DNA from: a virus
Strand: one strand, 5' to 3'
Length of the DNA: 64,000 bases
IMG/VR virus record: IMGVR_UViG_3300028025_003904
Location: 1-64,000 of that record
Below the pieces are notes generated by a model that made no database searches, was not told the origin of the DNA, and saw nothing but the letters and a program-made list of their open reading frames with translations. Positions within the stretch are counted from its first letter, which is position 1. The number at the start of each line of letters is the position of its first letter. Positions 1-64,000 of this stretch are shown here, piece by piece. The position numbers and the translations under genes are program-made.

Positions 1-1048
1 TTTTTAAATATAATTCTTTTATTTTATTATCAGTTGATAATACAAACCCATCTTCCATAACATATTGCGTTACCAAATGTGCAACCATAAATGTCTGTAA
101 ACTAACTTTATCTTTATCTTTAAAGAGATTAAAAAACGGGTGTAATCTATCATCACTAGCTGTAAAATTCTGTAGCTTTACAGATGAAAATCTTTTTAAC
201 CATTTATTTGAAGGTCTAGTATCAGCATGCAATAATTGTGGAATTGTTTTACTTGAAGATGTATTTTGTTGTTTATAGTAAATGTGACACTCATCTTCAT
301 TATACATAGATAATACTATTAAATCAATTGTAGATTTATAATATCTGTTTAAAACATCATCGGTAGTAACAGGTAAAGAATTAGTATGTGTATATTTATT
401 TGCTTCTTTTACAATATCAGATAAAGTCATATCATTGACACATATAAAATTTACAAATTCACCAGAAGCTATTTCTCTTTTTATCTTATTATTACTAAAT
501 GTTAGTTTATATTCATCTGATTTCAATTTAACACCACCTATGATAAAACCAATAATACCTACAATTCTGTGCTCAAAATCGGTTGTTTCTAAAACAGGTT
601 CACTATTAGGATATAACACCAAATTTACAGTAGCTGGATTTCTCCAATCAGACCCCATTTCGGTTCTACCCCATTGCCATCCAGCATGATACCCAGCGTT
701 TTCTACATGAAAATCGGCATATTGTTTTGGGTCTTGTCCAGTTGATGGTGGTGAAATTATTCTATCATTTTTCCAAAAATTATATAATAATTCAGCAGTA
801 ACAGGTACATTAATTGAATTATGAACCTGATTACGCTTTAATGAAAAAGGATTTTGTTTAAACGTATCACCAACAAATTGTTCAAATTCATTTAGAACTC
901 TTTCTTTTTGAGATTGAAACTGATTTTGATACTCTGAATATACTTCTTTTGTTAGCCATTCCGGTGTAGGTGATTCAATTAACTTTTTAAGTTCTCTTTT
1001 TATGCTGCTAACTTTTGCATTTTTATTCTGTTTGCCTTTTTTTCCCAT
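1..1048 (-). CDS. Hypothetical protein, divergent DUF262/ParB-like (GmrS-type) domain; runs off the window edge
   Basis: Manually translated open frame from ATG at 1048 (MGKKGKQNKNAK...) to base 1 with no stop; missed by ORF track. ETTDFEHRIVGI and YYKQQNTSSSKTIPQLLHA resemble the DGQQR and FxxxN motifs of DUF262. Confidence 0.6.
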   Translation of the reverse strand, partial: MGKKGKQNKNAKVSSIKRELKKLIESPTPEWLTKEVYSEYQNQFQSQKERVLNEFEQFVGDTFKQNPFSLKRNQVHNSINVPVTAELLYNFWKNDRIISPPSTGQDPKQYADFHVENAGYHAGWQWGRTEMGSDWRNPATVNLVLYPNSEPVLETTDFEHRIVGIIGFIIGGVKLKSDEYKLTFSNNKIKREIASGEFVNFICVNDMTLSDIVKEANKYTHTNSLPVTTDDVLNRYYKSTIDLIVLSMYNEDECHIYYKQQNTSSSKTIPQLLHADTRPSNKWLKRFSSVKLQNFTASDDRLHPFFNLFKDKDKVSLQTFMVAHLVTQYVMEDGFVLSTDNKIKELYLK

Positions 1049-1096
1049 GTTTTTATGTTTTATAGTTTAAAATTTAAGCTAAAATACAAATAATAT

Positions 1097-1651
1097 TTAA
1101 CAATTCCTAATAAAATCAACAAAATCTTCTAACTTTTTTTCGTTGATTGGTTTATAGTGTGGATTACGCCAGATTGGTTTTGTAGATGAACGTTTTCCAT
1201 CACATAGATAAAACACTTTGTGAATGTTTCCTTCATCCATATAGTATTCGTATGCCTTATCACTCACACTATTCTCTAACGCCAAAATAAAGGTAGTAGG
1301 TTTTGATTGAACACCATTTAGGATTCTACCAAAATCTGAACTAGCCCTTTCCATAAAACATCTATCTAAATATGCTTTACATTCACCAATCTTTACCATA
1401 GTTCCATCTGTATGGTATAGGTGTCTATCTACCTGAAACTTTAAGGAATAACCACTTTTACTCACCGATTCAATAAAATCGTTCTTCTTTGATTCACCAC
1501 CAATTTCAGTTTTCCAAATCAAATCTAACAATCCTTCTACCACCTCTTTCATAGTGGAACGAACCATACCCATCTCGCCTTTGTTGGCAAAGGATGCTGC
1601 TAATCGGACGTTGTCTTCGTAATACTTAATGTAAGTTTGTAAGTTGCTCAT
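1097..1651 (-). CDS. Putative PD-(D/E)xK restriction-endonuclease-like protein
   Basis: 184 aa ORF with QVDRH...IGECKAYLD (D...ExK pattern). Confidence 0.5.
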   Translation of the reverse strand: MSNLQTYIKYYEDNVRLAASFANKGEMGMVRSTMKEVVEGLLDLIWKTEIGGESKKNDFIESVSKSGYSLKFQVDRHLYHTDGTMVKIGECKAYLDRCFMERASSDFGRILNGVQSKPTTFILALENSVSDKAYEYYMDEGNIHKVFYLCDGKRSSTKPIWRNPHYKPINEKKLEDFVDFIRNC

Positions 1652-1661
1652 AGTTTATGTT

Positions 1662-1826
1662 TTATTTAACCCATTCTTCAAATGCAATCTCATAAGCCAC
1701 CACCGGCTCATATCCTTCTTTAATAAGCGTTTCCGCTGCATCTACCACTTCATCACGCAATCCCCACGCAGATGCTTCTACACAAATCAACTCTATTTGC
1801 TGTAAATCTCCCAATGATAGTTCCAT
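1662..1826 (-). CDS. Small hypothetical protein (54 aa)
   Basis: Manually read MELSLGDLQQIELICVEASAWGLRDEVVDAAETLIKEGYEPVVAYEIAFEEWVK; fills the gap between neighbours exactly. Confidence 0.7.
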   Translation of the reverse strand: MELSLGDLQQIELICVEASAWGLRDEVVDAAETLIKEGYEPVVAYEIAFEEWVK

Positions 1827-1827
1827 A

Positions 1828-2094
1828 TTAATAAGATTTTATGTTTTCGTTGTAAGTTTGATTTTTAGTTTGTGTTTGATGGGAAATCGTTTCACCTTTT
1901 GTTGTGAAGTAGTGAGTACGTCCATTATCATAGAAACGATAAACCTTTATACCATCTTTCTCAAAAAGATATTCTACCTCAAATCCATCATCCTTACCCA
2001 ATCGTTCTTTTGACATTGGTTCATTCATACAAGCTCCGAAAATCATAGCACCTAGTACTATGATAATCGTATAGAATGTTAGTATTCGTTTCAT
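1828..2094 (-). CDS. Small lipoprotein, DUF4884-like
   Basis: Likely start MKRILTF at 2094; hydrophobic leader ending FGAC; VEYLFEKDGIKVYRFYD motif. Confidence 0.6.
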   Translation of the reverse strand: MKRILTFYTIIIVLGAMIFGACMNEPMSKERLGKDDGFEVEYLFEKDGIKVYRFYDNGRTHYFTTKGETISHQTQTKNQTYNENIKSY

Positions 2095-2095
2095 A

Positions 2096-2548
2096 TTACC
2101 AAGAAGATGAATAATAATAATCGGCACTAGTATCAGATAATGCTTCTTCTAAAATCTCAATAGTGTTCTCAATACCATCAAAGTACCATTCATCATATTC
2201 AGTTCCACCAAAGAAGAAACCACTTGCAGTTGGTAATAATTCCTCTGCTAATGAATTATCGTTTAGGATTTTCTTACATATTTCCAACAAATCTTCTAAC
2301 TGACCTTTACTAACACAATATTCTGCACAATTGTCTTCACCATTCTGTACATTCTCAACGAACCATTGGTGGATTTGGTTTTGCTTTCGCCAATAACCTA
2401 CCTCTTCAATAACATAAGTAACACGTTTCGGGTCAATCTTTACAGGTTCACCACCTTTGGTTACTTCTACATTGTACTGCTCTTCTGGTGTTTGATGCGA
2501 CCATTGTCTAACATAGGTACGCTTCTCTAAATACATGTCTAATCCCAT
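2096..2548 (-). CDS. Conserved phage hypothetical protein
   Basis: MGLDMYL...YWRKQNQIHQWF...LLPTASGFFFG...YYSSSW pattern common in phages. Confidence 0.75.
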   Translation of the reverse strand: MGLDMYLEKRTYVRQWSHQTPEEQYNVEVTKGGEPVKIDPKRVTYVIEEVGYWRKQNQIHQWFVENVQNGEDNCAEYCVSKGQLEDLLEICKKILNDNSLAEELLPTASGFFFGGTEYDEWYFDGIENTIEILEEALSDTSADYYYSSSW

Positions 2549-2566
2549 TGTTTTATTTTTTAAAGT

Positions 2567-2806
2567 TTATAAATAATTTTTAATAACTGAAACTACATTT
2601 TCTATTCTATTGTAAAGTACCTTATCTACTTTTGCACCTCTAGCTACTTCAAGTAAATCATCGTAAAGGTAGCCATCAAATAATCCGTATAACATATTCA
2701 TAAGGTCAAAACCAGTATTGAAATCAACCTCTTTTAAAATATCCATAATTTCACCTCGTGTTGTTGAAGTCATATTGGAGTGTCTATCAAATTTTATGTA
2801 ACTCAT
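2567..2806 (-). CDS. Hypothetical protein
   Basis: 79 aa ORF in co-oriented run. Confidence 0.7.
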   Translation of the reverse strand: MSYIKFDRHSNMTSTTRGEIMDILKEVDFNTGFDLMNMLYGLFDGYLYDDLLEVARGAKVDKVLYNRIENVVSVIKNYL

Positions 2807-2825
2807 ATCTTATATGTTTTATATT

Positions 2826-3131
2826 TTATTCTTCACAAACAGTAAACTCAATTGCTGGTCCTAATACAATACCACCACTAACACCCATCCAATTGTAAGA
2901 TGGTTCTAAAATCTCACGCACTTTCTCTCTATCAAATGAATCGAATTGAATTTCATGTTCATGTGGTTCGGTCAGATACTCACCGATTGCTGCCTCAATA
3001 TCCTCTGTGGATGCGATGCGATACTCACCATACTCTTCATTGTAGAAATCATTACAATACTCAATAAATTCTTTAAGGTCTGATAGAAAACTCACTGCTT
3101 TCATCATCGGAATTGGGGCTTCATTCATCAT
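2826..3131 (-). CDS. Hypothetical protein
   Basis: 101 aa acidic ORF directly downstream of a promoter cassette. Confidence 0.7.
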   Translation of the reverse strand: MMNEAPIPMMKAVSFLSDLKEFIEYCNDFYNEEYGEYRIASTEDIEAAIGEYLTEPHEHEIQFDSFDREKVREILEPSYNWMGVSGGIVLGPAIEFTVCEE

Positions 3132-3531
3132 ATCTTTATTGTTTTATGTTTAACTTTTATTACTCTATAAAGGTAAGTAAAATAAATGAGAAAGTCAAGT
3201 CTTTTCTCAAATATTTTTTAATTATTTTAACCGATACATAAATAAATATCCACAATCCTCATCGTAATCTGCATCTTCTACCACCTCATTCATACCACCG
3301 ATAATGGCCTGTAATTTAGCCACATCAACGCTTCTCCAATAACCAAATCGGAAAAACACATCATAACTACCACCAAAAACTTGTTTGATTTCAAAATCAC
3401 CAAACTCCAATTCAATTTCTTTTAATGTTGAAATACTCAATCCGTTTCTCATATCTTTATTGTTTTATGTTTAACTTTTATTACATAGTAAAGGTAAGCA
3501 TAATAAATGAGAAAGTCAAGCGTTTCTCAAA
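3132..3531 (-). repeat. Two ~79-bp direct repeats (3132-3211, 3453-3531), each a promoter plus A-rich leader, flanking ORF 3222-3452
   Basis: Minus strand TTGACTTTCTCATTTATT.T.CTTACCTTTA...TAATAAAAGTTAAACATAAAACAATAAAGAT-ATG in both; related copies at ~38784-38846, 39184-39250 and 39750-39804. Confidence 0.8.
3222..3452 (-). CDS. Hypothetical protein
   Basis: 76 aa ORF between two promoter repeats. Confidence 0.7.
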   Translation of the reverse strand: MRNGLSISTLKEIELEFGDFEIKQVFGGSYDVFFRFGYWRSVDVAKLQAIIGGMNEVVEDADYDEDCGYLFMYRLK

Positions 3532-3570
3532 ATTTATTTTTAATATATTTATATATACATTGGAGGTTAT

Positions 3571-3729
3571 ATGAAAACATTTTTCACAAAAGCATTAGTT
3601 TATTCAATTGGAACAATTGTAGTTTCAGCTGCGGTATTTAGTATTACTATGGCAGGGTTAAACCTTGCTGGTCAAACTGATATTACCAAACAAGTTATTG
3701 AAGAAATGGATGATGTTTTAGGAATCTAA
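3571..3729 (+). CDS. Small single-TM membrane protein (52 aa); only credible plus-strand gene
   Basis: ATATTTATA motif, GGAGG SD, then MKTFFTKALVYSIGTIVVSAAVFSITMAGLNLAGQTDITKQVIEEMDDVLGI; stop overlaps the convergent gene's stop. Confidence 0.7.
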   Translation: MKTFFTKALVYSIGTIVVSAAVFSITMAGLNLAGQTDITKQVIEEMDDVLGI

Positions 3730-5321
3730 AGCATTAATCTAGAACCTATTAAGAAATTACTTAATATCGGTGCTCCTGAAGCAGTTGATGTGTTTATCTT
3801 ATAGTTGAAACTCAAACCAAACTTACGGCTAATCTTATAATCTACCGATGTTCCTAATAGGAATCCAACATTAGTAGAATAAGTAACTTCACCCTTTGAT
3901 GTGTTGAAACTTGCACCAGGTGTCATTACGAATACTTGTGGTGATAAAGTAAGTTTCTTTGATTTCTGATATGGTTTAGTCCAAAACACAACTGCTGAAC
4001 TACTCATACTATAATCACTTCCAATAAATAGATTTACCAAACCTAAATTGTAACCATATACACCATACTTTGGATTTGGTATAATATGTGTAAAACCAGC
4101 CAATGCCATATAGTTACCAGATAGGTATGCAGTAGTTACTGAATAGGAGTTCATAGAAACCATCTTACCACCCTTCATATTCATTTTAGTTATACCACCA
4201 CTCAAAGCAAATTGCTTTAATGTAGACCATACCATAGAGTTTAGAGAATAAGTTACATTACCTGCTGCCGATGAACGTGATATACCATTAGTAAGTATGG
4301 CTGCGAACTCACCCGGCGAACCTTCTGCTACCGTCAAATCAGATGCAATTAGTAATGGGTTTATGTTTTGTGCCTTTTGTTTTTTATCTTCTTTCTTTTC
4401 TTCCTTCTTCTCTTCTTTTTTCTCCTCTTTCTTTTCTTCCTTTTTAGATTCTTCTTTCTTTTCTTCTTTTTTAGATTCGGATTTAGTTTCTTCTTTCTTT
4501 TCCTCACTCTTACTTTCAGATTTGGATTCTGATTTGGATTCGGATTTCGTTTCAGATTTTGTTTCAGCCTTCGCTTCTGTTTTACTTTCAGAAGATGAAG
4601 ATGAACTATTGGATGATGAACTGCTACTACCTCCACTTGATGAAGATGATGAACCACCACTTGCAGGTGCCGATGAAGCAGGTGCAGATGAAGATGGAGC
4701 CGGAGCGGATGTTGTTGGTGGTGGAGGTGGAACTGCCGCCGATGCCGCACCACTAGCCGCACCACTAGCCGCACCACTAGCTGCCGATGAAGCTGCTCCA
4801 CTTGCTGCTCCACTTGCCGCTGAACTAGCTGCTCCACTCGCTGCATTTGATGCCGCTGAACTAGCCGCTGATGATGCCGCTGAACTAGCTGCACTACTTG
4901 CTGCAGAACTTGCCGCAGAACTTGCAGCAGATGCGGCTGCTGAACTTGCGGCTTGTGCTGCCGCAGCAGATGCTGCTTGGGTGGCGGCTTGTTGAGCCGC
5001 TTGTTGAACTGCTTGGTTTACTGTTTGTTGAACTGTTTGTTGAACTACTTGATTTGTTTCACACCCTTTTGATGAATATGCAGTATAAACTATTTGTAAC
5101 CACATTTGCATTGCACCACTTTGAACTTCTTCTGGTGAAAATACTTTCATTTGGTCATAGAATGATACAAATGCTTGTCCATTGACGTAAGTAGTAGTGG
5201 CGATTTTTACTTCACCACTACACTTATCTACAAATGTTTGTGTAAATGTTGTTTGTCCGTTAGCTTTGGAAGCTAGACAAAATATGAATAATACACTTAA
5301 TAGTATTCTTAAATTTTTCAA
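3726..5321 (-). CDS. Secreted protein with Ala/Ser and Glu/Lys low-complexity linker and probable C-terminal outer-membrane beta-barrel
   Basis: TTG start, signal peptide (ANG|Q), AASS/AASG and KKEE repeats, alternating hydrophobic beta-strands ending FLIGSRLML. Confidence 0.65.
   Translation of the reverse strand: MKNLRILLSVLFIFCLASKANGQTTFTQTFVDKCSGEVKIATTTYVNGQAFVSFYDQMKVFSPEEVQSGAMQMWLQIVYTAYSSKGCETNQVVQQTVQQTVNQAVQQAAQQAATQAASAAAAQAASSAAASAASSAASSAASSAASSAASSAASSAASNAASGAASSAASGAASGAASSAASGAASGAASGAASAAVPPPPPTTSAPAPSSSAPASSAPASGGSSSSSSGGSSSSSSNSSSSSSESKTEAKAETKSETKSESKSESKSESKSEEKKEETKSESKKEEKKEESKKEEKKEEKKEEKKEEKKEDKKQKAQNINPLLIASDLTVAEGSPGEFAAILTNGISRSSAAGNVTYSLNSMVWSTLKQFALSGGITKMNMKGGKMVSMNSYSVTTAYLSGNYMALAGFTHIIPNPKYGVYGYNLGLVNLFIGSDYSMSSSAVVFWTKPYQKSKKLTLSPQVFVMTPGASFNTSKGEVTYSTNVGFLLGTSVDYKISRKFGLSFNYKINTSTASGAPILSNFLIGSRLML
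4385..4965 (-). repeat. Degenerate 12-bp coding tandem repeats (KKEE, SESK, AASS/AASG)
   Basis: For example gccgcaccacta repeated at ~4743-4778; visible in the translation. Confidence 0.8.
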
Positions 5322-5355
5322 TCATTATGATATTTGCTACTTATATAAATATCAT

Positions 5356-6552
5356 TTAATTTCCTTTTGTTGGGAATTTTGTCCAATCATTTGTCCAAGT
5401 TGGTTTATCCATTGTAGGTACTACTACATCTATTTCTTTATTAGTTTTTGAAAGTGCAAGAGTTTTCAATTGGTCATTTGTTAGGATTGTAGTTGCTTTA
5501 CTAATAAAGTTTAGTGTTGGGTTAAATGTTCCTACTGAATTGTTTTCAAATACTGAAACACCATCTTTCACAAATTGTGCAGTTTCGTTACTTTCCAAAC
5601 TCAATCCACCTTTCATCCATCCCCAAATTACACTATTCTTCATTGTGAATTGTGTCCCTCTTCTAAATCTTAAACCTAAATTATGGTTTGATAATGCAGT
5701 AGATGTATTCGGCCCAATCAAAATCATATTATAAAGTTTTGGATGTGTAAATGGAGTTGCAGATGAACCTGTTCCATCGTTATCACATTCTACACCATTT
5801 CCCGCATCACCATTATCTACAAATTGTGGGTCTCTCTTTGCTATACCATTTGTGATTGTTCCAGTATATCCAAAATCAAAATCAAAATCATCATCTGCGG
5901 TTGCGAATGCATATAAGTTTTTAGGTGATACAGTTCCACCAAAGAACTCAAATGCATCATCGTTAGCGTAGATAGTTTGAACATTCTCAATGATTGTTCC
6001 ACTACCAACTCCACCTAATGTTAGTGCGTTGATTTCGGAGTTTGGCATTGCTGCAACACCAGCATATTCAATACGAACATATTTTAAGATACCACTATTA
6101 TCCAAATCGTTAGTACCACCATATGGTCTTCCGATGCCACCTTCGATAGTTGGTTCTGATGTTCTATTGGTTTTTGCTCTACCCAATATTACAATACCAC
6201 CCCAATCACCTGGTGTTCTTTCTCCTGCTGGTCTTCCTGATGTAAACACAATTGGTTTTGATGCAGTTCCCTCTGCTACAATTTGCGCTCCTCTTTCGAT
6301 ACACAATGCACCCTTTTCACTTATATCTGATTTGATTATTGTACCCGGCTGAATGATAAGTTTTGCACCATCGGTTACATATACATACCCTTTTAGTACC
6401 CACTCTTTATCTGATGTAAGAGTTGTAGTTGATGTGATGTTTCCACTCAAAGTTGTTGATGTTGGTACATTGATTGGTGTAACTTCTCCACCTAAATCCT
6501 TTGAACATGCAAACATTGTTAAACTTGCGAATAATACTAATAATTTTTTCAT
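5356..6552 (-). CDS. Bacteroidota-type lipoprotein with right-handed beta-helix, partner of the TonB-dependent receptor
   Basis: Lipobox MFAC; GDWGGIVILG, DDAFEFFGG and DDDFDFDFGY motifs; ATGA overlap with the receptor stop. Confidence 0.75.
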   Translation of the reverse strand: MKKLLVLFASLTMFACSKDLGGEVTPINVPTSTTLSGNITSTTTLTSDKEWVLKGYVYVTDGAKLIIQPGTIIKSDISEKGALCIERGAQIVAEGTASKPIVFTSGRPAGERTPGDWGGIVILGRAKTNRTSEPTIEGGIGRPYGGTNDLDNSGILKYVRIEYAGVAAMPNSEINALTLGGVGSGTIIENVQTIYANDDAFEFFGGTVSPKNLYAFATADDDFDFDFGYTGTITNGIAKRDPQFVDNGDAGNGVECDNDGTGSSATPFTHPKLYNMILIGPNTSTALSNHNLGLRFRRGTQFTMKNSVIWGWMKGGLSLESNETAQFVKDGVSVFENNSVGTFNPTLNFISKATTILTNDQLKTLALSKTNKEIDVVVPTMDKPTWTNDWTKFPTKGN

Positions 6553-9032
6553 AGGTTGTAATTTAGTGTTAGTGAAATTGTTGTTTCGTTGTTTGTTTTA
6601 ATTAAAGTACGATTTGGTTTTTGGTAATATTCAAATGGTTGTCTGAATATATCCGATACTGCTAATTTAATTTCTCCGTTTTTAATTTTACGAAGAATAA
6701 CAATATCAACCACATCACGAGAGTTCTCAAATATATCAGGGTATCCTTGAAATCCTACTGCTGATATTCTATCTCCAACTCTATTGTATGATAAGTTGAA
6801 TGTATTGTTGTTTTTATGTAAGTTCAATCCACCATTTAGTACATAGTTTGATTGTCCTTGCAATTGTCTTTTAACTCCGTTTATATCAACTTCCGAATTG
6901 ATGAATGATGTGTTTGAATATAAATCCAACCAATCATTTAATTTTTTACGAAGTTCAATCTCAACTCCATATACCAATGCTTCGTTTGGATTTTTATATG
7001 TTAGTAATAGATTTGATGGAACTGAACCATCTGCTACAACTTGCTCAATTGGATTAAAGAACTTCTTACCAAAGAAACCAATTGATATGTTCTCACCTGA
7101 TTTAGGATACAATTCAAACTTTATATCTGAATTGAATATATCCGTTTTTTGTAAGTTTGGGTTTCCTAATAGTTGTGCGTTTCTAACAAAATCATAATAT
7201 GCAAAATTAGCTACCTCTCTAAATTCCGGTCTTGCTAATGTTTTACTTACCGATAATCTAATCTTCGTTTTTTCCGATGTTGAATATGTTGCGTTTAACG
7301 ATGGAAGTAAATCCAAATACTCTCTATCTACTGATATTCTCTGTCCACTAAAATCGGATGTTTGAACTTTGAATAAATTGTATTCCGTTCTAAAACCTGT
7401 GTTTAATTTTAGGTTATCAATTTCTTTTTCATACATTACATATCCGTTTGCCAAATCAAAATCGGCAGTATATCTATCGGTGTTGTTTGTAATCTCATTT
7501 AACAAATCAGTTGATTCGTATCTGAATATTCTTGCTTTGAAGTTTCTCAATTTCTTTAAATAACCCACTCCTAAACGAATATCTCCTATGGATTTGTTTA
7601 ATCCCCCATTGAATGAGTTTTCATCCATTACACTCCAAAAACGATAGGTATCTCTCCATGCTATTGAGTAGGGAGTTGATGTGTATAAAGATGATATATA
7701 AGGTGTTACTCTATAATCGGGTTGGTCTCTCAACATAAGATTGTACCCTACATTAAAATCTAATGTTTTAAACTTACCTTCAAATTGTGTGTTGAATACT
7801 AACTTTTGAATTGAGTTAGATGATTTACTATCTACATACTGAACATTATCATAGTTTTCACCAACTCTACTTAAAAATGATTTTTCGTTTTGGTAGTTAG
7901 CAAGTGTTTTCCAACTATAACGATTCTCTCCCAAATACACTATGTTTAATAATCCGTTTAATGATTGTACATTTGAGTAATTTAGGTCTTTATAGTTGTA
8001 TGCTAATTCGGTAGATGATTGGTAATCTATTCTTTCAGTTGTATTAGCAGAGTATGTGTTTCTTGCAGTTGAACTGAATAAGATGTTCCATTTGTTTTTC
8101 ACAACACCAAATGATAAGTTACCATTTAAGTTTGGAATAGATGTTGATGTTTCGGTTTGTGGTGAACCTATTAGTTTAGTGTATGCTCTCCTATCACCTA
8201 ATCCCGCAATTCTATATCCGTTTGTTGATGGAAATGTTGTTGGGAATTGTATAGGGTCTACCAACCTAAAATCCTGTCCTGTTGATAATGAACCCCAGCT
8301 TCCTCCCAATGATATATTAAAGAAATCACCACTAACTTCTTTTGTTGTTATTTGTACCAATCCTCCTGCGAAATCACCAGGTAGGTTTGCTGATGCTCCT
8401 TTGTTGATGATGATATTATCTATTAGTGATGTTGGGATAATATCAAATGAGAATGCTCTTCTATCGGGTTCGGTTGATGGTAAGATTGATTTGTTTAGTA
8501 GAGCCGAGTTGTATCTATCAGCTAAACCTCTAACTAAAACAAACTTATCGTTTTGGATTGTTACACCACTAACTCTTTTAAGTGCATCTCCAACAGTTCT
8601 ATCTGGTGTTTTCTTTATTGATTCGATTGATAAACCATCTGCTACAATGTAAGATGCTTTAAGTGTATTGATAAGTGCAGTTGCAGTTTCTTTCTTTGCT
8701 ACTTGCTTTACTACAACTTCTTGTAATACTTTCGTATCTTCTTCTAACTGAATATCAAGGTTAGTTGTAGTATCAATTGTAATATCTTTAGTGTATTCTT
8801 TGTATCCAACGAAAGATGCTTTGATTGAATACTTTCCTTTTGCTATATTGGTAAATTGATATTTGGATTCAATATCAGATGTTGTTCCTACTTTCTTATT
8901 TGTTGTATTATTGGTAAGCCAAATTGTTACACCTATAAGTTCTTCTTTGTTTGTTTTTACTTTACCTGAAAGGTTTTGAGAGAAAATTTGATGTGAAAGT
9001 AACAGAATTGATAATAAAAATAGTTTCCTCAT
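6549..9032 (-). CDS. TonB-dependent outer-membrane receptor
   Basis: Signal peptide, carboxypeptidase-regulatory-like N-domain, plug (DALKRVSGVT, VRGLADRYN), LARPEFRE and GNPNL barrel motifs, ends LNYNL. Confidence 0.9.
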   Translation of the reverse strand: MRKLFLLSILLLSHQIFSQNLSGKVKTNKEELIGVTIWLTNNTTNKKVGTTSDIESKYQFTNIAKGKYSIKASFVGYKEYTKDITIDTTTNLDIQLEEDTKVLQEVVVKQVAKKETATALINTLKASYIVADGLSIESIKKTPDRTVGDALKRVSGVTIQNDKFVLVRGLADRYNSALLNKSILPSTEPDRRAFSFDIIPTSLIDNIIINKGASANLPGDFAGGLVQITTKEVSGDFFNISLGGSWGSLSTGQDFRLVDPIQFPTTFPSTNGYRIAGLGDRRAYTKLIGSPQTETSTSIPNLNGNLSFGVVKNKWNILFSSTARNTYSANTTERIDYQSSTELAYNYKDLNYSNVQSLNGLLNIVYLGENRYSWKTLANYQNEKSFLSRVGENYDNVQYVDSKSSNSIQKLVFNTQFEGKFKTLDFNVGYNLMLRDQPDYRVTPYISSLYTSTPYSIAWRDTYRFWSVMDENSFNGGLNKSIGDIRLGVGYLKKLRNFKARIFRYESTDLLNEITNNTDRYTADFDLANGYVMYEKEIDNLKLNTGFRTEYNLFKVQTSDFSGQRISVDREYLDLLPSLNATYSTSEKTKIRLSVSKTLARPEFREVANFAYYDFVRNAQLLGNPNLQKTDIFNSDIKFELYPKSGENISIGFFGKKFFNPIEQVVADGSVPSNLLLTYKNPNEALVYGVEIELRKKLNDWLDLYSNTSFINSEVDINGVKRQLQGQSNYVLNGGLNLHKNNNTFNLSYNRVGDRISAVGFQGYPDIFENSRDVVDIVILRKIKNGEIKLAVSDIFRQPFEYYQKPNRTLIKTNNETTISLTLNYNL

Positions 9033-9069
9033 TATTGTTTTTTTAGTTCAACAATAAGTAGGAAACTAT
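9020..9069 (-). promoter_or_regulatory. Hairpin sequestering the receptor start codon, with a TACTTAT late-type promoter in its 5' arm
   Basis: Minus strand ATAGTTTCCT-AC-TTATTGTT-loop-AACAATAA-TG-AGGAAACTAT. Confidence 0.6.
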
Positions 9070-9091
9070 CTCATTAAAATACCATTTCGTA

Positions 9092-9108
9092 TGTTACGAA
9101 ATTGTTAA
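9092..9108 (-). promoter_or_regulatory. Pho-box-like direct repeat upstream of the receptor
   Basis: TTAACA-N5-GTAACA, the 11-bp periodicity typical of PhoB/PhoP (OmpR-family) sites. Confidence 0.45.
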
Positions 9109-9115
9109 ATATATA

Positions 9116-9916
9116 TTATGCACCCAATGCTTTACTGAATCCATTAGGACAAGTTCTAGTACATACCAAAGATGCAACAACTGGTGCTACTGCAGCTCCG
9201 ATTGCGATACCAACTCCAGCAGGCGTTGCCCATAATGCAGCCGAATCTAAACTATAATAGATACAATTTGAACATACATTTCTTAATAATTGTGGGTCAA
9301 CATTCCCACCAACACCAGGTATTGCTAAAAATCCATCTGCCACTATTACACCCATTGCCGTTGATACTGCCATTTTAGCTGCCATATCTGCAACGTAAAG
9401 AACCGGCGTAGCCATCAATGATAATGTAGTTGAAGTTGCTGCTCCAGCAGGTTGTGCCGGTGTAAATGCTAAAACACAACCCGTAGATATTGCCGCAGTT
9501 ATTCCAATTGTACAAGCATTTGCATCTGCCCAATTGTATGCAGCTACTGCGCCTGCTGCCACTATCTCAACACCTGCTACAATTTGTTGTTCGGCTTGTT
9601 TAGATAATTGAACAAATTCGTTTTGAGTTACATCGAACCCCACCTTTGCAAATTCTTCAGTAGTACTTGCAATAGTACACGCTGCACTTTCTACTCTGTG
9701 TGCACTATCGGTAGCAAATGCTACTGAATAGTTGTATGCATCTTCTACACTACCTATTGCAGTGTTTATACCACTTCCAATTGGTTGAATTACGTTATCA
9801 TTAATTGCATTTCCCGCATCTACAAATGCGTTACCAATTGGTTGAATAACATTATCATTAATTGCGTTTCCGGCATCTACAAATGCCTGTTCAATTGCTT
9901 TTCCAGCGCTTCCCAT
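9116..9916 (-). CDS. Ala-rich hydrophobic hypothetical protein with an 18-aa tandem repeat
   Basis: AFVDAGNAINDNVIQPIG twice (54-bp repeat ~9778-9887); hydrophobic, Cys-containing C-terminus. Confidence 0.7.
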   Translation of the reverse strand: MGSAGKAIEQAFVDAGNAINDNVIQPIGNAFVDAGNAINDNVIQPIGSGINTAIGSVEDAYNYSVAFATDSAHRVESAACTIASTTEEFAKVGFDVTQNEFVQLSKQAEQQIVAGVEIVAAGAVAAYNWADANACTIGITAAISTGCVLAFTPAQPAGAATSTTLSLMATPVLYVADMAAKMAVSTAMGVIVADGFLAIPGVGGNVDPQLLRNVCSNCIYYSLDSAALWATPAGVGIAIGAAVAPVVASLVCTRTCPNGFSKALGA

Positions 9917-9936
9917 AATTCTAGTTGTTTAGTTGT

Positions 9937-10245
9937 TTAATTTATTTCCATTCTCATTAAGTATAACTCATTGTTTTCAAACCAATCTTTGAATCCAAAC
10001 ATCTTTGCTAATTTCTTTGCTTTAATATTTCCCTTTGGGGGTGCTCCGTATATTTCGTTATAACCCTCATTCTTAAAGTTTTGAAGAATACCCTCATAAA
10101 TATTCATCATCCGTTTAAAAAAAGAATGTGACCATACTTCCTCATTAAAACTTATATGCATTGCAACTTTGGTACGATTAAGTAAATAATCACACTCCAC
10201 CAATACATCTTCATCTTTATATAATGTAACTCTTATTGATGACAT
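9937..10245 (-). CDS. GNAT-like protein
   Basis: NIKAKKLAKMFGF resembles the GNAT N..A..L...GF motif. Confidence 0.45.
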   Translation of the reverse strand: MSSIRVTLYKDEDVLVECDYLLNRTKVAMHISFNEEVWSHSFFKRMMNIYEGILQNFKNEGYNEIYGAPPKGNIKAKKLAKMFGFKDWFENNELYLMRMEIN

Positions 10246-10251
10246 ATATTA

Positions 10252-10989
10252 TCAATTCACCCAGTTTTCTAATGCTTTCATATACCCATCACCCATATGG
10301 TCTTTGATAGTTTTACCTGAAAATAATGATTTTAGGTACAACCAAAGTGATTTTAGTGATTTATCATTTTGTAATCTATTACCAGCCGTATCTAATCTTA
10401 CTTGGTAGTTTACATGATGAAATCCTATATATGGTGTATGTGTTACTAAATCGTTGTTATGTACTATTCGTAAAGTATCTATACCACTTTTATCGTAGTT
10501 TTCTTTGAATACTTTATTACCAACTCTCGGGCTACCAATCGTTGTTACTTTAAGATTGTAATGAGGATAGTGTTTCTTTATTGAGTATGCATATAATGTT
10601 GCTACTGCTCCACCTAAACTATGTCCACTAACTACAATATCAGTAGTTTCACCTTGTAGGTTTTCTAATGCAGTATCAATTGCATCATATGTATCACCCA
10701 CTACCGATTCCCAACAATATTTAAATCCAATATGAACCTTTTCATTCTCTTCTATAAATGGTACTTTATCAATTGAAGCATCGTTTTGAAAATCCTTCTT
10801 TGATTCACTACCTCTCCAAACTACATATATAGTTTTATCCTTTGTTGCTACAAATCCTTGTGTATCTGATTTTTTATTCTCAATCCACTTCACTAACTCT
10901 AATCCATACTCATCCCAATTTATTTGGTCTTTGTTTGAATAAGCTAACACTGCTAATTTTGAATTATATAATGCTTCCTTTCTTGTCAT
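10252..10989 (-). CDS. Class 3 lipase (alpha/beta hydrolase)
   Basis: VWRGS, VHIGF, GHSLGG, TIGSPRVGN, DLV and terminal DH motifs. Confidence 0.9.
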   Translation of the reverse strand: MTRKEALYNSKLAVLAYSNKDQINWDEYGLELVKWIENKKSDTQGFVATKDKTIYVVWRGSESKKDFQNDASIDKVPFIEENEKVHIGFKYCWESVVGDTYDAIDTALENLQGETTDIVVSGHSLGGAVATLYAYSIKKHYPHYNLKVTTIGSPRVGNKVFKENYDKSGIDTLRIVHNNDLVTHTPYIGFHHVNYQVRLDTAGNRLQNDKSLKSLWLYLKSLFSGKTIKDHMGDGYMKALENWVN

Positions 10990-10995
10990 AATTTA

Positions 10996-11715
10996 TTATT
11001 TTGTAAATTTACCCTTCTTAATCATACGAAGAAGAATGCGAGCACAAGCAATATCCAATGCTTTCTTTGTAGATGTACCAATAGTAGATTGATTGAATTT
11101 AACATCTGATAAGTTATCATCGTTTAATAATGACAATTCTCTTGTGGTAGTTGCTTCACCTAAACCCGATGCTCCAAATATCTCACCAGTTTCTGCATCT
11201 GTGAATCTAACTTGCAAACCTAAACGAGTAACCATTTTGTTTTTAACACCATCTTTCATATTGATTGTTTCATCCTCACTAATAGAGAAATCATATACTT
11301 CAATAGATACAAAATAGTGTGCTAATCTAATCTTACCTCTACCATCTAACTTATCTTGGGAAATGCCCGCTTGAGAAGCTTGAAATTGTTTAACCATTCT
11401 ATTTTTGATTTCGGTTTTGTCCTCTGTAAAAGTAAAACGGTTGAGATTTTCAAGGTATTCCATAGATATATTCGCCACACCAAGACCCACCTTCTTTTCT
11501 TTAAGTTCCGGATATTGTTCCAAAATTTCATCACTTATTCCACATTTTAAGATTTGAATTGGAATTGTTGGACCATCGTAGTCCATCAACTCACTTATGT
11601 CCACTTTTGTTTCAAAACTCGCTTTGTAGTTTTCTGTTGTAGTCTTTCCAACTACCTGTCCCTTTGCAATAAAGGTCAATAATCCCATTGCTAAAATTAG
11701 AAATACATTCTTCAT
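10996..11715 (-). CDS. CsgG/HfaB-like secretion-channel family protein
   Basis: Signal peptide; GLGVANI...LNRFTFTE, VRFTDAETGEI and STKKAL motifs match the CsgG-like fold pattern. Confidence 0.65.
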   Translation of the reverse strand: MKNVFLILAMGLLTFIAKGQVVGKTTTENYKASFETKVDISELMDYDGPTIPIQILKCGISDEILEQYPELKEKKVGLGVANISMEYLENLNRFTFTEDKTEIKNRMVKQFQASQAGISQDKLDGRGKIRLAHYFVSIEVYDFSISEDETINMKDGVKNKMVTRLGLQVRFTDAETGEIFGASGLGEATTTRELSLLNDDNLSDVKFNQSTIGTSTKKALDIACARILLRMIKKGKFTK

Positions 11716-11747
11716 ATCTTATAGTTTTTTCTTTCCTATAAGTATAT

Positions 11748-11780
11748 AAAAAAAGGGAAAAACTTTCGTTCTTCCCTTTT
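11748..11780 (-). terminator. Rho-independent terminator
   Basis: AAAAGGGAAGAAC-GAAA-GTTTTTCCCTTTTTTT after ORF 11788-12087; followed by a TACTTAT promoter motif. Confidence 0.8.
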
Positions 11781-11787
11781 CAATACA

Positions 11788-12087
11788 TTATCCCAATTCC
11801 TCTTCTTCCTTCATTGGTTCTGGCTTAATACTATCCAAATGATTTAGTTTATCATTTTCGGCTTTCTTATTAACAAACTTGTCAACCGATGCTATACCAA
11901 ATGAACCCAATGTTATGGTTAAAAAACCATTAAAGATATATTCGTTGATAAGTAATTCCTTACCCATATATCCAGTTACTAAATCAACTGCGATTGCTAC
12001 TACCATTACACCGAATGATGCAAATCCGACAACTGATTTTTCGTTGATGTTATTATCATCATCAAACAAATCTTTAAAAAAACCCAT
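11788..12087 (-). CDS. Two-TM membrane protein (holin-like topology)
   Basis: Two hydrophobic segments and a charged tail; GGGGAG SD. Confidence 0.6.
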   Translation of the reverse strand: MGFFKDLFDDDNNINEKSVVGFASFGVMVVAIAVDLVTGYMGKELLINEYIFNGFLTITLGSFGIASVDKFVNKKAENDKLNHLDSIKPEPMKEEEELG

Positions 12088-12108
12088 AGTTACTCCCCTT
12101 ATTTTTAA

Positions 12109-12459
12109 TTAATCTATATTATGGTGTGCTTCATCACTTTCATTTGGTGCAGATGCTCCGCCTGTGTTTGATAAGGATACACCGTCTTCCTCGTCCATTT
12201 TTTGAACTAACATTTTATCTTTGTCTGTATCAGAGAACCAATAATCTATAATCTTACCATAAGAACCAATAAATGCTCCTAATAAAAGTAATAATAGTTC
12301 TTTCCACTCTTGTCCTACGATGGTATCTATGTGTATAGAAATAAGAATACCAAATGTAGTAAACATAAAAGTAATTAATACAATTAATGTAATTAACCAC
12401 CTTCTTTTCATCATCTGATTTAAGAGTTGCTTAAATCCGTCTGGTTGCTGATGTTCCAT
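12109..12459 (-). CDS. Two-TM membrane protein
   Basis: RRWLITLIVL... and ELLLLLLGAFIGSYGKIIDYWF. Confidence 0.7.
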   Translation of the reverse strand: MEHQQPDGFKQLLNQMMKRRWLITLIVLITFMFTTFGILISIHIDTIVGQEWKELLLLLLGAFIGSYGKIIDYWFSDTDKDKMLVQKMDEEDGVSLSNTGGASAPNESDEAHHNID

Positions 12460-12465
12460 ACTATA

Positions 12466-12789
12466 TTACCAAGCTGCTGGCTTTTCCTTAAACTCGTCTG
12501 CTTCTTTTTTAGGTTTAGGAGCCGGTGCTGGTTGTGCAGGTTTAGCTGAACCATTTCCTTCTCCACCTTTGTTGATGATAATAGTTTTACCACCAGCAGA
12601 TTGTTGTTGAGTTTGGTTATTTTGGATGTTGATAACCGGTGCTGCTGCCGGAGCTGCTGCTGGTTGCTCACCACCACCGAACATTTGTGAACCTAACCAA
12701 GCTCCGCCTGCGGTTACTATTGTTCCTACTGTGCCTATGATTGTTTTAACCAATCCTGACATTGTTCCATCGTTTGATTCTTCTGACAT
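12466..12789 (-). CDS. Single-TM protein with Pro/Ala/Gln-rich tail
   Basis: 107 aa ORF. Confidence 0.7.
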   Translation of the reverse strand: MSEESNDGTMSGLVKTIIGTVGTIVTAGGAWLGSQMFGGGEQPAAAPAAAPVINIQNNQTQQQSAGGKTIIINKGGEGNGSAKPAQPAPAPKPKKEADEFKEKPAAW

Positions 12790-12813
12790 AATCTTTGTTT
12801 TTGTAAGTTGTTA

Positions 12814-13185
12814 TTATAATTTATTAAAATCTGCTATTCCCAATAGGTTTCCTTCTAAATCGAACAAACCAATTCTATATGCTGAAGATGGTAAAGCGTT
12901 TGCGTAAATCTTTAATAGATTATTACCAGCTTTTATAGTTACCTCTTCTTTTGATACTGATTTGTTTGCTATGTTTAATATTTTTACTACATATGTTCCA
13001 GCAGTTTCAGCTTTTACATTCATAGCAACTTCATTTTTTACAAATGGAGTTTCTACTTTAATACCCATATTACCAACTATTTGTAATTTTTCAGTTACTT
13101 GTGTTGGAGTTGGTACTAATAATTCTTCATTTTGACAAGATACTAATAATCCAATTGCCAATATCGATGCTACTATTTTTTTCAT
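12814..13185 (-). CDS. Lipoprotein with Ig-like domain resembling T9SS/FlgD C-terminal domains
   Basis: Lipobox LVSC; GTYVVKILN...AGNN...LPSSAY pattern. Confidence 0.6.
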   Translation of the reverse strand: MKKIVASILAIGLLVSCQNEELLVPTPTQVTEKLQIVGNMGIKVETPFVKNEVAMNVKAETAGTYVVKILNIANKSVSKEEVTIKAGNNLLKIYANALPSSAYRIGLFDLEGNLLGIADFNKL

Positions 13186-13526
13186 TTTATTATTATTGTT
13201 GTTTTTCCTAATTCTTTTTTAGTAACATCTTCCAATAACAGATATAAATATCTACTTTGTAACGATTTCGTATAAATCTTTTTTACATTTTCTCCACTTT
13301 GTCCAATAAACTTTTCTCTACCGATTACTTGTCCACTTTCTTTATCTATTAAAGTTAGTGTATAAGTTCCTTTTTCTGGCAAATCAAAGTGTATAGATTC
13401 ACCATTTGTAACATTACTTTGACTTACACTAAATATATCATCAATTGATAATCCTTCTGGCATTACCAATTCAGGTCCACTACACCCAACCAATAGTATC
13501 AAAAATAAGTATAGTACCCGTTTCAT
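13182..13526 (-). CDS. Lipoprotein with Ig-like domain
   Basis: Lipobox LVGC; GTYTLTLID pattern like the neighbouring gene. Confidence 0.6.
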   Translation of the reverse strand: MKRVLYLFLILLVGCSGPELVMPEGLSIDDIFSVSQSNVTNGESIHFDLPEKGTYTLTLIDKESGQVIGREKFIGQSGENVKKIYTKSLQSRYLYLLLEDVTKKELGKTTIIIK

Positions 13527-15460
13527 TAGTTTATATTTATTTTTAGTTGCTTACCATCTTTATTTATTGCATCGGTTGCTGAAATTGATGTTAATCCCAA
13601 TGTACCTTCAATACCAACTAATGGTAAAAAAGTTATTTTATATTCCGTATTATCGGTTAGTAATCCATTTCCACTATAAATCAAAGAACCAAAGTTTATG
13701 TAATTACCAGTATCATTTGAAAAGTTTGTAGGATTTCCATCGGTAGTATATTCCGTATTTTCGTATTTCAATATATCTTTATCATAGTTTAATTTTAACT
13801 GAATACCTTTTAGTGATTGTCCTAATGTATTTACTTTTACACTTACCACAACTTTACCACCAACATTTTCACTTACTACATATACAGATACTTCCATTGG
13901 TGTGGTTAAACTCATAGTACGATTTACACTTGCAGTAGCTTGTGTATTTTGTGCTGGTGTATGTGATAGGTTTACATCTCCTTTTAATGCCACCACTATG
14001 TGATACACATAATCATTTATAGCCGCATCAACTGCTAACGGATAGTTTGCTTTATATGGTGCATTTATTGTTGCCCAATTAGATTTGTTTACTCCATCAA
14101 ATGTAGTTTTATTTACCAATCTAAATAAGTTATCCTCACTCCACGTAGACACTATTTGTGTACTACCTATTACGTGTTGTAGTATTTTGTAGGAATCTTT
14201 TTCGTTGAATATATTATTACCATCCACATCACCATTTAAGAATTGTACACCATTTGTAAACGAATTACTTTCAGTCCCACTCAATCCTCTATTTGCTAAC
14301 TCTTGAAATGCTAAATATGCATCACCAATAGTTAATACATTACTATATAGATTGGATAAAGTAGCTGATGGTAATTTGGATAAGTACATAACCATATCAG
14401 TTTTACTTTTAACAAAATCACTTGTATTAACCACACTCCCATTTGCACCCAAAGTTAAACCACTAGTTGCACTAACTGCCGTTGCACCATTTGCTGTATA
14501 GTTTTTTACTGACCATTGTGATGGATTTATACCTCCACCAAAGTAAAAATTAACTTTTGAGGTTGGTACATCTATTGGGTTTATTACATTTGCCGAATAG
14601 AAATTTGTAAATGTTTGTGAATCTGGATTAGTCCAAGTTCCATATTCAATTATATATGGATTAGACCAATTGTTTGATAAATCGTTCCAAGTTGATTGTC
14701 CATTCCAATTTGTTACTGCATAATTCTCACTACCATTACTGCCATTTGGTTCACCAGGTGCCCAGTTGTTATATACACCTACGATATTTCCTGCAGTTTG
14801 TCCATTTGATGTTTTCATTACAATTCCCTTTTCAGGTCCTGCATCAATCACCCATCTACCATCTACAACTTCATCTGTTGCTGCAAACCATATATTTTGT
14901 TGTGGTACGTTAGAAAATATAAAAGCGTTTTCATCGGCAGATGTGATTGTTACCAAATATCCCGTCTGTCCTTTGAATGTTGTTAGTAACGATGCCGCTC
15001 TTGCTCCCGTATAAGTATCTCCCGTTGTTACTGGTCTATAAAAGTGTCCGTTTATTGGGTTGTAATAAAATCCTGTTGGGTTTAAAGTTGCTGATACGGA
15101 TATTTGAACATTACCGGCGGTTGCACCTGTATTTATTTTTAGAGATGCTAATGCGTTATTTATGTTTGCTTGCGTTCCCGTAAATACTAAACGAGCTTTA
15201 TTACCAGTTAAAGTAAAACCAGATGCAGGTGTTAAACCTGTTGTTGTGGTTAAATTGAATGTTGTACCTGTTGGTGGATTGATGAACCCTATTGATGCCA
15301 ATAATATATCGGTAGAAGTAAACCCATTCAAAACAAATCCACTACACGACTGCCCACTTACGTTTAATTCAAACTTTTTAGCGAGCGGTTGTGTAATGGA
15401 TTGTGCAATGGTTATACTACTACACAATAAAAACATTATTGCGGTTAGTATTACTCTCAT
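13526..15460 (-). CDS. Secreted protein: C-type-lectin-like, dockerin-like and C-terminal cohesin-like domains
   Basis: NGHFY, GYLVTITSADENAFI, YNNWAPGEPN and WNDL (lectin); GDVDGNNIFNEKDSY (dockerin-like); GIQLKLNYDKDILKY (cohesin-like). Confidence 0.75.
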   Translation of the reverse strand: MRVILTAIMFLLCSSITIAQSITQPLAKKFELNVSGQSCSGFVLNGFTSTDILLASIGFINPPTGTTFNLTTTTGLTPASGFTLTGNKARLVFTGTQANINNALASLKINTGATAGNVQISVSATLNPTGFYYNPINGHFYRPVTTGDTYTGARAASLLTTFKGQTGYLVTITSADENAFIFSNVPQQNIWFAATDEVVDGRWVIDAGPEKGIVMKTSNGQTAGNIVGVYNNWAPGEPNGSNGSENYAVTNWNGQSTWNDLSNNWSNPYIIEYGTWTNPDSQTFTNFYSANVINPIDVPTSKVNFYFGGGINPSQWSVKNYTANGATAVSATSGLTLGANGSVVNTSDFVKSKTDMVMYLSKLPSATLSNLYSNVLTIGDAYLAFQELANRGLSGTESNSFTNGVQFLNGDVDGNNIFNEKDSYKILQHVIGSTQIVSTWSEDNLFRLVNKTTFDGVNKSNWATINAPYKANYPLAVDAAINDYVYHIVVALKGDVNLSHTPAQNTQATASVNRTMSLTTPMEVSVYVVSENVGGKVVVSVKVNTLGQSLKGIQLKLNYDKDILKYENTEYTTDGNPTNFSNDTGNYINFGSLIYSGNGLLTDNTEYKITFLPLVGIEGTLGLTSISATDAINKDGKQLKININ

Positions 15461-17088
15461 TATTCTACATTTAATCCAATCTTATTTCCTTTTCCATCAA
15501 CTGCATCTGCTAATTCAGTATAGAATAAACCAGCAGTATTTGTTAAAGGAACATTAGATGTGAAAGTTAATTTGTATGGTGTACCAGTTTTAATTCTAGC
15601 AGTTTTAATTTGGTCCATTGAACCAAATGTTAATCTACCATCTTTATTTGTTGAAAAGTTAGTTATAGATGAACCAGCATCAAATACAATACCATCTAAT
15701 GTTAATTTAGAGTCATCGTATTTCAAAATAACTTCTAGTCCGGCTAACCCTTCTTGTGATAAGTTACCACTTAATATTACTTTATTATTTTCAATTTTAG
15801 ATGATAAACTTAATGTTGCAGTTCCAGCTAATTGGTTTGCATAGATACCTTTATTACCAATAGTTCTATTCATTGTACCATTAGTACCTATTACACTATT
15901 TGCAGATATTGGTTGACCTGGGTTAGATGAATGTGAGAAATCCAAATCACCACCAAATGCGTAAGAGAATACTTCTGTTTGATTTGCCGATGTTAAGGTA
16001 ACTACGTTATTAGATTGAGCCGGTGTAAGAGTAGGATATGCCGATTGTTTTACGGATATAAAATTCATTGCCGTTGAGTTTTGCTTTGTTATTCTTGCTT
16101 TTGAAGATACATCTTGCCCTAAAATGTGTGCAAACAAATAGTAAGCATCGTTTGTATTAAAATCACCATCATTTAGTGTTACATTACCAATTGCCTTTTC
16201 TAATGCGGGGTATCCAAATATAGATGTTGTACCATTTAATCCCACATCCGTTACTGCTAAAAATGCTCTATATGCATCGGTTACAGTTACTACGTTGTTC
16301 AAATAAGATGCTCCAAAAGTTGGTACAATATATACACCAAACTTATCACCAATGTTGAATTGTTCAAAATCAGCTTGTCCACCAGAGTTCAATGCCTTCT
16401 TTGCTAATGGTGGAATATTCCAGTTTGTAGTTCCATCTCCGTTTAGGGGTTGGATTTGAACTGATAAAGATGTAATGTCAAAATTAGATGGATAACCAAC
16501 CTTCACTCTAAATGCCGAAACGTATTTTACATCTCCAGCTGCAAATGATAATTGAAGAACTTGAGAACCAATTGGTGCAATCGGTGCATCATCTGTTCCA
16601 GTTGCAGTTGCCAAATCTAATTTGTGTATGCCTTGGTAGTTTGTATTTTCTAATAGTATAAATTTTTCAGTTGCCCACAAACCATCAATTACCGCATCTG
16701 CTCTTTGAGTTGTAAATTGTTTTGCTATCCAATCGTTGTTTTGTGTATAGTTCCAAGGTGTTGAAGCATATTGTTTATCTAACTCACCAACTCCAATTAC
16801 TGGGTTTTGAGTAAACATATAGTTTGGCCAAGTTGCTTCAAAGTTTTGAGCAGTTTGTCCTTGTGAGAATACGGTAGGACCTAATTTTTGTAGGTGTTTG
16901 TTTGAGTATTGATAACGCATCCAAAGGAATCTAGGGTTTGTAGTTCCTTTGATAATGTTATATCTTATCGTTAGTGTATCACCAACTCTGTAAGGTTTTG
17001 AGTTTACTACCTCTTGGTTAATGATTAATTGTCCGTAAGACACAAATGATGTTAAAAACAACACCAATCCGAATAATAAGTTTTTCAT
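15460..17088 (-). CDS. Secreted cohesin-like / dockerin-like domain protein
   Basis: Signal peptide; VGDTLTIRY N-domain; VTVTDAY and NVTLNDGDFNTNDAY; C-terminal LAGLEVILKYDDSKL; shares GD.x.SH and FGS motifs with 13526-15460. Confidence 0.7.
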   Translation of the reverse strand: MKNLLFGLVLFLTSFVSYGQLIINQEVVNSKPYRVGDTLTIRYNIIKGTTNPRFLWMRYQYSNKHLQKLGPTVFSQGQTAQNFEATWPNYMFTQNPVIGVGELDKQYASTPWNYTQNNDWIAKQFTTQRADAVIDGLWATEKFILLENTNYQGIHKLDLATATGTDDAPIAPIGSQVLQLSFAAGDVKYVSAFRVKVGYPSNFDITSLSVQIQPLNGDGTTNWNIPPLAKKALNSGGQADFEQFNIGDKFGVYIVPTFGASYLNNVVTVTDAYRAFLAVTDVGLNGTTSIFGYPALEKAIGNVTLNDGDFNTNDAYYLFAHILGQDVSSKARITKQNSTAMNFISVKQSAYPTLTPAQSNNVVTLTSANQTEVFSYAFGGDLDFSHSSNPGQPISANSVIGTNGTMNRTIGNKGIYANQLAGTATLSLSSKIENNKVILSGNLSQEGLAGLEVILKYDDSKLTLDGIVFDAGSSITNFSTNKDGRLTFGSMDQIKTARIKTGTPYKLTFTSNVPLTNTAGLFYTELADAVDGKGNKIGLNVE

Positions 17089-17570
17089 TATAATAGTTTT
17101 TTGATTAAGGTTTCACAAGTCTTTTTAATCGCGTTTCGTGCAGATTGTTGGTTGAATTGTCCACCTTCATTAACTAATAATGTACTAGTAGATACTTCGG
17201 ATGAACTTTCTTCTGCTAAAAATTGTTTTAATTTCTTGCCGTTTTTGTAAAGCGTACCCTTTATTCGTATAACTACTTCAGTTTCGTCTGAATGAAAAAC
17301 TGATATATTTTTTTTGGTTGTTAGAATATCGAAGAAAACGATTTCTGTTTTAAGAACGATTGTGTTCTCATCTATGGTTTCCATCAAAGGATGGTTCTCT
17401 TGTACTAATTCCTGTAAGATATTTTTTACACCAAAAGCCAGGTTTTTGTTGCCGGTTAAAGGTCCTATCTGAACACTATTAACAACTTTTTCAACAAAAA
17501 CTGGCTCTGTATTTTGCGCCATACCCATAATAGGTAATAGCACCAACAATATTGATGTAATTAGTCTCAT
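17088..17570 (-). CDS. Secreted short CsgG/TolB-N-like protein
   Basis: Start MRLITS at 17570 after GGGAG; LAFGVKNILQEL and FNQQSARNAIKK parallel motifs of 10996-11715. Confidence 0.55.
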   Translation of the reverse strand: MRLITSILLVLLPIMGMAQNTEPVFVEKVVNSVQIGPLTGNKNLAFGVKNILQELVQENHPLMETIDENTIVLKTEIVFFDILTTKKNISVFHSDETEVVIRIKGTLYKNGKKLKQFLAEESSSEVSTSTLLVNEGGQFNQQSARNAIKKTCETLIKKLL

Positions 17571-17571
17571 A

Positions 17572-17601
17572 ATTTCTCCCATAAATAAATATAGGAGAAA
17601 T
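17572..17601 (-). promoter_or_regulatory. 12-bp hairpin hiding the SD, with the TATTTAT late-type promoter overlapping the loop
   Basis: ATTTCTCCTATA-TTTATT-TATGGGAGAAAT then T-ATG. Confidence 0.7.
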
Positions 17602-17613
17602 CATAAAACGATA

Positions 17614-18081
17614 TTAAATTTTAAGCTTTAACGAAGTGATTTGTTTTTTTGGAATTGCATACATTTCACACAATTCATTTATTTCTTCTTGTCCTTGTCT
17701 GGTAGAATAAAGAATATCTAAATACTCAACTGCTTGCTTTTCCGAAACTTCGTAATATTTTACTGCTAATTCTATTAACCATTCAGGCTGCCCATCTGCT
17801 TTCTTTCTTCCACTAATGTATTTTAAATATTGTTTACCTTTTGGTAAAATATCTATAAACACTTTATAGAATAACTCTGGCGATAAACTTTGCACATATG
17901 GTTGAACTTCCGAAACAACATCAACCCAAGTAGGTTGCATTGATAAATAACGTAAGATGAGAAAATTACTCCATGTCTTTTTGTCATCATCTGTTAGTTT
18001 ATCAAAGTAATCAGGTTTTTGATGTTCGGTTATTGCTGATATGTGGTCAAATAAGCCCAAGCGGGTTTTTTCCTTCGCCAT
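17614..18081 (-). CDS. Clamp-loader small subunit (T4 gp62-like)
   Basis: LFDHISAI, FLILRYLSM and LPKGKQYLKY motifs; next to the RFC gene. Confidence 0.75.
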   Translation of the reverse strand: MAKEKTRLGLFDHISAITEHQKPDYFDKLTDDDKKTWSNFLILRYLSMQPTWVDVVSEVQPYVQSLSPELFYKVFIDILPKGKQYLKYISGRKKADGQPEWLIELAVKYYEVSEKQAVEYLDILYSTRQGQEEINELCEMYAIPKKQITSLKLKI

Positions 18082-18310
18082 TTTCTTTTGGTTTTCTTAA
18101 TTCAGGTTGTAACAACTCTTCTAATGGTTCTCCACATTCTACACATAAATAGATTTCAAATGGGATAATCTCATCCGATGCTGCTCCTGTGAGTAACTTA
18201 CTCATCTTTTTAAACTTATACCCAATTGCAAAGGTATCACCTCCACAATTCCCACAAGCCATATCCTTTGCTTGCGATATATTTGGTTTTCCTAAATTAC
18301 CACCTATCAT
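18047..18310 (-). CDS. Zn-ribbon hypothetical protein
   Basis: CGNC...CVEC. Confidence 0.7.
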   Translation of the reverse strand: MIGGNLGKPNISQAKDMACGNCGGDTFAIGYKFKKMSKLLTGAASDEIIPFEIYLCVECGEPLEELLQPELRKPKENGEGKNPLGLI

Positions 18311-18612
18311 CGTATCACCATTAAAACTTCTTGCTCACGCAATAAGATATAATCTTTACCAGCTAACTTAATAGTCTGTGTATCATAACTATTGTGTGGT
18401 AGTAATACTTTATTACCAACCTCCAATGTCATAGGGATACGAGTTCCGTTTTGTGTAAATACACCAGGTCCTACTGATATTACTTTACCCAATTTGTTTT
18501 CACCATATTGTGCGGTTTCTGGTAGGATAATACCACCTACTGTTTTTTCCTGCTTTTCAATCTCAATTAAAACTCTATCACCGATAGGTTTTGCTGTTTC
18601 TGTGTTTTCCAT
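18307..18612 (-). CDS. groES: Co-chaperonin GroES
   Basis: KPIGDRVLI, KTVGGIILP, GKVISVGPG. Confidence 0.92.
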   Translation of the reverse strand: MENTETAKPIGDRVLIEIEKQEKTVGGIILPETAQYGENKLGKVISVGPGVFTQNGTRIPMTLEVGNKVLLPHNSYDTQTIKLAGKDYILLREQEVLMVIR

Positions 18613-18614
18613 AA

Positions 18615-19547
18615 TTATCTAATTAAACTTACTATTTGAATAATGCCCGCTATGAACGGAATTTCTTTATCTACTACTAATGCATCCCTTTGTTGGGAGT
18701 CTGATAATGCTAGGATTACACCTGATTTATTATCTTTACCATATTCATCTACCTTTTCATATAGATAAGTGTATAGTTCCGAAAACTCTGTAATCTTATT
18801 GTTTGCAATAATCTGTCTAATTTCCATCCACATATTGCGTTTCTCACTTCCATTTTTTAAGATGTCTAAAATCTTTATCTTAAAATCATTTTGTAAAGCA
18901 GTTTGTGTATCTACTTTAAGAGTTCCATTAGAACACTGCAACTGAATAGTATTAAGCACCCTACGAATATCCGGATAAAAAGCACTAATAATATCCGCAA
19001 CATCTTTAATATCATATTTAATGCCCTCCTTATTTAATATGTTTGTCACGTGAACCGCTACATCTTTTTTTGATGGTGGAGTTACTGCAAATGTTTGACA
19101 GCGTGATAAAATTGGTTCAATAATTTTTTCGTGATAATTACAGGTTAGGATAAATCTAGTGTGAGTACTAAATGTTTCCATTAAGTTACGAAGAATTGCT
19201 TGTGCGTTTGCTGTCATATAATCAAACTCATCCAATATAATGATTTTGTATCCTTTAAATCCAGCACCACTTGCAAAGTTCTTCACTTTGTTACGGACAG
19301 TTTCTACGTTGTTCTCATCGGATGCGTTGATAATCATCAAATCACATTCAATCGTATTCGCTATAATTTTAGCTAATGTAGTTTTACCCGTACCCGCTTT
19401 ACCATATAGTAATAGATGTGGTACATCGCCAGTATCTAAATACCCTTGTACTTTTTCTTTTAGTAAATCGTTTCCGATATACTCACTTAATTTTTGTGGT
19501 CTGTATTTTTCAACCCACAACGTATTTTCTCTTTTATTTCCAAACAT
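18615..19547 (-). CDS. Clamp-loader large subunit (RFC / T4 gp44-like AAA+)
   Basis: WVEKYRP, GKAGTGKT, ILDEFD, SRC; likely start MFGNKRE at 19547. Confidence 0.92.
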   Translation of the reverse strand: MFGNKRENTLWVEKYRPQKLSEYIGNDLLKEKVQGYLDTGDVPHLLLYGKAGTGKTTLAKIIANTIECDLMIINASDENNVETVRNKVKNFASGAGFKGYKIIILDEFDYMTANAQAILRNLMETFSTHTRFILTCNYHEKIIEPILSRCQTFAVTPPSKKDVAVHVTNILNKEGIKYDIKDVADIISAFYPDIRRVLNTIQLQCSNGTLKVDTQTALQNDFKIKILDILKNGSEKRNMWMEIRQIIANNKITEFSELYTYLYEKVDEYGKDNKSGVILALSDSQQRDALVVDKEIPFIAGIIQIVSLIR

Positions 19548-19551
19548 TCTT

Positions 19552-21123
19552 TTAAGGTTTATAGAATACAAATATTGGTTCGTACTTATAGTAAGTCCCG
19601 TCTATCTGCATACTATTTTTAACTCCACTCAAATCAACTCCCGTCATTGGAGACATCGTCATCTTTATCTTACCCTTATATTCACATCCTAACTCTGTAA
19701 GAATATCAATGCTATCTTGCTCCAATGTCCACCACTTATCTTTACCCACTTTAATATCCGCAATGTTCCAACAAATGTATCTATCATTTCGTAGGTACTC
19801 ATACGCGGTTGTTAGTGTAGGTCTTAAAAATCCATCTCTCCAACTTTCATAGTTGTTGAACTTCTTAAATGATTGTGAATCATCATCCGAATATCTTTCT
19901 CTATCAAAGTATGGTGGTGATGTGAATACAAAATCCAACTTACCCTTATACTTTTGGAATCTTTCTTCTTCTGCAATAATCTCTGAACCAGTTGTAAATA
20001 GTTCATATGTATTACGATGACCCCAAAATAGATTAGCCGCACCTGGCACTTTGTTATTAAAGAACTCTGCTAAATACTCATATCTAGTTTTACCAATCTC
20101 ATCCAAATAGTTTTCAGTATTCGGGTCATTACCAATGTAGTGGATATTTCTATCATCTACACTCATTGCTCCCAATATCCTACCACCCCATCCCGCAGAT
20201 GGGTCATAGATGTTAATTATATCCTGGTCTTTGATGTGTTGAGTAAATTTCTGATATAAGAATTTAGCAGTTAGTGGTGGAAAATTCACTACTGCCTGTG
20301 TTCCCATTCCAATACGGAATGCAGCCGTTGCCTCTGGAAAGATTGTTTGACCTAACGGATATATTTTAATCTGTATAGGTTGCTTTGGGAGGTCTGTTAG
20401 ATTATCTATATTATCTCCCCAATCCGCAGTTTTTAGTGATGAGATATTTTCATATCTCAATTTTCCTTCTCTCCACAATTCTTTAATCTCCTCTGCCGTA
20501 ATTTCCGGTGAGGGTACTTTACTATCAGCTTGGGATAAACAAAAATCATGTCCTGCTAATGTATCACCTGCTGCCCATTTTTCAATCCACTCTTTACCGC
20601 TTTGGATATGTGAATTGTGATAATTTGAGTTATCTAAATGAACAGTTTTGGTAAAACGATACATACCATCTTGACGAGTTAATCTTCTCATTTGTTTAAT
20701 AAACTCTTGAAGATAATCATCATTTACGAATACATCATAAATAGATGGTTTTGGTTTATCATATGCAGAACCACCAATACCAGTTTTATACATTGCCGGA
20801 AAGAACTGATTTACAGGTGTTGCAAACTTATTAAAGTTAAAGATTACATCATCACCTAAATCATCCTTTTCTGCAAACTCATGCACTTTGAATGCTTGTA
20901 GTTTCGAAAAGTTCTCAATGATTGATGCTTCATCCATACCAATTCTAGGTGGTGCATCTGTTTTATCCCACTGCTCTATGGCAGTTTTACGAAAGTAATC
21001 AACCCACTTGCCGAAGTCTGTAAAGGACATCTTCAATACATCCTCATATTTGAGGTTTATATCTTCTCGGTAAATCCAGCCATTTCTTTCGTAAAAATAC
21101 TTTTTTGGATAATCAAACGCCAT
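19552..21123 (-). CDS. DNA amino-methyltransferase (N4-C/N6-A)
   Basis: DPSAGWGGR (SAM binding) followed by FTSPPYF. Confidence 0.85.
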   Translation of the reverse strand: MAFDYPKKYFYERNGWIYREDINLKYEDVLKMSFTDFGKWVDYFRKTAIEQWDKTDAPPRIGMDEASIIENFSKLQAFKVHEFAEKDDLGDDVIFNFNKFATPVNQFFPAMYKTGIGGSAYDKPKPSIYDVFVNDDYLQEFIKQMRRLTRQDGMYRFTKTVHLDNSNYHNSHIQSGKEWIEKWAAGDTLAGHDFCLSQADSKVPSPEITAEEIKELWREGKLRYENISSLKTADWGDNIDNLTDLPKQPIQIKIYPLGQTIFPEATAAFRIGMGTQAVVNFPPLTAKFLYQKFTQHIKDQDIINIYDPSAGWGGRILGAMSVDDRNIHYIGNDPNTENYLDEIGKTRYEYLAEFFNNKVPGAANLFWGHRNTYELFTTGSEIIAEEERFQKYKGKLDFVFTSPPYFDRERYSDDDSQSFKKFNNYESWRDGFLRPTLTTAYEYLRNDRYICWNIADIKVGKDKWWTLEQDSIDILTELGCEYKGKIKMTMSPMTGVDLSGVKNSMQIDGTYYKYEPIFVFYKP

Positions 21124-21133
21124 AGTAATTGGT

Positions 21134-21853
21134 TTATGCTGATAATTGAACTTCTACTAAATAATACTTTGATGTGTAATCATCAATCTTAAATCCGATG
21201 TGTGCTAATCCTTGTGTTGAGATTTGTAAAGTTGCCGATGTAGCATCCTTATTTGCAACCAAAATCTCTTTTAAGTATTTAGCAGAGAATGAAATTGGAT
21301 TTACTGAATTAGTATAACCTTCTTGTGCTTTGTATGTAATACGATTAGAATTTACATTCGAATAACCAATTACCAAATTCAAATCACCATTTTCAGTTAA
21401 GACAGTAAATGTATCTACATCACTTAACGCATTTTTACCTTTGATAAATCGGTCAATAAACTTACCATCTAAATCAATTTGAATATCAAATGGAGGTAAT
21501 TGCTTCAAATCAGGCACCGCAGGGATTACTGATAAATCAGCTAATTGGTAGCTTGCTTTTGTACCATCACTTACCAAACTCAAAGCAATTGCTTTATCTT
21601 CTACTTTACCAACTTGCAAATCAATATCATCACCCAATACAGATAATAATTTTGATAAATTTGATGTGGTATAGATACCCAATTCCGCTGCTTCAAAGTT
21701 AAAGTTTTCCAACTCCAATTCACCTAATACCGTCTTATCATCGGAGATAAACTTTGTAGTTAGTTTTGTACCATCGGCTTTCCAAGTTACCGATTCAATC
21801 AACCCCGCCAAGTTGTATTTTTGAATAAAGCGGTTTAATCTAATTTTGTTCAT
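21134..21853 (-). CDS. Sliding clamp (T4 gp45/PCNA-like)
   Basis: 239 aa beta-rich protein between polymerase and clamp loader; GIY..S.L and FSAKYLKEIL. Confidence 0.8.
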   Translation of the reverse strand: MNKIRLNRFIQKYNLAGLIESVTWKADGTKLTTKFISDDKTVLGELELENFNFEAAELGIYTTSNLSKLLSVLGDDIDLQVGKVEDKAIALSLVSDGTKASYQLADLSVIPAVPDLKQLPPFDIQIDLDGKFIDRFIKGKNALSDVDTFTVLTENGDLNLVIGYSNVNSNRITYKAQEGYTNSVNPISFSAKYLKEILVANKDATSATLQISTQGLAHIGFKIDDYTSKYYLVEVQLSA

Positions 21854-21869
21854 AATTTATTGTTTTAAT

Positions 21870-21911
21870 TTTTACAAAGATACGAAAATTTAATTTAGAA
21901 ACCAAAAAATT
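21870..21911 (-). promoter_or_regulatory. Bacteroidota-type promoter overlapping the polB 3' end; 41/42-bp copy at 24461-24502
   Basis: TTTG...TATCTTTG; direct repeat seen by eye. Confidence 0.75.
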
Positions 21912-24423
21912 GTGAGAGTTTTTTTTGTGCATGATTTACTTTCTCCCACTTCAATGCTTTATAGAAATCATCCATTTTGTTTTCCAACTCTGCTTCAAAT
22001 ATTCTATCAACATCTATATATTGTTTAACGAAATCCATAATAACATCCGGGTCATTGTAGTTCTTAAATGCTACCGTATCTAACCCAAATGGATTTTGTT
22101 TTAGATACACCCACTTCACCTTATCACCATCTCTAATTGGCTCATACATAAAAGGACAATTGTAGTGTTTGAGTAATCGGTTGTATGTGATTGCCGCTTT
22201 AACGTGTGCAGGTGTTCCTTTTTCAAATGCACCTATTCGTTTATCCAAAGTTTTAGTATCATACTTACTAATCTCTTTTACTGCTCCACCTTTTGCTATA
22301 ACTGATACATCCAATCCCGATAAGCTCAATTTAAACTCTCTCAATTCTTTATCAACATCTTCATTCGTTTTACCCGTAAGAATATCACGTAGAATACCAC
22401 TCATAAAGTCTTGAAATGCCTTTGGGAATGATGAACGAACTACATCTAATCCTTTTACATCTAGCTTATCACAAGGAATACCATTTTTTAAAATCATCCA
22501 TTGTGCGTATCGTTTCTTTGCTACCCAAAAACCTGCTTTTGAAATGTATTCCTTTTTAATTTCAAATCTGTGTTTATCTTTTGATATAAAGAAGAATCTT
22601 TCAGCTAATATATCATAGAACTTATTAAGGAATAGTTGTGTTTCTTCTGCAATATCATTTACTACCGAAGCCATTCGTTTCTCATCAAATCCTTTATACT
22701 CTGGAAACCGATGTTTCACCAAAGGTTCTGCCAACATATAGATTGAGTCTGTATCTATATACACATTGTAATCTTCTTTAGTACCTAATTCCTTTTGGTA
22801 CTTAATGTTTGCCATCTCTGCCGTTTTCTTAATAACAGTTTGACCCGTAATCGTAACTGCCTCTGCATTATCAATATCGTAAAACCGAAAGGCAGGAAGA
22901 CCAAGAACACCATACATAGAGTTAAGAAGAATCTTCTGAACCAACTGCCTTTTAGCATAAAATTCATATTTCTCCGTATCACCCGCTTCACCATATTGCT
23001 TTTCTAATTTTCTAAATTCAACCCTTTGTGAAAACCATAAATCTAAAATATCTGCAATAAGTCCAGGTTTACTCTGGTCATACAGAACCCCATTGGCGGC
23101 TACACCCAATCCGTGCTCTTTAATCATTTGTTGTACTTCGTTCTTACTATAAGTTTCAGTACTTCCAGCTGATGTTACATCGTATGTTTTATCTGTACCT
23201 CTAATCCACTCTTCTGCATCCCAATTTTCAATCTTACCCATTTTTGTTTCAGGTGAGATGTTTAGGGTCATAATGATGGATGGATATAGGGATGTTAAAT
23301 CCAAGTCATAAATCCAATCATACTTACCAACGATGGGTTCTTTTACATATGCACCAATAAACTTCTCCTGATTATTATCGTTGATTTCCTGCATCCGTTC
23401 TCTTCTATCCGCAGGTTTGTTTGGTGCTACTAAATTACGATGTTTAAGATAATTCAAACAAGCTCCTTCCAAATATTTTGATGAATACACAAAATCTTCA
23501 TACGGAACGTGACCAGCGTGACAGATAGCTCTGCATAGTTCGATGAATTGTAGTTTCTTTTCTAAACCAACCACTAACTCAACGTCTACGATGTTGTAAT
23601 CAATGTATTTGTTTATATCCTCTCTGAACAAATCATCCAAATTACCTTTGTATTCTACCTTACCTTTACCCAACTCTTTGGTTGCAATGTGGTTTAGTGT
23701 ATAGGATGCTTCTAACCCATAGTTATAGGTCTTATATAAGTGTATATAATCCAATGCACTTACCCCAGCAAAACTCCAGCGATTTCTGTATGGTGAATAG
23801 AAACACTCACCAATTGGTGAAAGACGAGTTGCACTTGTTCTACCCAATACGTTTGTAATACGATTGAATAGATACGGAACGTCAAATGAGTCAATGTTCC
23901 AACCCGTAATGATTGATGGTCTGATTTCTTCGTAAATTGTTAAGAATGCTCGCAGTAACTCTCTTTCACTACTATAAGATTTAACAACTCTGTTACCAGT
24001 AATAGTATTTTTTACTTTACCAAATTCATCCAAAACCAAAGCATAATATACATCCGTTGCACTATCATGTAGTGCAATTGCAGTAATCGCGTTCTTTGCT
24101 TTTTGAGTATCTGGTAGACCTGTAATCATCTCAACCTCAATGTCAAATGTCATAATGACATGACCTACCGATGGAATATCAGATGTGTGATATAAATCTA
24201 CTAATATACGAGTTGTTTCCGGTACATCCGCCTCAAAAAGATTTGGGTCATCTTTTGTGAACTCATATGTTTTGGAAACTTTAACACCACTTAAAGTGGT
24301 TGATTCACCGAATGGGTTTCTCTCATATGCATATGGTTTGAAATCCATAACATGATAGCCCGTAGTATCGTCCCACAAATGTACTTTGTTTTTACCCTTT
24401 TGAAAAAAAATATTTTGATAAAT
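21895..24423 (-). CDS. polB: Family B DNA polymerase with 3'-5' exonuclease; probable ATT start
   Basis: FDIEV, DLTSLYPSII, KILLNSMYG, YIDTDS and KKRY motifs. Frame extends to ATT-TAT-CAA-AAT (YQNIFF) behind AAAGGAGG; in-frame TAA at 24451-24453 and no ATG in between. Confidence 0.93.
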   Translation of the reverse strand: MYQNIFFQKGKNKVHLWDDTTGYHVMDFKPYAYERNPFGESTTLSGVKVSKTYEFTKDDPNLFEADVPETTRILVDLYHTSDIPSVGHVIMTFDIEVEMITGLPDTQKAKNAITAIALHDSATDVYYALVLDEFGKVKNTITGNRVVKSYSSERELLRAFLTIYEEIRPSIITGWNIDSFDVPYLFNRITNVLGRTSATRLSPIGECFYSPYRNRWSFAGVSALDYIHLYKTYNYGLEASYTLNHIATKELGKGKVEYKGNLDDLFREDINKYIDYNIVDVELVVGLEKKLQFIELCRAICHAGHVPYEDFVYSSKYLEGACLNYLKHRNLVAPNKPADRRERMQEINDNNQEKFIGAYVKEPIVGKYDWIYDLDLTSLYPSIIMTLNISPETKMGKIENWDAEEWIRGTDKTYDVTSAGSTETYSKNEVQQMIKEHGLGVAANGVLYDQSKPGLIADILDLWFSQRVEFRKLEKQYGEAGDTEKYEFYAKRQLVQKILLNSMYGVLGLPAFRFYDIDNAEAVTITGQTVIKKTAEMANIKYQKELGTKEDYNVYIDTDSIYMLAEPLVKHRFPEYKGFDEKRMASVVNDIAEETQLFLNKFYDILAERFFFISKDKHRFEIKKEYISKAGFWVAKKRYAQWMILKNGIPCDKLDVKGLDVVRSSFPKAFQDFMSGILRDILTGKTNEDVDKELREFKLSLSGLDVSVIAKGGAVKEISKYDTKTLDKRIGAFEKGTPAHVKAAITYNRLLKHYNCPFMYEPIRDGDKVKWVYLKQNPFGLDTVAFKNYNDPDVIMDFVKQYIDVDRIFEAELENKMDDFYKALKWEKVNHAQKKLSQFFGF

Positions 24424-24506
24424 AGTAACCTCCTTTCGTTTTAATAACTTTTATTTTTACTTTTACAAAGATACGAAAATTTAATTTAGAAAACAAAAAA
24501 TTACCA

Positions 24507-25034
24507 TCATTTATTTGCTTTACGATTTGCCCACCATTTTTTCAAACCCTCACTTTTATTTAATTTGGCTTCATCTGAACGATTTGAACTTGCAAATGCT
24601 ATTCTGGCTCTGGTTTCATTTGATAAAACCCTACCTTTGTTTTTTTCACTTATTTTTTTCTTATTTTCTTCACTTCTTACAATCCCCTTTTGGCTTGGTG
24701 GTATTATACCATTTTTTTTATGTGCTTCGCTAATTCGTTTTTTATGTTCCTCTGTTCGTATCATACCAACAATACCCTCTCCCCCATCTGTTAAATTTAC
24801 CAAAGTTCCCGTATTCAAATCACGTCTACCATATAATTTGATGTAATATTTTTCTAATTCAATAGCTTCTTCTATTGATAAATTATTTTGTATTATTTCA
24901 ACTATATAATCAGTTTTTGATACAATACTATTCCAAATACGATTTCTTCCTTTTTGCCAAGCTCGCTTATTCTTACCTATACCAATATAAAATACTTCGT
25001 TTGTATCGGTTCTAATATGTTTGTAAATATACAT
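24507..25034 (-). mobile_element. Free-standing GIY-YIG homing endonuclease with NUMOD3 repeats
   Basis: YIYKH...FYIGIG, NLTDGGEG, repeated SEE.K.KIS motifs. Confidence 0.85.
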
Positions 25035-25036
25035 AA

Positions 25037-25137
25037 TAAAAAAACCTTTGGCTTTCGGGGTTGAGGTCCCTACTAACCAAAGGTTTTGTTTTCAATTTCG
25101 TTAAATATGTAGCCTCAACTCTACACATATAAATATA
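25037..25137 (-). promoter_or_regulatory. Structured leader of the endonuclease gene (terminator-like stem plus competing pairing)
   Basis: TATTTAT promoter; GTTGAGG...CCTCAAC; AACCTTTGG...CCAAAGGTT plus T-run just before ATG. Confidence 0.6.
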
Positions 25138-25151
25138 ACAAAATTTAATTT

Positions 25152-25616
25152 TTAGTACATTTTTACCAAAGTATCTGCTGCATATGTTACTGCTGCATTT
25201 GTTCCTTTGTGTCTACATTTATAACCAAGGCCTTCCACCATTCCTACTGCTTGACGGAATACTTCGTTTGATTTGAATTGTGGGTCTGGGTTTAAATCTA
25301 CATCAATATATGTTGCCTTTGGTAATCCCGCTTCTCTTAAATACTCTGCTACCTCAATAGAAGACCATACTTCATGTATCAAACGATTACCTGAATAGTT
25401 CTCTCTATTAGTGTTCCAACGAGTGAAAAGTAAGTGAGCTCCTTTGCCGGGAGTGTAAAGTGCAATTACAATTGCGTAGATTGTTTTTGTTTTAAATACT
25501 TGTGAATCACATCCAATGAGTATTTCAATACCATCGTTATTAGATAGGTATTCAGATATATATGTTACTAATTCTACTTTTTTTCTGTCAATTAATCTTC
25601 TGAATACCTTTTCCAT
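25152..25616 (-). CDS. RNase H-like YkuK (DUF458) family protein
   Basis: IGCDSQ, RLIHEVWSS, IDVDLN, YAAD. Confidence 0.85.
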   Translation of the reverse strand: MEKVFRRLIDRKKVELVTYISEYLSNNDGIEILIGCDSQVFKTKTIYAIVIALYTPGKGAHLLFTRWNTNRENYSGNRLIHEVWSSIEVAEYLREAGLPKATYIDVDLNPDPQFKSNEVFRQAVGMVEGLGYKCRHKGTNAAVTYAADTLVKMY

Positions 25617-25620
25617 ATCC

Positions 25621-26151
25621 TTACCTTATTTTAAATTTGTGTTTACTACCATCGCTTTTACTATAAATGACATATAATGGTGAAACTTCAAATTGCATCT
25701 GCATAAACTTATTTGTATATTGTTGCCACTTACCTTTCTTTAAGTAAGCAACAGTCATATGTGGGTGATACTCTGGATAATCGTTTGAATGTGGTAGTTT
25801 CTTTAAGAGTTCGTTTGCTCTTTCCAATCCTTCACCACTAGCATCAAACTTTAACACATCGTAATCAGGGTTACCATCAAATATAGATGGGTTTGTTAAT
25901 TTAATATCACCAAAAGGAACTTGGTTGATAATTTGTGATACTACACCATCTGGTACATTTGTATGTAGACCATATAGTAATGTAACGTGCGGTTCTGTTT
26001 CTAAACCATAATGACCGTTCTCATCATCATATACATCAACATCACTAATTGTACTTGTCAATATAGATTCATCAAAATCTATGTATAACATTGCACATCC
26101 ATACTGATATGGGCTTTTTTGTATTTCTTTTAATATCTTGCGTAGTTTCAT
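25621..26151 (-). CDS. 2H phosphoesterase, T4 57B/Acb1-like
   Basis: PHVTLLY and HSNDYPEYHPHMTVAY (two HxT motifs); likely start MKLRK at 26151. Confidence 0.75.
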   Translation of the reverse strand: MKLRKILKEIQKSPYQYGCAMLYIDFDESILTSTISDVDVYDDENGHYGLETEPHVTLLYGLHTNVPDGVVSQIINQVPFGDIKLTNPSIFDGNPDYDVLKFDASGEGLERANELLKKLPHSNDYPEYHPHMTVAYLKKGKWQQYTNKFMQMQFEVSPLYVIYSKSDGSKHKFKIR

Positions 26152-26168
26152 TTTGTTTGGTTTAATTG

Positions 26169-26329
26169 CTGTAATGGGAGGATTCGAACCATCCATAAGG
26201 TAATTAGGTAAAGAACAATTTTTGGCGCTTCCGGAAGCTAGGTGGTCAACCCCTTTATTATTCTTACTTTATTTATTTATCCTCGCCCCCGAGACAGGAG
26301 GGTGCGTCTGCCAATTTCGCCACATCACA
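26169..26329 (-). ncRNA. tRNA-like RNA (GTC anticodon) with ~90-nt structured variable-arm insertion
   Basis: Acceptor TGTGATG/CATTACA, D-arm GCG..CGC, anticodon arm CCCTC-CTGTCTC-GGGGG, T-loop TTCGAAT. Confidence 0.7.
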
Positions 26330-26333
26330 ATTT

Positions 26334-26528
26334 TTAAGGTCTACCGAATGTTACATTATTCTGTAACCTTATATCTTTATTATTTAATACCCAAATTTGC
26401 CCATCATCCATTCCACAAGTAAAGTATAAATCGTGCTCTTGTGAGTAATCTATACACATAAATGCGTAACCTCGCATACCATCTGATATACGAATTATAG
26501 GTATTGTTGGGTTCAATTGTATTATCAT
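26334..26528 (-). CDS. Small hypothetical protein
   Basis: 64 aa (QLNPTIP, IDYSQEHDL); upstream TATTTAT promoter inside a hairpin that covers the ATG. Confidence 0.75.
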   Translation of the reverse strand: MIIQLNPTIPIIRISDGMRGYAFMCIDYSQEHDLYFTCGMDDGQIWVLNNKDIRLQNNVTFGRP

Positions 26529-26556
26529 ACCTATAAATATAAAGTTATGATAATTG

Positions 26557-26646
26557 TAGAGAGTGAGGGGCTCGAACCCTCGCGCCGGTTTTACCCAACC
26601 TAACAGTTTAGCAAACTGCCCCCTTCACCAACTTGGGTAACTCTCT
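26557..26646 (-). tRNA. tRNA-Ser(GCT)
   Basis: AGAGAGT/ACTCTCT; GCAGT-TTGCTAA-ACTGT; long variable arm. Confidence 0.92.
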
Positions 26647-26649
26647 AAA

Positions 26650-27090
26650 TTATTTTTTTTTCTTTCTCCAAGTTGGAGTTTGTGAATGACAATTTGGACA
26701 AAGAATTTTTAAATTACTCAAATCATTATTTTTATTATTACCATCTATATGGTCAATTTCCATAGGCAATCTTTTACCAAGCCATTTTTCAATTCCACAT
26801 TCTTCACATTTATGTCCCCTATCTTCTTTTATCCACACTTTTATACTGGATATATGTGCTTTTGTATAATCTCTTTTTTGTTTAAAAGTATTTCTACTTT
26901 TTTCAATTTTACTTGGATTTGAGTTATATGAAAAATCGCATGTCTTCCACCATTCAGATTTCAACATTCCCTCACTAATTTTTCTTTTTACTGCATCCGT
27001 TCTAACTCTTGAATTGGCACACGATACTGAACAATACTTACCGCTACCATAAGAACCATCGTGCTCTTTATTACATTTTATACATTTCAT
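26650..27090 (-). mobile_element. HNH endonuclease inside the tRNA array
   Basis: CEECG...EIDHIDGN..NN..SNL.ILCPNCH; N-terminal CxxC...YCSVSCAN. Confidence 0.85.
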
Positions 27091-27149
27091 AATCGAACTA
27101 TTGATTTATTTAATATAAATATACGATATTTCGATTTTCAACATTTTAG

Positions 27150-27222
27150 TGACTCCATCAGGACTCGAACCTGAAACCTACGCATTAGAAGTGCGTTGCT
27201 CTATCCGTTGAGCTATGGAGCC
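27150..27222 (-). tRNA. tRNA-Arg(TCT)
   Basis: ACGCA-CTTCTAA-TGCGT; canonical cloverleaf. Confidence 0.93.
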
Positions 27223-27227
27223 AGATG

Positions 27228-27313
27228 AGGAGGGTGTGAGATTCGAACTCACGGTCCTGTTACAGACTCCGGTTTTCAAGACCGGTGCAATAGACCAACT
27301 CTGCCAACCCTCC
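27228..27313 (-). tRNA. tRNA-Ser(TGA)
   Basis: CCGGT-CTTGAAA-ACCGG; long variable arm. Confidence 0.93.
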
Positions 27314-27318
27314 TTTTA

Positions 27319-27660
27319 CTAAATTTGTTCTGACTTTAAAGTATCCAAAACAATTGGTGGATATTTCTTACGGATTTCCAATGAATCTTCTAATGCCCAC
27401 TTTTGTTTAAGTTTGGCACGTTTCTCCATATTTTTAAGTTGTTCTTTTTTCTTTATAATATCTTTCGATAATTTTTCTATACGAACATACTTACTTGCAT
27501 AATCCTCATCGGTTGCATCAACCCATTGGATTTTTCTTTGTAATTCTTTGATTTCAGTTTTTATAGTTTCAACCAAAGGTGCTTCATCGCTAAACTTTGG
27601 GTCAATTGAACCACCCAATGTGTTGAATAAAAGCATAATAGACATTCCTAATTCTTTCAT
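27319..27660 (-). CDS. Hypothetical coiled-coil protein
   Basis: 113 aa ORF filling the gap between tRNAs. Confidence 0.65.
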   Translation of the reverse strand: MKELGMSIMLLFNTLGGSIDPKFSDEAPLVETIKTEIKELQRKIQWVDATDEDYASKYVRIEKLSKDIIKKKEQLKNMEKRAKLKQKWALEDSLEIRKKYPPIVLDTLKSEQI

Positions 27661-27677
27661 ACTATTTTTATTTAATG

Positions 27678-27748
27678 TTACCCGAGCTGGATTCGAACCA
27701 ACCCTAACTGCACCAAAAACAGTTGTGCTACCGCTACACCATCGAGCA
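27678..27748 (-). tRNA. tRNA-Gln(TTG)
   Basis: ACTGT-TTTTGGT-GCAGT. Confidence 0.9.
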
Positions 27749-27753
27749 ATTTG

Positions 27754-27827
27754 CAGTTCGTACGGGATTCGAACCCGTGGTCTCTTCCGTGACAGGGAAG
27801 CATGTTGGGCCTCTACACCAACGAACT
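27754..27827 (-). tRNA. tRNA-Asp(GTC)
   Basis: CTTCC-CTGTCAC-GGAAG. Confidence 0.92.
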
Positions 27828-27832
27828 AAATT

Positions 27833-28016
27833 AAAACAAACTTATTGTGTCCTTCTACACATCATAACCAATTTTTATTGGTGGTTACATTTCGTATTGG
27901 GTTAATTACTCCCCACTTATAGTAACTCTCTCCTGACCTGTATGACTATTCCGGCTTCAACAGGACCATTTTGGATTTTATATACCATGGGGTTACACCA
28001 TAGTCTTCGTTTGTTT
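27833..28016 (-). ncRNA. Candidate structured ncRNA (~185 nt)
   Basis: Closing stem AAAACAAAC/GTTTGTTTT with several internal hairpins; no credible ORF. Confidence 0.5.
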
Positions 28017-28018
28017 TG

Positions 28019-28163
28019 TAGCTCTAATGGGAATCGAACCCATCTTGTTAAGTCACTTACTTCAATCAACTACTCTTTATTGTGTACACCTTTGAGTCTT
28101 TACGATTGACCGTCACATTAACCCACTCATTGCTTTTGGAGCGACCTCAACAATTATAGAGCC
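28019..28163 (-). ncRNA. tRNA-like RNA with acceptor and T arms but no D or anticodon arm
   Basis: GGCTCTA/TAGAGCT-A; ATGGG-TTCGATT-CCCAT; long helix TTGTTGAG-GTCGCT/AGTGAC-TTAACAA. Confidence 0.65.
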
Positions 28164-28254
28164 AAATACGATGGTTTATCCTTTTTACTTATCAAGTAAT
28201 CCTTTCGGCACTTTGGCAACTTAAAAACATACCACCAAACGAAACATCAATCGG

Positions 28255-28327
28255 AGCTTCCGGTCGGGCTCGAACCAACCACCTGCTGATTACAAGTCAG
28301 CTGCTCTACCATATGAGCTACGGAAGC
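28255..28327 (-). tRNA. tRNA-Thr(TGT)
   Basis: GCTGA-CTTGTAA-TCAGC. Confidence 0.93.
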
Positions 28328-28395
28328 AAATATGATTACCGCCTGACTCTTTTCGAACTTTCGGGGCTCGTATCATTCAATTTCAGTAATCATTG

Positions 28396-28469
28396 TACTC
28401 CGTATGGGAATCGAACCCATAAGCTCTCCCGTGAAAGGGGAGTATCCTAACCAATTAGACGAACGGAGC
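28396..28469 (-). tRNA. tRNA-Glu(TTC)
   Basis: CTCCC-CTTTCAC-GGGAG. Confidence 0.93.
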
Positions 28470-28474
28470 ATTTA

Positions 28475-28506
28475 CAAATATAAGTATTTTCTTTTATAAT
28501 TCCAAA
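28475..28506 (-). promoter_or_regulatory. Bacteroidota-type promoter inside the tRNA array
   Basis: TTTG-N20-TATATTTG. Confidence 0.75.
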
Positions 28507-28522
28507 CTTTATTGGGATTATT

Positions 28523-28606
28523 TGGTGGGAGTAGAAGGACTCGAACCTCCGAACTCGTAGAGAAGTGATTTACAGTCACCCGCAATTGCCACTATGCGAT
28601 ACTCCC
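28523..28606 (-). tRNA. tRNA-Tyr(GTA), CCA encoded
   Basis: GGTGA-CTGTAAA-TCACT. Confidence 0.93.
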
Positions 28607-28610
28607 AAAT

Positions 28611-28719
28611 GTGTGGGTAGGAGTCTCATCCCACACTAGACTTAAGGTTTCGAGTTCTTTTACAACTTACTCTGAAAGTTATTCGCCCGCGTGTCCTTCA
28701 CCTTAAAGCGGGAGCTCCT
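28611..28719 (-). ncRNA. Candidate double-pseudoknot ncRNA (~110 nt)
   Basis: Hairpins CCCGC/GCGGG and GTGTGGG/CCCACAC; loop pairings TTAAGGT/ACCTTAA and AGGAG/CTCCT. Confidence 0.5.
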
Positions 28720-28721
28720 TA

Positions 28722-28796
28722 TGGAGCAGGTAGTCAGATTCGAACTGACGTCTCCGGTTTGGAAGACCAGAGCACTAACCACTGTGCTATACCTGC
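28722..28796 (-). tRNA. tRNA-Gly(TCC), CCA encoded
   Basis: CTGGT-CTTCCAA-ACCGG. Confidence 0.92.
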
Positions 28797-28800
28797 AAAT

Positions 28801-29016
28801 TTCCCCACATTGAGATTACTTGTGAGTAGTTATTTCGGTTTTTTACTATCTCGAAAACCTGCGAAGCATCCCTCGTAAAAACGTCAACCTATTACTTGGG
28901 GGAGAGTAGGTCCACAATCCTTATTCCCAATATGTAGTCATTAAGGTTGATACTACAAACCACCATCCATTGTTAAATGAGTCTTGGATTAAAGACTACC
29001 GAGTATCTCTTACTCG
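28801..29016 (-). ncRNA. Candidate structured ncRNA (~215 nt)
   Basis: Hairpins CGAGTA/TACTCG, AGTCTT/AAGACT, GTAGT/ACTAC; TCAACCT/AGGTTGA pairing; 3' GTAATCTCA. Confidence 0.55.
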
Positions 29017-29019
29017 TTG

Positions 29020-29093
29020 TGGACCAGGTAGGAATCGAACCTACTACCTTTTGATTATGAGTCAACTGCTCTAACCGAGTGAGCTACAAGTCC
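29020..29093 (-). tRNA. tRNA(CAT), probably Ile2 (lysidine type)
   Basis: GTTGA-CTCATAA-TCAAA; GG-initiated acceptor and TAGCTCA..GGTTAGAGC D-arm as in Ile tRNAs. Confidence 0.8.
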
Positions 29094-29149
29094 ATATCGT
29101 TTAATCTAACGATAAAATCTAATATCGTTTCTTTCAACGATAAATAAGG

Positions 29150-29257
29150 TGCCGGAGGAGGGATTGGCTACCCACACACAGTCCTTTTCGGTTACTGCAC
29201 CACTTCGAATCAGGCACGTCTAATGGTTGTACTTCCCATTTGTTCCGCCACTCCGGC
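29150..29257 (-). ncRNA. Aberrant Leu-like tRNA-like RNA (extended D-loop, altered T-loop)
   Basis: GCCGGAG/CTCCGGC-A; extra hairpin AATGG/CCATT in the D-loop; T-loop TAGCCAAT. Confidence 0.6.
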
Positions 29258-29267
29258 ATATTTCTTT

Positions 29268-29344
29268 TGGTGGAGAAAGTGGGATTCGAACCCACGACCT
29301 CTTGAATGCAAATCAAGCGTTCTAGCCAACTGAACTAAATCCCC
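29268..29344 (-). tRNA. tRNA-Ala(TGC), CCA encoded
   Basis: CTTGA-TTTGCAT-TCAAG; G3:U70. Confidence 0.93.
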
Positions 29345-29347
29345 ATT

Positions 29348-29453
29348 ATGTAACGTCTGTGCGGTTTGTGTCTCATTCACTCCTTTATACGAGCTTCAAA
29401 AGTTTCCATTTCATGCCTAGCGTCTGTTCCGCCATTCTTTCGAATCGTTACAT
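29348..29453 (-). ncRNA. Candidate small ncRNA (~105 nt)
   Basis: Closing stem ATGTAACG/CGTTACAT; ATTC-GAAA-GAAT and GGCG-GAACAGA-CGCT hairpins. Confidence 0.45.
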
Positions 29454-29455
29454 TG

Positions 29456-29538
29456 TACTCGAAGAGGGACTTGAACCCACACGCCCATACGGACAACAGA
29501 TTTTAAGTCTGTCTTGTCTACCATTCCAACATTCGAGC
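29456..29538 (-). tRNA. tRNA-Leu(TAA)
   Basis: ACAGA-CTTAAAA-TCTGT; long variable arm. Confidence 0.93.
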
Positions 29539-29545
29539 AACTCTA

Positions 29546-29577
29546 CAAATATACAAAATATATTTTATATTTCCAAA
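29546..29577 (-). promoter_or_regulatory. Bacteroidota-type promoter
   Basis: TTTG-N20-TATATTTG. Confidence 0.75.
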
Positions 29578-31794
29578 TTATTCTACATATTTTGTCCAAC
29601 TATCTACATTGAAACATCCCCCACAATCGGATTTTTTTTGTAATAATTTTTGAACACTTTGAACTTTAATTTCTAATAAATTTGGATTATTGTAAGTATA
29701 TAATCTATCTATGAAAATAGATGGTAATCCTTTAATATTTAAATATCTTAAATTATTATTCCAAACTAAAAACCAACTTAAAAGTGGATTTCTTGTACAA
29801 TCTAACGATTCAATTTTATTATCATGTACCCAAAGTCCTTTAATCATTGGGTTTCCACTCAAATTTAACGATGTCAATCTGTTGTTTTGCATATACAGTT
29901 GTTGTAGGTTTGGATTGTGAGTTATATCAATTGATGTTACACCACGAGTTGTTCCATATCCAGCTCTACCTTCTGTATTACCAAAATCCAATTCAATTAA
30001 ATTTTTATTTCTGGAAACATCAAATGTTACTATATCATTATCACCTGCTCCAAAATATTCTAACTTTGATAGGGAACTCACATCAATACTTGTCAATTTA
30101 TTATCCCAAAAGGAAACCCAAGTTAAGTTTAGATTTTTGGATAAATCAACACTACTAATTTGATTGTGAATAATCCGTAATCTTTGTAGATTTGGGAATG
30201 CTTCTATACCCCTAATACTTACAATACCCATAGGGTTTAGTATTTCTATGGTAGTTGCGTTTGCAATTGGTGCAGTTTTAATCCTACCATCCAATACAAA
30301 ATCGTATCCTCTATCAATCAATGCCTGCTCAAATCTACTATCAGGTACACTAATATATTCTGGCAAATTGGATACCAATGGTGGCGGTGTTGTTACAACT
30401 GGTCCGGGTACAAATGTTGTTGGTGGTGGTGTTGTTACAACTGGTTCAGGTACAAATGTTGTTGGTGGTGGTGATGGTATAGTAGGTATAGATACTATTG
30501 GAGCTGGTGGGGGTGTATCATCTAAAGTTCTGAAATTTCGTTCATTACCATAAACTATACCCTTTGAGTTTATACAATATGCTCTAATATAGTATGTTGA
30601 ATTGGGTATCAGTTCATTTACATCTACCATATATCCACCCAAACCATTTCCTACTATAAGTTTTCTATCTGAAATTGTAGGTGTTTTCTCTCTACTAATT
30701 ACTACACCTCTTTCAGTTACGGGTGTGTTACCTTCGTTTGTAACCTCACCACCAATTCTTGCACTCCTAAATGAGATATTCCCAATATCGTTGGTAGATA
30801 TTTTGGCAAACGTATAATCTATTGTTGAGAAATTTATTTCATCACCATATACAATACCTGCTTCATTTTGAGCATATGCTCTTACATAGTATTTGGTATT
30901 TACCTCCAATTTAGTAACTACAATTTTATATTCACCCAAATCAGTAACTGATGATTTGAATTTCATATTATCAATGGTTGGTTTTGGAGATTTGGATACA
31001 ACTATTCCTCGTTCCTTTAATTCCCCTCTACCTAAATCTTTCACATTACCACTTAATGTTGCTACATCCAATCCAATATCAGTTGCTGAATTTGTTTGGA
31101 TTGTTGGTAATTTGTAATCTAATGTTGAAAATGTGAGCTCTTTACCATAGGATGTACCCATAATGTTGGTAGCAAAGGCACGAACATTGTATTTTGTACC
31201 TGCTTTAAGTTTGATTACAACTAAATTGAATGCACCCATCCCTTCACCTGCATTAAATGTACTATCGGTAGTTGTGGGTGTTGGGTTGGTACTAATGCAA
31301 AATCCTCGCTTTAATATAGGTGTTTCACCATCATCTGTAATATTACCGTATAGTTTTACCGATGTTAATGTTATATTACCCAAACTATCGGTTGTTAAAG
31401 TTGGTAAAATATAATCACCCGTTGTAAAGTTCTTTAATTCACCATAAGCAGTACCATATTTATTTTTGGCGTATGCATTATAGTAATAGGTTTTATTTGG
31501 TGTTAGTTTGGTTAGATGTGATTTAAATGTTGTAATATTTGTATCCAATTTAATGGTAATACCATATCCACCAATATCCGGATTATTTGCGTAAATAAAT
31601 CCACGTTCAATTGTAGGTGCATAAGGTACATCCTCTACTTTACCCAAAATAAATGCCGATTTAAGTGTAACGTTGGTTGCATCCTCTGTGAATACAGATG
31701 GTGGCATATCAATGATTGCTGGTGTTAGTGCTTCTTCCTTTGCACAACCTAATAATAGGAAAATACCTATTAGAGTGATTTGTAACTTTTTCAT
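29578..31794 (-). CDS. Surface lipoprotein: four Fn3-like repeats, Pro-rich linker, leucine-rich repeats
   Basis: Lipobox LLGC; four L.P.T.Y..RAYA.N..G..YG repeats; PPPTTFVP.PVVTT twice; N.L..LD.S.N..L LRRs; own promoter at ~31819-31849. Confidence 0.85.
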   Translation of the reverse strand: MKKLQITLIGIFLLLGCAKEEALTPAIIDMPPSVFTEDATNVTLKSAFILGKVEDVPYAPTIERGFIYANNPDIGGYGITIKLDTNITTFKSHLTKLTPNKTYYYNAYAKNKYGTAYGELKNFTTGDYILPTLTTDSLGNITLTSVKLYGNITDDGETPILKRGFCISTNPTPTTTDSTFNAGEGMGAFNLVVIKLKAGTKYNVRAFATNIMGTSYGKELTFSTLDYKLPTIQTNSATDIGLDVATLSGNVKDLGRGELKERGIVVSKSPKPTIDNMKFKSSVTDLGEYKIVVTKLEVNTKYYVRAYAQNEAGIVYGDEINFSTIDYTFAKISTNDIGNISFRSARIGGEVTNEGNTPVTERGVVISREKTPTISDRKLIVGNGLGGYMVDVNELIPNSTYYIRAYCINSKGIVYGNERNFRTLDDTPPPAPIVSIPTIPSPPPTTFVPEPVVTTPPPTTFVPGPVVTTPPPLVSNLPEYISVPDSRFEQALIDRGYDFVLDGRIKTAPIANATTIEILNPMGIVSIRGIEAFPNLQRLRIIHNQISSVDLSKNLNLTWVSFWDNKLTSIDVSSLSKLEYFGAGDNDIVTFDVSRNKNLIELDFGNTEGRAGYGTTRGVTSIDITHNPNLQQLYMQNNRLTSLNLSGNPMIKGLWVHDNKIESLDCTRNPLLSWFLVWNNNLRYLNIKGLPSIFIDRLYTYNNPNLLEIKVQSVQKLLQKKSDCGGCFNVDSWTKYVE

Positions 31795-31875
31795 ATTTAA
31801 CTTTTAGATTTTATGTAACAAATATACAACATTTATTTTATATTTCCTAACATTTTTTACTTTTTTATTTTATCG

Positions 31876-31945
31876 TTGCGTGTGTGGGGTTCGAACCCAC
31901 TTGGCTTTCCTTATGAGAGATAGCTCTTTTCCACCAAGCCACGCA
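31876..31945 (-). tRNA. Atypical tRNA-Met(CAT) with short D-arm
   Basis: TGCGTG/CACGCA; GCTATCT-CTCATAA-GGAAAGC; GTGGG-TTCGAAC-CCCAC. Confidence 0.7.
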
Positions 31946-31948
31946 ATA

Positions 31949-32025
31949 TGGGGTGTTTAATGGGATTCGAACCCATACTATCAGTACCACAAACTGACGT
32001 GCTGACCATTAACACTATAAACAAC
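31949..32025 (-). tRNA. tRNA-His(GTG), CCA encoded
   Basis: TCAGT-TTGTGGT-ACTGA; G-1/C73. Confidence 0.9.
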
Positions 32026-32026
32026 G

Positions 32027-32099
32027 AGGTGAATATTGGATTCGAACCAATGTAAAAGGTTTTGCAGACCTCTACCTAAACCAACTCGGTCAATTCACC
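32027..32099 (-). tRNA. tRNA-Cys(GCA)
   Basis: GAGGT-CTGCAAA-ACCTT; U73. Confidence 0.92.
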
Positions 32100-32105
32100 A
32101 TTATG

Positions 32106-32177
32106 TAGTTCCATAGAGACTCGAACTCCAACTTTGACATCCGTAGTGTCAGGTGCTATCCATTACACCATAGAACT
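32106..32177 (-). tRNA. tRNA-Arg(ACG)
   Basis: TGACA-CTACGGA-TGTCA. Confidence 0.92.
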
Positions 32178-32182
32178 ATTAG

Positions 32183-32253
32183 CACGTCCTAAAGGATTCG
32201 AACCTCTATCATCGCTTTTGGAGAGCGGTATGCTACCATTACACCAAGGACAT
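32183..32253 (-). tRNA. tRNA-Trp(CCA)
   Basis: CCGCT-CTCCAAA-AGCGA; G73. Confidence 0.9.
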
Positions 32254-32323
32254 GTATTTATTTCCAAAGTAAAAAATTACCTTCAAAAAATTTTCCAACC
32301 TTTATCTAAAAGTTGAAAAAGTG

Positions 32324-32397
32324 TAGAGAAAATAGGACTCGAACCTATAACCCCCGACGTATCAGGTCGGTGCTCTAACCAATTGAGCTATATCTCT
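32324..32397 (-). tRNA. tRNA-Ile(GAT)
   Basis: CCGAC-CTGATAC-GTCGG. Confidence 0.92.
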
Positions 32398-32400
32398 GTG

Positions 32401-32473
32401 TAGGGTGAGCGAGACTCGAACTCACATCCTCTTGCTCCCAAAGCAAGTAATCTAACCATTGATATACCACCCT
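32401..32473 (-). tRNA. tRNA-Pro(TGG)
   Basis: CTTGC-TTTGGGA-GCAAG. Confidence 0.9.
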
Positions 32474-32479
32474 ATATTG

Positions 32480-32552
32480 TGAACCCGTTGGGAATCGAAC
32501 CCAAAACCCCTACATTAAAAGTGTAGTGCTCTACCAATTGAGCTACGAGTTC
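32480..32552 (-). tRNA. tRNA-Lys(TTT)
   Basis: CTACA-CTTTTAA-TGTAG. Confidence 0.93.
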
Positions 32553-32554
32553 AT

Positions 32555-32631
32555 TGGTGGAGCAGACAGGTATCGAACCTGTTCCTCTGGATTTTCAGTC
32601 CAGCGCAATGAACCTCATCTGCCACTGCTCC
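32555..32631 (-). tRNA. tRNA-Phe(GAA), CCA encoded
   Basis: CTGGA-CTGAAAA-TCCAG. Confidence 0.9.
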
Positions 32632-32671
32632 TTTAAATCCGATTTTGATATGTAGCATCGGGAACTACCTG

Positions 32672-32745
32672 TGTCCATAGTAGGATTCGAACCTACACAA
32701 TCTGGTTTCTAAAACCAGCACGGTTGCCAATTACGTCATACGGAC
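32672..32745 (-). tRNA. tRNA-Leu(TAG) lacking the long variable arm
   Basis: CTGGT-TTTAGAA-ACCAG; 5-nt variable loop; A73. Confidence 0.82.
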
Positions 32746-32753
32746 TTCTATTG

Positions 32754-32826
32754 TAGTGAGTGAGGGACTTGAACCCCCAACATCCGCCATGTAAAGACGG
32801 CGCTCTGCCAATTGAGCTAACCCACT
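32754..32826 (-). tRNA. tRNA-Val(TAC)
   Basis: CCGTC-TTTACAT-GGCGG. Confidence 0.92.
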
Positions 32827-32837
32827 ATTTCACCATT

Positions 32838-32850
32838 ATGTCAAAGAACT
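32838..32850 (-). promoter_or_regulatory. boxA-like antitermination element
   Basis: AGTTCTTTGACAT; similar elements at 34041-34053 (TGTTCTTTAAAAT) and 35568-35580 (CGTTATTTGAAAT). Confidence 0.6.
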
Positions 32851-32858
32851 TATTCTTG

Positions 32859-32930
32859 CGTTGATGGTAGGATTCGAACCTACGACCAATAGATTAACAG
32901 TCTACTGCGCTACCACTGCGCCACATCAAC
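32859..32930 (-). tRNA. tRNA-Asn(GTT)
   Basis: GTAGA-CTGTTAA-TCTAT; G73. Confidence 0.93.
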
Positions 32931-32944
32931 TTATTTTTAAACAT

Positions 32945-32976
32945 AAAAAAACCCCTAACTTTTTGGGTCAGGGGTT
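32945..32976 (-). terminator. Intrinsic terminator (attenuator) immediately upstream of the tRNA block
   Basis: AACCCCTGAC-CCAAAAA-GTTAGGGGTT-TTTTT. Confidence 0.85.
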
Positions 32977-33003
32977 GTTTTAATTTAAGTATGTAGTTTG
33001 GTT

Positions 33004-33147
33004 TTATCCCAAGTCTACATCGTTTAATATTGTTGCCCCTAACTGATTTTTAATTCCTTTCGAACTAAAATCACACACGCGATTGCCTGCCCACATCAAA
33101 TTTGATGTCGGTTGATAAGCTATCGTATGTAGGTTAAGAGTTTTCAT
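33004..33147 (-). CDS. Putative attenuator leader peptide (47 aa, codon sampler)
   Basis: MKTLNLHTIAYQPTSNLMWAGNRVCDFSSKGIKNQLGATILNDVDLG; A-rich upstream context; contains a second copy of the terminator 3' arm (33036-33044). Confidence 0.7.
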   Translation of the reverse strand: MKTLNLHTIAYQPTSNLMWAGNRVCDFSSKGIKNQLGATILNDVDLG

Positions 33148-33197
33148 TTCTTTATTTATAATAATATATATGTAATTTTTTTATTTTAAGTTAAAAA

Positions 33198-34037
33198 GAT
33201 ACGGATGAGAATACTCACGTATGCGAACCGGCTTTCGTTGGATTATTGTTTCCCAACTTTTCCACTACCTTTTGGGTAGTACCGATTCAATGCGGGTTAG
33301 TTAAGCCAACCACTCATAAAGTTACAAACTACTCTCTCTTTACTCCGCTTCTTCTACTCTGCCGAACAGATTCACACTTGCGGTGTTAGAAGTTTTTCGA
33401 AAGAATCACAGACCTCTTGCGGAGGTATCGTGGCAAGGAACAACTCCCTACTATGTACGCACCTTTCGTTTGCAACTGACGAACACTTTTGCTCTTTTTG
33501 TTTATAGTTTGCACTAACCGGCAAATTGAGTTTGGTTTGTAGATGGTTTCAAGTAGTGGTTCGCCAACCTGCTCCGTTATCTTTTGAACAACAGAATACT
33601 GAACTACTCGATGTGTTATCCCTAACACCATACTTTAAGTTTGCTTCATAACTCCTACCTTGGTAGGTGAAGAGTAAGGATAATAACGACACCACTCGTA
33701 CTTTATCTTACCTTTCGGTTTTAAGTAAACTCTGATATTGAATCACGCAATTGTTGAAAGGGATTAAGTTTCAGTTTCTCGCAATAACTCTATGGATTAT
33801 TCTTATTGGTGTTCCCACCTCAACTGAACTATCTACTTTAGCCCAGTCATTTCACCACCCTCTTTACAGTGTTACCCTCAATACTAAAGGTGAAATGATA
33901 TTCCACTTGCCTACTCAAGCTCCTTTCGAAGCCGCAAATCACTTAAACCAAATGATTCACTTTATCCTACTTTCGTAGTTTATTTCACGACCATAGGCGG
34001 CCGATGTACACTATGTAGAACTCGTCTACTATGTGCT
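33198..34037 (-). ncRNA. Giant structured ncRNA (~840 nt), GOLLD-like
   Basis: No credible ORF; GC above background; many GNRA-capped hairpins; own promoter and boxA upstream; next to a tRNA array. Family call is from size and context only. Confidence 0.65.
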
Positions 34038-34159
34038 TATATTTTAAAGAACATTTTTAATTTGATTAACCGAGTATCTTTCATCACCTATTGGTCTCAA
34101 ATCTATAATACAAATATACGAAACTTTTTTCATATATCCAAAAACTTTTTAACTTTTTT

Positions 34160-34255
34160 TTAAGATTGGTTGTCTCCGGCTTTTTAGCTTACCACTTATG
34201 GTTGGGCTTCACACATTCGGTTTTATTAGATGTTGGCTTCAACAACCATTCTTAA
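34160..34255 (-). ncRNA. Candidate small ncRNA (~95 nt)
   Basis: Closing stem TTAAGA-A-TGGTTGT/ACAACCA-A-TCTTAA; repeated TGAAGCC; downstream of a promoter with no ORF. Confidence 0.5.
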
Positions 34256-34398
34256 ATATTGGATGAGTAGTGGGATGGTATTTCTACCTCTCGGGTCCTC
34301 TTAACACCGGACTTCTCCACACCGGCATACTAACCTCATTTTCAACATTACAAATATACGAAACTTTTTTCATATATCAAAGTCTTTTTAACTTTTTT

Positions 34399-34944
34399 TT
34401 ACAAATTTCTTTTTGATATTTGAAAGTTAAACGATACCGTCATTCTTTCTGTATCAGCTGGTTCAACATAATGTGATAGTGTAGATGGAAAAAATAATAA
34501 TCTACCTTTAACTGATGGTATTTTATGTTTTCTCCCCTCTTTACAGAATACAGTATTAGATGTTGAATCCGATAGATACCATATACCAGAAATTAAATCG
34601 TTACCATGTGAGTGATACTCTTGATACTTTCCGTCTTTATAGTAATTCCACCATATCTCATAATCATATCTAAACTTTTCACCAAAATTATACGTTTTTA
34701 TATAAAATGGATGCAATTGAACAATACTCGTTACGTGTTCTATAATCTCATTTACATATGGTGTACCATATAACAAATCACTATTATGATTAAACGATGA
34801 AAAAGCACCACCATCCCAACTTTTTGGAGATGTATATTTTTCTGGCTCATTTTTTATTTCTTTTTTAATACCTTCAATCAATTCATCCGGTACTTCCAAA
34901 TGTGTATCGAATAAAGTAATTGGAAATATATTAAATTCGTTCAT
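34399..34944 (-). CDS. 2OG-Fe(II) oxygenase-like (TIGR02466-type)
   Basis: WWN..YHSH..ISGIWY..FFPS.L.H.V..R.TVSFN. Confidence 0.85.
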   Translation of the reverse strand: MNEFNIFPITLFDTHLEVPDELIEGIKKEIKNEPEKYTSPKSWDGGAFSSFNHNSDLLYGTPYVNEIIEHVTSIVQLHPFYIKTYNFGEKFRYDYEIWWNYYKDGKYQEYHSHGNDLISGIWYLSDSTSNTVFCKEGRKHKIPSVKGRLLFFPSTLSHYVEPADTERMTVSFNFQISKRNL

Positions 34945-35014
34945 CTACTATCAAAATGTTTTTACAAATATACGAAACTTTTTTCATATATCCAAATGAT
35001 TTCTCATTTATTTT

Positions 35015-35089
35015 TGGTTGCGGGAGACAGAATCGAACTATCGTAGACCTGGCTTATGAGACCGGTGGGAAACCAACATCCTCCCCGCG
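35015..35089 (-). tRNA. Initiator-like tRNA-Met(CAT), CCA encoded, atypical arms
   Basis: CGCGGGG/TCCCGCA with C1:A72 mismatch; CTCATAA loop. Confidence 0.8.
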
Positions 35090-35155
35090 ATTTATTATGA
35101 TACAAATATACGAAACTTTTTTCATATATCCAAATGATTTCTCATTTATTTTTTG

Positions 35156-35565
35156 TGGAGATGCAGGGATTCGAACCCTGGTCCAGATAAGTTTCTAATG
35201 TAAATCGTTCACAAGTTTATTCAATTTTTCTAAACTGAAAAAATATAGAGTTTCTATTTTGCCATTATCACTCTCAACTGTGGAAGATTCACTTTAGTAG
35301 GTAGAACCTCAAACGAGACCTTATTCCTTTTTGGGTAGAAATCACACCTGGGTTCACATTCTTTTTTACCTCATGATGTGTACGAGGAAGATTAGGCAGC
35401 TACTGCGTAATCGAATGAGTTCATCCATGCCATAGCATCTTCGAACGTCATTGTAGATAATTCTACGTTTGCACTTATTGTTTGATAGGTCTTCAAAGGT
35501 TTCCATCTAACCTTACTTGCATCAATACAACCAGTCTTCATATCTGTCAAAAGCCGGTCATCCCC
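35156..35565 (-). ncRNA. ssrA: tmRNA
   Basis: 5' GGGGATGACCGG..TTGAC, 3' GACCAGGGTTCGAATCCCTGCATCTCCA; G3:U; tag frame 35472-35392 ending YAVAA*. Confidence 0.92.
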
Positions 35566-35634
35566 ATATTTCAAATAACGTTTACAAATATACGAAACTT
35601 TTTTCGTAATTCCAAATAATATATATCTTTTTTT

Positions 35635-36171
35635 TTATTTTACGTTCCGTTTTGATAATTGAAAATTAAACGCTACTGTCATTCTTTCATCATCCGATGG
35701 TTCTACATAATGTGGTAGGTAAGATGGGAAGAAAACTATTTTACCTTTCGTTGGTAAAACTTTGTGTTTAAGACCCCTATCACAAAATACAGTATGTGCA
35801 TTTGAATCATTCAAATACCAAACTCCAGAAAGTATATTGTTAGCATGACTATGGTATTCTTGATACTTTCCTGCGGTATAATAATTCCACCACATATTAT
35901 ATTCATAAATAAAATTATCACCAAATCCATTGTAAGGTGGTGTAGTTTTAACTATTTCTATAACATTATTTATTATTTGATTGTGCTCTTTAGTACCATA
36001 TAATAGTTTGCTTTCATAATTAAAAGATGAATATACACCACCATCCCAATCAATTGGAGTATCATATTTAGTATCATCTTTTATATCTTCTCTAATACCA
36101 TCAGTTAAAGAATCTGGAACTTCTATATAATTCTCAAATATTCTTATTGGAAAAATATCAATACTTTGCAT
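35635..36171 (-). CDS. 2OG-Fe(II) oxygenase-like, paralog of 34399-34944
   Basis: Shared IFPI, WDGG, GKYQEYHSH and HYVEP motifs. Confidence 0.85.
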   Translation of the reverse strand: MQSIDIFPIRIFENYIEVPDSLTDGIREDIKDDTKYDTPIDWDGGVYSSFNYESKLLYGTKEHNQIINNVIEIVKTTPPYNGFGDNFIYEYNMWWNYYTAGKYQEYHSHANNILSGVWYLNDSNAHTVFCDRGLKHKVLPTKGKIVFFPSYLPHYVEPSDDERMTVAFNFQLSKRNVK

Positions 36172-36201
36172 ATTTAATCTTCAAAGTTTAGTATATCTTT
36201 T

Positions 36202-36762
36202 TTAAAAATCGTATAAACCAGCAACTGATTTAATATTACAATCTGAATTAAATGATATAATTGTTTTTACTATATTACTTTCTACGTTTGGTGCTCTATG
36301 TAATATAAAACTTGGGAACGTTAAAACATCTCCTTCTTTTACATCCAGCTCAATAATTTCTTTTTGATTCATTGGATTTAACAATTGAGTTTTTGGTGCT
36401 CCTTCTGGTAAATCTACATAATATACATTGGTAAATTGACAACCTAAATGGACATGCCACCCATGCTCTGAACCTTTTCTGTATTGTTGAAACCAAATAT
36501 TCCGTATAGTGATTTCATTGTATCCCATTTCTAAAAATCGCTTTTCCATTAGTTCAACTATTGGAGGCATTGCTATTTTTAAATAATGTCTTTCAACATC
36601 CCTATTTACATCCCAATCGGTTCTAGTTATATCTGTGTAATCTTTTGGATACGAATAGCGAGTTGCTTCTGCATCGTTTATTAAATCTAAAACATCTTCC
36701 TTTATTAAATCATGCTCCGATAGTTTGGAAATGATATATGGACATTCAATCCCTTTAATCAT
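36202..36762 (-). CDS. 2OG-Fe(II) oxygenase-like
   Basis: WFQQY, HGWHVH, FTNVYY, FPSFILH, KTIISFN. Confidence 0.82.
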   Translation of the reverse strand: MIKGIECPYIISKLSEHDLIKEDVLDLINDAEATRYSYPKDYTDITRTDWDVNRDVERHYLKIAMPPIVELMEKRFLEMGYNEITIRNIWFQQYRKGSEHGWHVHLGCQFTNVYYVDLPEGAPKTQLLNPMNQKEIIELDVKEGDVLTFPSFILHRAPNVESNIVKTIISFNSDCNIKSVAGLYDF

Positions 36763-36765
36763 AAT

Positions 36766-37371
36766 TTAATTTTCAAAATTTAAAATAACATTACCCGCTG
36801 CTACTATTCTTTCTTTTGTAGAAAATCTAGATAAAGATGGTAAATGTTCTAAATTTGCATCGAATGCGTATATATAACCTTCTTCTGGAAAAAATGAATG
36901 TGTTATTCTAGGGTCCTTATCATCTTTAAAAAATAACTTCCCCTCTGCTCCAGTACAATTATCGGGTACTTGCAGATAATATACCCAAGTCCAATCTGTA
37001 AATGTATCGGAATCTGTTGGATGAAATTTTAAATGATTGTGATAGTGTGCTTGTTTTAATTCAGGCACTGCTATGTATATCCAAGTTCTTTGGTATCCAC
37101 TTAAATACTTTTCATTGTTTAGTTCCGTAAAAAAATCTCTTACTTTATTATAACATAAAGAAAACATATTACGGGTTTCATCACCACATAGAGTTTGTCC
37201 ATCCATTTGTAAACCAGGTGCTCTCATACGAGTATCGTTAAATCTCTTATCTGGCATCCACAAGTCTCTATCAATCTGTATTTCTTTAATAACTTTTTGA
37301 TTATCAATACCACTCATAGGTATTTTGTAAATCTTATGGTTTAAAAAACCAATTTCTTCATAACTAATCAT
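36766..37371 (-). CDS. 2OG-Fe(II) oxygenase-like
   Basis: YHNH, WVYYLQVP, F..NLEH.P, RIVAAGN. Confidence 0.8.
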   Translation of the reverse strand: MISYEEIGFLNHKIYKIPMSGIDNQKVIKEIQIDRDLWMPDKRFNDTRMRAPGLQMDGQTLCGDETRNMFSLCYNKVRDFFTELNNEKYLSGYQRTWIYIAVPELKQAHYHNHLKFHPTDSDTFTDWTWVYYLQVPDNCTGAEGKLFFKDDKDPRITHSFFPEEGYIYAFDANLEHLPSLSRFSTKERIVAAGNVILNFEN

Positions 37372-37385
37372 AACTTATTATTCTC

Positions 37386-38186
37386 CTATTTCATATTTTT
37401 TAATGCTCTTGCAGTTGCTATCCATTTTTTAGCAATTGGATTTGTTATTGGTTGTGCTAAAAATCTAGCTGCTGCTTTTGTTACATCACCATGCTTAACA
37501 CCCACTACCGAATTATCTACAATTGAGAATTTGTATCCACCAAATAATCTTTGGAACTTACCCATGTTCTCTTGACATGCTTTCCAACTCTTTACCAATA
37601 ACTCTTCTGGTACTACTCTACTTCTTTGTAGGTTTCTTTCTTTTGCTACCTCCAATGATGTGTTTACAAACACCATATAACAATCATATCCTAACTCTTC
37701 AGCGTGTCCTTTTTGTTTAGCAATCTTATCGTACTCATGTCCAGTACCATCAATAATCATACCCAATCTACCGGCTTCGTAAAAATCTTTTAATTGCTTT
37801 GTTATTACCTTCGCCTTATTACGAATTGAATCAGATGATTTACCTTGTATTTTATCCCATAATTGTGGGTCTTCTTTTTCAATTTTTGCTAAATCCTTTG
37901 GGTCTATACCATTCTTTTTTAAACCAGCTTCAAATGCCGAATCTGAATTTACAACTTTCAAACCAGATGGTGCAAACTTTGTATAATCAACTACTCCAAA
38001 TATTTCTTTTGACATAAATCCTTTACCACTACCAGGTCCACCTGCTAAAAATATACACTTAAAGATACCGGGGTCATCAACACCCTCTGCAATCATTTGC
38101 TCTTGCAACTTTTGCTTTGTTCTTTGTAAGTATATACTTAACGTAGATAGTTCATCTACTGCTTCGTTCAATAAATGTTTGGACAT
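37386..38186 (-). CDS. P-loop kinase, Zeta-toxin/AAA_33-like
   Basis: AGGPGSGKG, VNSD, IIDGTG, ERN..R.R. Confidence 0.8.
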   Translation of the reverse strand: MSKHLLNEAVDELSTLSIYLQRTKQKLQEQMIAEGVDDPGIFKCIFLAGGPGSGKGFMSKEIFGVVDYTKFAPSGLKVVNSDSAFEAGLKKNGIDPKDLAKIEKEDPQLWDKIQGKSSDSIRNKAKVITKQLKDFYEAGRLGMIIDGTGHEYDKIAKQKGHAEELGYDCYMVFVNTSLEVAKERNLQRSRVVPEELLVKSWKACQENMGKFQRLFGGYKFSIVDNSVVGVKHGDVTKAAARFLAQPITNPIAKKWIATARALKNMK

Positions 38187-38225
38187 AGTTTTAATTAGTT
38201 TATATAGTATAAATATATATTTTTA

Positions 38226-38399
38226 TTAAATATGTGTCCAAATTTCTCTTTTAACTATCTTACGAATGTTAGTTGTAGATACTCCGTTGTTAGATGCTAT
38301 AACTTTTAAATTACGATGTCCCATCTTCCACAATGCTCTTATCATTTCCACTTGTCCATCTGTTAGTTTGTGGTTTGGATGTTGTTCGCCTTTTAACAT
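38226..38399 (-). CDS. Small HTH protein like the C-terminal DNA-binding domain of HNH endonucleases
   Basis: Manually read MLKGEQHPNHKLTDGQVEMIRALWKMGHRNLKVIASNNGVSTTNIRKIVKREIWTHI. Confidence 0.7.
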   Translation of the reverse strand: MLKGEQHPNHKLTDGQVEMIRALWKMGHRNLKVIASNNGVSTTNIRKIVKREIWTHI

Positions 38400-38402
38400 T
38401 TA

Positions 38403-38783
38403 TTAAAGTCCTACATTTTCCCAATTCGAATTGATGAACCCAGCATCCCTACCAACGGCAACTGCCATAGCACGTGCGTTTTCGGGCTCACCCTTTGAAT
38501 TGTTGTTGATTAAAATTCTTTCTTCTCGTCCGATACCCATTACGATTTGGTGATAACGGATACCTGCGTTTTCCATTTGTTGTTTAGTAATCAGTTCCAA
38601 ATGCCAAGGCCTAGCGGTTGTTAATACAATGTGATGACCGGCTTCATACCACTCATTCATTTTCTCTTTCACACCTGGCAACACATTTACTACGTTAGGG
38701 TCTAAATCTTCAAAACGAACTTGCTCAATCAAAGTACCGTCTATATCACTAAAAATCGTTTTGTAATTTTGTTCTCTTTTCAT
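38403..38783 (-). CDS. Capless HAD-family phosphatase
   Basis: FSDIDGTL, LTTAR. Confidence 0.8.
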   Translation of the reverse strand: MKREQNYKTIFSDIDGTLIEQVRFEDLDPNVVNVLPGVKEKMNEWYEAGHHIVLTTARPWHLELITKQQMENAGIRYHQIVMGIGREERILINNNSKGEPENARAMAVAVGRDAGFINSNWENVGL

Positions 38784-38862
38784 ATCTTTTTAATGTTTAA
38801 CTCTCACTACTCTATAAAGGTAAGTAAAAAAATCTACATTTCCTAATTTTATTTCATTTATT

Positions 38863-39183
38863 TTATAAATAAGCAACTCCATAAACACCATATTTGGCAG
38901 TTCCATCAATGATGTTTCCTCTACTATGTTTGGCGGCAGAGTCACGAGAAGCGGCTTTCATTAAATCACCTTTCTTAATTGGTACTCCTTTGTAATCACC
39001 ATTATAACGGGAGATAAATCCCCACACACTTCCGTTGCTAATTAGTTTAATAAACTTACTACCAACACGCATTTCTATTGGTTTGGGTGTTAGGTTTGAT
39101 AAGTGAGTTGCGTAGTAATCAGCAATTTCTAAATTAACTTTGTCAATAAATGCATTAACGATTGGGTTATTGTAGTTTTTCAT
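38863..39183 (-). CDS. Conserved phage hypothetical protein
   Basis: G.K.IKL...SVWGFI...KGDLMKAAS...AKH.RGNI. Confidence 0.75.
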   Translation of the reverse strand: MKNYNNPIVNAFIDKVNLEIADYYATHLSNLTPKPIEMRVGSKFIKLISNGSVWGFISRYNGDYKGVPIKKGDLMKAASRDSAAKHSRGNIIDGTAKYGVYGVAYL

Positions 39184-39368
39184 ATCTTTGTTGTTTTATG
39201 TTTATCTCTTATTACTCTATAAAGGTAAGTAAAAGTTTTCACATTTCCTAGTCTTTCCTAAAAAACTTTTCATAAATTTCCAAAATAATATATTCAGCTA
39301 AACACACTACTGAAAATACCATAATGATTGAAACCATCCAAATATCTTTTGCTATTCTATACATATTA

Positions 39369-39749
39369 TTATGTTCTAAAGTGTGCTCCGTTTGATGACC
39401 ATCCTTTGGAGTGATTACTATATGTTGGACGAGGGGTGTATGCGAATGAACCCGCTGCCATTCGAGAGGTATTACCAATCGCATCCCAATCTGATTCCCA
39501 TTTATTATCCGATAATAAAATACCATCTTTAATGATGATGGCGTGTTTACCAGTATTACCAAAAGATGGACCAACACTTTGTATGTTCTTTCTATCCAGC
39601 TTCCAAAAGGTATTTTTACGATTTACTCTATCAACCTCAATAAACAAAATTGAACGTGCTTTTACTTTACACACCTTAATGTCTTTAGAATCAGATTTAC
39701 CATTTTTGGAAACCATCACTTCGACAATTTGACCATTTAAATATTCCAT
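39369..39749 (-). CDS. Hypothetical protein
   Basis: 126 aa ORF downstream of a promoter cassette. Confidence 0.7.
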   Translation of the reverse strand: MEYLNGQIVEVMVSKNGKSDSKDIKVCKVKARSILFIEVDRVNRKNTFWKLDRKNIQSVGPSFGNTGKHAIIIKDGILLSDNKWESDWDAIGNTSRMAAGSFAYTPRPTYSNHSKGWSSNGAHFRT

Positions 39750-39815
39750 ATCTTTATCGTTTTGTTATATAGTAAAGATAAGTAAAATAAATTAAAAAGT
39801 CAAGTCTTTTCTAAA

Positions 39816-40523
39816 TTATTTTTTAGGTTTTTTTATTGCGGCAAATGCGGTTTTGTATGCAGGTGATGTTTTATCGTAACCCAATGCAGTTTTAACTTTG
39901 ATATTTCTACCCGTTTCTGGATTCTTTATTCGTTTATCCAATGCACCTACGGGTATCATAGATGATAATTTTTTAATATTGGCTTGTTGTTTTTCTGCAC
40001 CGGCTTTTGTTCCACTTTGTGCTTTTTTTCCAGTCTTAAACATCATCGTTTTTTCTTTATCTCTAAAATTAGAGTACGCTTGACCTATTTGATTTGGGTG
40101 AAACTTACCTATGTTTTCCTCACCACCTTCTCTAAAAATTAAATGTGCATTTCCTTTTGTATCCTTACCACCATATATAACAGAATCTTGGTTATACTTT
40201 TTTACAATATGTTCCATAAATTCTTTTGGTGCACCTGGTATAAACAAAGTTTCTTCTACTGCGTCTACCAATTTATCAGATGGGCACTTTGCATATGGTA
40301 TGGCTGAATCTTGACACTCTCTCCAATGTCCACTTACTTTAAAAAACCCTAAACCCCGTTTTCTGCAATCCGCTTCTAATTGTTTATTTAATTTTTTATT
40401 TTCAGCAGGTGTATTGGCGTAACGATATGCACTTGCCATTCCCCAACTAGGAACTTTTTTATCTACCACGTGTTGATATGCTCGTGCTAATGATGCTTCG
40501 TCTAATTTATGAAATTTTTCCAT
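39816..40523 (-). CDS. Hypothetical protein typical of large phages
   Basis: EASLAR, SAYR, KYNQDSV and KNPETGRNIKVKTAL motifs; late-type promoter. Confidence 0.75.
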   Translation of the reverse strand: MEKFHKLDEASLARAYQHVVDKKVPSWGMASAYRYANTPAENKKLNKQLEADCRKRGLGFFKVSGHWRECQDSAIPYAKCPSDKLVDAVEETLFIPGAPKEFMEHIVKKYNQDSVIYGGKDTKGNAHLIFREGGEENIGKFHPNQIGQAYSNFRDKEKTMMFKTGKKAQSGTKAGAEKQQANIKKLSSMIPVGALDKRIKNPETGRNIKVKTALGYDKTSPAYKTAFAAIKKPKK

Positions 40524-40562
40524 TCTATATTATTATACTAATAAATATAATAAATTATTATT

Positions 40563-41687
40563 TTACCTACCAAAACCGATTTTACCCTTTTGGATTTCTG
40601 TTTTGAATTGTTCTGTGTTGATGTTGTAGATGTCAGCTAATGTCATTCCTTCCGTTACTACATTGTCCATACCCAAATGTTTAATAAGAATATTAGTATC
40701 ATCTACATTTAGTTTATCAAACTTATGTTCCGCAATCAATCTACCTTTTCTTAATAGAGCAGAATCAATCTTCTCCTTATCCATATTGAATGTTGCAATG
40801 ATACTGATATTTAGAATATCACCCAATATACCATCGGTTAAATTTAGAATGTTAGATACACCAGTAGATGAGTGTGAATTATTCCTATCGCCAATAATCT
40901 TTTCAGCATCCTCAATCACCAAAATACAATCTTTGTTGTCCATTAAGAATGGAACAAAATCAGGATTCACAATACTCTCTGCCAAAATTGGTGGTAAGAA
41001 TAATACCTTTCTCTTCATATGGTTTGCCAACCATTTGATGTATGTGGTTTTACCCGTACCTGGTAGACCATGTAATAAAACTAATCTACCTCTTTGTTCC
41101 TTTTTAGATGTAAGTGCAGTTACAATTGAATCGTTTATCTTAACAAAATCCTTACCATAGTTTAATTCCAAATCAATCTTTGGTTTTGGTAGTTTGAACT
41201 CTTCTGTTTCAAATCCGTATGATGTTGCTTTCAATAAATGTATCTTACCTTCTTTGCTTTGTTTAGATAATTTTGTAACACTATCTAATATAGTATTCTT
41301 TAATACATCTTTTGCACAAGTATATGCAAATGATAATCTGTATTGGTTCTTCTTTATTGATTTTGACTCTGGTTCTATATAATCAGGCTCATCAAAGTAA
41401 TCTCCATCAATCTCTGATACATTTATTAAAATTAAATCCATACCATCAATCCTCTTTTCGTAAGTTGAATTACGTTTTGATTCTTTTGGTGATATAAAAT
41501 ACTCCGATTGTTGGATTTGATTAAATCCAGCAGTTTCTATTAAAGATAAAACCTTCTTATCAAACTTTATATCATTTGAAAACTTTGTACTATTATACAA
41601 TTTACCAGTCTTTAAGGCAATGTATTTGCCCATAGAAAAGTCATCACCATGTCCGGATGTATATAGTTTCTCTAATTCAGTATTCAT
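40563..41687 (-). CDS. AAA+ ATPase
   Basis: GLPGTGKT, VIEDAE, IDSALLRKGR. Confidence 0.88.
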   Translation of the reverse strand: MNTELEKLYTSGHGDDFSMGKYIALKTGKLYNSTKFSNDIKFDKKVLSLIETAGFNQIQQSEYFISPKESKRNSTYEKRIDGMDLILINVSEIDGDYFDEPDYIEPESKSIKKNQYRLSFAYTCAKDVLKNTILDSVTKLSKQSKEGKIHLLKATSYGFETEEFKLPKPKIDLELNYGKDFVKINDSIVTALTSKKEQRGRLVLLHGLPGTGKTTYIKWLANHMKRKVLFLPPILAESIVNPDFVPFLMDNKDCILVIEDAEKIIGDRNNSHSSTGVSNILNLTDGILGDILNISIIATFNMDKEKIDSALLRKGRLIAEHKFDKLNVDDTNILIKHLGMDNVVTEGMTLADIYNINTEQFKTEIQKGKIGFGR

Positions 41688-41690
41688 ATA

Positions 41691-42923
41691 TTATAGTTTT
41701 CTCCACACCCAAACTGGTTCGCAGAATGTTTTACCAATATTTTCTTTTGCCTTTTCTATTTCTTCTTCTGTGAATCTAGCTTCATCACCTTCAATCATTG
41801 CACCTGCACCGATACTACCTGGTCTTTTAGCCATTTCCATGCCTAAACATCCTTGATACTCTGCACCTGGCAACGTACCAATAAAATCATTCATAGGGTT
41901 TGTAATCTCCTGATACCCTTTACCATCTCCTTTTGATGCTGCATACACATCGGCAATATTTACTGCTAAATATCCACCCTTACGGATTGACGGCCATAGG
42001 TTGTTGATTACTTTATGTAGGAAAGATTCATTCCAAGCATCTATGTTTTTATATCTTACCCAACTCTGTGTATCATCATACGAATATCTTTCTACATTAA
42101 AGTATGGTGGCGATGTAAATACAATATCAAAGTAATCAGGGTATTGTGTGAAATCAAAATCTTCAGCTGGTGATTCGTGGAATGTTGCTTTCTTTTCTGT
42201 TTCAAAGAAACCATTATTCTTTTTATAGAACTCTGCCTGTTGTTGATAGATTGGATGGTTTTCTTTACGCGGGTCAATACCTACATAATGTTCTCCCTTT
42301 TCACTTGCAAAGAACCCACATACTCTATCGCCCCAACCCGCTGAAAAATCTAATACATTCTTTGCTCCCACAAAATCGTATAATGCTTTGGCAACATTAG
42401 GTTTGAATTGAGAACAGATATACTTTCTTAAACTCAAACATACTCTCAATGAGTTTCTATTTACCTCATCAAACTTTAAAGTATATAATCCACCCATAAG
42501 TGAATACATAAACTCTTTTGATTCCCAAGTTCTTTTGGGTCCAGGTGATACTGTACCGTCTACACTCCAACGATTTGCTTGTTGGAAATAGTTAGATGCT
42601 GCGTTCCCCGTATTCAATCTACGGAAGTATAAATTCTTTCCGTTATAAGTTAGTGGGTAGCGAGATTCGCTTGCCTTACGTGGAAACCATTCACCTTCTA
42701 CCATAAGGTTTTGATGACGAATGCCTTTTGTTGCTAGATATTCACTCCGTGCTTCTTTCTCTGTGATTTCAGCGTATGGGATTGGATACTCCATTAGGAT
42801 TTGAGATAAAGTTTCTTTTACATCTTCTTTATCAAATGTATTCTTAATGTACGTCCATTCTTCTTTTGGAATGTGTAGATAAGGATTCATACCCTTATAC
42901 TTGTCAAAATAATCTATATACAT
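41691..42923 (-). CDS. DNA amino-methyltransferase, paralog of 19552-21123
   Basis: QFKP..AK, DFSAGWGDR, FTSPPYF..ERYS.D. Confidence 0.85.
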   Translation of the reverse strand: MYIDYFDKYKGMNPYLHIPKEEWTYIKNTFDKEDVKETLSQILMEYPIPYAEITEKEARSEYLATKGIRHQNLMVEGEWFPRKASESRYPLTYNGKNLYFRRLNTGNAASNYFQQANRWSVDGTVSPGPKRTWESKEFMYSLMGGLYTLKFDEVNRNSLRVCLSLRKYICSQFKPNVAKALYDFVGAKNVLDFSAGWGDRVCGFFASEKGEHYVGIDPRKENHPIYQQQAEFYKKNNGFFETEKKATFHESPAEDFDFTQYPDYFDIVFTSPPYFNVERYSYDDTQSWVRYKNIDAWNESFLHKVINNLWPSIRKGGYLAVNIADVYAASKGDGKGYQEITNPMNDFIGTLPGAEYQGCLGMEMAKRPGSIGAGAMIEGDEARFTEEEIEKAKENIGKTFCEPVWVWRKL

Positions 42924-42933
42924 AACTTTTTAT

Positions 42934-43701
42934 TTAAGCACCTACATTCCAAAACAATGCTCCAGGTGATGCCATTTCTTTAATATGTTTCCAAGCTTTA
43001 CTATCGTATGTTAATGATGATGGGAATGGTGGCCTTTCTTCTATTGGACAATCTTTATGGAATGGCATTCTTTTTGGTATTGTTATAGCTCTACCCATTT
43101 CCGCATTAGTAGTACCATGTCCAATTTGAACCCCATAAACCTTTGCATCAGGCCAAGCCATCTGTAATCCTCTACTTAAAACACCACTACTCATTACACT
43201 CCACACTTCCGTTGGTTGTATTGGTAATTCTTTAGCAAAATTGGATATTGTCTGAACTATGATTGGGTGGTCTAAACCAAATGGAATACACATAGTTTTA
43301 TCCCAACCCAACCCTTGTCTATCTTTTGCTCTTTTATTTATAACCGTCAACATACCCATAGGTACTTGGTTGATTTCAGCACCAGCTTCCTCTGCTTCTT
43401 TTGTTAAGTCAGTTTTTTCATCACTATCTGGAATATAGATAATTGCTTTCTTTCCTAAATCCTTACACACATATGCCAATGCAAGTTGAGCATATCCTTG
43501 TCTTGGTGAAGCATATACCCAATTATCTATTTCCGGATACCTTAAAACAAAATTATAAGCTGCTCTTCGTTTTGTTCCACCAGGTAAAAAATCTTCTCTA
43601 ACTACATTTATACCTTCTATGTTTTCTATAACGATAGGAGGCAAGTTGATTTGAGTATCTAATTGTTTGTAATCAAAATCAAAAAAATCAAATTGCTTCA
43701 T
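42934..43701 (-). CDS. PLP-dependent enzyme (fold type II-like)
   Basis: VVREDFLPGGTKRR, GYAQLALA, SSGVL, YDSKAW, LFWNVG. Confidence 0.75.
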   Translation of the reverse strand: MKQFDFFDFDYKQLDTQINLPPIVIENIEGINVVREDFLPGGTKRRAAYNFVLRYPEIDNWVYASPRQGYAQLALAYVCKDLGKKAIIYIPDSDEKTDLTKEAEEAGAEINQVPMGMLTVINKRAKDRQGLGWDKTMCIPFGLDHPIIVQTISNFAKELPIQPTEVWSVMSSGVLSRGLQMAWPDAKVYGVQIGHGTTNAEMGRAITIPKRMPFHKDCPIEERPPFPSSLTYDSKAWKHIKEMASPGALFWNVGA

Positions 43702-43745
43702 AGATACAAAGATACTAAAACTTTTTTATATAACCTAATTTTTTA

Positions 43746-44006
43746 CTATAAACTTTCGTTAATAGCATTTACATATGCAACCTTTGAAGATACACCAGCG
43801 AATCTTTGTACTTCCTTACCATCTTTTTCAATAATTACAGTAGGAACTGAACGGATATTATATTTAGTTGCTAATTCAAATGCTTCATCTACATCATATT
43901 CTTCAAACTTAACACCACTAACGGATTGTTTAACTTCTTCAAAAATTGGTTTTAGAGTTTTGCATGGTCCACACCAGCTAGCTGAAAATTTCTTTACACT
44001 AATCAT
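43746..44006 (-). CDS. trxA: Thioredoxin
   Basis: WCGPC, IRSVPT. Confidence 0.92.
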   Translation of the reverse strand: MISVKKFSASWCGPCKTLKPIFEEVKQSVSGVKFEEYDVDEAFELATKYNIRSVPTVIIEKDGKEVQRFAGVSSKVAYVNAINESL

Positions 44007-44008
44007 TT

Positions 44009-44737
44009 TTATCTTCCTTCTTTATTTTGTTTTTCTTTAAATTCATCATATGCATCCAATAATGCATCTACTACTGGATGTCTGTGATTTGTTAATAGAG
44101 TTTGTGAATCCATATCTTTAATCTTCTTTGCTGCGGTTACTAAAAACTTAAATCCACTTTCTCCTTTATATTTTAAATCTACTTGTTGTGAATCACCACA
44201 AACAACCATCTTACTTCTTAAACCCAAACGAGATGTAATCATTTCCATCTGGTCGTTTGTGCAATTCTGTGCTTCATCTACAATAATAAAACTATCCAAA
44301 AATGTTCTACCTCTCATAAATGCCAAAGGTACAATTTCTACTTGTCCATTTTGTAATATTTTATCAATTTTTTCTTTATTATATAATTGATAAAAGTTTG
44401 AATAAACGGGTTGCATCCAGGGTTCCATCTTTTCTCTCAAATCACCTGGTAAAAAACCAATCTCTTCTTTACTTACGGTAGGACGAGTGATAATTATTTT
44501 AGTTACAGTTTTCTTAAATAACATATCCAATGCTACTTGGCAAGCAAGTAGTGTTTTACCACTACCTGCTTTACCACTTAATATTGTAATTGCGTTGTTT
44601 AGGATTTTCTCCTTTGCTTCTTTTTGTTCATCGTTTAATTGAACCTGAAATTTAATTGGTCCTTTCGGCTTCTCAATAATTTCTTCTTTTATCTTTTCGG
44701 TCAATTCTTTGTTTTTATTTGATACATTCTCACCCAT
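44009..44737 (-). CDS. phoH: PhoH-family protein
   Basis: GKAGSGKT, GFLPGD, FMRGRTF, DEAQN, GD..Q.D; likely start MGENV at 44737. Confidence 0.93.
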   Translation of the reverse strand: MGENVSNKNKELTEKIKEEIIEKPKGPIKFQVQLNDEQKEAKEKILNNAITILSGKAGSGKTLLACQVALDMLFKKTVTKIIITRPTVSKEEIGFLPGDLREKMEPWMQPVYSNFYQLYNKEKIDKILQNGQVEIVPLAFMRGRTFLDSFIIVDEAQNCTNDQMEMITSRLGLRSKMVVCGDSQQVDLKYKGESGFKFLVTAAKKIKDMDSQTLLTNHRHPVVDALLDAYDEFKEKQNKEGR

Positions 44738-44753
44738 AACACTATTGTTTATT

Positions 44754-46535
44754 TTATCCTTCACACGAAACACAATCAGGGTCCATTGCTCTTGCCGCAA
44801 TATCTCCTCTCAATACACTTTCAGTTCTCATATAGTATAAAGTTTTTACACCTTCTTTCCATGCTTCCATAGTTACCTGATTAATCCACTTTGGTTCTGC
44901 GGTTGCAGGAAATGCTAAATTAAGAGAAACTGCTTGGTCTATATATTGTTGTCTAACACCAGCTTGCTTTACTAAATCTAATTGGTTTATTTCTTTAAAT
45001 GTTTTGAATACATCTTTAACCGAACTACATTTGTGCATATGGTCTTCCGCAGTTACTTCGGTACATTGAACTAACTTACCTTCAAAGAAACACCACTCAT
45101 CCAAGAAATCTAAATCTTGTACCGAGCCGCCATCTGCAAGGATTTTATCCCATACCTCTTTGGTGTTTTTGGTCATCTTTCTTAACACTCTTTCTAACTC
45201 TGGGTTCTTACGAATGAATGTTCCTTTTGATGTTTGCTCTGTAAATACATTTGCTGCCCAAGGTTCAATACCACTACTTACATTACCACTCAATTTAGAG
45301 TTTGATACTGTTGGTGCTACTGCTCTCAAATGTGTATTACGGAAACCAGTATCTCTACACCACAATGGTTCTCCATACTCTGCTCCCATATCTCTACTCG
45401 CTCTTTCACTTTCTATTTTCATTTGAGAGAAAATCTTACGAGTTTCGAATTGTGCTGGCAAACCTTCAAATGGAATACCCTTTTGTTGTAAGTATGTATG
45501 CCATCCTAAAACACCCAACCCCAATGCTCTTCCTTTTACTGCTGAACGAACTGAATTATCAAATCCAACTAAACCTTTAGCTCTTTGTATAAACTCTTCT
45601 AATACACCATCTAAAAACATTGTAGCAGTATATACTAAATCAGTATCTTTCCACTCATCGTATTTAGCAAGATTAAGAGATGATAAACAACATACAAATG
45701 AATGTGATTCATCAGTATGTAATACAATCTCACTACAAATGTTTGTCATATACACCTTCAAACCATTCTTTTTATATGCTTCTGGGTTTTGTTTGTTTAC
45801 ATTACCCTTATACATAATGTATGGTTCACCAGTTGCTTTTCTTTTTTGTAATAACTTACCCCATTTTCTACGAGCTTCGGTTTCGCCATCCTGCAACTTA
45901 CGCATAAACTTATCACCCACTACTGCACATTGGTGCATATTTAGTGATTGTCTATTAACATCTCCTTTTGGTTCTCTAATCTCCAACCAATCCTCAAAAT
46001 CTTTATGTTCGATGTTCATATTTACAGATGCCGCACCTCTACGAACTGAACCTTGATTTGTAGCAAGTATAGTTGAATCATAAATCTTACAGAATGGAAC
46101 TACACCATCCGATGTACCATTACCAGTAATCTTTGCACCAGCTGGTCTGATTTGGTTTATACCAATACCAACACCACCACCATGCTTTGCTAACAACATT
46201 AATTCTAAATTCTTTGAACCAATCTCATAGATACTATCACCTACATCAATACCAAAACAAGAGATTGGTAATCCCCTATCTGTACCTGTGTTAGATAATA
46301 CAGGTGTTGCTAAACATAACCACCCTTTCCAAATGTAATCAAAAAACTTTGTAGCTAATTGAGGTTTACCCAATCGTTGTGCTACCTTTGTAGATACACG
46401 CCAATACGCATCCTTTGGTTTCTCACCATCTTGTAAGTAACCTTTTGATATAGTCTTTACATATATCTCATTATTTCCCCATTGTGGGAAGTCTACATCA
46501 ACTTCCCAACCAAATTCTTCTCCGTAATTTCTCAT
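44754..46535 (-). CDS. nrdA: Class I ribonucleotide reductase alpha subunit (no ATP cone)
   Basis: LPISCF, GGGVG, TNICSE, VCCLSS, APT, KTLYY, C-terminal CVSCEG. Confidence 0.94.
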   Translation of the reverse strand: MRNYGEEFGWEVDVDFPQWGNNEIYVKTISKGYLQDGEKPKDAYWRVSTKVAQRLGKPQLATKFFDYIWKGWLCLATPVLSNTGTDRGLPISCFGIDVGDSIYEIGSKNLELMLLAKHGGGVGIGINQIRPAGAKITGNGTSDGVVPFCKIYDSTILATNQGSVRRGAASVNMNIEHKDFEDWLEIREPKGDVNRQSLNMHQCAVVGDKFMRKLQDGETEARRKWGKLLQKRKATGEPYIMYKGNVNKQNPEAYKKNGLKVYMTNICSEIVLHTDESHSFVCCLSSLNLAKYDEWKDTDLVYTATMFLDGVLEEFIQRAKGLVGFDNSVRSAVKGRALGLGVLGWHTYLQQKGIPFEGLPAQFETRKIFSQMKIESERASRDMGAEYGEPLWCRDTGFRNTHLRAVAPTVSNSKLSGNVSSGIEPWAANVFTEQTSKGTFIRKNPELERVLRKMTKNTKEVWDKILADGGSVQDLDFLDEWCFFEGKLVQCTEVTAEDHMHKCSSVKDVFKTFKEINQLDLVKQAGVRQQYIDQAVSLNLAFPATAEPKWINQVTMEAWKEGVKTLYYMRTESVLRGDIAARAMDPDCVSCEG

Positions 46536-46542
46536 AATTTAA

Positions 46543-47556
46543 TTAAAATATATCTCCCCAATCTTCGCCTTCACCTGCTTTTGAATAATCCGTTGGTCTC
46601 ATTGCAAAAAAATCAGTATGTGTTACTCCACCTGTAAGATGGTAGAACCAATCTAATTCACTTGCTTTCTTTTCATTGTATTGAAAATAATCATCTCCAC
46701 CCACGAATGGATTGTAACCTAATTCTCCTAACTTTTCATTGATTCGTTTTGTAATGAAGTGTTTTAAATCATCTTTTTTAAGATTTTCTAAATCACCTCT
46801 TTCAAATATCTTATCAATATACTTATGTTCCAAACCTTGCATTATATGTGCTGCTTCGTATATAGAAGATTTTGCTTCTTCTAACAATTCTGGGAACTCA
46901 TCACACATATGTCTGAATAATTGACAACCCATCTTTGAGTGTAGGGATTCATCTCTAACACTCCACTTCATTTGTTGTCCAATTCCTTTTAATAAGTTTC
47001 TCATTTGGAATGAATACAATACAGCGAATGATGAATACAATGCTACACCTTCCGCAAATGCTGAAAAGATTGCTAATGAACGTGCTACCTCCTTTCTTGC
47101 AATTGGGTTTGTTCTTATATCTTCTGGTGTCCAATCTGCCGTAGTTTGTGTTAGCATCTCAAATCTTGCTCTCATTGCATCATCGTGTAAGAATCCTTCA
47201 AAGTCATCTAACCCCAATGTTTCATTTAAGTAAGAATATGCTACTGCGTGGATTGTTTCTTGTGAACCAAACAACATAGCCATTTGTCTTATTTCATGCT
47301 TTGGAAACCATTTAGTAACCATTCCTGTCCAATAATCGGAAACTGCACATTCTGTTTGAGCAAAGCCCAAAAGAATGTTTCCAACTAAATTCTTTTCAGC
47401 AGGTGTAAGATTTTCGTTCCAATCTTTAACATCACCTTGCATCGGTATTTCCGTATGTAACCAAAACGCTTGAGCTTGTAGTAACCAACCTTCCGTATAA
47501 TAAACAGGGTATTCAAATGGTTTATATGCTACCCTTTCTGTAAATAATTTGCTCAT
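46543..47556 (-). CDS. nrdB: Class I ribonucleotide reductase beta subunit
   Basis: ETIHAVAYS, EGVALYSSF, RDESLH, DFF. Confidence 0.94.
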   Translation of the reverse strand: MSKLFTERVAYKPFEYPVYYTEGWLLQAQAFWLHTEIPMQGDVKDWNENLTPAEKNLVGNILLGFAQTECAVSDYWTGMVTKWFPKHEIRQMAMLFGSQETIHAVAYSYLNETLGLDDFEGFLHDDAMRARFEMLTQTTADWTPEDIRTNPIARKEVARSLAIFSAFAEGVALYSSFAVLYSFQMRNLLKGIGQQMKWSVRDESLHSKMGCQLFRHMCDEFPELLEEAKSSIYEAAHIMQGLEHKYIDKIFERGDLENLKKDDLKHFITKRINEKLGELGYNPFVGGDDYFQYNEKKASELDWFYHLTGGVTHTDFFAMRPTDYSKAGEGEDWGDIF

Positions 47557-47667
47557 AGTTTTTTATCCAATTTTAATTTTAGGTATAGATAAGTATTGTA
47601 TATATCCCCTTTTCAACCCAACTTTTCATAGGATTTTTCTATGTAAGTGTGGTAGTATTTTAGGATA

Positions 47668-49035
47668 TTATCCCATATCAGTTGGCATCGTTTCCAAGTA
47701 CTTTTTGTGTAATAATTTCTTTTCAATCTGAACTCCGTTATTACTTTCTTTGGTTGCCATAATACCATTTGATGATTGAGCATCGTATATTTCTATCTCA
47801 CCTTTCATCGTATCCATCTTTGTTGGGAACGTTAAACCATCCGGTCCGAATCGGTTTTTCATTACGTGAACCCTTGCAGTATTTGCCAACTTATCTTTAT
47901 CCTTACGCGATACACTCATAATAAAATCAGCTGTCATTACTTTAGCGTAACTATCTGCAATTGAATCTGCGTGAATTACTTCATCTTCCAATGCACCTCT
48001 ATTGGTTTGTGATGCTGTCCAAATTGGAACACCAATTTCTCCACCCATTCCGCGTAGTTCCTCATACACTCCACCTAACTCTGCATATAAACCATCTCGT
48101 TTATTTACAGGTTTAAGTAAATCGGCATAATCTACTATAATAAGATGTGGAATAAATCCTTGTGCTCTTAATTTATCAATATGGGATTTCATAGTTTTTA
48201 CACTAGCTCCCCTATTTGGATAATTTTTAATCATCAAACGAGCAGAATAACCTTTTAGTTTTCTTTGGATTTCTTCTTTGTTGTTCTTTAATTCTGCTAA
48301 AGGAATACCTGTATAAATTGTATCGTATCTACAACCTACATAGTTTTCACTCAACTCCAAACTATAATGTAATACGTTGAATCCCCTTGCTACCGCATCC
48401 GCACCCAATTTACATAACAACCAAGTCTTACCAATACCTGATGGTGCTACTACAACACCCAACTCACCAGGTCCTAAACCACCATCCATCAACTCATTGA
48501 TTGGTTTCCAACCAGTAGGTACTGAATTTCTCTTTACATCTTCTAAACGATATAGAATATCTAAAAAGTAATCATGTCCTAAATTGTTTTCTAAACCAGC
48601 TCTTAATGCATCCTGAATGATTGTTCCTACCTCATCATACTTACCACTTTGTAATAAGTCTACGGATTGGAAAATTGCAGATTTAAGTTTCTGTCTTTTA
48701 CAGAATTGTAGGTACTCTTGTTTAATAAAATCGGAATCAGGTGAACCAAATAAATCATAGACTTGTTGTAATCTGTCTACAATCATTTTCTTCTGCGCAT
48801 CTGTTTCTATTGCACTCAATTTAACTTTGAATACATCTAATGTAGGTGCAGCATTGCTTGTTTGATTATAGGATACAATTTCACCAACTATCCATCTATC
48901 CGCTTCTAACTCAAAAAAATCTTTTTTGGTTATATCTGAAACTTGATTTAAAAAAGGTTGGGATTCCAATAATGATGCAACTACTTTAGCTTGGTACGAT
49001 TGTCCGAACTTTTGTAGATTATCTATTGCTTCCAT
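47668..49035 (-). CDS. Replicative DnaB-like helicase (T4 gp41-like)
   Basis: APSGIGKT, SLEL, IVDYADL, TASQTNR, KNRFG. Confidence 0.92.
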   Translation of the reverse strand: MEAIDNLQKFGQSYQAKVVASLLESQPFLNQVSDITKKDFFELEADRWIVGEIVSYNQTSNAAPTLDVFKVKLSAIETDAQKKMIVDRLQQVYDLFGSPDSDFIKQEYLQFCKRQKLKSAIFQSVDLLQSGKYDEVGTIIQDALRAGLENNLGHDYFLDILYRLEDVKRNSVPTGWKPINELMDGGLGPGELGVVVAPSGIGKTWLLCKLGADAVARGFNVLHYSLELSENYVGCRYDTIYTGIPLAELKNNKEEIQRKLKGYSARLMIKNYPNRGASVKTMKSHIDKLRAQGFIPHLIIVDYADLLKPVNKRDGLYAELGGVYEELRGMGGEIGVPIWTASQTNRGALEDEVIHADSIADSYAKVMTADFIMSVSRKDKDKLANTARVHVMKNRFGPDGLTFPTKMDTMKGEIEIYDAQSSNGIMATKESNNGVQIEKKLLHKKYLETMPTDMG

Positions 49036-49247
49036 TATTTTTTATCCTTCTTCTTTCTAGCTAATCTTTTTTCTTCAATTGATAAATTTACATCTACCTC
49101 AACTTTTGGTTTGTCCTCTTTCTTTGGACGTAGGGCTTTCCACTCTGATTTGGGAACGAACACCCAACCGTAATTTGCTACCTTTTGGTCAGCTTCTGAT
49201 TCTACTACTCTTCGGATTTCTCCTTCTTTACTTTTAATGCACTTCAT
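49035..49247 (-). CDS. Small basic hypothetical protein
   Basis: 70 aa, translationally coupled to the helicase. Confidence 0.7.
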   Translation of the reverse strand: MKCIKSKEGEIRRVVESEADQKVANYGWVFVPKSEWKALRPKKEDKPKVEVDVNLSIEEKRLARKKKDKK

Positions 49248-49271
49248 AGATTTTATCTCCGTGTTTAATTG

Positions 49272-50327
49272 TTATTTACTGTATTTACTTATTGTTCCGA
49301 AAGTTTTAACCACCCAGCTATTTACATCACCAAGTGCATCAATTACTTTCATACTCATTGCCTTTTTAATAAAAGATAGTTTATCCAATTTGGATACATT
49401 CTCTTGATATTTGGCGTTAATCTTTATTCTTGTATTAGATGATATTTCAGGATTTTCCAATTGCATTAATCTGAAATTTCTTTCTACGATTGGTTTTCCA
49501 TCTAAAATATCTTTGTAAATTTTAGGTCCTTTTCCAGCACCTCTTTCTTCACATAACTCATATAGTTTATCAAACTCTACCCTCTCCGCTTCCACCACTT
49601 CCGGAAACCTTTTAATAATTGTTTTAAGACCACACCCACTAATACCATTGATATTATCAGAGGTGTCGCCATCAAGACAGCGATATACCATAAAATTGTT
49701 GGGATGGATGCCAAACTCCTCAACAACCTTTTGCTCCGTATATAATTTCTTTTTGCTCGGTGAGTAAACTTCAACATTTGATTTAACTAATTGTAAAAAA
49801 TCTTTATCAGATGACATTACTATTGCACCATCATCTTCCGTAACCAATTGCGATGCAATATATCCAATTACATCATCTGCTTCTATACTATCAAACAACA
49901 TAATGTCAACAGGAAGATATTCAAGCAATTCTATTAAGCCAATCATTTGGCGTTTCATAGAAACACTTTCATCTTCCTTTGACATCATATCTTCATATTG
50001 ACGATTTACTCTAAAACGATTACTACCTCTATCAGCTTTGTATCCACTAAATATCTTTTTACGGCTGTCCGAACCACCTTTACCATCAAATACAATGATA
50101 CAACGAGTTGCTTTGTATTCTCTGATTGCATACCCTATACTTTTTAGGAAGCCAGTTATACCACCGATGTGGTCACCATTATCATCCATTGTGGGATTTA
50201 CCGTCCATGCTCTGATAAAAGTATTTAATCCATCTACTAATAGAACTTTTGAGTTTAAGGATTGTTCTTTTACTTTCGTATGCTCATCACTAACCTCATC
50301 TAATAACCTTTTATATAACTCGTTCAT
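49272..50327 (-). CDS. 5'-3' flap exonuclease / T4 RNase H-like
   Basis: LVDG.N, FDG, YKA.R, EADD, SSDKDFLQL, GD.SDNI.G..G.G.KT. Confidence 0.92.
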   Translation of the reverse strand: MNELYKRLLDEVSDEHTKVKEQSLNSKVLLVDGLNTFIRAWTVNPTMDDNGDHIGGITGFLKSIGYAIREYKATRCIIVFDGKGGSDSRKKIFSGYKADRGSNRFRVNRQYEDMMSKEDESVSMKRQMIGLIELLEYLPVDIMLFDSIEADDVIGYIASQLVTEDDGAIVMSSDKDFLQLVKSNVEVYSPSKKKLYTEQKVVEEFGIHPNNFMVYRCLDGDTSDNINGISGCGLKTIIKRFPEVVEAERVEFDKLYELCEERGAGKGPKIYKDILDGKPIVERNFRLMQLENPEISSNTRIKINAKYQENVSKLDKLSFIKKAMSMKVIDALGDVNSWVVKTFGTISKYSK

Positions 50328-50335
50328 ATGTTTGT

Positions 50336-51463
50336 TTATTCATCACTTAATACACTCGCATCTACTACCAGATTATCTGTATCTAATGAATCCTTTTTGT
50401 ATTGTAGAATAGTAAATTCACAAATTCGTTTATAGATTTGTTCTTTTACCGATGGATTATTTTCTAACATTTCTTGTAACTCTTTGGCTTGGAACTTAAA
50501 TTCTTCACCAGTTTCAGTATCAACATATGTGTACCACGCTCCACCTTGCTTAACAAAGTTATAATCTTTCATTGCTCCCAACCATGCTCCGTAGTTATCA
50601 ATACCTCTATCAAAGAAAATATCAAAATCCGCTGAACGTAATGGTGGTCCTAATCTATTCTTAATTACATTGGCTCTTACTTTGATACCAACGATTCTCT
50701 CATTACCTTTCTCATCTTTTGCTTTGATTTTACCAGTTGATGCTAATCTTAACCGAACCGAAGCATGGAAAGCAATTGCTTTACCACCTGATGTAGTCCA
50801 AGGGTCTGAAAATGCCATTGCGTTCATCTTTTGGCGTAATTGGTTTGTGAATACTAATGTAATCTTTTGTCTACCAATCACATTTGTGATTTTACGCATT
50901 GCCTTTGAAATGATGATTGCTTTATCAGTTGCGTATCCATCCTTATCGTAATCAGCTTCCAGCTCTCTCTTTGTAGATGCTGCGGCAACTGAATCAACTA
51001 CGATAGTTACTAACTTATCCTTATCACCTTTTCTTACTTGCTCAATGATTGTATCAATTGTTTCAAATATATCCTCTACGGTATCAGCCGTAATATATAA
51101 TAGTTTGGATACATCTACACCAATCGCATCAAAGAACTCTCTACTTACCGCAGTTTCGGTATCAATCAATACTGCAACACCACCTTGCTTTTGCGTTTCT
51201 GCTAACACGTGTGCCGATAATAACGATTTACCACTCTGCTCTAATCCAGTAATTTCCGTAATTCTACCAATTGGAAAACCTCCAAATGGTCTATTGGAAA
51301 CTGCAACATCCAACATAGTTGCCCCAGAGGACACCCACCCCGTTATGTTGGTGGGTGCATCCTCCGAGTCATCATCTAAAAAGAAAGCAACCTTTTGGTC
51401 TTTGTATTTCTTATTTAGATTATCGGCAATTTGTTGTGCTAAATCCGCTTGAACTTTTGCCAT
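50336..51463 (-). CDS. recA: RecA/UvsX recombinase
   Basis: GRITEI.GLEQSGKS, IDTE, VVDSVAA, NQLR, GG.A..F.ASVRL; AAGGAG SD. Confidence 0.93.
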   Translation of the reverse strand: MAKVQADLAQQIADNLNKKYKDQKVAFFLDDDSEDAPTNITGWVSSGATMLDVAVSNRPFGGFPIGRITEITGLEQSGKSLLSAHVLAETQKQGGVAVLIDTETAVSREFFDAIGVDVSKLLYITADTVEDIFETIDTIIEQVRKGDKDKLVTIVVDSVAAASTKRELEADYDKDGYATDKAIIISKAMRKITNVIGRQKITLVFTNQLRQKMNAMAFSDPWTTSGGKAIAFHASVRLRLASTGKIKAKDEKGNERIVGIKVRANVIKNRLGPPLRSADFDIFFDRGIDNYGAWLGAMKDYNFVKQGGAWYTYVDTETGEEFKFQAKELQEMLENNPSVKEQIYKRICEFTILQYKKDSLDTDNLVVDASVLSDE

Positions 51464-51481
51464 TGTAACTCCTTTTTATTT

Positions 51482-52342
51482 TTATGAATTGAATAAATCT
51501 TCAAATGCCGATGCTACATCAACCTTTGTAGAAGCAGGTTTTTCTTCTGCTACATCCCAAGGTAACTCTGTAATTGGCTCTGTCGATTTAGGTACTGAAA
51601 CAGGTTGAGGTACTACTTGCTCCTGAACCGATTGTGGTTTAGGTGCTAATGTTTCAGATGCAACCGATGGTGCAGGTGATTCTTCATCCTCATGTTGTGC
51701 AGTTGGGTTTAACCAATTTTCTAAAACACCTTTCAATTCAGCGTAAGATAACTCACTATAAATGTCAGTAATTTCTGTCTGCTCATTTAATAATTTGTTT
51801 TCTAACTCTGCGTTTTCGGTTAATTTAGTTACATTTGGTTTTACTCTGATACGAGTCTCTGGATATGTTTTACCAGCTTCTTCTACAATTTCGATTACCA
51901 CATCACGACCTTCGTTCTCATCGGTAATATCACCATAATCAGGGTCTGCAATGATTGCAAGAATCTCTTGATATACAGTTTTACCAAATCCCCAAAACTT
52001 AACTCCTTCGTTTTCTTGTCCACGAATAACCACAGGTGCGAATGTACGCAATTTCGGCTCCATCTTCTTACCTGCTTTCCAATTTTCAGTATCACCTAAT
52101 CGTTTTAACTTTTCGGCAAACTCTAAAATCGGGTCAGGTCTTCCAAAAGAAGCTGGTGATAAATAAGTTTTGTTGTTAATGTTGTAATGAAATAAAAGTT
52201 CAATAAAAGGATTTTGTTTGTTGAACTTATAAGGAACTATGCGTAATACATATTTTCCTGGTTTTGGTTTCCAAAGAGCATCTGTCTTTTTGGATGTGTT
52301 TTGCAACGAATTGAGACGCTGCTTGATTGCACTAATGTCCAT
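51482..52342 (-). CDS. Single-stranded DNA-binding protein (gp32-like)
   Basis: WKP, RIVP, WGFGKTVY, YGDITD..GRD; acidic C-terminus AFEDLF; upstream of recA. Confidence 0.8.
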   Translation of the reverse strand: MDISAIKQRLNSLQNTSKKTDALWKPKPGKYVLRIVPYKFNKQNPFIELLFHYNINNKTYLSPASFGRPDPILEFAEKLKRLGDTENWKAGKKMEPKLRTFAPVVIRGQENEGVKFWGFGKTVYQEILAIIADPDYGDITDENEGRDVVIEIVEEAGKTYPETRIRVKPNVTKLTENAELENKLLNEQTEITDIYSELSYAELKGVLENWLNPTAQHEDEESPAPSVASETLAPKPQSVQEQVVPQPVSVPKSTEPITELPWDVAEEKPASTKVDVASAFEDLFNS

Positions 52343-52473
52343 AATGTACGTTTTTGTTTTTAAGTTTTATTTATTTTAGATTTTAAGATTATCGCGATAA
52401 ATCTTACACGTATAAATATCGGATTCTTAAAATATTGAAACAAAGATACGAATATTTTTTCGTATCTCCAAAA

Positions 52474-54009
52474 TTAATTGAGGATAATTTTATTTGTTTT
52501 AATTAACTCAATTAAATCTTCATGAGAATATGCAAGTGTTTCTGCATAGTTTATATCATTATCGTATTTCATAAACCAATTTGCCAATTTATTATCTAAA
52601 TCGTATTCTTCATTTTCACGTTTATATACTGATTTATCAATTATCCCATTACCAGTTGCAACTAAAAACCAACTATAATCTTCAAATTGTGTAAACATAT
52701 TATCAGTATCCATAGTATTTGGTGTTCTCCGTTTCCAACTATCTAATCTACGTTTCATTTTTGGAGATAAAGTAGTTGTTTTTTGGTAATCTTTCCAAAA
52801 ATCAGTATCATTTCTATCGGTAAAATAATGAAATTGTAAAAAATCAGTTGTTGTTTCACAAGTATCTGAAATTAATGTGTTGTAATCATACATTTCATCT
52901 TCGTGCATATTGTGAATGTGGTCAGATGATAAATTCCGTAATTGTGTTATTATTAACCAAATAGATGTTGCTTCAATTGGTTCGGTAAAAGTAGAACTTA
53001 ATCCAATTGCTATACAATTTTTAACCCAAGATGTAACATATCTTCCAGCATCGAATGGTATAACTTTATTGATTTTTATTTCCTGTCCTACCATTTCTTC
53101 AACCTCTTTCTTTGCTTCTTCTACACTAATATATTTATCATCGAATACATACCCACATCCCCATCTATTTTGTAAAGGTATTTGCCACATCCAACCATAT
53201 TTCATTGCTACTGCTTTAGTATATGGTGGTAGAGTATCTGATTTTGGTAAAAAGAATGGTATTGCTTTACTTACTTTTAATTTGTCTTTATATGATTTCC
53301 ATTCTACGCCAAAGTGTTTTCCAATAAACAAACGATTAAATCCAGTACAATCAAAAACAAAATCTGTTTTAATTTCAATATCATCACATTTAATTGAACC
53401 AATACCACCATTTTCATTAGATATAATATCAGTTATTTTACCTTCTATTCTTTTTATACCACGTTCTTCGGCTTTCATTCTTAAAAATTTAGCCAATAAA
53501 CTTGCATCAAAGTGGTAACTGTAATTTGAAACAAAACTTACTTTATCATTTTCTTTTATAAATGGAGATTTATTACCATATGCTAGTTTAGAAACCAAAT
53601 TAACATCACCAATTGTTTCTTCGTTTGCAATAGCATTTATATATGCGTATTGTTGTCCATTATCTGGCAATCCAGCTACTAATGTATTTTTTGATGGTGT
53701 AAAATTATAAGGACTTAAATTAGAATCTGAAACTTTAAAGTTGTGCATATATTTTTTACCATCACCTCTCCAATTTTCAAAACTAATACCCATTTTAAAA
53801 GTAGCATTTGTATATTGTATCAGTTCATTTTCACTAATACCCAATGCATATAATATCCAAGGTAGTTGTGGAGTAGAACCTTCACCTGCTCCCAATATAC
53901 CAATATCTTCACTTTCTACAAGTGTTATATTATCTTTTGGGCATATGAGTTGTGCATATAATGCAGTCAACCATCCAGCAGTTCCACCACCAGCTACTAC
54001 TATTTCCAT
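52474..54009 (-). CDS. Flavin-dependent tryptophan-halogenase-family protein
   Basis: GGGTAGW, GAGEGS, ATFKMGI.F.NW, DCTGF, GWMWQIPL, F.EP.EAT. Confidence 0.9.
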   Translation of the reverse strand: MEIVVAGGGTAGWLTALYAQLICPKDNITLVESEDIGILGAGEGSTPQLPWILYALGISENELIQYTNATFKMGISFENWRGDGKKYMHNFKVSDSNLSPYNFTPSKNTLVAGLPDNGQQYAYINAIANEETIGDVNLVSKLAYGNKSPFIKENDKVSFVSNYSYHFDASLLAKFLRMKAEERGIKRIEGKITDIISNENGGIGSIKCDDIEIKTDFVFDCTGFNRLFIGKHFGVEWKSYKDKLKVSKAIPFFLPKSDTLPPYTKAVAMKYGWMWQIPLQNRWGCGYVFDDKYISVEEAKKEVEEMVGQEIKINKVIPFDAGRYVTSWVKNCIAIGLSSTFTEPIEATSIWLIITQLRNLSSDHIHNMHEDEMYDYNTLISDTCETTTDFLQFHYFTDRNDTDFWKDYQKTTTLSPKMKRRLDSWKRRTPNTMDTDNMFTQFEDYSWFLVATGNGIIDKSVYKRENEEYDLDNKLANWFMKYDNDINYAETLAYSHEDLIELIKTNKIILN

Positions 54010-54368
54010 TATTTACCCCATTTTTTGTTTTGTACAATCTGTGCAATGATGCCATATACTGAAAGGTCTTGGTATGTATCTGTTAAAGATTCACCTACAT
54101 TATCTTGTGCACCAATAATAATCATTTGCTTCAATCTATTGATTTTATCATTGATACGAAACCATAATCCAGTAAGAGATAGTTTTATATCACCATCACT
54201 TCTACATTCAGTTCCTACTGAAATGTTACCTGGTCCGTAGTTTGATTGTTTGCGGCAGAATAGTTCGTATTGTTCTACCATAATGCGTTTGTATTCTGCA
54301 GTAGTTTCTGGATAGTCTTTTTCCGCTTGAGCCACTATTTGTGGGTCTGTGTAATCGTTCTGTAACAT
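54009..54368 (-). CDS. DUF1599 / nucleotide-modification-associated domain protein
   Basis: K..NYG..NI, R.NDK..RL, ES..DT..DL..YGII. Confidence 0.8.
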   Translation of the reverse strand: MLQNDYTDPQIVAQAEKDYPETTAEYKRIMVEQYELFCRKQSNYGPGNISVGTECRSDGDIKLSLTGLWFRINDKINRLKQMIIIGAQDNVGESLTDTYQDLSVYGIIAQIVQNKKWGK

Positions 54369-54382
54369 ATTTTATTTTGGTT

Positions 54383-54796
54383 TTAATTAATTTGCAATCC
54401 TTCAATCTCAATCACATCAAATACTCTCGTTGTTATTTTTCTAACTCCTTCCGCATTTGTAAGTAATATACAATTTCTATACTCTTCCCAATCTACCTCA
54501 TACTTTTCATCCAACATACCACCCGTCTTTTCCATTATTAATTGGTTTAGAGCGTTGATTGTATATAAGGTATTGGTTTGTTTTTTTCTATGTACTAAAA
54601 TAGTCTTTAATTCGCTTTCTGGATGCTGTCCTTCCACAACTACATTATAAGTTACAAACAAATCGTTAGGGACGTTTTTGTTCTGCAATACATAAATGTA
54701 GTTATATGCTAATTTATAACTTTTTTTTATAAAATCCAAATTATTCTCAATATCTTTTTTAGTTGAGAATGTACATAGTAACTGCGTCTTTATCAT
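54383..54796 (-). CDS. Conserved large-phage hypothetical protein
   Basis: TQLLCTF, HRKKQTNTLYTINALN. Confidence 0.8.
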   Translation of the reverse strand: MIKTQLLCTFSTKKDIENNLDFIKKSYKLAYNYIYVLQNKNVPNDLFVTYNVVVEGQHPESELKTILVHRKKQTNTLYTINALNQLIMEKTGGMLDEKYEVDWEEYRNCILLTNAEGVRKITTRVFDVIEIEGLQIN

Positions 54797-54836
54797 ATCT
54801 TAATTTTATACTCCCTATAAGTATAATAAAAACAGA

Positions 54837-56492
54837 TTATTGTTTAAGAAATGTATTTAATTCAGTTTCTTTTGGTATTGTCTTTCCAATTGGTTCTAAA
54901 TTATCTATACCATCATAATGTTTGTTTGAACCAACCGCACGAGTTCTACTATTTAAACCCAATACATTTTTACTCAAATCAATACATCTTTCTCTGTAAT
55001 CTTTTATTTGTTGATTATTTTCATTTGCAGTTTGTATTGCAACATTTGCATCTTGTTTTCTAATAACACCAATTTTAGGAACTGGATTACCCTCTGTGTA
55101 ATGTATAGCAGCAGTATCTCCCGTTGCAGTTATTTCTATATTACTTCTTAATACACTATCACCAATTACATATGCCATCGTATTGTGTAAATCATATAAT
55201 GTATATTTCCCACCAGCTTTACGAACATCATTTAGTAATGTAGATTTAATAAATTCTTTTGTATTTGATAATTCATCTTTATCTACTATTTGATTTGGGT
55301 TTCCTTTTGATGGTTTTTGTAAATTAGTAAAAAATTTATCATTTGCTGGATTATCAAGTAAATCATTTATTTCTTTTTCAGTCAATGTTTGATTTCTTAA
55401 AAATGTACTTTGTGATTTAAAATATAACTTACCATTATCAGCTTTTACAATATCAGTTTCTTTTGTATTTGGATATTTTTCTTTGGTATATTCAGTTAGT
55501 TTTTGTTTTTTACCATTTATTCGAACTTCCTCACAAGTGTATTTATTAAAAAACGCACTTTTAACATCAATGATAGAACCAATTACATTTGTTGATTTTA
55601 GTTTTACGGCTTTGCCATTAACTTTTGTTTCATATTCATCATCACCATTATGTGATAATTTATCCAAATCTGCTTTACAATTCGCACCACGTTTATTTAC
55701 CCCACCATCACCTTTGGTTGTTTTTACGGATACATAACCTATAAATAATTCACCCTTTTCACCATTTGGTTTTACAAATGCAATATCATTTTTTCTTTCC
55801 GAGTCTGTAAGTAGATATGCTTCTACACCGGCATCCAAAGATTGTTTTAATGTTTGCAATTCACCAACTTCTCCTAACCATTTTTGTATAACATTTACAC
55901 CCGAATTAAATGTTTTTATTGCTAATTTTGTTTTATCATCAAACTTTTTTATTCTCTCATCTAACAATTTAGATGCTTGTTTTCTACCACTATCGGTTGA
56001 TACATCTATAATATTTCCACTTTCATCTACTAATTGTCTAACTAATGTTCCATTTGGTAATTCTTTATATTCGGGAGATGTTAATCCCTGCGTTGTTTCT
56101 GATTTTTGTGAAAATATAACCTTTAAATCATCAATTTGTGTTGTAGATAATTTTTCATCAGGAGTTTTTGCTTTACTAACATCATCTCTTTTTGCCTTTT
56201 TAATAGCAGCTGCGGATGGTTTTTTATATTTTCCAGGATTAGATTTGGCAGTATCTTTACTTACATCATATACATTTCCTGTTTTTACATTTTGGACCGT
56301 AACATCATTTGCTTCACACATTGCTTCAATACAAATATCTTTATATGGTGATAGCTTTGTATCACTAATAATTTCACCCAATATAAAAATATGAGATGGG
56401 TTTTTAAAATCAACTATACCAACTCTGTAAGTTAATTCTTCTAATATAATATCATATATTTCTTCTAAATTATCTAAAATCATAATTTTCAC
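54837..56492 (-). CDS. Hypothetical protein, possible PD-(D/E)xK-type nuclease domain
   Basis: 551 aa; GEVGE...NDIAF...YVSVKT pattern (weak). Confidence 0.55.
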   Translation of the reverse strand: MKIMILDNLEEIYDIILEELTYRVGIVDFKNPSHIFILGEIISDTKLSPYKDICIEAMCEANDVTVQNVKTGNVYDVSKDTAKSNPGKYKKPSAAAIKKAKRDDVSKAKTPDEKLSTTQIDDLKVIFSQKSETTQGLTSPEYKELPNGTLVRQLVDESGNIIDVSTDSGRKQASKLLDERIKKFDDKTKLAIKTFNSGVNVIQKWLGEVGELQTLKQSLDAGVEAYLLTDSERKNDIAFVKPNGEKGELFIGYVSVKTTKGDGGVNKRGANCKADLDKLSHNGDDEYETKVNGKAVKLKSTNVIGSIIDVKSAFFNKYTCEEVRINGKKQKLTEYTKEKYPNTKETDIVKADNGKLYFKSQSTFLRNQTLTEKEINDLLDNPANDKFFTNLQKPSKGNPNQIVDKDELSNTKEFIKSTLLNDVRKAGGKYTLYDLHNTMAYVIGDSVLRSNIEITATGDTAAIHYTEGNPVPKIGVIRKQDANVAIQTANENNQQIKDYRERCIDLSKNVLGLNSRTRAVGSNKHYDGIDNLEPIGKTIPKETELNTFLKQ

Positions 56493-57813
56493 CTGTTACT
56501 ATTGTTGCTGGAAACTCTTTTGAATCTATTATTTTTTCGTATATTTCTTCATATAAATATGTAATTTCGTAATTAGGAACATCAAATACAAATGCATCAT
56601 AGTTATACATTATCAGTTTTCCCAATCCTTTATACTTTTCTTTTATTTGTTTTAGGATTTGAATGTTTCGTTCTGTTTCGTATGCTTGAATTACATAGTT
56701 TAATACTTTTGCTGGTGGTGGATTATCTTCACCAAACTTTTCCTTTTTGATTTGTATATTATAGTGTGGTGTCATCACAAACCCATGTCTATCCAAATCT
56801 GCTTTGTATTTTAATGCTAATAAATTTACCTCATTAAAGAATGGCAACTCTTGCATTTCAGAACTTACCCCACCATATATAGATTGGAATACTAATTGTT
56901 TTGCCGCATCTCTTGCTCCATCCAAATCAGCTACACCACATATAGCAGCAATCCAATCGTAAAAATCTAATTGACTATTGAATTTACTCATCCATTCTTT
57001 AACTCCAATTTGATTTTTAATTAAATCAATAAGTAAATGTGGGTGATATGCTGAATAATCTATACTCACTAACTTACCATCTTTGAATCTACTAACGAAT
57101 GCCTTGCGTACATCACTCTTTTTTGGGATGGCTGAATAGTTTACACCGCCATGCCTATTTGAAGGCCGTAGAGTGGAAGTAAATAGGTTATATTCGGTAA
57201 ATACTAACCCATCCTTATTGATATGTTTTTGTGGTAGTAAATCCCTTAATTTTTCATCTACAAATATACCTGATTTTTCTATCCATTGGAATACTTCGGT
57301 TGCATCTTTTACAAAATTAAATACAGATTCACCAACTCCATCTTCTAATTCATATTGTAATATGTTCTTTATTATACCAACTTGCTTTGATAATGGAATA
57401 CTATCGTTTAAGTTGTTTTGATATTGTTGTGGTGTACTTCGTTTGTAGAATGATTGTATTTCTCTGAATGGTTCTTCTTCGTTTGGTCCGCTTGTAATGA
57501 ATCTGTATAAATCAATATCAACCGATTGTTTTAATTCGATTAAATGTTGCACACTCTTACCATTTATGAGTGCTTTACTTCGTGGTGATTCTTCTAATAA
57601 CTTTAACGCATCTTCTCTTAAACTTAAACCATCGGTGTGGTTTATATTGATTACATAAAGTTTTTTCATAGAACTAACCACAATGAATGATATGCGATTG
57701 TTTAGAGCATGCTTATCCACATCCGAAAGTTGAATGTAAATTCTACTTGGACGAGTATTAAACTCCAATAAGAAATCATTAAACGATTGAGAATCCTCTA
57801 TGTATATAACCAT
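56470..57813 (-). CDS. Short family A DNA polymerase-like protein
   Basis: T.RPSN..GG.NY.A, motif A IDYSAYH, motif B AKQLVFQSIYG, NYVIQ, motif C YNYDAF. Confidence 0.75.
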   Translation of the reverse strand: MVIYIEDSQSFNDFLLEFNTRPSRIYIQLSDVDKHALNNRISFIVVSSMKKLYVININHTDGLSLREDALKLLEESPRSKALINGKSVQHLIELKQSVDIDLYRFITSGPNEEEPFREIQSFYKRSTPQQYQNNLNDSIPLSKQVGIIKNILQYELEDGVGESVFNFVKDATEVFQWIEKSGIFVDEKLRDLLPQKHINKDGLVFTEYNLFTSTLRPSNRHGGVNYSAIPKKSDVRKAFVSRFKDGKLVSIDYSAYHPHLLIDLIKNQIGVKEWMSKFNSQLDFYDWIAAICGVADLDGARDAAKQLVFQSIYGGVSSEMQELPFFNEVNLLALKYKADLDRHGFVMTPHYNIQIKKEKFGEDNPPPAKVLNYVIQAYETERNIQILKQIKEKYKGLGKLIMYNYDAFVFDVPNYEITYLYEEIYEKIIDSKEFPATIVTGENYDFR

Positions 57814-57849
57814 CTTACAAATATAACAAAAAGATTTGGTATATCCAAA

Positions 57850-58209
57850 TTATCCTCTATAAAATTTTGTAAGGTTTTTCACATAAGTATCTATGTTACC
57901 CATAGTTTCTTGTGCGTAGTTTATGGAACGTTGATTTAGTTGTTCTACCTCAAACTTATTGCCACCTGCTATTTTCCATCTCAAAGTACAAGTCAAATAA
58001 TTATCCATATACTTATATGAATCATAATTACTTTTATCAACTTCGTATATTATACCAGTTACATCATTTCGTTTTCTTACAAAATAGCGTAAGATATAAC
58101 CCGCCATATAATCTCTTTCGTTTGGAGACGGTTCGGAGGTTGTTATTCTTTTTTCAATTGTTTTTGAACCAATTTTTAACCCCAAATATGTAGATACATT
58201 ATTATCCAT
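57850..58209 (-). CDS. Hypothetical protein
   Basis: 119 aa, coupled to the upstream structural gene. Confidence 0.7.
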   Translation of the reverse strand: MDNNVSTYLGLKIGSKTIEKRITTSEPSPNERDYMAGYILRYFVRKRNDVTGIIYEVDKSNYDSYKYMDNYLTCTLRWKIAGGNKFEVEQLNQRSINYAQETMGNIDTYVKNLTKFYRG

Positions 58210-60245
58210 TAGTTTCCTGGTCTATATTTGAATTTTATACTAGTTTGCCATAATGCAGAATCTACTGTATGATTTACTTCTACTACTTGCAATAACCCTT
58301 TACTATCGTTAAATGGTAAATCCTCTATATTACATATTTTACCAACCGTAACACCTGATACTCCTAATGTTGTTATTTCTAATTCAATTGGTAGTAATGG
58401 ATTATTTTTTGTAGTACCACTATCCTTTCCAAAATAAAGATATTTTAATAATTGTGTATCTTTTACAGAAACTTTAAATCCATTTTTATCTGTTGGTACA
58501 TTAAATTCAAATTCATTGTGTTTATAACTTATAATAGTGCAATTTTCATCAACTACTCCACTAATTCCAGTCATACCTTCATATGCACCTTCTACTGCAC
58601 TAAATATTTTTTTAATACCTTCCCAAGATTTTTTAGCCAATTCAACCGCTTCATCTGCTAATTTGATTTGGTCTTTTGGAACTCCCGTGCCTCCTACAAT
58701 TGGTATTTTATCAGCTGATTCTTTGTATCCAAAACAATCACACTTATCTGGGTTGTATTCAAAAAATAAATTTTTACCAATTTCTCTATTTTTTTGGTCT
58801 CTATTTTGTGTCATAGCCATTGCTGCTATTTCTTTTGGTAAATCACTTACAAAATTTACACCCGTAATCGTTGTATTATCTCCAAATAAGTTTAATGTAG
58901 ATACCTTTGGTGGAGTTGGTGGAATTAATGAATAGTCTACAATGGTATATACCATTTTATTCTTATCTTTTGTGGAAGAAACTTGTGGAGCAAGGTCTGT
59001 TAAACCAGCTGATGCTTTATTTATTTCTGTACATAAATCCGCCAATATATCTTTTGAATTACCATTTGAATGTTTATTAAATAATTCCTCTAAAAATTCT
59101 TGCTTAACATAAATATTTTTTATATACCCCCATCGGCCAGCATCAAAGTTTACAACTCCCCCATCTATATCCCAACTAGTACCAGTTTGTTGTACATACG
59201 TTTGACCTTTTCCTCTATGCTTTATATCTTGTGTATTTAAAATATCTAATATCAATTTACCATCTGCCGATTTTGTTGGATTTGCTGCTTTTTCATTTGT
59301 AAAAATTATATTTTCCGAATTACTCAACATATTTGGGTGAGCACAAGCAATAGCTCTATCTATATCTACAATAAACGAATTTTTTTCGCCATTGTTTTTA
59401 TTTATTGTAAAACGGACAATCCATTCCATATCAATATAAATTGAGTCTGATGTGGAATCATATGATAAACCAGCTGCTTCAGCTAATAAAGATGTACCTT
59501 TTTCAACTATACCACGATTAGAATACCCATAGTTAATAAAATGGTCTCTAAACGCATTATAGTTTGATTTTAATTTTTTAAACTCCTCATCTGATAAATT
59601 AAATAAAGATGAAATTTTACCATCTAATTTTTCTTGTGTAGATGATGCGGTTGTTGAATCTTTATCTTTTACAGTATTTCCAAAAAATGCAGATATTTCA
59701 TTTTTACTACCTACTTTAAATATTACATCAACGGTTGCATCATCATTTACAGATATACTAAAATCCATAAGTGGTCCAACTATAATATCTTTTGAATTAC
59801 CAGCACTATTACAATATGTTCTCCATGCACTTACATCATCAACCAATTGTTTAGCCTGACCGCAAGTCAATGGTGATGCATCTTGTGGTGTACCATCTCT
59901 TTTCTTACTCCACCCCCAAACAATAGATTTTGCAGAACCTACTCTAAAAAAGTCCTGATATTGTTTTAGTTGACTCATTGATGCAAACTTAACAGTAACA
60001 CTACCTTCGCGTATTACACCAAGAGAACCTGTTGGTTTTATTTCCAAATTTGTTATTACAGGTGGAAACCTTTCAGTTCCTCTATTACTATATTCGTAAC
60101 TGGCGTTTGTACCGATTGTTTTATCTCCGTTATATTCGCTGAATAAAACAAATGGAGCAGCTCCGCTAAATAAAGTCCTTTCTACATTTTGAATTTTTTT
60201 CAAAATGTCTGACTCTAATGGTGTAAAAAATGGAAAACTATTCAT
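58209..60245 (-). CDS. Putative baseplate hub / tail structural protein
   Basis: Position after the LysM-like wedge gene; C-terminal LPIELEIT..G.SG..V..V.H.V....W.T pattern. Confidence 0.55.
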   Translation of the reverse strand: MNSFPFFTPLESDILKKIQNVERTLFSGAAPFVLFSEYNGDKTIGTNASYEYSNRGTERFPPVITNLEIKPTGSLGVIREGSVTVKFASMSQLKQYQDFFRVGSAKSIVWGWSKKRDGTPQDASPLTCGQAKQLVDDVSAWRTYCNSAGNSKDIIVGPLMDFSISVNDDATVDVIFKVGSKNEISAFFGNTVKDKDSTTASSTQEKLDGKISSLFNLSDEEFKKLKSNYNAFRDHFINYGYSNRGIVEKGTSLLAEAAGLSYDSTSDSIYIDMEWIVRFTINKNNGEKNSFIVDIDRAIACAHPNMLSNSENIIFTNEKAANPTKSADGKLILDILNTQDIKHRGKGQTYVQQTGTSWDIDGGVVNFDAGRWGYIKNIYVKQEFLEELFNKHSNGNSKDILADLCTEINKASAGLTDLAPQVSSTKDKNKMVYTIVDYSLIPPTPPKVSTLNLFGDNTTITGVNFVSDLPKEIAAMAMTQNRDQKNREIGKNLFFEYNPDKCDCFGYKESADKIPIVGGTGVPKDQIKLADEAVELAKKSWEGIKKIFSAVEGAYEGMTGISGVVDENCTIISYKHNEFEFNVPTDKNGFKVSVKDTQLLKYLYFGKDSGTTKNNPLLPIELEITTLGVSGVTVGKICNIEDLPFNDSKGLLQVVEVNHTVDSALWQTSIKFKYRPGN

Positions 60246-60246
60246 A

Positions 60247-60528
60247 TTAAAATTTTCTTGTAACCGATGATGCGTTGTTTGGGATTCTTAATTGTAATCC
60301 CGGTTCTAATTTTGTATCTATATCTGTAAGATTATTGTATGTTGCTATTACCCACCACAATTTAGAATCACCATAAAATTGATTTGCTAACAAATCTAAT
60401 CTGTCATCTTCTTCTGTTATTATTAAAATATCAGAATCAACTGGTTCTATATATGGCAATAATATAGAATTATATACTAATCCTTTAGCATTTTTGTATT
60501 CTACCGATAAATTACTATATCTTCCCAT
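60247..60528 (-). CDS. LysM-like baseplate wedge protein (gp53 / tail X-like)
   Basis: DRLDLLANQFYGDSKLWWVIA..N...G.QLRIP. Confidence 0.82.
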   Translation of the reverse strand: MGRYSNLSVEYKNAKGLVYNSILLPYIEPVDSDILIITEEDDRLDLLANQFYGDSKLWWVIATYNNLTDIDTKLEPGLQLRIPNNASSVTRKF

Positions 60529-60538
60529 ATTTTTTTAA

Positions 60539-62986
60539 TTAATTTTGAGCATTATCAACGGCTCTTACTTTGAAAAGTTTATCTTTACCAAAAATATTCT
60601 TTTTCCAATCACCTGTTTTTGGGTCATATTCTTTCTGTTTTCCCCATTTTGGAGTCTGTACAGGTGAATCATTTGAACTTGGAGTTATTGCTTTGTTTAC
60701 TGTAAATGAATTAGATTCAGCTGCATTAGCTGTACCTAATGTGGGTGTGCTAGTTTGTTTCAAATAATCAGCTGCTGCATTTGTTTGTTGAATATCTGCA
60801 TTTGCTTCTAGTGTAGGTAAATCTGTTCTTGTTGAATTTAAATATTCTTCTGCTTTTTGTGTATCGTATAAATCATTATCTGCTTCTACAAATGTTTGAT
60901 ATGGAGACATTTCCCCAGCACCTTTTGGTGTAAATTCAAATTTATTTAAAGCAGTTTTAGGTAACTGAACCATATCTATTGTTGGCATAGATGGTCTAGG
61001 TGGTAGTTGTAAAGGTGGAAGTGGTATTCTACCTTCTTTTTCCAATGTACTATACAAATATCCAGGAGGAGTTATTCCATCATAAAAATTTTCTTTTCTT
61101 CCAACATTCAAAACTTTATATGTAAAATCCATTTCACACATAAATGGTGATTGTGATTTTTTTTGAATTTCCCATGGTGCATTATCCGGAACTGTCATTG
61201 TGCAATTAGTCAAAAATCCACTTTCTTCATTTATTAAATTGCCTATTTTCAATTTTAGTAATTTACCAAATATACCCTGATTTGTACCAAATCCAGATGG
61301 CTTTGTTAATTGCATTAATGCATTTACTTTTTTCCAAAGTTCTCCTAATTCAAGTTCGTTTGTAGCATATAATTGAACTTTAAATGATATTTCTCTTTCA
61401 AAACTTTCATAAAAATAAAACTTGTATGGAGAACCAATGCCTTTGGCTTCTGACCAATTAGGTGTAGGTGTATCTGTTAAACCTGTCAATGTTGACATTA
61501 ATTTTATTTCTACTCCTGATTTTCCTTCTATCAAAGTAAAAGATACTTGAATTAAATCATACCCTTTATCATTTAACGCGTCTTTTGATAAATTTCTATG
61601 CTCTTTGTTTATTTTACCAACTAAATTATCACCCGTTCTATTATCGTAACCTCCAAATAATCCAGTATTTACATCATTATCTTCATCATAAGCCATATCC
61701 GAAAATCTTTTTGGCTTATTTACATTAATTACATCTATAATTTTATACTCACCAGCTCTAGTATTACCAATTGGTGAATTTGTAACATTTAAAAATCCTT
61801 CTCTATCGTAATAAACTCCACCAAGTTCTACTTTGTCAGTTCGATATGTATTTAAACCCTCTGATTTTGATTGCAATACACTATTTGCTTTTGGAGAATT
61901 AAATCCTAATGTGGGAACACCATCTACATTATTTCGTTTAATAGCAAGATTATCTAAATCCTGTGTAGTAGCTAAATTTGTAGCATTTACTAAATAATCG
62001 TCCTTTTTGGTAAATGTATAAATTAAATTAGTATCATACAATCTCTTACCAGAATCAGTAACAAAAATATTTAATTTTGCATTATATCTACGAGATGAAT
62101 TAGCGTTATATATTATACTTTGTGGGTTTATATTTTCTACTAAATTACCACGAAGATGTTTTGGAACTCCTGGATTATTTTCCGTAACCCCATATAAAGT
62201 ACCATCGTATATTTGGCCAATATTTGGCTTTCTTGCAAATTGAGATTGGTTAAAATTTACACCATTCTGTGGATTAGTATATCCGTTAGATTTATCAAAC
62301 TTGTAATTTACTTTTTGACCATTTACTAACCCATCAACATACATAGATGGATACATAGTTTGCTCTCTTTTAACTCCACCTACAATTCCACCTAATAATG
62401 TAGGTTCTTCGGTACCCTGTTTTCCAATTCCCAATTGATTTGCAACACCACCTACTTTTTTCGAAGCATAATCTGCTATAACACTTGTTGCTGCAGGTCC
62501 TATGTTTTGTATATATTGTGTTGGAGTGGCAAATGAACTTAAAAAATTACCAACTGCGGTTTTTTTGTTTTCAACACCACCAGTTAGCATATCAGTATAT
62601 AGGCCTTTTGTGGTAGATGTTCCTTCAATTAAATCACTTGGTAATTGTGGTTTAATAGTTTCATTTAATTTGTTATTTAGAAAACTACCAGCACTTTTAC
62701 CAATACCACCAAGTTTACCTAATCCTTTTTCAATTAAATTACCAGCTACTTTTAATGATTTTTGTTTTAATTTTTTTGTATCTACTTTACCTTGTGTAAG
62801 AATACGCACCGAATCCGTACCATATATAGTTGGTATGTTTTCAACAAGGTTTTTTAATTGCTTTACATCGTTTGAAAATTTATCATTTGGCTTTGGAGAA
62901 AGCATATCTGATTTAACATTTCTAGGATTTAAATTATTATCCTGAAAATTGTGTTCGTTCAATAAATCTCTTAATGCTTTTCCCAT
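60539..62986 (-). CDS. Putative tail-tube initiator / baseplate protein
   Basis: TD...PNW...G.....Y.YESFEREISF...LKIGN......GF......PWEI tube-like domain; follows the tape measure. Confidence 0.6.
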   Translation of the reverse strand: MGKALRDLLNEHNFQDNNLNPRNVKSDMLSPKPNDKFSNDVKQLKNLVENIPTIYGTDSVRILTQGKVDTKKLKQKSLKVAGNLIEKGLGKLGGIGKSAGSFLNNKLNETIKPQLPSDLIEGTSTTKGLYTDMLTGGVENKKTAVGNFLSSFATPTQYIQNIGPAATSVIADYASKKVGGVANQLGIGKQGTEEPTLLGGIVGGVKREQTMYPSMYVDGLVNGQKVNYKFDKSNGYTNPQNGVNFNQSQFARKPNIGQIYDGTLYGVTENNPGVPKHLRGNLVENINPQSIIYNANSSRRYNAKLNIFVTDSGKRLYDTNLIYTFTKKDDYLVNATNLATTQDLDNLAIKRNNVDGVPTLGFNSPKANSVLQSKSEGLNTYRTDKVELGGVYYDREGFLNVTNSPIGNTRAGEYKIIDVINVNKPKRFSDMAYDEDNDVNTGLFGGYDNRTGDNLVGKINKEHRNLSKDALNDKGYDLIQVSFTLIEGKSGVEIKLMSTLTGLTDTPTPNWSEAKGIGSPYKFYFYESFEREISFKVQLYATNELELGELWKKVNALMQLTKPSGFGTNQGIFGKLLKLKIGNLINEESGFLTNCTMTVPDNAPWEIQKKSQSPFMCEMDFTYKVLNVGRKENFYDGITPPGYLYSTLEKEGRIPLPPLQLPPRPSMPTIDMVQLPKTALNKFEFTPKGAGEMSPYQTFVEADNDLYDTQKAEEYLNSTRTDLPTLEANADIQQTNAAADYLKQTSTPTLGTANAAESNSFTVNKAITPSSNDSPVQTPKWGKQKEYDPKTGDWKKNIFGKDKLFKVRAVDNAQN

Positions 62987-62990
62987 TTAA

Positions 62991-64000
62991 TTATCCTTGA
63001 CTATTATTTTTAATATTTTGAACATGTCCTTTGTAAATTTGTCTACTATCCAAACTAACAACAACCGCCAAGTTTTTAATATCTGCCCTTAAACCTCTAA
63101 TTTCTTCTATCAATCCACCATCTCCACCGTCACCACCGGAGGAATTACCACCTAACATTACATCACCACCCAATGCCATAAATCCACCAACTGCTAACAA
63201 ACCAGGAAGTGCCAAAAGAGATGCTCCGGCAAAGGCCATTAACGATGCTGATAATGCAGCAAAGCCACCTGCCATTGCAAGTAATCCTAATGCAGAATCA
63301 ATTGATAATAATGGTAATAACGCCGTCATCATAGATGTTATACTACCTACAATTACTGAAATACCAGTTGCTATTGATGTTATAACACTCGTTATAACTA
63401 CACCAATTGCTTGGATTGCTGGAGTCATTAAACTTAATCCATATCCAAATGCAACAAATGCACCTGCTAGTGCAAGTATAACCCCAACACCTAACAATCC
63501 AAAAGTTCCTGCGGTTGCTCCAAATGATACCAATGCAGGTCCTAATAAATTTAATCCAGCTGCTGCGGATGATGCAGCTAATCCGAATAACCCCATCCCA
63601 ATTGCACCAGGTATCATAAGTATAAATGCACCTGCGGTTGCTGCTAATGTACCAACTGCGAGAAGTGGAACTGTTGCAAATGATAACAAACCAACTGCCA
63701 ATTTAGATAAACCCTTACCAGCCGTTGCTCCAAATGCACCAACTGCCATCATACCAGGTGTACCCAATGATAATAATAATAAAGCAGGACCTGCCAATGC
63801 AGTATTTAATATACCCATACTAACACCCGGCTTCCCCATAGCTTGAAAACCTTTGGCCATTTGTGTTTGTTGATTTGTGGAACTTTTACTTGGAGGTGTA
63901 GTTGGTGTTATAGCTCCGCCTTTTCCTAAATTTTTAATTGTTTTTATTTCTTTGGTATCCGTTATACCACCAAAACCTTGAAACCCCTTTCCAGTAAGCA
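62991..64000 (-). CDS. Tape measure protein, C-terminal part
   Basis: Ala/Gly/Leu-rich helical sequence; frame stays open to the window end; precedes baseplate genes. Confidence 0.75.
   Translation of the reverse strand, partial: LTGKGFQGFGGITDTKEIKTIKNLGKGGAITPTTPPSKSSTNQQTQMAKGFQAMGKPGVSMGILNTALAGPALLLLSLGTPGMMAVGAFGATAGKGLSKLAVGLLSFATVPLLAVGTLAATAGAFILMIPGAIGMGLFGLAASSAAAGLNLLGPALVSFGATAGTFGLLGVGVILALAGAFVAFGYGLSLMTPAIQAIGVVITSVITSIATGISVIVGSITSMMTALLPLLSIDSALGLLAMAGGFAALSASLMAFAGASLLALPGLLAVGGFMALGGDVMLGGNSSGGDGGDGGLIEEIRGLRADIKNLAVVVSLDSRQIYKGHVQNIKNNSQG

What the first reader, a model, noticed from the sequence alone, without database searches (positions are those of the whole stretch)
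32945..33147. Codon-sampler leader peptide plus terminator/antiterminator: a candidate pan-tRNA-depletion sensor gating the phage tRNA operon
Seen: a 47-codon ORF (33147-33004) below the ORF-track cutoff sits just upstream of a strong terminator (32945-32976), which is followed by 12 tRNA genes. Its first 17 codons are all different. The first 29 contain 27 distinct codons and 19 of 20 amino acids (only Glu absent), including GC-rich codons (ACG, CCG, CGC, GGC, GTG, TCG) in an AT-rich genome. After codon 37, 8 of 10 codons are repeats. Codons 35-38 carry AGTTAGGGG, a 9-nt copy of the terminator 3' arm, which can pair with the 5' arm CCCCTGAC. That pairing encloses an inner hairpin (ATGTAG..TTGG/CCAA..CTACAT) with the stop codon in its loop. 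Established: trp/his-type attenuators couple ribosome stalling to antitermination but use runs of one or a few amino acids; host anticodon nucleases such as PrrC deplete tRNAs during infection. Inference: stalling at almost any codon leaves the antiterminator free and turns on phage tRNAs, while a ribosome reaching the stop favours termination. I know of no described attenuator of this kind.
Basis: partly seen in the sequence, partly recalled or inferred. Interest (0 to 1): 0.93.

Follow-up and report, generated by a model that had tools for sequence, protein, structure and literature searches.

The report
All-amino-acid leader attenuator before phage tRNAs
A lake-water phage places its tRNA genes behind a tiny gene that uses nearly every amino acid and is wired to a switchable transcription stop, so it probably makes its own tRNAs only when ribosomes run short of any one of them.

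Summary
The 47-codon ORF (33147-33004, minus strand) lies between a GOLLD RNA (33202-33611) and a terminator that abuts 11 tRNA genes. I first judged the ORF fortuitous: close relatives showed one premature stop and no protein-level constraint. Divergent relatives reversed that. Twenty distinct loci keep an ORF of 38-53 codons, and indels inside it are almost all in frame. Of 120 listed protein-cluster representatives (146 hits), 114 contain all 20 amino acids. In windows of 43-53 residues of the phage's own proteins the rate is 0.3-1.6%. The single Cys codon moves among 7 alignment columns and is lost once in 110 sequences. Upstream of segment B the ORFs cover 21-23 of the 23 codon boxes read by the window's 23 tRNA species. 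Four segments give three mutually exclusive helices, A:B, B:C and C:D, each with compensatory changes. Truncated transcripts fold in the order A:B, then B:C, then mostly A:B plus C:D, as in the trp attenuator. Translation, polarity, promoter and host are untested. My searches found no published description. The nearest case is the Anabaena tRNA operon, which is controlled by a repressor. Earlier notes of this scan describe the same family on other DNA.

The parts
34111..34142 (-). Promoter-like repeat (TTTG-N20-TAnnTTTG) ahead of the GOLLD RNA. It is the nearest such site upstream of the leader.
   Evidence: 18 matches in the window against 4.39 expected, and 0 of 100 shuffles reach 18. No match lies between 33200 and 31949.
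33202..33611 (-). Conserved 3' domain of GOLLD RNA (Rfam RF02032). The variable 5' part probably extends to about 34100.
   Evidence: 296.7 bits (gathering score 150), E 1.5e-84, full model 1-416. RNA-library contigs of 4 runs cover it.
33148..33201 (-). AT-rich spacer before the start codon, without a Shine-Dalgarno-like word. It may hold a promoter, or it may simply be the 5' untranslated region.
   Evidence: One search gives the sequences; 0 of 21 distinct leaders have an SD-like 4-mer at -20..-1, and mean AT there is 88%.
33004..33147 (-). Leader ORF of 47 codons plus the stop. It holds 19 amino-acid types here and 20 in most relatives.
33133..33141 (-). Segment A (ACTCTTAAC, codons 3-5). 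It pairs with B as an anti-antiterminator, or with D.
   Evidence: A:B is in the minimum-energy fold of transcripts ending after B in 19 of 19 loci; 152 of 160 cells pair, with C-G/T-A exchange at pair 6.
33046..33128 (-). Three internal hairpins inside the ORF.
   Evidence: The hairpin at alignment A2 columns 47-55/60-68 has 2 compensatory pairs in L007.
33036..33044 (-). Segment B (AGTTAGGGG, codons 35-38). It is the 5' strand of the antiterminator and a copy of D.
   Evidence: B:C pairs in 98.5% of 136 cells, 2 pairs (9 cells) changed on both sides, and 0 of 500 shuffles reach this.
32991..33020 (-). Hairpin between B and C with the stop codon (33006-33004) in its loop.
   Evidence: a predicted hairpin encloses the stop codon in 20 of 20 distinct loci. 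These are weak hairpins, and no chance control was run.
32967..32976 (-). Segment C (AACCCCTGAC). It pairs with either B or D.
32945..32960 (-). Segment D (AGTTAGGGG) and the run of 7 T. Together with C this forms the intrinsic terminator.
   Evidence: C:D pairs in 100% of 140 cells, 3 pairs changed on both sides.
31949..32930 (-). First tRNA block of 11 genes (Asn, Val, Leu-TAG, Phe, Lys, Pro, Ile, Trp, Arg-ACG, Cys, His). It starts 14 nt after the T run.
   Evidence: One search finds no promoter-like match inside the block.

Best explanation
The element is a ribosome-mediated (leader-peptide) transcription attenuator that gates a phage tRNA array. Its leader ORF carries codons for essentially all amino acids instead of a run of one.

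Shown by sequence comparison:
- A conserved short ORF.
- Four segments, A, B, C and D, that form three mutually exclusive helices.
- An intrinsic terminator (C:D plus a U run) that abuts the first tRNA gene.
- Selection that keeps at least one codon for every amino acid upstream of B.

Inferred by analogy with the trp attenuator:
- With no ribosome, or after a ribosome has finished the ORF, A pairs with B. C then pairs with D and transcription stops.
- A ribosome stalled at any codon from the start to about four codons before B keeps A and B apart. B pairs with C, the terminator cannot form, and RNA polymerase reads into the tRNA genes.
- A shortage of any charged tRNA would therefore switch on the phage's own tRNA supply. 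Possible causes are a mismatch between phage codon usage and the host tRNA pool, starvation, loss of host tRNAs during infection, or host tRNA-cleaving defences.
For: 1. ORF conservation. 20 distinct loci carry an ORF of 38-53 codons starting MKTL. A 21st, L169, has 39 codons. Gap runs inside the ORF are 3, 3 and 6 nt in long forms and 2, 3, 3, 9 and 12 nt in short forms. Downstream they are 1-7 nt.

2. Family size. 146 proteins match at E <= 0.01 among 177 candidates. None has a Pfam domain, and any name given is 'hypothetical'. There is no PHROG match.

3. Amino-acid composition.
- 114 of the 120 listed representatives hold all 20 amino acids, 5 hold 19 and 1 holds 17.
- In the phage's 86 long ORFs, all 20 occur in 103 of 29,546 windows of 43 aa, 227 of 29,202 of 47 aa and 462 of 28,686 of 53 aa. 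They occur in 0 of 128 small ATG ORFs.
- L169 has all 20 in 39 residues. Only 32 of 29,890 windows of 39 aa do so.

4. Relocation of rare residues.
- In the main subfamily 108 of 110 sequences have all 20. Column shuffles give a mean of 72.0 (sd 3.8, maximum 84), and 0 of 2000 reach 108.
- Sequences lacking Cys: 1 observed against 23.0 expected. Lacking Gln: 0 against 8.4.
- Cys in column 10 versus Cys elsewhere gives counts of 55, 15, 1 and 39 (Fisher p 3e-16, not corrected for ancestry).
- On the tree the Cys configuration changes at least 31 times, while presence of any Cys changes once.

5. Codon boxes. 21-23 of the 23 boxes, which match the window's 23 tRNA species, lie upstream of B in 19 of 19 loci. 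The tail adds none. An internal Met codon is present in 19 of 19. In real genes, 34-codon windows reach 21 or more boxes in 24 of 30,320 cases and 22 or more in 0. Windows of 42 and 45 codons reach all 23 in 5 of 29,632 and 11 of 29,374.

6. Helices.
- B:C pairs in 98.5% of 136 cells, with 9 cells changed on both sides.
- C:D pairs in 100% of 140 cells, with 5 such cells.
- Over 20 loci the paired cells are A:B 152 of 160, C:B 158 of 160 and C:D 160 of 160. Slid registers pair in 29-67%.
- L166 changed the same helix position in all four segments.

7. Folding order of truncated transcripts. Transcripts ending after B give A:B in 19 of 19. Those ending after C give B:C in 18 of 19. Those running through D plus U give A:B with C:D in 12 of 19.

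8. Context. In 35 of 35 locus rows the ORF is followed by tRNA genes (3-25 within the sequence fetched). The first tRNA starts 63-76 nt after the stop in 33 rows. GOLLD lies 55-980 nt upstream in 32 rows. No promoter-like site lies between the leader and the first tRNA block.

9. Transcript hint. One contig from an RNA library spans 32905-33200, across the terminator. This is weak, because DNA can be present in such libraries.
Against: - There is no direct evidence of translation or of regulated read-through.
- One relative (L128) has TGG changed to TAG at codon 19. P0115 has a frameshifted tail and P0064 reads on to 68 residues.
- This window's own ORF lacks Glu and an AGR Arg codon.
- In the 43-47-codon forms Glu sits at codon 33, only 2 codons before B. 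On the recalled ribosome footprint, a ribosome stalled there should mask B.
- Among close relatives the codon changes are mostly non-synonymous: 7 against 2 in L007.
- The ancestry-controlled test of Cys relocation had only 3 supported pairs and was not significant, p 0.25-1.
- In L141 the B:C helix has an A.C mismatch and A:B persists.
- In 7 of 19 loci, this window included, the full-length minimum-energy fold is B:C plus A:D, not the terminator form. Here the values are -62.7 against -59.6 kcal/mol.
- In the window B ends 28 nt before the stop, so a terminating ribosome would not cover it.
- The promoter and the host are unknown.
Confidence: 0.75

Rival explanations
1. The hardware is the same, but it senses something else. 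The attenuator would report overall translation rate or ribosome-polymerase coupling, for example after host shut-off or as a timing or feedback device for tRNA dosage. It would not report a shortage of an individual tRNA, and the polarity could even be the reverse.
For: The 43-47-codon forms place Glu too close to B to act as a sensing codon. The window form lacks Glu altogether. From recall, the E. coli pyrBI attenuator uses a 44-residue leader without codon runs.
Against: A pure coupling sensor needs no particular composition. Yet 114 of 120 representatives keep all 20 amino acids, and rare residues relocate rather than vanish. All codon boxes lie upstream of B.
Confidence: 0.12
2. The ORF encodes a small functional protein, and the hairpin is only its terminator. 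The complementarities among A, B, C and D would have no regulatory role.
For: The peptide has conserved blocks: M1 K2 T3 H7 T8 W19 G21 are invariant in 17 sequences. The family is large.
Against: - B lies inside the coding sequence and changes its amino acid (Gly, Glu or Arg) in step with C.
- A, B, C and D changed together in L166.
- Composition is maintained while positions shift.
- The ORF always sits 63-92 nt before a tRNA, or 159 nt in L149 where the Asn tRNA was not called.
- It has no Pfam or PHROG family.
Confidence: 0.05
3. The region is a structured non-coding RNA, or a 5' leader of the tRNA precursor, and its open frame is fortuitous and untranslated.
For: The fold is very stable, z -7.15. 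The known GOLLD RNA next door also contains an 81-codon ATG ORF. L128 has a premature stop.
Against: The frame stays open across lineages with as little as 32-45% peptide identity. Indels in it are almost all in frame, while the flank has indels of 1-7 nt. 118 of the 120 listed representatives are intact forms of 43-54 residues. The all-20 composition has no explanation for an untranslated RNA.
Confidence: 0.05
4. The leader binds tRNA or a small molecule directly, like a T-box or a riboswitch, without a ribosome.
For: It has a terminator/antiterminator pair and lies next to translation genes.
Against: No Rfam family matches apart from a sub-threshold Thr_leader hit on the terminator, 25.8 bits against a gathering score of 55. 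ORF conservation and composition would remain unexplained.
Confidence: 0.03

Closest known systems
Leader-peptide attenuators of amino-acid operons (trpL, hisL, leuL, pheL; the multivalent thr and ilvGMEDA leaders). Their features are recalled from textbook knowledge.
   Same: A short translated leader and four RNA segments that form 1:2, 2:3 and 3:4 helices. An intrinsic terminator lies directly before the regulated genes. Predicted transcripts fold in the same order.
   Different: Those leaders carry runs of one to three amino acids and control biosynthetic genes. This leader carries about one codon for each of the 20 amino acids. It controls tRNA genes, it is phage-borne, and its stop codon lies between segments 2 and 3.
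E. coli pheST attenuator (pheM leader) and the pyrBI attenuator (44-residue leader). Both are recalled; no paper was read.
   Same: pheST shows leader-peptide attenuation acting on a gene of the translation apparatus. pyrBI shows a long leader without a codon run.
   Different: pheM senses Phe only. pyrBI senses UTP through polymerase pausing, and its ORF runs through the terminator. Here the ORF ends 24-32 nt before C.
Anabaena sp. PCC 7120 trn operon (long tRNA array induced by translational stress). Sources: PMC8421152, passages read, and PMC10272220, abstract read.
   Same: A horizontally spread array of about 23-26 tRNA genes is kept silent and switched on when translation is impaired.
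   Different: Control there is at the promoter, through direct repeats bound by the repressor TrcR. The words 'attenuat', 'leader' and 'terminator' occur 0 times in the main text of PMC8421152.
T-box leaders (recalled).
   Same: Read-through of a terminator depends on tRNA charging, and the regulated genes serve translation.
   Different: T-boxes bind one uncharged tRNA directly and need no ORF. No T-box hit was found here.
GOLLD RNA next to tRNA islands. Sources: bioRxiv 10.1101/2024.12.08.627333, passages read, and PMC6582537, passages read.
   Same: The association of GOLLD with phage tRNA clusters is known and is seen here.
   Different: Neither set of passages mentions a leader ORF or an attenuator. 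The module is separable from GOLLD: a protein gene lies between them in L125/L158.

Membership tests
Ribosome-mediated (leader-peptide) transcription attenuators | A short ORF in the leader, upstream of the regulated genes and conserved as an open frame | tested here: met
   ORFs of 38-53 codons in 20 distinct loci, plus L169. Indels are almost all in frame. 146 family proteins were found.
Ribosome-mediated (leader-peptide) transcription attenuators | An intrinsic terminator (hairpin plus U run) between the ORF and the regulated genes | tested here: met
   for the window. C:D pairs in 100% of 140 cells with covariation. The first tRNA starts 63-76 nt after the stop in 33 of 35 rows.
Ribosome-mediated (leader-peptide) transcription attenuators | An antiterminator helix that is mutually exclusive with the terminator | tested here: met
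   B:C pairs in 98.5% of 136 cells, with 9 cells changed on both sides and 0 of 500 shuffles reaching this. B:C forms in 18 of 19 transcripts that end at C.
Ribosome-mediated (leader-peptide) transcription attenuators | An anti-antiterminator (segment 1) that overlaps the translated region | tested here: met
   A:B pairs in 152 of 160 cells with C-G/T-A exchange. It is in the minimum-energy fold in 19 of 19 transcripts that end after B.
Ribosome-mediated (leader-peptide) transcription attenuators | Regulatory codons: a run or cluster of codons for the amino acid(s) that are sensed | tested here: not met
   There is no run. Instead there is about one codon for each of the 20 amino acids, and 21-23 of 23 boxes lie upstream of B. 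This is the feature that makes it a variant.
Ribosome-mediated (leader-peptide) transcription attenuators | Ribosome stalling changes read-through | not testable with these tools
   This needs reporter, Term-seq, Ribo-seq or in-vitro coupled assays.
Rfam Thr_leader (RF00506) | A score at or above the gathering threshold | tested here: not met
   25.8 bits against 55, E 0.27, and the hit covers only the terminator at 32943-33007.
GOLLD RNA (RF02032), tested as a possible 3' extension of it | The region is covered by the model or is always contiguous with it | tested here: not met
   The model ends at 33202. tRNA-like genes or a protein gene lie between GOLLD and the module in L004, L125 and L158.

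The most novel reading that the evidence does not exclude
This would be a general translation-capacity meter used by a widespread group of large freshwater phages as a counter-defence switch. Loss of any one host tRNA, for example through a host anticodon nuclease or a tRNA-cleaving defence system, stalls the ribosome on the matching codon of the all-amino-acid leader. That releases the phage's full replacement tRNA set. The GOLLD RNA always found upstream would be part of the same functional unit.
Probability: 0.25. Interest if true: 0.95.

Novelty: new variant of a known kind. Interest (0 to 1): 0.86.

Why it matters
Leader-peptide attenuation is a textbook mechanism, but it is known as a sensor of one or a few amino acids that controls their biosynthesis. 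This element would extend it to a sensor of the whole aminoacyl-tRNA pool.

It would also give the first cis-regulatory logic for phage tRNA arrays. How their expression is controlled, and what they are for, is still debated: codon compensation, replacement of degraded host tRNAs, or escape from tRNA-targeting defences.

The family offers a natural experiment. Evolution has kept one codon per amino acid in 38-54 codons and has moved codons rather than lose them.

It also supplies a compact, portable part that could report shortage of any tRNA. Finally, it ties the unexplained GOLLD RNA to a defined regulatory unit.

Tried and rejected
1. First working reading: the ORF is a fortuitous frame inside a structured RNA.
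- It rested on the close relatives only (alignment A2, 96% identity).
- I dropped it when the tRNA-Lys probe and the ORF-start pattern brought in divergent relatives.

2. RNA-library contigs.
- The bins over the ORF (32979-33109) had depths of 1.8, 0, 6 and 0 in the four runs. The GOLLD bins had hundreds to thousands.
- These are contigs, so missing or low cover is no evidence about expression, and I draw nothing from it.

3. The search for related loci with the neighbouring 2OG-oxygenase-like protein found no relative.

4. Downstream of 38 more distant GOLLD loci, few had tRNAs within 700 nt and none had the module. The module is therefore confined to one GOLLD-bearing phage group among the loci I held.

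5. Technical failures.
- In one search my terminator finder misparsed 2 of 19 loci (L142, L151). Their segments were taken by pattern instead.
- MAFFT misaligned segment B between short and long forms in A4. I therefore counted pairs on A5 and by anchored register.
This report is the same text with that field added.

6. The ancestry-controlled sign test for Cys relocation was underpowered: 3 pairs on supported branches.

7. Host.
- The DnaB-like helicase is nearest to an uncultured phage (43%), Microcystis phage Mel-JY01 (42%) and Flavobacterium phages (35%).
- One module-bearing 1.6-kb contig is binned in a Cyanobium MAG but has 38% GC.
- The promoter-like repeats fit the Bacteroidota consensus, which I recalled.
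- I leave the host open.

8. No record in the cultured-phage collection encodes the peptide: tblastn at E <= 0.1 found no match for two queries.

9. Literature searches that found no description of such a leader. Supplementary files of papers were closed and may hold annotations that I could not see.

10. Not used: structure prediction, complex prediction, build_rna_model, the search of protein representatives and the protein-atlas search.
Full report
WHAT IS AT THE SITE

On the minus strand the window holds, in order:
- a promoter-like repeat at 34111-34142;
- a GOLLD RNA whose conserved 3' domain matches Rfam RF02032 end to end at 33202-33611 (296.7 bits, E 1.5e-84);
- a 54-nt AT-rich spacer;
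- the 47-codon ORF at 33147-33004;
- a hairpin with the stop codon in its loop;
- a terminator-like hairpin at 32976-32950 followed by seven T;
- 14 nt later, tRNA-Asn, the first of 11 tightly packed tRNA genes at 32930-31949.

Twelve further tRNA genes and a tmRNA lie nearby. The genome is a 120-kb virus record estimated 66% complete.

THE OBSERVATION

For the window's ORF alone the codon diversity is nominally unusual.
- Among 90 comparable small ATG ORFs in the window, only 2, 2 and 1 (the ORF itself included) reach the run of 17 distinct codons, the 27 of 29 distinct codons and the 19 amino acids.
- The corresponding fractions are 0.012, 0.0003 and 0.0011 under the genome's codon usage.
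- None of 807 stop-free windows of 29 triplets in the neighbouring structured RNAs reaches 19 amino acids.

The cut-offs were chosen after looking, so on its own this would not have convinced me. The region folds far better than shuffles (z -7.15).

A FALSE START

The first relatives I found were about 96% identical (L004-L007, L125 and four metagenome contigs).
- Codon changes were mostly non-synonymous: 7 against 2 in L007.
- Three of those changes were compensatory within one hairpin.
- One contig (L128) had TGG changed to TAG at codon 19.

I therefore leaned towards a structured RNA whose open frame was an accident. In L125 a protein gene separates GOLLD from the module, so the module travels with the tRNA array and is not a part of GOLLD.

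THE TURN

tRNA-Lys is identical between the window and L007. Used as a probe, it retrieved two much more divergent contigs. Both carry, between GOLLD and tRNA-Asn, an ORF that begins with the same eight residues and is followed by a terminator.

A degenerate pattern from the ORF start found 18 viral contigs of 43-289 kb. A peptide-based scan added three more, and a genome-collection scan added one.

- In 35 of 35 locus rows (several contigs were fetched twice) the ORF is followed by tRNA genes, 3-25 within the sequence fetched.
- The first tRNA begins 63-76 nt after the stop in 33 rows.
- GOLLD lies 55-980 nt upstream on the same strand in 32 rows. The other three rows had little upstream sequence.

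THE ORF IS MAINTAINED AS A CODING FRAME

Across 17 aligned peptides, identity to the window's falls to 32-45%. Even so, every one of 20 distinct DNA versions is open for 38-53 codons.
- Gap runs inside the ORF are 3, 3 and 6 nt in the long forms.
- They are 2, 3, 3, 9 and 12 nt in the short forms.
- The non-coding flank has runs of 1-7 nt.

A profile search of 5.8 billion proteins found 146 members at E <= 0.01 among 177 candidates. None has a Pfam domain or a name other than 'hypothetical'. Four representatives match no PHROG family.

THE ORF IS MAINTAINED AS A SAMPLER OF ALL AMINO ACIDS

Of the 120 listed cluster representatives, 114 contain all 20 amino acids in 43-54 residues. Five contain 19 and one, with a frameshifted tail, contains 17.

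In the phage's own long proteins, all 20 occur in 0.35%, 0.78% and 1.6% of windows of 43, 47 and 53 residues. They occur in none of 128 small ATG ORFs. Even random draws from the family's own flatter composition give only 1-5%. The shortest versions hold 19 types in 38 residues (L166) and 20 in 39 (L169). Only 32 of 29,890 windows of 39 residues hold all 20.

The property is kept by moving residues, not by freezing them.
- In the main subfamily 108 of 110 sequences have all 20, after I dropped P0064 and P0115 and left out 8 members of the short-form subfamily.
- Shuffling residues within alignment columns gives a mean of 72.0 and a maximum of 84 in 2000 trials.
- The usually single Cys occupies 7 different columns. 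It is absent from 1 sequence, against 23.0 expected if columns were independent. Gln is absent from 0 against 8.4 expected.
- Of the 40 sequences without Cys at column 10, 39 have one elsewhere.
- Shared ancestry inflates such numbers. The ancestry-controlled sign test had only 3 supported pairs and was not significant.
- On the poorly resolved tree the Cys configuration changes at least 31 times, while presence of any Cys changes once.

At codon level, 21-23 of the 23 decoding boxes that correspond to the window's 23 tRNA species lie upstream of segment B in all 19 loci examined. The tail adds none, and an internal Met codon is always present. In real genes, 34-codon windows reach 22 boxes in 0 of 30,320 cases. 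Windows of 42-45 codons reach all 23 in 5 of 29,632 to 11 of 29,374 cases.

THE RNA SWITCH

Four segments recur:
- A, in codons 3-5;
- B, three codons near the end of the ORF;
- C and D, the two arms of the terminator.

B and D are near-copies, and both are complementary to C and to A. All three competing helices covary.
- On alignment A5 (17 sequences) B:C pairs in 98.5% of 136 cells, with two pairs and nine cells changed on both sides. No shuffle out of 500 reaches this.
- C:D pairs in 100% of 140 cells, with three such pairs.
- By anchored register over 20 distinct loci, A:B pairs in 152 of 160 cells, C:B in 158 of 160 and C:D in 160 of 160. Registers slid by one or two positions pair in 29-67%.
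- The variants are telling. B reads GTTAGGGG, GTTAGAGG or GTTAAGGG according to whether C reads CCCCTAAC, CCTCTAAC or CCCTTAAC, and this changes the encoded residue among Gly, Glu and Arg.
- In L166 the same helix position switched in all four segments together.

Minimum-energy folds of growing transcripts behave like the trp leader.
- Ending just after B, A:B forms in 19 of 19.
- Ending at C, B:C forms in 18 of 19.
- Through D and the U run, A:B plus C:D forms in 12 of 19. In the other 7, this window included, B:C plus A:D forms.
- In the window the two states differ by 3.1 kcal/mol.

The stop codon lies inside a predicted hairpin between B and C in 20 of 20 loci. These hairpins are weak and I ran no chance control. 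B ends 13 nt before the stop in the ten long forms, 16-18 nt in the 43-44-codon forms and 27-28 nt in the window type.

MECHANISM (INFERRED)

No promoter-like site lies between the leader and the first tRNA block, and the U run ends 14 nt before tRNA-Asn. Those 11 tRNAs can therefore be made only by reading through the terminator.

By analogy with trp:
- An untranslated or fully translated leader lets A pair with B and C pair with D, which terminates transcription.
- A ribosome held anywhere between the start and about four codons before B keeps A and B apart. B then pairs with C and transcription continues.

In the long forms the last amino-acid types to appear, Asp and Tyr at codons 40-41, lie 4-5 codons before B. 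That is just outside a ribosome's leading edge, whose size I recall rather than measured. In the short forms Glu at codon 33 is too close to B, and the window lacks Glu altogether. Coverage there is effectively 19 amino acids.

What stalls the ribosome in nature is open. Candidates are a mismatch between phage codon usage and the host tRNA pool, starvation, loss of host tRNAs during infection, or tRNA-cleaving defences.

OTHER EVIDENCE

In four freshwater metatranscriptome runs from four studies, contigs cover GOLLD.
- One contig (X15 record 1, 33108-33424, a relative with 20 differences) joins the GOLLD 3' end to the start of the ORF.
- One contig (X17 record 18, 32905-33200, depth 5.7) crosses the terminator by 40 nt.

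Both fit co-transcription and some read-through, but DNA can be present in RNA libraries.

No leader has a Shine-Dalgarno-like word in the 20 nt before the start, and that stretch is 88% A+T. The promoter-like repeats match the consensus I recall for Bacteroidota. The host remains open.

COMPARISON WITH WHAT IS KNOWN

The association of GOLLD with phage tRNA islands is published (passages read). I found no paper that describes a leader ORF or attenuator before phage tRNA genes.

The nearest biological parallel is the Anabaena trn operon, a tRNA array induced by translational stress. It is controlled by the repressor TrcR at its promoter.

The element meets the structural criteria of a leader-peptide attenuator but not the criterion of a codon run. 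I therefore class it as a new variant of a known kind.

Earlier notes of this scan describe the same family, and codon-matched relatives, on other DNA. They are AI notes, and I do not count them as evidence.

VERDICT

- Observation: confirmed.
- First reading: supported, with the corrections given above.
- Confidence that this is a translated, all-amino-acid leader attenuator gating the tRNA block: about 0.75. Confidence in the stated polarity is somewhat lower.

Noticed in passing
window 34111-34142, 34351-34381, 34965-34996, 35103-35134, 35585-35616 (-): Five near-identical 32-nt promoter-like repeats (TTTG, 19-20 nt, TAnnTTTG). They stand ahead of GOLLD, an unassigned small RNA, a 2OG-oxygenase-like gene and the tmRNA. 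The pattern has 18 matches in the window against 4.39 expected.
   Followed up: partly
window 34170-34345 (-): A stretch of about 180 nt without an ORF lies behind one of the promoter-like repeats. It has no Rfam match. An RNA-library contig covers 34109-34377 (X19 record 32). It may be a new small structured RNA.
   Followed up: no
window 33202-34026 (-): GOLLD RNA is covered by RNA-library contigs at summed depths of hundreds to thousands in four freshwater metatranscriptome runs from four studies.
   Followed up: partly
window 35155-35565 (-): A phage-encoded tmRNA with a predicted 26-residue tag. Relatives carry similar ones.
   Followed up: no
window 29578-31794 (-): A 738-residue FN3/LRR-repeat protein gene splits the tRNA array into two blocks. 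In L125 the array is continuous. The second block has promoter-like sites of its own at 29546-29577 and 28475-28506.
   Followed up: partly
window 34399-34944 and 35635-36171 (-); L125 13990-14520: Paralogous genes for 2OG-Fe(II) oxygenase-like proteins (for the first). In L125/L158 a protein gene that I took by eye to be a homologue sits between GOLLD and the leader.
   Followed up: no
window 52474-54009 (-): A full-length tryptophan halogenase gene (Pfam PF04820, E 1.1e-110) in a phage genome.
   Followed up: no
L004 7861-8010; L141 10087-10233; L007 6178-6249: One or two degenerate tRNA-like units (Gly-TCC and one with an odd anticodon loop) lie directly after the GOLLD 3' end and before the leader in some relatives. 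They are absent from the window.
   Followed up: no
L169 (1.6-kb contig of a MAG labelled Cyanobium): The contig carries GOLLD, a 39-codon leader with all 20 amino acids, and tRNA-Asn, Val and Tyr. At 38% GC it is probably a phage fragment binned with the MAG.
   Followed up: partly
L002, L003 (GenBank LR745206, LR756502; 635-642 kb uncultured phages): These megaphages carry GOLLD with a tRNA 10 nt or 190 nt downstream, but the leader module was not detected in the fetched loci.
   Followed up: partly
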